Part shown: piece after piece, positions 1 to 17,989 of the stretch
How positions within the stretch are numbered: the first letter of the stretch is position 1
Layout of the letters: every line of letters starts with the position of its first letter
IMG/VR virus record: IMGVR_UViG_3300027513_000011
Span: 64,001 to 81,989 of that record
Reading direction: 5' to 3' (one strand)
DNA length: 17,989 nucleotides
Origin: a virus
Taxonomy: Duplodnaviria > Heunggongvirae > Uroviricota > Caudoviricetes
Notes under the pieces: model-generated
The model's database searches: none
What the model was told of the DNA's origin: nothing
What the model saw: the letters and a program-made list of their open reading frames with translations, nothing else
Made by a program: the position numbers and the translations under genes

Positions 1-2
1 CT

Positions 3-626
3 GACGGTGTAGACGGCACTGTTGAGATAGTCAAGATAACGGCCCACTCTTCTTCCTCGACCTCCATAACAGTGACGCGAGGCCACGGCGGAACCACCCC
101 TCGGAGCCACGCGGCCGACACGAAGGTTGTGGCGGGGCTGGTCAAGGCTGTCTTTGACGAGATCGAAGATGAGCTCACCGTCTTGCGAGCTGACGTTGAT
201 ACGGTTTTTCCATCATATGGTCAAGGTGTCATGCTCGGCAAGTCCGCAACACAGTCTATCACTGGCGGCAATACGGCATTTATCACCTGGACTTCGGAAG
301 CCTATGACCCTGACGGCTGGCACGCCACCGACTCCAGCCTAATTACACTTCCCTTCACCGGGTTCTATATGGTGAAATTGGCTATCGACCTTGATTCTGG
401 TGGGGTGGACTCCTATCGTTTTCGCAGGAACTCAGCAACTCCTGGCGCTGGGGGTAGTGCCTCAATCCTTAATGTCCCATCTGTCGAGTTTTCTCAAGGC
501 ACTTCCAATCTCTATCTCTTTACCACAGGTGATGAGTTCCGTGTCGAGGCATGGGACACGAATGACGGAACCGCCACTGTAATCGGCGTGGGGTCCACTC
601 TCCATATCGTATATCTGGGTGGGTAA
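3..626 (+). CDS. Putative tail fibre / minor virion protein, 5'-partial, with C1q/TNF-like C-terminal beta-sandwich
   Basis: The frame of track ORF 72..626 is open back to base 3 (DGVDGTVEIVKITAHSSSSTSITVTRGHGGTTPRSHAADTKVVAG). The EIVxIT...TVTRGxxGTTxxxH motif is typical of phage virion proteins. The C-terminus WTSEAYDPDGWH...ITLPFTGFYMV...LHIVYLG resembles C1q-like tail-fibre tips. Confidence 0.65.
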   Translation, partial: DGVDGTVEIVKITAHSSSSTSITVTRGHGGTTPRSHAADTKVVAGLVKAVFDEIEDELTVLRADVDTVFPSYGQGVMLGKSATQSITGGNTAFITWTSEAYDPDGWHATDSSLITLPFTGFYMVKLAIDLDSGGVDSYRFRRNSATPGAGGSASILNVPSVEFSQGTSNLYLFTTGDEFRVEAWDTNDGTATVIGVGSTLHIVYLGG

Positions 627-1537
627 TGACCTGGGACGGGCTCGCCTCTGAGGCGCTAGGAGTTGAGCCCCTAGCCGGCGACCCTCTCGCCGTAGACGCC
701 ACATTCGGGTTCGCGTCTGAGGCAGATAGCGCCCGACCCTTCTTCGCGGACTCGGTGCTGCTTGAAACCTATGGCCTGGCATCTGAGACAGACACCGCTA
801 TGTCCTTCAGCGCCGACTCAGTGGTGCTTGACGAGTATCTGCTTGCCTCGGAAACCGACAGCGCCATGTCGTTCCTCGCTGTCGTCCAAAAGATGGTCAC
901 GTTCGGGCTGGCTAGTGAGTCCGACAGCTCCATGCCGTTCACCGCCGCCACTCCACACACGGCGACGTTCGGGTTCAGCGATGAGACAGATGAAGCAATG
1001 CCGTTTGCGGCAGGCACAGGATCAGCGAGCCTATATCAGTTCGCTTCCGAGGCTGATGAGGCTATGTCCTTCAGCGCCGATACCGAAGTCCTCAGCTTCT
1101 ACGGGTTCAGCGGTGAGACAGATGAAGCCATGTCGTTCACCGCCGATACCGACCTCCTCGACCTCTACGACTTGGCTGACGAAACAGATGCCGCGATGCC
1201 GTTCAGCGCCGGCATCGAAGTGATAGATCTCTTTACTTTCGCGGACGAGACAGACAGCGCGATGCCGTTTGGCACGAGCCTGGAAGTGCTCAACCTGTAC
1301 ACCTTCGCGGAAGAGACAGACGAAGCCATGCCGTTCCTTGCCGGCACGGTGATCTCGGACGACCACGGGTTCGCTGGGGAAACTGATACCGCCATGCCCT
1401 TCACTGCCGTAGCCCTGTCGATACCGGGGGAAGGGGGGAGCTCGCAGTCCTGTCGCCACCGTAGCGAGTTCTCCCGCTTCAACTACTGCCGGTGCTGCAA
1501 CTGTGATGTCGTGGAGTCTGGGTCTACCTCAAGCTGA
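626..1537 (+). CDS. Acidic 303-aa protein with 11 tandem 22-aa repeats and a Cys-rich C-terminus; probable virion/tail-associated protein
   Basis: TAATG overlap with the upstream gene (TAA 624-626, ATG 626-628). Repeat consensus [FY]x[FL]AxE[TA]DxAM[PS]Fxxxxxxxxx. Location at the end of the tail operon. Confidence 0.8.
   Translation: MTWDGLASEALGVEPLAGDPLAVDATFGFASEADSARPFFADSVLLETYGLASETDTAMSFSADSVVLDEYLLASETDSAMSFLAVVQKMVTFGLASESDSSMPFTAATPHTATFGFSDETDEAMPFAAGTGSASLYQFASEADEAMSFSADTEVLSFYGFSGETDEAMSFTADTDLLDLYDLADETDAAMPFSAGIEVIDLFTFADETDSAMPFGTSLEVLNLYTFAEETDEAMPFLAGTVISDDHGFAGETDTAMPFTAVALSIPGEGGSSQSCRHRSEFSRFNYCRCCNCDVVESGSTSS
704..1429 (+). repeat. Intragenic tandem repeat, 11 x 66 bp (22 aa), degenerate
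   Basis: Units run from FGFASEADSARPFFADSVLLET to HGFAGETDTAMPFTAVALSIPG, each exactly 22 aa. The exact 20-mer GCTATGTCCTTCAGCGCCGA occurs at 797 and 1061, a spacing of 264 = 4 x 66. Confidence 0.95.
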
Positions 1538-2074
1538 CGGCGGGGCCGGGTCTAGCTTGTTCACATTGAGATCTAGGTGAAGGTTCTCAGTGGTCAGCAT
1601 GTGCTCATCAGCCGCCTCGATGGCATCCATCAGGAGCAGGCGTGCCGCCCCTGGATTCTCGGTAGCTATGCGCGCGGAGTGCAACGTAATCATGGACAGG
1701 AAGCTGTTGGCGTAGATGATCTGGGCCGGCGTGTACATGAGCACGTTGGGCTCCTCGTTCTCCGTCGTGCCCTCGCCCTCCATGACCTGGCTGAAGGCGT
1801 AGTGCAGGGTTTCAAGGACAAGCATCCTGCCCTTGGTGATAACGTCCTCGTTCTCCATGTCAAAGACGGTGAGGGTGTTGAGCATCCTCTGAACCTTCTC
1901 CAACTGGAGTCGGTATGCCTCGACGGCGTTGGCGGCAGTGTCGAGGCTCGCCGCCATGCCCTCGGCCATCTTCTCGCTGGTGTACTCGGACCCATCGGCA
2001 AAGCCCTCGGCGTACCTGTCGAGGGCGACCTGACTCACCTGCTTAGCGATGGCTTCAACAAGGTCAGTTGACAT
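1529..2074 (-). CDS. Hypothetical acidic, helical protein (181 aa)
   Basis: Track ORF 1529..2161. Start moved to MSTDLVEA (ATG 2074), downstream of AGGAGG (2095-2090); the longer start would lie upstream of the 2116-2153 hairpin. The 3' end overlaps the convergent repeat gene by 9 bp. Confidence 0.75.
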   Translation of the reverse strand: MSTDLVEAIAKQVSQVALDRYAEGFADGSEYTSEKMAEGMAASLDTAANAVEAYRLQLEKVQRMLNTLTVFDMENEDVITKGRMLVLETLHYAFSQVMEGEGTTENEEPNVLMYTPAQIIYANSFLSMITLHSARIATENPGAARLLLMDAIEAADEHMLTTENLHLDLNVNKLDPAPPSA

Positions 2075-2115
2075 GTCAGTTATGGCGTTCCTCCTGGACA
2101 CCGCGCTCACCATAG

Positions 2116-2153
2116 CAGAGAGCCGCACCCCCTTCGCTAGGTGCGGCTCTCTG
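2116..2153. terminator. 14-bp perfect hairpin, probable intrinsic terminator or processing site without U-tract
   Basis: CAGAGAGCCGCACC (2116-2129) / GGTGCGGCTCTCTG (2140-2153), 10-nt loop, intergenic just downstream of the 280-aa gene. Confidence 0.65.
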
Positions 2154-2183
2154 GTCCCCAACGGCTAGGTCAGGGGGCTTGGG

Positions 2184-3026
2184 TTAGGAGGCTGACAATG
2201 CCTCGGTCATCACGGCCTGGGCGTCCTGAAGCACCGCTGCGAGCAGGTTGGCATCGCCAAAGCCCTTGTTGTCCATCACGGCCTGCTGGAATGCGTTGGC
2301 ATCCCCATTGGCCTGCTCCGCAAGCGACTGCAACGTGGCGTCACTGTCAGCAGCAGAGGTTGACGGGGTGCTCGTAGCGACACTATCGGAACCCGCCACA
2401 CCCACCGGCCAGGCACGGAGCTTCGGCTTGTTGTTGTTGATGCTGACCTCGACCGCATCCCATGTCAGGGTCAGGCCCTCGAACATGGACGGGCTGTACC
2501 AGCGCTCCGGGTCATCGACCACTGCGTTGATGGCCCCGACAACCGAGGGGTTGAACGGTGCGATCGCCTTGCACAAGGCAAGAAGGGTGGACTGTGCGCT
2601 GACAAGGCGCGGACCCTTGGCGTTGAAGAACCGGAACTGCGATCCATCGTCCGACACTTCGACGCTCTTGGTGTCACCGATGGGTACGGTCACCGGGAAG
2701 CGCGGGTTCGGAAGCGACGGGTCATCGACCAGCATCGGGAGAACAACCTGCATCTGCGGGTGGATCTCGTATCCGAGAGGCAGGTCGAGCTCGCCGTCAA
2801 CGTAGGCCCTGGCCTCGGCACGGTCCTCCACCTGCTTGCCCAGATCGTTGTATACGTTGCTGAAGAGCTCGTGAGCCTGAACCTCGGCTCCGGTGATCGT
2901 CGTGGTCCGTGGCCCGTCGTAGGGCCAGTCGATGGGACGGTTCGGCTGAGCTGCATCCTTACGGAAGCCAAGTTCGTCCAGCTCGGGCTCGAAGGGGTTG
3001 GTGGTACCGCCAATGGGGTCGGCCAT
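2184..3026 (-). CDS. Hypothetical 280-aa protein, possibly single-stranded DNA-binding / recombination protein
   Basis: Start MADPIGG (ATG 3026) follows GAAAGG. It has its own promoter and a downstream hairpin, a beta-rich core, an S/T/A linker and an acidic C-terminal helical tail. The SSB call is inference from architecture and position near the helicase. Confidence 0.5.
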   Translation of the reverse strand: MADPIGGTTNPFEPELDELGFRKDAAQPNRPIDWPYDGPRTTTITGAEVQAHELFSNVYNDLGKQVEDRAEARAYVDGELDLPLGYEIHPQMQVVLPMLVDDPSLPNPRFPVTVPIGDTKSVEVSDDGSQFRFFNAKGPRLVSAQSTLLALCKAIAPFNPSVVGAINAVVDDPERWYSPSMFEGLTLTWDAVEVSINNNKPKLRAWPVGVAGSDSVATSTPSTSAADSDATLQSLAEQANGDANAFQQAVMDNKGFGDANLLAAVLQDAQAVMTEALSAS

Positions 3027-3076
3027 GTAACTGCCTTTCGTTGGTCGGCAGGACACTTGCCTGCCTACGGGAGTTC

Positions 3077-3106
3077 ATTGTACGCGCGGAGGACCGCTGT
3101 TGTCAA
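3077..3106 (-). promoter_or_regulatory. sigmaA/sigma70-type promoter TTGACA-N18-TACAAT
   Basis: Minus strand TTGACA (3106-3101), acagcggtcctccgcgcg, TACAAT (3082-3077), in the gap upstream of the 280-aa gene. Confidence 0.8.
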
Positions 3107-3351
3107 GTGGATTCAGGGGGTTCGGCGCAGATGTGGCCTTGGTGCAGTTGCCCTTCATAGCGTGCGCGCACCCCTTCTGGCGACCCACCGGGACGAGCGA
3201 ACAGAGTCCCCCTGGTGGACGTGTGGTTGATGAGGTATTCGCCGTCCTCGTGGGGCTCGGGATCGAACGGCCACTCCAGGTCGGTCACTACGCTGCGGAC
3301 ATGATGCGCCAGGATCACCGGGGTGCCACACAGCGGACAGAGTACCGTCAC
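3103..3351 (-). CDS. Small putative Zn-binding phage protein (82 aa)
   Basis: CPLCG...WPFDPEP.EDG...HIC pattern; GTGA overlap with the upstream gene. Confidence 0.75.
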   Translation of the reverse strand: MTVLCPLCGTPVILAHHVRSVVTDLEWPFDPEPHEDGEYLINHTSTRGTLFARPGGSPEGVRARYEGQLHQGHICAEPPEST

Positions 3352-3361
3352 TGACGGTACT
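3341..3361. repeat. Perfect 21-bp palindrome (10-bp arms, 1-nt centre)
   Basis: AGTACCGTCA-C-TGACGGTACT, centred on the GTG/TGA junction of two genes. Confidence 0.85.
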
Positions 3362-3533
3362 TGGCCCGTACAGGAGTGATCCCGGCGAGGGTGGCGATGC
3401 GCGCGCCGAGTACAGCGTACCTGGCCTCCACTCCGTTGCCCGCCAAGCCGGCGATGGCCCCGAGTTGCTTCACCACAGCGGCCTGGGCGGCGCGGAGCTG
3501 GTCGAGGGTCATGGTGTGGATGGTGTCTGTCAT
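3348..3533 (-). CDS. Hypothetical protein (61 aa)
   Basis: Start MTDTIHTM (ATG 3533) is ATGA-coupled to the upstream stop; the stop overlaps the next GTG. Confidence 0.7.
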   Translation of the reverse strand: MTDTIHTMTLDQLRAAQAAVVKQLGAIAGLAGNGVEARYAVLGARIATLAGITPVRAKYRQ

Positions 3534-3802
3534 GCCTCGGTCAGTCCCACCAGGAAGTAGCAGTTGTGGCGATGCTTCAGGTTCGTGGAGACGCTGACGT
3601 ACGTGTACTTCCACCAGTGATACGGACCTTCACCGTCGAGGAACACCTGCCCGTAGTAGGCGCGGGAGAGGTACAGGTAGGGGTAGATGAACGCGAAGGT
3701 GCAGCCGGGCGAGTGGGCTTCAGCGGGAGCCGGGGCTAGGACAAGGGGCAGGAACGCCGCCAGGAGCAGGATGACTAGGACTAGGGCGATTGGTCGGTTC
3801 AT
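3530..3802 (-). CDS. Small secreted protein (90 aa) with Sec signal peptide
   Basis: MNRPIALVLVILLLAAFLPLVLAPAPAEA|H: basic N-region, hydrophobic core, A-E-A cleavage site. The start at 3802 is ATGA-coupled to the upstream micro-ORF. Confidence 0.75.
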   Translation of the reverse strand: MNRPIALVLVILLLAAFLPLVLAPAPAEAHSPGCTFAFIYPYLYLSRAYYGQVFLDGEGPYHWWKYTYVSVSTNLKHRHNCYFLVGLTEA

Positions 3803-3912
3803 TCCCATACGAATACCGCGAAAAGGATGAGGTACACGAAAATGGTCGGACCTAGCCAACTAAGCCAATGGTCCGTAAACTCCGACCAAAACGCCTGCCA
3901 CTTGTGTCGCAT
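3799..3912 (-). CDS. Single-pass membrane micro-protein (37 aa), not in ORF track
   Basis: MRHKWQAFWSEFTDHWLSWLGPTIFVYLILFAVFVWE*. It fills the gap exactly, with a TGATG overlap upstream and an ATGA overlap downstream. Confidence 0.75.
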   Translation of the reverse strand: MRHKWQAFWSEFTDHWLSWLGPTIFVYLILFAVFVWE

Positions 3913-4112
3913 CAGTTGGCTCCCATCTCTAGCTGGCCTGTCGCTTCGAGCAGGTGGTACCTAGCGTCGAGCAGTAGATTGGCTGCCTGCACGAAGTCAG
4001 CACGCGCTGTCTGATCTGGTTCACTCGTCCACAACTTGCTTATCTCCATAATCAGGCCATCTACCTTCTCCGTGAGGGACAAGCCCTGTTCTGTCGGTCC
4101 TCGAACCATCAT
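3912..4112 (-). CDS. Hypothetical helical protein (66 aa)
   Basis: GGAG RBS; ATGA overlap with the upstream gene. Confidence 0.7.
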   Translation of the reverse strand: MMVRGPTEQGLSLTEKVDGLIMEISKLWTSEPDQTARADFVQAANLLLDARYHLLEATGQLEMGAN

Positions 4113-4366
4113 TCTTCTCCATATCTGTCGGGTACCTTGTGTCCGCGGATGATTCTAACGTGCTCGTCGGGCAGCCCCGGTCCCGCATACGCCGGGTAGG
4201 CGTCACAGTCTGGGTGCTGCCAGCCGAGGTCGAGGTAGGCGTAGTTGGTGGGTGCCCCACACACCCAACACGGACCTGGGCCACCATTGGGCAGCCAGAA
4301 GTCCTTTTCGGCGGGAGCTACTGCGTCTGGGATCGGCACGTCAACCCCTTCTCTCGCCAGCATCAT
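4109..4366 (-). CDS. Small putative Zn-binding protein (85 aa)
   Basis: CWVC...HPDC motif; coupled to the downstream gene. Confidence 0.7.
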   Translation of the reverse strand: MMLAREGVDVPIPDAVAPAEKDFWLPNGGPGPCWVCGAPTNYAYLDLGWQHPDCDAYPAYAGPGLPDEHVRIIRGHKVPDRYGEE

Positions 4367-4391
4367 AGCGAAACCTTGACGCGTATTACGT

Positions 4392-4721
4392 TCACGATGC
4401 CTGCCTCGCCCTGTCCCGCCGCATCAGAGCTCGCTGCCTCGGAGTCCAGCCGGCGACGAGGCCAACCGGATCGTTCTTGGAGGTCACGTCGTTTAAGATC
4501 CAGTCCTCGCACTCCTGCTGCACCGGACACGAGGCGCAGATAGCCTTCATCTTCGGGCCGTACACCTTCCCGAGATCCCTAAACCACATCGAAGGGTCGG
4601 TGCCTAGACATGCTGCATCGTTCCGCCACTCCTGTTTTCCGACGATGAAGTCAAAGTCGGGGATGGTGGGGTTAGGTCGGATAGACCCAGACTCCCGCGT
4701 GATATGACTTCTAACTGCCAT
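4392..4721 (-). CDS. whiB: WhiB-family Fe-S transcription regulator
   Basis: WRNDAAC(38)...DPSMWF...KAIC(62)ASC(65)PVQQEC(71)...GLVAGWTPRQR, giving the C-x23-C-x2-C-x5-C WhiB signature with a basic C-terminus. Confidence 0.92.
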   Translation of the reverse strand: MAVRSHITRESGSIRPNPTIPDFDFIVGKQEWRNDAACLGTDPSMWFRDLGKVYGPKMKAICASCPVQQECEDWILNDVTSKNDPVGLVAGWTPRQRALMRRDRARQAS

Positions 4722-6471
4722 TGATGAACTCAGGCTTCAGTGGTCGGCCAAACTTAACACTGTTGAGGAAGCTCTGGGGCAAGTACTTCTTACCCTCACC
4801 CCGTAGGAACTTGTTAGCCGAGGCGTCCAAGATGTACACGATCACGGTGTCATCCTCGGCGCGCATCCCTCGACCCACCATCTGCACGATGGATCTCGCC
4901 GTGGTTAGGTCATACCAGGACTGGCCCATGTACCCGCTCCGTGTCCTGGCTGCGATCACCGGGTCACCGAAGTCGGGAAACGGGGTCTTGGCAAGGATGA
5001 CCACCCGGCACTCGTCGTAGCGGAAGTCGTAGCCCCGCTCCATGCCGGCGCTGATGAGCACCGAGCCTTCAGTTTCGCGAAAGGCGGTCAGCCTCTCGTC
5101 CCTGACCACGACACCGCCACCCTCGAACGGGATCACACGCGGGTTGTCAAGCGCCTCGGCTATGTCCTTGGTGCGCTGATGCGAGAAGGTGTGAATAAGT
5201 ATGCGGTCGTTTGGATACCAGTCGAGGATGGTGCGGATCTTGCTCACCGCATCGCGCACCGCATCGTATCCCTCTCGCTCATTCTTCTTGGTGTACGCCT
5301 TGGCGCCGGGCCAGAAGCGCACCGGCTTGCGCTCAGGGGGAAAGGTGTAGTCAACATGGACGGTGGCGTACTCCTCGGGGGCCAGCCCGAGATGCTTGGC
5401 GGCGAGGTCGATGTTGCCGAAGCTGGCAGACATGAGCACCCACTGTTCGGAGTGGTTCCACACGAAGCCGTGAACCCACTCCCCTACCCACACCGGACGT
5501 AAGGTGGCCCGCTCGTAGCCCTTGCGGGAGTGTTGTGACGGGCCTTGGTACACCCAGGGGCTCTCGTCATTGGCGGCGATATTCACGTTGACGCGTAGTG
5601 TTTCCAGGGAGCTGAGCCGACGCCTCCACTTGCGGACCCCCTGCTCGGCAACGAACTGTGCCCGTCCCCGCTCATGATCGCCGACCCTATCCTTCAGGTA
5701 CATGTCGAGCTCGGTAAGCCACTCCTGAATGTCCTCGTAGTTGGATGAAGTGCGCGGGAGGGGGAAGAACCTCTCATGTCGCAACCACTGGGGCACCGTG
5801 ATGGCAAAGGTGTCTGTGATGCGGTCAAAGAACTCGTCGGCCTCGTCCACGATCACCAGATCCTTGTTAGACAGCCGGCCCCTTCCCATGTTGGCCTCGC
5901 GGAGAAAGAAGCTGGTGTTCGTGACACACAGGGGGGCGTTGTAGGCGTCATCACGAGCCAGGACGTAGGGGCAGAGGGCGGTCACGGTGCAGTTGTCGCA
6001 GCGGGAGGCAGTGGTGGTGCCGTCCTTGGAGGTACGCGTCAAGGCCCTGAGTCCGTGCTCGGCGGCATCGTCAGCCAGCCAGTCCGGGGCATCGTCATCC
6101 AGATCAATCTCCACTGTGTCCGGGTCACAGTCCTCGCAGGTGAGCGACGGGAACATGTCGTGGTAGTGCCTGGTCGGGTAGTTGGACCGGCCTTTCAAGA
6201 TCTTCGCGTAAGGGAAGTCGCCTTGGATCTGCTGCTGGAGGGAGATGGTGGTGCAGAGGTACGGGGTGGACTGATGTGGGTACCCCATCGAGCGGACAGT
6301 CTCGGCTAGGAGAGACTTGCCGGATCCTGTCTCGGCGTGGACAAACACCACCTTGACCCCACGTTCGAGAGCTTCGACCACGCGCAGCGCACCATCCCAC
6401 TGCCAAGGCCGGTAGGTGGGGAACTTGTCGGCAGGGATGGCACCGTTGATGTCTTGGGGGACGGGGATCAT
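4711..6471 (-). CDS. dinG: DinG/Rad3/XPD-family SF2 ATP-dependent helicase (586 aa)
   Basis: Q motif RPWQ; Walker A AETGSGKS; KGRSNY; CPY..AR..A...VTN; motif II VDEAD; LMSAS; GMERGYDF; AKTPFPD; motif VI QMVGRGMRAEDD. Confidence 0.9.
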   Translation of the reverse strand: MIPVPQDINGAIPADKFPTYRPWQWDGALRVVEALERGVKVVFVHAETGSGKSLLAETVRSMGYPHQSTPYLCTTISLQQQIQGDFPYAKILKGRSNYPTRHYHDMFPSLTCEDCDPDTVEIDLDDDAPDWLADDAAEHGLRALTRTSKDGTTTASRCDNCTVTALCPYVLARDDAYNAPLCVTNTSFFLREANMGRGRLSNKDLVIVDEADEFFDRITDTFAITVPQWLRHERFFPLPRTSSNYEDIQEWLTELDMYLKDRVGDHERGRAQFVAEQGVRKWRRRLSSLETLRVNVNIAANDESPWVYQGPSQHSRKGYERATLRPVWVGEWVHGFVWNHSEQWVLMSASFGNIDLAAKHLGLAPEEYATVHVDYTFPPERKPVRFWPGAKAYTKKNEREGYDAVRDAVSKIRTILDWYPNDRILIHTFSHQRTKDIAEALDNPRVIPFEGGGVVVRDERLTAFRETEGSVLISAGMERGYDFRYDECRVVILAKTPFPDFGDPVIAARTRSGYMGQSWYDLTTARSIVQMVGRGMRAEDDTVIVYILDASANKFLRGEGKKYLPQSFLNSVKFGRPLKPEFINGS

Positions 6472-6687
6472 CTAGCTAGCGGTTCCGTCGAAACGCTCGA
6501 CCAACAACCGCGCCCCGGGTTCAAACCACCACATCGCGTCACCTTCGAGGATGACAGCGGTGCGGTTGCCGTTCCAGTACGCCGAAGGAGGGCCGAAACC
6601 GGTCACGGCGAGACGTTCCTGGGCGTACTTGCCATACACGAGAAGGTCCCCAACGCGTAGGGTGTTGGCAGTGACCTGAACTAGCAT
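6472..6687 (-). CDS. Hypothetical small beta-rich protein (71 aa)
   Basis: Start MLVQVTANTLRVGD (ATG 6687) has a TGATG overlap with the upstream stop; its TAG abuts the helicase ATG. Confidence 0.65.
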   Translation of the reverse strand: MLVQVTANTLRVGDLLVYGKYAQERLAVTGFGPPSAYWNGNRTAVILEGDAMWWFEPGARLLVERFDGTAS

Positions 6688-7037
6688 CAGGGGATGGGGA
6701 GTGTCGTCTTGGGGTGCGGCGCGAAATCCCGCTTCTGCCCCATGTAGTAGTCCCGGATGTCCCGCCCACAGTCGTCGCATTCGGAGTCGTCGGCGGCGAC
6801 ATGGCCTTGGCCTCCGGTGAGCACCTTGCAGAACGGGCACTCCATACACAGCGGCAACCCCATCTGGGCGAACTCGGGATCCTCGCAGATGTAGCAGCCC
6901 TCCCGAAAGACGACTGGCGTGCTGGTGAAGTCGTCCATCAGCAGCGCATAGGCCGGGTCAGTGGGTTGGGTCACGGTAATCGGGATGCCTGACGGCACCG
7001 AGGGAACGTACTCAACAGTCCATCGCTTCGCAGTCAT
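6687..7037 (-). CDS. Cys-rich putative Zn-binding protein (116 aa)
   Basis: CYIC...LPLCMECPFC...HVAADDSECDDC; GGAGG RBS. Confidence 0.8.
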   Translation of the reverse strand: MTAKRWTVEYVPSVPSGIPITVTQPTDPAYALLMDDFTSTPVVFREGCYICEDPEFAQMGLPLCMECPFCKVLTGGQGHVAADDSECDDCGRDIRDYYMGQKRDFAPHPKTTLPIP

Positions 7038-7147
7038 GTTCCTGCCCTCCTAGCCAACTTCTTCTTACCGTACTGAGTCAACGCGTTCCGATCATGGGCC
7101 TTGAGGCGCACCCGTCGTCGCCTTCTCCGTCTCTGCTTACCATTCAC
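7034..7147 (-). CDS. Arg/Lys-rich micro-protein (37 aa)
   Basis: GTG 7147 after AAGAGG; MNGKQRRRRRRRVRLKAHDRNALTQYGKKKLARRAGT*; the stop overlaps the next ATG (ATGA). Confidence 0.55.
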   Translation of the reverse strand: MNGKQRRRRRRRVRLKAHDRNALTQYGKKKLARRAGT

Positions 7148-7337
7148 GCGGCCTCTTAGGTGCTCGGTACTTCGGGAGTTCCAAGAATACGAGGCCAAGT
7201 TGACCAGCAGCCAACGCGACCACGGAGGCAATGAGAAAGATATCGGGAACCATGTCCAGGTAGGCAGCCATGATTAGCCATCCCCCGACACCTATCAGTC
7301 CTAGACAGGCAAGGGCAGCGAGTACTTTACGAGTCAC
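7137..7337 (-). CDS. Two-TM membrane protein (66 aa)
   Basis: GGAGG RBS; two hydrophobic segments; basic C-terminal tail. Confidence 0.75.
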   Translation of the reverse strand: MTRKVLAALACLGLIGVGGWLIMAAYLDMVPDIFLIASVVALAAGQLGLVFLELPKYRAPKRPREW

Positions 7338-7652
7338 TTACCCTCCCAGTCCAGTGTAATCCCACGGCGCCGCATGAAATGGCGACATCACGGCCTCGTC
7401 AGTCTCGGCACGGGAGACAGCGAGCTGGTGTTCCGATTCGCTCAGTGCCTTCTCCACCTGGCGGCTTCGCCTCATGTCGCAGGTCGCGTGGCCGGTGAGG
7501 GAGCGGGACACCAGCCACGCCCCGATACCTCCGGCCACGATGGGCCAGAAGAAGTCGCGGGCAATGCCGAACTCGACCACGAACGCGCTCTCGATGTCTC
7601 CGAACGAGACGCCACGCTTGGCCACCCAGCCCAGGATCAACAGCCAGGTCAT
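7338..7652 (-). CDS. Putative membrane protein (104 aa), first gene of the leftward operon from P7711
   Basis: GGAG RBS; hydrophobic FFWPIVAGGIGAWLVSRSL segment; directly downstream of a consensus promoter. Confidence 0.7.
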   Translation of the reverse strand: MTWLLILGWVAKRGVSFGDIESAFVVEFGIARDFFWPIVAGGIGAWLVSRSLTGHATCDMRRSRQVEKALSESEHQLAVSRAETDEAVMSPFHAAPWDYTGLGG

Positions 7653-7682
7653 TTTCTTCTACTCCCAGTTTTCCTACCCACC

Positions 7683-7711
7683 AGCGTACTACACCCCCGC
7701 CTACCTGTCAA
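7683..7711 (-). promoter_or_regulatory. sigmaA-type promoter TTGACA-N17-TACGCT
   Basis: Minus strand TTGACA (7711-7706), ggtaggcgggggtgtag, TACGCT (7688-7683). Confidence 0.8.
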
Positions 7712-7720
7712 CTTACAATT

Positions 7721-7739
7721 ACCCTTGCAACACAAGGGT
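7721..7739. promoter_or_regulatory. Operator-like inverted repeat ACCCTTG-N5-CAAGGGT between divergent promoters
   Basis: 7-bp arms at 7721-7727 and 7733-7739; a third CCCTTG at 7756-7761 overlaps the rightward -35. Confidence 0.45.
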
Positions 7740-7758
7740 TTCCAGCCATCCGAAGCCC

Positions 7759-7786
7759 TTGCCAACCCCCGATCCATCGCTAGGAT
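7759..7786 (+). promoter_or_regulatory. Probable rightward promoter TTGCCA-N16-TAGGAT
   Basis: TTGCCA 7759-7764 and TAGGAT 7781-7786, 26 nt upstream of the GTG of the rightward gene. Confidence 0.55.
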
Positions 7787-7812
7787 AAGCACCCCATCTC
7801 TCCCGAGGTTCC

Positions 7813-8754
7813 GTGGACGACTCAACCTACTTCGATCTGTCGTCCCTTGAACACGGCTCCGATGACTTTGGCTTCGACCCGAACAGCTACGACACCGACT
7901 GCCAAGTGGATGCCTGGCTGCACGACCGCATTGTACTCCACAAGTCTGGCACCATGCCAGCGCACAACCTGTGGTCCGAGCTCTACGTCGAGCGGGAGTT
8001 GCGCCGGCTCCCCGATGTGGTCGAGGCGCCCCGCCCTTGCGCCGATCCCAACTGCGTGTACCGCAGGACAGATGCCGCTTACCTGGCTCTGCGCCTGGTG
8101 CTGGCGATCAAGGAGTACGAGCAGCGTGGACTCCGACGCAACCCCGAGTTCTTCAGGGTCCGGGTAGTGAGTGCGGGCCGGGAATGGGAGGCGTTTCGGA
8201 AGGCGATCCAGCGAACAGGACGTAAGCCATCGGAAGCCAACAGGAATCAGCCTCCACTACCGATAGGTAACGTTAGATCTCGTGACGTGCCCCCTTGGTA
8301 CAGGAAGAATCTGGATGTCCCCATTACCCGCGGTCTTTCTTCTTCTTCTTATCCGCGGGTAACAGGGACAGGAAATATCTTCCAGTCGCCAGGCAGAGAG
8401 TGGGCTCTGGCGGTGCCGGATCTCGAAGGGAACTACCTTGCGGTGTGGTCGGCCAAGAGGATGCCGGACAGTGGTGATGCGTACAAGCTGGACGAGGCCC
8501 AGACCTTGATCCGATTCTACCTGGAGAAGCGAGACAAGGCGGAAGGTCGCAAGCCCAGGATCAAGAAGGTCGGACTCCCGAACGTAGACCCGAGAAGGCG
8601 GTGGTGCCCACAGTGCAGGGGCGAGGTCCGTAACAACATGAGCCAGATCAGGCTTGACAACGGGAAGAAGCGACCACCGACCTGCTTCTGGTGTGGGACC
8701 GAGACGGCCGCCTGGTACACCTTCGAGCATTACCGCGGGAAGGAAGTGACTTGA
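7813..8754 (+). CDS. 313-aa protein with C-terminal Zn ribbon; candidate replication initiator or DNA-binding protein
   Basis: Long ORF against the prevailing strand; C-terminal CPQC-x22-CFWC; basic central region; low-complexity SSSS linker containing a large inverted repeat. The function is inference. Confidence 0.7.
   Translation: MDDSTYFDLSSLEHGSDDFGFDPNSYDTDCQVDAWLHDRIVLHKSGTMPAHNLWSELYVERELRRLPDVVEAPRPCADPNCVYRRTDAAYLALRLVLAIKEYEQRGLRRNPEFFRVRVVSAGREWEAFRKAIQRTGRKPSEANRNQPPLPIGNVRSRDVPPWYRKNLDVPITRGLSSSSYPRVTGTGNIFQSPGREWALAVPDLEGNYLAVWSAKRMPDSGDAYKLDEAQTLIRFYLEKRDKAEGRKPRIKKVGLPNVDPRRRWCPQCRGEVRNNMSQIRLDNGKKRPPTCFWCGTETAAWYTFEHYRGKEVT
8316..8370. repeat. 18-bp imperfect inverted repeat around a (TCT)n pyrimidine tract, inside the 313-aa gene
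   Basis: TGTCCC-CA-TTACCCGCGG (8316-8333), tctttcttcttcttcttat, CCGCGGGTAA-CA-GGGACA (8353-8370); 16 of 18 positions pair. Confidence 0.85.
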
Positions 8755-8927
8755 CCTGTGACCAATGCGGGGCCGAACTCACCTACATGCACGGTCACGC
8801 CACATGCACAACCTCGGGCTGCCCGTGGGCGGGAGCGAACTTGGCACCATGCTGCGGTGGTGATATCATGGATCATCGCGTCGAGGCGCTAGCTGCCAGC
8901 AGTTGCGTAATCTCGATCGTGAACTAA
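8751..8927 (+). CDS. Small Cys/His-rich Zn-binding protein (58 aa)
   Basis: TTG 8751 overlaps the upstream TGA (TTGA), after GGAAGG; CDQCG..L...HGHATC....C........CCGG. Confidence 0.7.
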   Translation: MTCDQCGAELTYMHGHATCTTSGCPWAGANLAPCCGGDIMDHRVEALAASSCVISIVN

Positions 8928-9019
8928 GTGGTTGCCCCCACTCAAAGGTCTGGCAGCCGAGAGATGCCAGATGGGTTCGCCCCAATCAAGGTTCTCTCGG
9001 ACCTTGGGGGCGAACCTTT
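8927..9019. ncRNA. Candidate structured RNA or bidirectional terminator: two hairpins with complementary (kissing) loops
   Basis: HP1: TCTGGCA (8949-8955) / TGCCAGA (8965-8971), loop GCCGAGAGA. HP2: GGTTCGCCCC (8974-8983) + CAAGGT (8987-8992) / ACCTTG (9001-9006) + GGGGCGAACC (9007-9016), loop TCTCTCGG. CCGAGAGA and TCTCTCGG are exact reverse complements. Confidence 0.6.
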
Positions 9020-9020
9020 C

Positions 9021-9311
9021 TCACCAGCTCGTGATCCCCTTGTTCCGCAGCCTCACGACCTCGCCTCTCAGCCCGTCCGGCAACTTCATGCCGATGGCGG
9101 CGTACACGGAGGCCACAACGAGGGCAGTGCGAGGGCCGAAGTCACCTTTCGGAGCCCCCTTCTCCGCATCGCAGTACAAGGTGGCGCCGCGCCGGGCGTG
9201 AACGTCGGGGTTGCGGCCACAGAGGGAGCACTTCGGCCAGGGTGGTACTTCCACAATCTGGAAGCTCTCAGAGGCCCCAGAATCCGAGTTAGGGTCCAGG
9301 GGCATAGTCAC
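9021..9311 (-). CDS. Hypothetical protein with CxxC motif (~96 aa)
   Basis: CSLC...LYC; last gene of the leftward block, converging on the structured intergenic region. The start could be GTG 9311 or ATG 9305. Confidence 0.6.
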   Translation of the reverse strand: MTMPLDPNSDSGASESFQIVEVPPWPKCSLCGRNPDVHARRGATLYCDAEKGAPKGDFGPRTALVVASVYAAIGMKLPDGLRGEVVRLRNKGITSW

Positions 9312-9489
9312 CCACTTCCAGGGAAGCAGAGCCTTCTACCCCCCTAGGATGGGCTGTGGTGGCAAGTTTGAGGAGTCGACGCTTCCGGTCGCGACACAGA
9401 TGGGAGATACCGGCGATGACGGTGGGCGATTCGTAGGTGAACTCGCAGTTTGCGCACGCCCAGGTGTAGTACACTACGGGCTTGGTCAT
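9289..9489 (-). CDS. Small putative Zn-binding protein (66 aa)
   Basis: WACANC..Y.SP......HLC; ATGA coupling. Confidence 0.7.
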   Translation of the reverse strand: MTKPVVYYTWACANCEFTYESPTVIAGISHLCRDRKRRLLKLATTAHPRGVEGSASLEVGDYAPGP

Positions 9490-9728
9490 TCGTTCATCGG
9501 CTCCATTGAGGAGAGACGTGATTGCCAGTCGTTGTAGCGTTCTGTCACGTCCTCAAGATCGGCCAACTCATCGTCAGTGAGGCAAAAGGCCCTCATATAA
9601 AGACTGCCGTCAATCGTGATTCCTCCGAACGGCTCAGGGAAGCCTCGCCACTGGTCGCCACCCCTTTCGACTTCCTCCCAGTTGTAGTCTGGATAACGCT
9701 CCTCCTCACTGATTCCGATATACCTCAC
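9486..9728 (-). CDS. Hypothetical acidic protein (80 aa)
   Basis: Start moved to GTG 9728 (MRYIGISEEE), after GAGGAGG and overlapping the upstream TGA. Confidence 0.75.
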   Translation of the reverse strand: MRYIGISEEERYPDYNWEEVERGGDQWRGFPEPFGGITIDGSLYMRAFCLTDDELADLEDVTERYNDWQSRLSSMEPMNE

Positions 9729-9910
9729 AGATCCTCCTCTCGCGGGATTCCGACGATGAGGATACAGGCAGTGGTGGCCCCGAGCGCGTAGCCCCACAGT
9801 CCAGCTGCACCCCACCAGTCACGCTCGATTAGCAGCAGGTACCATGCGCCGAGAAAGAGGGTAAGGGCGGCTACCCCGAAGGCTGTTGAGGCGAACACTC
9901 GTATCTGCAT
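9725..9910 (-). CDS. Two-TM membrane protein (61 aa)
   Basis: Start MQIRVFAS (ATG 9910), 2 nt after the upstream micro-ORF stop; two hydrophobic helices. Confidence 0.7.
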   Translation of the reverse strand: MQIRVFASTAFGVAALTLFLGAWYLLLIERDWWGAAGLWGYALGATTACILIVGIPREEDL

Positions 9911-9912
9911 AA

Positions 9913-10038
9913 TCACAGCGGAGCGAATAGGATCACGACCACTACCCCGAAGCAGAGTAGGCTCGGGATCACTGTGAGCCAAGCCACACCGCCGTCGTCG
10001 GGACCGCGGCCTCGCAGGGTGTCAATCAGGTGTCTCAT
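9913..10038 (-). CDS. Single-pass membrane micro-protein (41 aa), not in ORF track
   Basis: AAGGAGG RBS; MRHLIDTLRGRGPDDGGVAWLTVIPSLLCFGVVVVILFAPL*; fills the gap. Confidence 0.7.
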   Translation of the reverse strand: MRHLIDTLRGRGPDDGGVAWLTVIPSLLCFGVVVVILFAPL

Positions 10039-10156
10039 CGGTCGAGTCCTCCTTATCCATATTCTCTACGAACTTCTCCACCCACTTGAAATCTATCGAA
10101 ATGGCGTCAGGATTGAGACGTTTCCACTCCATGAGAGCAAAGAGAAGTTTGTCCAT
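10022..10156 (-). CDS. Hypothetical protein (44 aa)
   Basis: Start MDKLLFALMEW (ATG 10156) after GAGGAG; TGATG overlap. Confidence 0.65.
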   Translation of the reverse strand: MDKLLFALMEWKRLNPDAISIDFKWVEKFVENMDKEDSTDETPD

Positions 10157-10410
10157 CAAAAGGGCTCCTCTCCCAAATTGTTCGGTACAATTACTTCTCT
10201 CGCGGTCGCGCAACTTCTCACATCAGCCAGCGTATCGGTGACCTCGTGACCGTGCAACCACCACAGGATCGTAGCCTCGGGGATCGGCATGTCTATGAAC
10301 TCGGTGCGCGACAGGTTCTCCCCGTAGACACCGTGATCCCAGAGAAGGTGGTGCATGGCGGCGAAGCGGCCAGGTCGGGAGGCGAACAGGTAGGCGAGCT
10401 GGGTGGTCAT
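10156..10410 (-). CDS. Hypothetical His-rich protein (84 aa)
   Basis: ATGA-coupled start; the stop overlaps the next ATG. Confidence 0.7.
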   Translation of the reverse strand: MTTQLAYLFASRPGRFAAMHHLLWDHGVYGENLSRTEFIDMPIPEATILWWLHGHEVTDTLADVRSCATAREVIVPNNLGEEPF

Positions 10411-10964
10411 CGCATCATCACCCTCGCGTGATGGTGACAGATATCGAAGTCCATGTTGTCGGCGTGCCCCATTGAGCAGTAGCAGTCAGCCTCGCGTACC
10501 CCCCACTCATCTGTCGTGTGGTTGCCACAGAACTCCTCGTCGGGCTGTGGTGTCAGGTTGTCGCACCCTTCAGCAGCCTTGCAGCGAGGCCAGTTGTCAT
10601 AGGATCCCCATTCCTCACCAGCCCCGCCCGGTATGGTGGCGTCCCTATACGCGCGCACTTCATCTGCCAGGTCGTCGGGCACCACGTCCTCCCCCACGCT
10701 GGCCGGCTCCACGAGATCCTTTCTTAGTCCTAGACTCTTGACCAGCTCGCCCTCGTCGTACAGCCTTTCGATCTCCCACTCGACCAGCAACCTGAACATC
10801 TCCGAGAAGCTGACCTTGTGGAAGTAGGCGAGAGCTCGGAAGGCTTGGCCGTAGTTGGCCTTGGGCCAGACCGTGACGTGCTCGGTGTACTCGCGCTTCC
10901 AGTGGGGTGACTGCGATGTGGCGGCACGGAAGGCGACGAGCATCGGGGAGTCGGGGTCAATCAC
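10407..10964 (-). CDS. RHH-like DNA-binding domain fused to two C-terminal Cys/His clusters (185 aa)
   Basis: HVTVW (beta), YGQAFRALAYFH (helix), KVSFSEMFRLLVEWEI (helix) form an RHH pattern; C-x5-C-x11-C-x2-H and C-x-C-x12-C-x2-H follow. Confidence 0.65.
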   Translation of the reverse strand: MIDPDSPMLVAFRAATSQSPHWKREYTEHVTVWPKANYGQAFRALAYFHKVSFSEMFRLLVEWEIERLYDEGELVKSLGLRKDLVEPASVGEDVVPDDLADEVRAYRDATIPGGAGEEWGSYDNWPRCKAAEGCDNLTPQPDEEFCGNHTTDEWGVREADCYCSMGHADNMDFDICHHHARVMMR

Positions 10965-11136
10965 GAGCCAGCGATCCTCTCATCCGCCGCTCTGTCTGGA
11001 TACCGGCCAGCTTACTCTTGGCGTTATCGAGCATATCTTCCAACAGTTCGATGGTGTTGCGAGCCTTGACGGCCTCGTTCACCAACTCAACGTCAGTCAT
11101 AAACACGATCAGTGACCTGTCCTCTGCGATACTCAT
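10957..11136 (-). CDS. Coiled-coil micro-protein (59 aa), not in ORF track
   Basis: MSIAEDRSLIVFMTDVELVNEAVKARNTIELLEDMLDNAKSKLAGIQTERRMRGSLARD*; ATGA-coupled; fills the gap. Confidence 0.75.
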   Translation of the reverse strand: MSIAEDRSLIVFMTDVELVNEAVKARNTIELLEDMLDNAKSKLAGIQTERRMRGSLARD

Positions 11137-11312
11137 TCCATCTCACCTTCCATCCTGTCGATAGTCTCACCGCACCGTAGGCAATGCACCACCAGGCCGT
11201 CAAGGGTATGCACCAGGACACAGGTTTCCTTGTCCGGGATCATGGCCTTACAGGTGGGGCAGTGAGCGGTGTTTCCGAATAGGCCGACGAAGTTCAAGTC
11301 GTAGAGGATCAT
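11133..11312 (-). CDS. Zn-ribbon protein (59 aa)
   Basis: Start MILYDLNF (ATG 11312), ATGA-coupled; CPTC...CLRC. Confidence 0.75.
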   Translation of the reverse strand: MILYDLNFVGLFGNTAHCPTCKAMIPDKETCVLVHTLDGLVVHCLRCGETIDRMEGEME

Positions 11313-11641
11313 GGCGTCCAGACCGTCCAGACTACAATAAATCGCAACATCCAGATAAGAAGCAGCACCGTTGAGGCGAAGCCCAGAATGTTTTCCCACC
11401 TTGCTGATCTCCACCAACCGAATGTTCCGGGCGGAATGAACAGGTGCTTTAGCGGTGGGTCAATAACCACCTTCGGTGCTGCTTCCTCGATCTCGCGGAT
11501 GGCTGCCCTCAGATCCTCGTCACGGGCCAGTTCCTGAACACGAAACCCACCCGTTACGTTGATGGTGCGGGTCCATGAGCCGATGCTAGGGCTTACTCCA
11601 GTCTCGATGTAGCCACAGTAGGTGCGCTCCAACTCACCCAT
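11309..11641 (-). CDS. Protein with C-terminal transmembrane anchor (110 aa)
   Basis: GGGGAG RBS; C-terminal ILGFASTVLLLIWMLRFIVVWTVW. Confidence 0.7.
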   Translation of the reverse strand: MGELERTYCGYIETGVSPSIGSWTRTINVTGGFRVQELARDEDLRAAIREIEEAAPKVVIDPPLKHLFIPPGTFGWWRSARWENILGFASTVLLLIWMLRFIVVWTVWTP

Positions 11642-11882
11642 CTCTCTCCCCTTTCGCCACTTTCAACATCTTCCTCAGCTCTCTCTCTATCGCACCTGGA
11701 TGCTGTCTCTCGAACTCGATGACCTCTCTCGCCACGAGATCCGCGATGAAGCCGGCCAGTGTCTTGCCGGCGAGCCCCGCCATCACCAGGGCAGCGGCGT
11801 GCTCGCGCGTGGTGAGAGGGGTGCGGACCTGGACGCGGCGACGGTGGCGCTTGTCGGCAAGGGTGAGGCGCTTATGGGGCAT
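11634..11882 (-). CDS. Ribbon-helix-helix (CopG/Arc-like) DNA-binding protein (82 aa)
   Basis: RVQVRTPLT (beta), REHAAALVMAGLAG (helix A, Gly turn), KTLAGFIADLV (helix B). Confidence 0.65.
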   Translation of the reverse strand: MPHKRLTLADKRHRRRVQVRTPLTTREHAAALVMAGLAGKTLAGFIADLVAREVIEFERQHPGAIERELRKMLKVAKGERDG

Positions 11883-12249
11883 CGATCACTATCACTGGCT
11901 TGTCGGGGGGGAACTTAGCAATGATCCCCTCGATGCTAGGCACCGTGCTTGTCAGGATCTCGTGAACCAGGTACTCAGGGTAGGCCAGTTCGTGTGTCAT
12001 GGTCCCTCGACCCACCAGTTCGTCCACCCGCTTCCACACCACATCAAACCCGGCGTAGTCAGGAGTGTCCAACAGGCTTGTCAGTTCGTCTGCTCGCTCC
12101 TGGGGCGTCATGGTGGTCGGGTCCGGGGCACTGGCGAGGGCCGCGCGGCACTCGGAACACCCGAATGGCAGCCCTCGCTCATCAGCCTCCGTCTTTGACA
12201 CCCTGTAGACGGTGATGTTGTGTGTTGGGCAGTTAGTGGTTTCGGTCAT
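11872..12249 (-). CDS. Hypothetical phage protein (125 aa) with N-terminal Cys/His cluster
   Basis: Start MTETTNCPTH (ATG 12249) after AGGAG, ATGA-coupled; CPTH...CSEC, then a helical ELVGRGTMTHELA segment. Confidence 0.75.
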   Translation of the reverse strand: MTETTNCPTHNITVYRVSKTEADERGLPFGCSECRAALASAPDPTTMTPQERADELTSLLDTPDYAGFDVVWKRVDELVGRGTMTHELAYPEYLVHEILTSTVPSIEGIIAKFPPDKPVIVIDAP

Positions 12250-12434
12250 GATTCTCCTGCTTCTAGTTGCTCCAGCCATACAGGCCGGTTGACGATGAAG
12301 TGCTGAACGTATGCGCACTTGGGGCAGACGTGTGTCTGCGGGCCGTTGGGGTAGACCTTGTGAGCTGGAGGGTTGTGCTCGTGGTGCAGGCAAGGTGCCT
12401 TGAACTGGTCGACTTCCTCACTGCGTATCGGCAT
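12246..12434 (-). CDS. Small putative Zn-binding protein (62 aa)
   Basis: C...EHNPP.H.VY..G..THVCPKC motif. Confidence 0.75.
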   Translation of the reverse strand: MPIRSEEVDQFKAPCLHHEHNPPAHKVYPNGPQTHVCPKCAYVQHFIVNRPVWLEQLEAGES

Positions 12435-12476
12435 GGCCCCTCATTATCTCTGCCGCAAAGGCATCCCAAACGTAGC

Positions 12477-12698
12477 TCATGCGTCTGTCTCTCTCCTGTG
12501 TAGCTCGATCCTCACTTCATACCCAAGCGCCCCGGCTATCCGCTCCAGGGTCCGCGTCGTCACGTTGGTCTGCCGGCGCAGCAGGTAGATGTGCTGCCGC
12601 TCGTATCCTCCACGCCTGGCGAGCTCGGAGTCGGTGACCCCTTGTTCGGCGGCGAGTAGGTCAATGTTGGCCCAGAAGTCGGTGAAGGTGTCAGTCAC
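12477..12698 (-). CDS. XRE/Cro-family helix-turn-helix regulator (73 aa)
   Basis: GTG 12698 after GAGGAG; AAEQGVTDSELARRGGYERQHIYLL...NVTTRTLERIAGALGYEVRIEL. Confidence 0.85.
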   Translation of the reverse strand: MTDTFTDFWANIDLLAAEQGVTDSELARRGGYERQHIYLLRRQTNVTTRTLERIAGALGYEVRIELHRRETDA

Positions 12699-12894
12699 GC
12701 GCGAACTCCTCAATGACGTTGCCGAAGAAGTCGGTCAAGGGTTCGGGGTATTGGCCGGCCCCTTTGCAGGAGGGCCACCGCCCGTAGTAGTCCACTCCTA
12801 TCCAGGTGAAGTGATGCCACACGGTGCCATCGAGTCGTAGGGCATGTTCCACTCCGCAGGATGAGCAGATGCCTCGGGGTCGCCGTTCAGTCAC
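12691..12894 (-). CDS. Small putative Zn-binding protein (67 aa)
   Basis: Start MTERRPRGIC (GTG 12894); CSSCG...LRLDG..WHH...CKGAG. Confidence 0.7.
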   Translation of the reverse strand: MTERRPRGICSSCGVEHALRLDGTVWHHFTWIGVDYYGRWPSCKGAGQYPEPLTDFFGNVIEEFARD

Positions 12895-13381
12895 CGCTAT
12901 CACACACGAACCTGTGGCCGCACTTCCGGCACCGGCCGATGTTGTAGCCGCGCCTCGGGTTGCTGCCGGCCCTGTCGTAGTCATGGACGCACCCGATGGT
13001 GACGAACAGTGCCGGGTAGTCTCGTCGTGGATTGTATGTTGTGTGGGCAGGGAACAAGGCAAGCAGGTTCCTAGTCTCCACCGGATCGCTCTGTCCTGCC
13101 GACTGAGCAGCCGTGAAGTTCACCGTCATGGTCCCCAATGTTTCGGGTCGTAGCGATCGGATCTCCTTGGGCAAGGTATCGAAACGCACTTGCCTGTAAG
13201 TGGTGAGCCCGCCGAGCATGAACCCATACCTAAAGGCATCATTAGGATTGTTTACCGTGTCCAACTCCTCGATCTTGAGCACCGGGAAGTCGGGCCAGTA
13301 GTTGTAGCCGGGCGCCTTCTCAGCGATGCGCTCCGTGACTATGTTGGCCTCGGCTGCTAGCTGGTCGTTGTAAGTGGTCAT
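12887..13381 (-). CDS. Hypothetical phage protein (~164 aa) with C-terminal CxH...CxxCG...DSGD domain
   Basis: Start ATG 13381 (MTTYND) or TTG 13390 overlapping the upstream TGA; terminal CVH...CRKCGHRFVCDSGD*. Confidence 0.75.
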   Translation of the reverse strand: MTTYNDQLAAEANIVTERIAEKAPGYNYWPDFPVLKIEELDTVNNPNDAFRYGFMLGGLTTYRQVRFDTLPKEIRSLRPETLGTMTVNFTAAQSAGQSDPVETRNLLALFPAHTTYNPRRDYPALFVTIGCVHDYDRAGSNPRRGYNIGRCRKCGHRFVCDSGD

Positions 13382-13386
13382 AGTGG

Positions 13387-13605
13387 TCAACCTAGCTTTC
13401 TTAGTTCGTACCAAACAACAGTTACGGCACCAAGTGTAAGTAGAACTGATAGAACTCCGAAAGCAGTGATGAATCCGTAAGTGTTGTGTGTCCAAATTAA
13501 AAGGGCAAGCGCACCCATGATGCCTGACAGTGTGGCTATGACGCTCAAAAGCCACAGGGCAACTATGGCTAGGGATTGGAACCAAAGCACGATATCGTCT
13601 TTCAT
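13387..13605 (-). CDS. Two-TM membrane protein (72 aa)
   Basis: Two long hydrophobic helices; ATGA-coupled; locally lower GC. Confidence 0.8.
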   Translation of the reverse strand: MKDDIVLWFQSLAIVALWLLSVIATLSGIMGALALLIWTHNTYGFITAFGVLSVLLTLGAVTVVWYELRKLG

Positions 13606-13802
13606 GCGATCCCCTCGAAAGGGTCGGCCGGACGCTCGTTGACCAGCTTCACGACATCAAGCACCACGACGGGCCATCCCACAATGGGAAGCTCATCACG
13701 AAAGGCTTGCATCACTTGGAAAGGTGACACGGGCCTTTCTCTGTTGTGGTTGGGGAACGCTGCCGCCATGCGCACCGCCCTCTCCATCTCGTTCTCAGCC
13801 AT
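13602..13802 (-). CDS. Hypothetical protein (66 aa), first gene downstream of P13857
   Basis: GAGGGAG RBS; directly downstream of the promoter. Confidence 0.75.
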   Translation of the reverse strand: MAENEMERAVRMAAAFPNHNRERPVSPFQVMQAFRDELPIVGWPVVVLDVVKLVNERPADPFEGIA

Positions 13803-13828
13803 CTTCTCCCTCGTTTCTGTCTCGGACC

Positions 13829-13857
13829 AGCGTACTACACCTTGCGGGCCGCGTCAA
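13829..13857 (-). promoter_or_regulatory. sigmaA-type promoter TTGACG-N17-TACGCT
   Basis: Minus strand TTGACG (13857-13852), cggcccgcaaggtgtag, TACGCT (13834-13829); shares an exact 16-mer with P7711. Confidence 0.8.
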
Positions 13858-13863
13858 GTCACG

Positions 13864-14001
13864 CTATGACCACCAGTACCCGCATAGCCGATGAGTCCAC
13901 CACCAGCGACGAGCATCCCAGCTCCCTCGCCAAGTCGCGTACGAGTTCTCCGTACAGCGCTCACCTTCCTTGACATTGCATTTCCATCGCATCTGCGTCA
14001 T
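13864..14001 (-). CDS. Trp-rich Cys/His micro-protein (45 aa), not in ORF track
   Basis: MTQMRWKCNVKEGERCTENSYATWRGSWDARRWWWTHRLCGYWWS*; ATGA-coupled; ends 7 nt before the promoter -35. Confidence 0.6.
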   Translation of the reverse strand: MTQMRWKCNVKEGERCTENSYATWRGSWDARRWWWTHRLCGYWWS

Positions 14002-14330
14002 GTCAGTTCCTCTGCCGGCGTGCCCCATTCCTCCATACTCTTGTGCCCCTCGACCACCGCCCCTACCGCGCTCTCCGTCTCATCGCCCCATGAGGTACCC
14101 ATCTCGACGTTGCCCATGTACTCGTTGACCGCCGCGATCATCTCGGGCTCGAACTCGATTGTTGCCGGATCCCCGCCCAACCTGTACACCCAGACGTGGA
14201 AGTCTGTCACCAGCTCGGGAGGCATCGTGGAAGTGGCGGCTACGAAAGGCCGAGCCTCCCACATATCCTCCGGTGTCCATCGCACCAGTGGCGGCTTCTC
14301 CAGGGCCGGGTCGTCAAACCTGTAGGCCAT
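13998..14330 (-). CDS. Hypothetical acidic protein (110 aa)
   Basis: GAGGA RBS; coding-like composition. Confidence 0.75.
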   Translation of the reverse strand: MAYRFDDPALEKPPLVRWTPEDMWEARPFVAATSTMPPELVTDFHVWVYRLGGDPATIEFEPEMIAAVNEYMGNVEMGTSWGDETESAVGAVVEGHKSMEEWGTPAEELT

Positions 14331-14511
14331 CTACGTCCTCTTCCGCTGGCTCCCACGTCCATACGCGGTAGTACCGGCACTCCATAGGCTTACCATCATC
14401 GTCATTGTCCCAATCAACGGTGTCCTCAAAGTCGATCTGGGCAACAGAACAAGTCGGCCCGAGCCATCGCTCCAGGGTTTCTCGATCGTAATCAGAGGTT
14501 GGTGTCGTCAT
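14314..14511 (-). CDS. Hypothetical acidic protein (65 aa)
   Basis: Start moved to MTTPTSDYD (ATG 14511) after AAGGAG. Confidence 0.7.
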   Translation of the reverse strand: MTTPTSDYDRETLERWLGPTCSVAQIDFEDTVDWDNDDDGKPMECRYYRVWTWEPAEEDVDGLQV

Positions 14512-14536
14512 GGTCACTCCTTCACTCTCGTCACGC

Positions 14537-14845
14537 TCAGAACGTCTCTTCCCTATCGTCCGTATCAACGTAGACCTTGCGCCATTCCCTGTCAGAGCAA
14601 TCGCGCCATTCCCTGTCAGAGCAATCGTTAACCCCATATCCATACGGGTCAGTGGTCCTGCCATGAATCTCGCCGTGGGCATCGCACCACACATACCTAT
14701 CAGCCCGTCGTTTGTACCTCATAATCAACCCTCTCTCTTCAATGGAACGCATCTCTAGCCACTCTGCAAAGGTGAGAAGAGCTTCACCTATCTGAATCCT
14801 GCCGTCCACCCACATACCGTAGTGGGACAACTGGTCGAACCCCAT
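14537..14845 (-). CDS. Hypothetical protein (102 aa) with CDAHGEIH motif and an internal 8-aa duplication
   Basis: GAGGA RBS; DCSDREWR occurs twice; possible internal start at 14722. Confidence 0.7.
   Translation of the reverse strand: MGFDQLSHYGMWVDGRIQIGEALLTFAEWLEMRSIEERGLIMRYKRRADRYVWCDAHGEIHGRTTDPYGYGVNDCSDREWRDCSDREWRKVYVDTDDREETF
14579..14627. repeat. Perfect 24-bp tandem duplication (in frame)
   Basis: CGCCATTCCCTGTCAGAGCAATCG at 14580-14603 and 14604-14627. Confidence 0.95.
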
Positions 14846-14849
14846 GAGA

Positions 14850-15116
14850 TCAATTCCTCACTTTCGTCACGCTCGTCACGTCCCATCCTGTCACCGCCAT
14901 GCACCTGCGCACCTGATCTCGACTCAACGCCTCGTGCGCCGTCGCCGCCTCCACCAGCATCTCCGCTATTGGCACCGAAGCCATCGGTAGGGTGAAGCGC
15001 ACCCGCCACCGGGTAGGGGGAGGCTCAGTCTTGGCGCCGGCCATGAGCCTGTTGAGATCCCCCCACCATCGCGCGGTACGCTCATCGGCACCGCGCGATG
15101 GCAGAGAGAAGGTCAT
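14850..15116 (-). CDS. Hypothetical protein (88 aa)
   Basis: GGGAGG RBS; the ATG abuts the upstream TGA. Confidence 0.7.
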   Translation of the reverse strand: MTFSLPSRGADERTARWWGDLNRLMAGAKTEPPPTRWRVRFTLPMASVPIAEMLVEAATAHEALSRDQVRRCMAVTGWDVTSVTKVRN

Positions 15117-15176
15117 TCAGCCTCCCTTGTTACAGACGAAGCAAGTGTCGTAGTGGTCACGAACAGTGAGCACCAT
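15117..15176 (-). CDS. 19-aa mini-gene (H-x3-C-x2-C), not in ORF track
   Basis: GGGAGG-N8-ATG; MVLTVRDHYDTCFVCNKGG*; flanked by the identical 12-mer AGGGAGGCTGAA. Confidence 0.55.
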   Translation of the reverse strand: MVLTVRDHYDTCFVCNKGG

Positions 15177-15180
15177 TCTT

Positions 15181-15759
15181 TCAGCCTCCCTGACTCGTCG
15201 CCTCGCACAGAGCGTTGCCGTCAGCGTCCTCACCGATCTTGTTCTGACCGTTCGGGCAGTCCACGGTACCGGGCTGGCCGGGGATCGTGGTCGTGGTCAC
15301 TGACGGCGGCTCAGGACACTCAACCTTGTCGCAGCCGTCGATGGGTGGCCGCGGCGGTCCCGTTGTCGTGGTCGTCTCCTCGGGAGGCTCAGTCGTGGTC
15401 GGCGGCACAGTAGTACCTCCGTCGCACCCGTAGCCTTGACCGATGCCGCTGTCCACCACCACGCCGTTGTGCAGCGCACGCCACACTTCGCCGTCGCCGG
15501 GCGCCGGGCTTGGGTCGCGTGCTAGTTGGTGGTCGCTGGTGAGCCCACTAGACACGAGCACCTGCCCGTTGCGCTCGATCTCCACCGTGTACTCGCCGCG
15601 GTTCTCCGCGGGGAACACGATGAGGGTACCGACCTGGCCGGCACCCGAGATCGCACACTCCTGCGTCCTGAACCCACCCGCACCCAACGCAGCGGTGCCG
15701 ATGAGCGCCAGTGACACCCCGAGCACCCCCGCACAGATTCGTCCTAGATATCGTTTCAC
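15181..15759 (-). CDS. Secreted protein (192 aa) with Pro/Thr-rich linkers and six mature-region Cys
   Basis: Signal peptide MKRYLGRICAGVLGVSLALIGTAALGA (GTG 15759; alternative GTG 15768); TTVPPTTTEPPEETTTTTGPP linker; own promoter. Confidence 0.8.
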   Translation of the reverse strand: MKRYLGRICAGVLGVSLALIGTAALGAGGFRTQECAISGAGQVGTLIVFPAENRGEYTVEIERNGQVLVSSGLTSDHQLARDPSPAPGDGEVWRALHNGVVVDSGIGQGYGCDGGTTVPPTTTEPPEETTTTTGPPRPPIDGCDKVECPEPPSVTTTTIPGQPGTVDCPNGQNKIGEDADGNALCEATSQGG

Positions 15760-15791
15760 TATTCCCACTACCCTTTCGGTTGTCTAGTCTC

Positions 15792-15821
15792 ATTGTACCA
15801 CGTCGTCCCCTACGCTGTCAC
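15792..15821 (-). promoter_or_regulatory. sigmaA-type promoter GTGACA-N18-TACAAT with extended -10 (TGn)
   Basis: Minus strand GTGACA (15821-15816), gcgtaggggacgacgtgg, TACAAT (15797-15792); shares an exact 15-mer with P17535. Confidence 0.75.
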
Positions 15822-16492
15822 CCCCCTTCTACCACCCACCCGGCAGCCTGTAACACCGTGTTGACTGGAGACGTTCGCGGAAACTCCAAGAGATCGGCTA
15901 GCGCGCTCAAGGCTTCCTCGGTCGGGTACTTAGTCTCGCCGTAGAACCCCCAACACGAATCCATGACCTCCCACGTCTCGCGCGTATGACCGTTGTCGCC
16001 GGTCCATGAAACCAGCTCCTCGACGGCCCACCCGTATACCTCACCCTCGCAGTAGGCGCGCCATTCGTTCATGTTGACGATACTGATCTCGTCACCCTTG
16101 GCCCGCACACTGGCAAGGTGCTCGTCCGTAAGCCCCATCTTCTCCCGCCAGTCGGCGGGGTCGAAGCTCACATAGTTCATCTCGCCTTGGTACATGCCCG
16201 GCGCGTACCATTCGACCTCTGTTACCCCGTGGAAGAGGCGCAGGTATCGCTCAAAGGCTTCCCCGCGATCGGCCCGCTCCTGGAAGTGCTCGAATGCCTC
16301 GATGATGCGCGGGTGGATCTTGTAGCTGGTCCCGGTCCCGCCCTGTTCCACGTCCAGGCGCCCGCCGTAGGGGCTGAAACTGTAGGCCAGGATGGGGCTC
16401 GCCCCGTCGTCGTAGGGCTCCTCTGGGTACTCGTCTCGGATCAGCTTGGCGCGGTACTTGCCGGCCGTGCCGATAATCTCATAGTCCGCCAT
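15818..16492 (-). CDS. Conserved-type phage hypothetical protein (224 aa) with GEVYGW...DSCWGFYG motif
   Basis: GAGAGG RBS; the motif is recalled from uncharacterised early phage proteins and was not verified by search. Confidence 0.8.
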   Translation of the reverse strand: MADYEIIGTAGKYRAKLIRDEYPEEPYDDGASPILAYSFSPYGGRLDVEQGGTGTSYKIHPRIIEAFEHFQERADRGEAFERYLRLFHGVTEVEWYAPGMYQGEMNYVSFDPADWREKMGLTDEHLASVRAKGDEISIVNMNEWRAYCEGEVYGWAVEELVSWTGDNGHTRETWEVMDSCWGFYGETKYPTEEALSALADLLEFPRTSPVNTVLQAAGWVVEGG

Positions 16493-16703
16493 GCGTTTCC
16501 TCTCTGCTCGTGATCGTCACAAACACGTCCGCGCCCTCCTCAAGCGCCCAAGCTATCCGCTCGATCGTGTAGGTAAAGGGGCAGTCCCCGCGGGATTCCA
16601 CGAAGGCATCAAGCGCCCGTGCATCCTGGGGGGACACTGACGCCGGCCCCATACGCACGGGGGAAGCCCCGCTAGTGTCGTCGTAACCAATAGTGCCCAT
16701 CAT
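16479..16703 (-). CDS. Hypothetical protein (74 aa)
   Basis: Start MMGTIGYDD (ATG 16703) after GAGGAGG. Confidence 0.7.
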   Translation of the reverse strand: MMGTIGYDDTSGASPVRMGPASVSPQDARALDAFVESRGDCPFTYTIERIAWALEEGADVFVTITSREETHGGL

Positions 16704-16717
16704 GTTCCGCTCCTCCT

Positions 16718-17242
16718 CTATGCCCAATGGTAGGGCACGCTCGATACCGGCAGACTCGCCAGCCAGTCGATAACCTCGGCCGGCACTTCCTCGAACAGCC
16801 AAGCCGAGCCGTAACTGTAGCCCGTCTCCGGGTCCGGCTGTAGGCCCGCACTGGTGAGCTCGTCTTTCGTCCATGTGTAATGGTCTACGGGGTAGCCGGG
16901 GAACGTCAGCCCGCGCATATGTTCCATCTGGGCCGGCGTGCCCGCTCGGAGATCGTTAAGGTGCCAGCGCTTCCAGACGTCGCGCAGCTTGCGCACCTGG
17001 CGCCGGTCAAGGTCCCCGCTCGCCAGCTCTTCTAGGTATTCGTCGGTCCAGCTCATGTGAATCTGGCCGCAACCGCCCCGAGCATCGCCGTTAGCCTTCG
17101 GTCCCTCTACCCCTGTGAGACTTAGCCGCTCCCCGTCAAACTTGATAGACACGAATACCCGCACCTGGCCCGAGCCTCGATCCATAAACTCATCATATGA
17201 GCCTACGAACACGACCTTGTTAATGGTGTCCTGGTCGCTCAT
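16718..17242 (-). CDS. Conserved-type phage hypothetical protein (174 aa) with WKRWHLNDL...YSYGSAWL motif
   Basis: ATGA-coupled; the motif is recalled from uncharacterised phage proteins and was not verified by search. Confidence 0.8.
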   Translation of the reverse strand: MSDQDTINKVVFVGSYDEFMDRGSGQVRVFVSIKFDGERLSLTGVEGPKANGDARGGCGQIHMSWTDEYLEELASGDLDRRQVRKLRDVWKRWHLNDLRAGTPAQMEHMRGLTFPGYPVDHYTWTKDELTSAGLQPDPETGYSYGSAWLFEEVPAEVIDWLASLPVSSVPYHWA

Positions 17243-17472
17243 CGTTGGGTCACAATCTCGTAAAGCGTCTCACCGGCCGCACCCAGAACCTCTAGCCGTA
17301 GGGTACCGTCTGCCTTGGCGAAGCCCCAGACCCGCACAGGGAGCGTAACCTCCCCGTCATTCCTCATGTAGACGTTGAGCTCAAACCCTCCCTCTTTGCT
17401 CTGTGGCCCGCCCTCTAGCCGGGTTTGCCGGCCGTCAATCTTCCCGCTGATCCAGTAGTTTCTAACCGCCAT
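17239..17472 (-). CDS. Hypothetical phage protein (77 aa; IDGR....GGP..K.GGF motif)
   Basis: Start moved to MAVRNYWI (ATG 17472) after AGAGGG, because the track start at 17508 lies inside the promoter -10. Confidence 0.75.
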   Translation of the reverse strand: MAVRNYWISGKIDGRQTRLEGGPQSKEGGFELNVYMRNDGEVTLPVRVWGFAKADGTLRLEVLGAAGETLYEIVTQR

Positions 17473-17506
17473 GACTCGCCGCCCTCTCTGTTGACTCTGC
17501 CCGATC

Positions 17507-17535
17507 ATTGTACCACGTCACCCGCACACTGTCAA
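17507..17535 (-). promoter_or_regulatory. sigmaA-type promoter TTGACA-N17-TACAAT with extended -10 (TGn)
   Basis: Minus strand TTGACA (17535-17530), gtgtgcgggtgacgtgg, TACAAT (17512-17507). Confidence 0.85.
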
Positions 17536-17555
17536 GCCCTAACCTTACGCCGGTC

Positions 17556-17726
17556 CTAGGACTCCTCGCGGTCGTCTACGCCCCGAGGCCAAGAGCACTC
17601 GGTGCTCGCGCTGTCGCTGTCCAGGAGACGACCGCACCGGGAACAAGATTCTATCCCGGTATGGTCGTAGCGCCGCCATACGTGTATATTCATCCCGCCG
17701 AGATTGTAGGTTATGGGTACGCTCAC
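17556..17726 (-). CDS. Small putative Zn-binding protein (56 aa)
   Basis: GTG 17726 after GGAAAGG, overlapping an upstream TGA; HVW...CSRCG...C. Confidence 0.65.
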   Translation of the reverse strand: MSVPITYNLGGMNIHVWRRYDHTGIESCSRCGRLLDSDSASTECSWPRGVDDREES

Positions 17727-17761
17727 ACTGCCACCTTTCCCGCCATCTCTACCGGCACGTT

Positions 17762-17821
17762 CGCCAGGTAGATCGGCACGTCCGCGCGCACCGGATGGAA
17801 GCCGAGCTTGAGCGCCTTGCC
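17762..17821 (-). other. Short segment resembling an actinobacterial LLM-class F420-dependent oxidoreductase
   Basis: GKALKLGFHPVRADVPIYLA resembles the GKALKLxxHPxRxxIPIYLA segment I recall from this enzyme family; only 20 aa, not verified by search. Confidence 0.45.
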
Positions 17822-17989
17822 GGTGCCGACGGCGATGACATCGACCTTGCAGTCGTTGGCCGACTCGAAGGGGGGGAGGAGGACCTTGAGGAGCCCCGAA
17901 TCCTGGGTGGAGGTGGTGGTGGACATTTTCAGCCGCTCTTCCGCCGATGCGGCCTGGCAAAAGAGGGAGAGGGCGGCCAAGGTAATTGT
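17801..17989 (-). pseudogene. tupA: Truncated fragment of tungstate ABC transporter substrate-binding protein (signal peptide end plus first ~50 mature residues)
   Basis: ...FCQAASA|EERLKMSTTTSTQDSGLLKVLLPPFESANDCKVDVIAVGTGKALKLG matches the TupA N-terminus (TTTSTxxSGLL...PxFE...VxVIAVGTGxALxLG). The expected continuation (ExGDVDVxxVHA) is absent. Confidence 0.85.

What the first reader, a model, noticed from the sequence alone, without database searches (positions are those of the whole stretch)
8927..9019. Candidate novel structured RNA: adjacent hairpins with perfectly complementary 8-nt kissing loops plus a competing alternative fold
The loop of HP1 (CCGAGAGA, 8957-8964) is the exact reverse complement of the entire loop of HP2 (TCTCTCGG, 8993-9000). 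By chance this is about 2 registers / 4^8, roughly 3e-5, so the loops look selected. AAAGG (8944-8948) / CCTTT (9015-9019) could close a three-way junction, giving a compact kissing-loop architecture. Segment 8930-8950 (GGTTGCCCCCA...AAGGTC) is a near-copy of 8974-8993 and can pair with the same 3' strand (GACCTT...TGGGGGCGAACC), giving two mutually exclusive folds. The pairing works on both strands, and the element sits between two convergent stop codons. A simple terminator does not need loop-loop pairing. Possible roles include an exonuclease-resistant 3' cap, an RNA switch or sRNA, a replication-control RNA for the adjacent candidate initiator, or a multimerising (pRNA-like) RNA. I could not match it to hammerhead, HDV-like, purine or guanidine-II consensus cores.
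Basis: partly seen in the sequence, partly recalled or inferred. Interest (0 to 1): 0.8.

Follow-up and report, generated by a model that had tools for sequence, protein, structure and literature searches.

The report
Optional phage small-RNA module, pairing loops
The two hairpins with matching loops are real and are part of a roughly 157-base optional insert, found in some relatives of an uncultured actinobacterial phage and missing in others, that brings its own promoter and most likely makes a ~145-base structured RNA of unknown function.

Summary
The loop segments 8957-8964 and 8993-9000 are exact reverse complements. This is the only one of 122 neighbouring hairpin pairs in the 82-kb genome with more than 4 complementary loop bases, and 0 of 20 genome shuffles reach 8.

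In a relative only 79% identical (L014) both loops changed yet still pair. Three loop-loop pairs changed on both sides, and five stem pairs are compensated.

The element is larger than reported. The hairpins are the 3' two-thirds of a ~157-nt insert (about 8863-9019). The insert is present in three lineages and absent in three, including one 95% identical, where the two convergent genes simply overlap.

The insert supplies an extended -10 (TGnTATCAT) that, with a flanking TTGGCA 17 nt upstream, makes a near-consensus sigmaA-type promoter. That promoter is kept in L014 and points into the hairpins. A 44-nt block covering the -10 and the start of the predicted RNA is identical between the two lineages.

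Best reading: an accessory non-coding RNA gene on the + strand with four hairpins, whose hairpins also separate two convergent operons. I cannot tell whether the loops kiss within one molecule, kiss between molecules, or form an alternative long helix. There is no Rfam match. No RNA data could be consulted. Only three sequence variants exist.

The parts
8841..8846 (+). -35 hexamer TTGGCA, inside the 3' end of the Zn-ribbon ORF (flanking DNA, not part of the insert)
   Evidence: The same hexamer is present in L014. Element-free L015 and L018 have CTGGCC and CTGGCT at this place, which are synonymous differences.
8861..8869 (+). Extended -10, TG-a-TATCAT, 17 nt after the -35. It lies at the left edge of the insert.
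   Evidence: scores it 10 of 12 plus TG. Across the whole 82-kb genome, both strands, there are 6 such sites against 0.05 expected in shuffles. L014 has TG-g-TATCAT with the same spacing.
8863..9019 (+). The insert: present in the window, L017 and L026 (identical), L014 = L025, and L016 (partial). Absent in L015, L018 and L027.
   Evidence: Alignments and reading. In the element-free relatives the two convergent genes overlap by about 14 nt.
8864..8907 (+). 44-nt block identical between the window and L014. It covers the -10, the predicted start site (about 8875-8878) and the 5' strand and apical loop of HPu.
   Evidence: 44 of 45 identical, against 65-78% in the neighbouring segments. All synonymous sites of the overlapping ORF extension are unchanged.
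8876..8922 (+). HPu, a 47-nt hairpin at the predicted 5' end of the RNA. It forms only on the + strand.
   Evidence: -22.4 kcal/mol, z -3.4 on the + strand, against -12.3, z +0.08 on the - strand. The same asymmetry appears in L014. It contains three G.U pairs.
8927..8942 (+). HP0, a small hairpin AGUGG-UUGCCC-CCACU that starts at the last base of the TAA stop codon.
   Evidence: One compensated pair (U-A to C-G) in L014.
8948..8972 (+). HP1: 8-bp stem and 9-nt loop. The loop segment CCGAGAGA is at 8957-8964.
   Evidence: The third stem pair reads U-A, U.G and C-G in the three lineages.
8973..9017 (+). HP2: 11-bp outer stem, 3-nt bulge, inner stem, and loop segment TCTCTCGG at 8993-9000. It is followed by UUUCUCA.
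   Evidence: Two compensated pairs in the outer stem and one in the inner stem. The bulge or hinge is kept in all three lineages.
8957..9000 (+). Loop-loop pairing, 8957-8964 with 8993-9000 (8 bp). In L014 it is 6-7 bp, CUAGGA(A) with (U)UCCUAG.
   Evidence: 8 pairs, 100% of cells paired, 3 pairs changed on both sides. This was counted on a MAFFT alignment made without any structure input.
8930..8950 (+). R1, a near-copy of the 5' strand of HP2. It can pair with 9001-9016 in an alternative long hairpin that also uses the loop-loop pairs.
   Evidence: Searches give -65.6 against -72.4 kcal/mol. All these pairs stay possible in L014, through one compensated pair and three wobble pairs (my reading).
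8751..8927 (+). 58-aa Zn-ribbon ORF, whose last ~21 codons lie inside the insert. In element-free relatives it ends about 20 codons earlier.
   Evidence: The tail diverges and shifts frame between the window and L014 after the invariant block.
9021..9311 (-). 96-aa ORF of unknown function (P0001), the last gene of the leftward operon. Its stop codon lies 1 nt beyond the insert.

Best explanation
The hairpins belong to an accessory, non-coding 'moron-like' module of about 157 bp. It sits exactly between two tail-to-tail genes of an uncultured actinobacterial phage.

The module carries an extended -10 element. Together with a -35 in the flanking gene, this forms a sigmaA-type promoter. Transcription is predicted to start near 8875-8878 and to give a + strand RNA of about 145 nt with four hairpins: HPu, HP0, HP1 and HP2. 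The very stable HP2 marks the 3' end.

Within this RNA, the HP1 loop and the HP2 loop pair with each other. The most likely form is a loop-loop (kissing) contact that locks the 3' domain into a compact shape.

Because HP0 to HP2 also fold on the other strand, the same DNA acts as a barrier between the leftward operon and the rightward two-gene island. In relatives without the module these run into each other.

Shown here: the insert polymorphism, the promoter motif and its conservation, the stem covariation, the loop-loop covariation and the + strand bias.

Inferred: that the promoter fires, where the RNA ends, that the loops kiss rather than form a nested helix, and any downstream function. 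My guess for function is a trans- or cis-antisense regulatory RNA, or a protective or insulating end structure.
For: - Insert polymorphism. The element is present in the window, L017 and L026, in L014 and L025 (flanks 79.5% identical) and in L016 (79%). It is absent in L027 (flanks 93-95% identical), L015 and L018.
- Promoter. TTGGCA, 17 nt, TGnTATCAT scores 10 of 12 plus TG. Six such sites occur in the genome against 0.05 expected. L014 has the same hexamers and spacing.
- Invariant block. A 44-nt stretch spans the -10 and the first ~30 nt of the predicted RNA, while the hairpin part has diverged as much as the flanking genes (65-75%).
- Strand. HPu begins at the predicted start site and folds only on the + strand. 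I counted 12 G.U against 2 A-C cells on the + strand. These include internal U.G pairs in HP1 of L016 and HP2 of L014 that would be C-A mismatches on the other strand.
- Structure. z -5.1 for the 176-nt region. RNAalifold recovers HP1 and HP2. Seven pairs changed on both sides against 3.0 +/- 1.2 in shuffles, 0 of 500 reaching this, and every slid control gives 0.
- Loop-loop helix. 100% of cells are paired, with 3 pairs changed on both sides. In L014 the loops are complementary on their own at p about 1e-3 to 5e-3.
- No conserved ORF. The + frame through the hairpins hits a stop in L014, and the ORF tail shifts.
- Literature. Highly expressed non-coding RNAs of unknown function are reported for actinophages WC1, D29, Kampy and L5 (PMC10986025).
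Against: - No transcript data.
- Only three distinct sequences carry the element, and one of them is cut at a contig end. L014 supplies essentially all the covariation, so one lineage carries the argument.
- HP2 is not followed by a canonical U-tract. The window has UUUCUCA and L014 and L016 have none. The terminator scan does not call it.
- HPu is almost invariant, so it has thermodynamic support but no covariation support.
- In L014 the minimum-energy fold pairs the invariant block with the 5' strand of HP1 instead of forming HP1.
- The invariant block could be conserved for another reason, since it is also read as codons.
- An intramolecular 8-bp kiss between an 8-bp hairpin and the tip of a 17-bp bent hairpin needs a sharp bend at the bulge. 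That is my own geometric reasoning and is untested.
Confidence: 0.55

Rival explanations
1. Plain bidirectional terminator or 3'-UTR cluster. The hairpins only end and protect the two convergent mRNAs, the promoter-like site is silent or incidental, and the loop complementarity has no function as a contact.
For: - The element fills the whole gap between two convergent stop codons.
- HP0 to HP2 fold on both strands.
- Compensated stems are expected for any selected terminator hairpin.
- Relatives without the element have no barrier at all.
Against: - A terminator needs neither a 44-nt invariant block, nor a + strand-only 47-nt hairpin upstream, nor a near-consensus promoter aimed into it.
- The loop bases changed at three pairs on both sides and stayed complementary.
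- There is no canonical U-tract on either strand in L014 or L016.
Confidence: 0.2
2. Two-state RNA switch. The same bases form either three hairpins, or one long hairpin made of R1 with the 3' strand of HP2, then AGGU with ACCU, then the two 'loop' segments as a nested helix. Function depends on the balance between the two folds.
For: - The alternative fold is coherent and lies only 7-9 kcal/mol above the minimum.
- Every pair of it remains possible in L014.
- One position changes in concert in R1, R2 and R3: A, A, U in the window and G, G, C in L014 and L016.
- The loop-loop covariation fits this fold equally well.
Against: - Both folds leave the last strand paired just before the same 3' tail, so no obvious read-out differs between them.
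- During transcription the three-hairpin fold forms first, and it is also the more stable.
- The small hairpin HP0, which competes with the long fold, has its own compensated pair.
- Most R1:R3 'conservation' in L014 is A-to-G change tolerated as U.G, which carries little information.
Confidence: 0.12
3. Self-assembling RNA. The HP1 loop of one molecule pairs with the HP2 loop of another, hand in hand, giving dimers or rings.
For: - Covariation cannot tell contacts within a molecule from contacts between molecules. In the phage RNAs ROOL and GOLLD, loop contacts of this kind turned out to be intermolecular (PMC12286853).
- RNAs under 200 nt can form defined oligomers (bioRxiv 10.64898/2026.07.01.735769).
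- The intramolecular version needs a strained bend (own reasoning).
Against: - There is no direct evidence.
- The two loops are close together in one molecule, which favours the intramolecular contact.
- The element is dispensable, so it is not an essential machine part like phi29 pRNA.
Confidence: 0.08
4. A DNA-level element: protein-binding repeats (iterons), an attachment or recombination site, or a miniature transposable element.
For: - Three copies of a ~20-bp motif, two direct and one inverted.
- A precise presence/absence polymorphism at one site.
Against: - In L014 the direct copies drift apart (13 of 22 identical) while the inverted copies stay complementary. That is base-pairing selection, not motif selection.
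- I saw no terminal inverted repeats and no target-site duplication at the junctions.
- It is single-copy in the genome.
- No bacterial genome carries the invariant block beyond chance 20-28-mers.
- The G.U asymmetry points to RNA.
Confidence: 0.05

Closest known systems
Phage-encoded small non-coding RNAs, including the abundant unannotated ncRNAs of actinophages (WC1, D29, Kampy, L5; PMC10986025) and lambda OOP RNA (own knowledge)
   Same: A short non-coding transcription unit inside a phage genome, with its own sigma70/sigmaA-type promoter and a stable 3' hairpin. Like OOP, it points against a neighbouring operon and ends at the 3' end of a convergent gene.
   Different: There is no sequence or Rfam relation. 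As predicted, it does not overlap the convergent coding region. It has four hairpins with mutually complementary loops. It is optional among close relatives. Expression has not been shown.
Phage 'morons' (own knowledge: extra modules with their own promoter and terminator, inserted between two genes that are adjacent in related phages)
   Same: It is inserted exactly between two genes that abut in relatives. It brings promoter and hairpin signals. Its distribution is patchy and does not follow flank similarity.
   Different: It carries no conserved protein-coding gene. The cargo appears to be the RNA itself. The -35 is borrowed from the flanking gene.
Intrinsic, bidirectional terminators between convergent genes
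   Same: G+C-rich hairpins that fill the gap between two stop codons and fold on both strands.
   Different: There is no canonical U-tract. There are three to four hairpins rather than one. It also has loop-loop covariation, an upstream promoter and a strand-specific hairpin.
   Same: Watson-Crick pairing between two hairpin loops that is kept by compensatory change. It is phage-borne, like pRNA, ROOL and GOLLD.
   Different: It matches none of those families in Rfam. The contact is unusually long (8 bp, the full HP2 loop). There is no ligand pocket or conserved junction. It is much smaller than ROOL or GOLLD. It is dispensable, unlike pRNA.

Membership tests
Canonical intrinsic (Rho-independent) terminator | G+C-rich stem-loop | tested here: met
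   HP2 has an 11 + 6 bp stem. The region's minimum free energy is -50 kcal/mol. The stems are conserved with compensation.
Canonical intrinsic (Rho-independent) terminator | U-rich tract directly 3' of the stem (at least 5 U in 8) | tested here: not met
   The window has UUUCUCAC. L014 has AUCACCAG and L016 has CUCACCAG. The terminator scan does not list the site on either strand.
SigmaA/sigma70-dependent transcription unit (sRNA gene) | -35 and -10 hexamers at 16-18 nt spacing, here with an extended -10 | tested here: met
   TTGGCA, 17 nt, TGaTATCAT, 10 of 12 plus TG. Sites of this quality number 6 in the genome against 0.05 in shuffles. The site is conserved in L014.
SigmaA/sigma70-dependent transcription unit (sRNA gene) | A discrete transcript with mapped 5' and 3' ends | not testable with these tools
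No RNA data were available.
Any Rfam 15 family (for example purine and guanidine-II riboswitches, hammerhead, twister, pRNA, 6C, bacterial Y RNA) | Covariance-model score at or above the family's gathering threshold | tested here: not met
   There were 0 hits at gathering score over the whole window. Permissive searches gave only sub-threshold miRNA-precursor-type hairpin noise.
Loop-loop (kissing) interaction | Contiguous Watson-Crick complementarity between the loops of two hairpins, beyond chance | tested here: met
   8 of 8 bases. p is 4e-5 for random loops. It is the only such pair among 122 in the genome, and 0 of 20 shuffles reach 8.
Loop-loop (kissing) interaction | Complementarity kept through changes on both sides in homologues | tested here: met
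   3 of 8 pairs changed on both sides in L014, and all cells are paired. However, only one diverged lineage informs this.
Loop-loop (kissing) interaction | The contact forms on top of both hairpins (tertiary or quaternary) rather than as a nested alternative helix | not testable with these tools
   Both topologies use the same pairs. The energies are within a few kcal/mol once a kiss bonus is added. Probing or structure determination is needed.
Phage moron | An extra module between genes that are adjacent in related phages | tested here: met
   L015, L018 and L027 lack it and the flanking genes overlap there.
Phage moron | Carries a protein-coding gene | tested here: not met
   No ORF is conserved between the window and L014 across the hairpins. 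Only a variable tail is added to the Zn-ribbon ORF.
phi29-type pRNA | Essential packaging RNA that matches the pRNA model | tested here: not met
   There is no Rfam hit. The element is absent from a 95%-identical relative.

The most novel reading that the evidence does not exclude
A small (~145 nt), optional, phage-borne RNA whose two covarying complementary loops link molecules hand in hand into dimers or rings. It would be a miniature, self-assembling counterpart of pRNA, ROOL and GOLLD that some phage lineages carry and close relatives lack, possibly as a decoy or scaffold used against the host.
Probability: 0.1. Interest if true: 0.85.

Novelty: new variant of a known kind. Interest (0 to 1): 0.6.

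Why it matters
Non-coding RNAs of actinobacterial phages are seen in transcriptomes, but almost none has a defined structure or role.

This case gives a compact, testable candidate. It has a predicted promoter and defined hairpins. It has a loop-loop contact already backed by compensatory change. It also has natural 'with' and 'without' alleles in nearly identical phages, which amounts to a ready-made knockout comparison.

It further shows that an extra module inserted between phage genes can carry an RNA instead of a protein gene.

If the loops act between molecules, it would add a very small member to the newly recognised group of self-assembling phage RNAs.

Tried and rejected
1. Split dUTPase or intron idea. 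A pattern search linked the last 37 residues of the 96-aa ORF to a dUTPase. No dUTPase continuation exists in any minus-strand frame. There is no Pfam hit even at E 10. The match was found through the very pattern used to search, so I dropped it.

2. Iterons or a protein-binding repeat. Rejected because the direct copies diverge while the inverted copies covary.

3. Transposon or MITE. No terminal inverted repeats or target duplication at the junctions. Single copy in the genome.

4. Attachment site. The 20-mer probe of the invariant block found only unrelated places in bacterial genomes and metagenomes.

5. The three-way junction closed by AAAGG/CCTTT. Not conserved.

6. More homologues. The following all found nothing further:
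- flanking proteins against viral, metagenome and genome contigs;
- stem and block DNA patterns;
- a profile search of 1.84 billion representatives with the 313-aa family;
- BLAST against cultured phages;
- earlier notes of this scan.

8. Targets within the phage. Only chance-level 9-12-mers are complementary to the element elsewhere in the 82-kb contig.

Full report
**Setting**

The window is the last 18 kb of an 82-kb IMG/VR virus contig with 60% G+C. Most genes run leftward. A WhiB-family gene and a DinG/XPD-like helicase lie nearby, so the host is probably an actinobacterium. No cultured phage is close.

The finding lies between two convergent genes. A rightward two-gene island holds a 313-aa ORF at 7813-8754 and a 58-aa Zn-ribbon ORF at 8751-8927. 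The last gene of a leftward operon is a 96-aa ORF at 9021-9311. None of the three has a Pfam or PHROG family.

HP1 (8948-8972) and HP2 (8973-9017) are as described, and their loop segments CCGAGAGA and TCTCTCGG are exact reverse complements.

- Random loops of these sizes match this well with p = 4e-5. Keeping each loop's own composition gives 1.6e-3.
- As a look-elsewhere control I listed all perfect-stem hairpins of the 82-kb genome and all 122 neighbouring pairs. No other pair exceeds 4 complementary loop bases, and none of 20 dinucleotide shuffles of the genome reaches 8.
- Both strands fold into three hairpins far better than shuffles.

Two details need correcting. The minimum-energy fold closes the HP2 loop by two more weak pairs. 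The proposed AAAGG/CCTTT closing helix overlaps the HP2 stem and is absent from relatives.

**Relatives**

The 96-aa protein has three diverged homologues and two near-identical copies in about 5.8 billion clusters. The 313-aa protein has two diverged homologues and two near-identical copies and no distant relatives at all. Their contigs gave the comparison set.

| Locus | Flank identity to window | Element |
|---|---|---|
| L017, L026 | L026 100% over 2600 nt; L017 read as identical over ~160 nt | present, identical |
| L014 = L025 | 79.5% | present, diverged |
| L016 | 79% | present, cut by the contig end |
| L015 | 78-84% | absent |
| L018 | 77-80% | absent |
| L027 | 93-95% | absent |

Where the element is absent, the two convergent genes overlap by about 14 nt. 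So the hairpins are part of an insert of about 157 nt (8863-9019).

Presence does not follow flank similarity. The three empty sites share one junction sequence, and the filled sites share another. That suggests two old alleles shuffled by recombination rather than fresh deletions. I saw no terminal repeats or target duplication, and the element is single-copy. Because a 95%-identical phage lacks it, it is dispensable.

**A promoter comes with the insert**

The consensus scan finds TTGGCA (8841-8846), a 17-nt spacer, then TG-a-TATCAT (8861-8869) on the + strand.

- Sites with at least 10 of 12 matches plus the TG extension occur six times in the whole genome, against 0.05 in shuffles.
- The -10 lies at the very left edge of the insert. 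The -35 lies in the flanking gene.
- L014 has the same hexamers, spacing and TG.
- Two of the three empty-site relatives read CTGGCC or CTGGCT at the -35 place, which are synonymous changes. All three have TACCAG where the -10 would be.

The predicted start is at about 8875-8878.

**A conserved 5' block and a fourth hairpin**

From 8864 to 8907 the window and L014 are identical, 44 of 44. The segments around this block are 65-78% identical. Every synonymous site of the ORF tail that overlaps the block is unchanged.

The block covers the -10, the start site, and the 5' strand and tip of a 47-nt hairpin, HPu (8876-8922). HPu folds at -22.4 kcal/mol (z -3.4) on the + strand but only at chance level on the - strand. 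The same asymmetry holds in L014.

After the block, the ORF tail differs in sequence and frame between the two lineages, so it is not protein-constrained.

**Structure and covariation**

On a MAFFT alignment made without any structural input, RNAalifold recovers HP1 and HP2. I then counted a structure that adds the loop-loop helix as a pseudoknot.

- 95.6% of cells are paired.
- Seven pairs changed on both sides, against 3.0 +/- 1.2 in shuffles. 0 of 500 shuffles reach seven, and every slid control gives 0.
- The loop-loop helix is the richest of the four helices counted: 8 pairs, all cells paired, three changed on both sides (C-G to U-A, G-C to A-U, A-U to G-C).
- In L014 the loops read CUAGGA(A) and (U)UCCUAG, which on their own are complementary at p about 1e-3 to 5e-3.

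The stems add five compensated pairs: one in HP0, one in HP1 (with the U.G intermediate in L016), two in the HP2 outer stem and one in the HP2 inner stem.

G.U pairs on the + strand outnumber A-C cells 12 to 2. This count leans toward the strand the structure was derived on. Even so, the two internal wobble pairs in HP1 of L016 and HP2 of L014 would be mismatches on the other strand.

**Kiss or alternative helix?**

R1 (8930-8940) pairs with 9005-9016, AGGU with ACCU, and the two loop segments pair as a nested helix. It scores -65.6 kcal/mol against -72.4 for the four-hairpin fold (compare).

With the loops held open the four-hairpin fold scores -68.5, and the 8-bp duplex is worth -12.5. A kissed form is therefore energetically competitive.

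All pairs of the alternative fold remain possible in L014. Most do so through A-to-G changes that U tolerates, which says little. One position does change in concert in all three repeat copies.

The covariation therefore shows that the two segments pair. It does not show in which topology. As ROOL and GOLLD illustrate (PMC12286853), it also does not show whether the pairing is within or between molecules.

I lean toward a kiss for three reasons:
- the hairpin fold is both the first to form and the most stable;
- HP0, which competes with the long fold, has its own compensated pair;
- a bulge between the two HP2 stems is kept in all three lineages, as a hinge would be.

An unexplained extra is that the invariant GGCAGC of HP1 can also pair with GCUGCC in the 5' block or with GUUGCC in HP0.

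**What it most likely is**

It is most likely an accessory non-coding RNA gene, about 145 nt, on the + strand. It is built like a moron but has an RNA as cargo. Its hairpins also insulate two convergent operons.

No Rfam family matches. No conserved ORF exists. No complementary target longer than chance lies elsewhere in the phage genome. The function is open. Candidates are a cis-antisense effect on leftward read-through transcripts (as for lambda OOP, from my own knowledge), a trans-acting regulator of host genes, or a nuclease-resistant end. Essential roles such as packaging RNA or replication control fit poorly with its absence from close relatives.

**Limits**

- There are only three sequence variants, and a single diverged lineage supplies nearly all the covariation.
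- The 3' end lacks a canonical U-tract.

**Verdict**

Several of its details and suggested roles are not supported.

Noticed in passing
L015:540-640, L018:1170-1260, L027:1268-1430: In relatives without the insert, the Zn-ribbon gene and the 96-aa gene overlap tail to tail by about 14 nt, with no hairpin between two convergent operons.
   Followed up: partly
window 8892-8897, 8931-8936, 8952-8957: The invariant GGCAGC in HP1 has three possible partners: GCUGCC in the 5' block, GUUGCC in HP0, and the HP1 3' strand. The L014 minimum-energy fold uses the first, and RNAalifold on two sequences picks the second. Unexplained.
   Followed up: partly
window 9021-9110 (minus strand) and L003:2737-3333: The C-terminal 37 residues of the 96-aa ORF resemble the motif II region of a phage dUTPase (49% identity). 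The ORF stops where the dUTPase continues, and no continuation exists nearby. The hit was found through the search pattern itself and has no Pfam support.
   Followed up: yes
L022:1606-1640: A Pseudomonadota MAG contig shares a 28-nt exact match with the invariant block and shows no similarity beyond it. This is probably convergent coding of an Ala/Leu-rich peptide.
   Followed up: partly
window 8293-8393: A 41-nt imperfect inverted repeat (71% complementary, 19-nt spacer) lies inside the 313-aa gene. Another first-stage finding also noted it.
   Followed up: no
window 14579-14626: A perfect 24-nt tandem duplication.
   Followed up: no
window 766-1413: A run of 66-nt (22-aa) in-frame repeats in the 303-aa ORF at 626-1537.
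   Followed up: no
genome position 41574 (outside the window): Another rightward promoter-like site, TTGACG-17-TGnTATCAT, uses the same -10 hexamer as the promoter of the insert.
   Followed up: no
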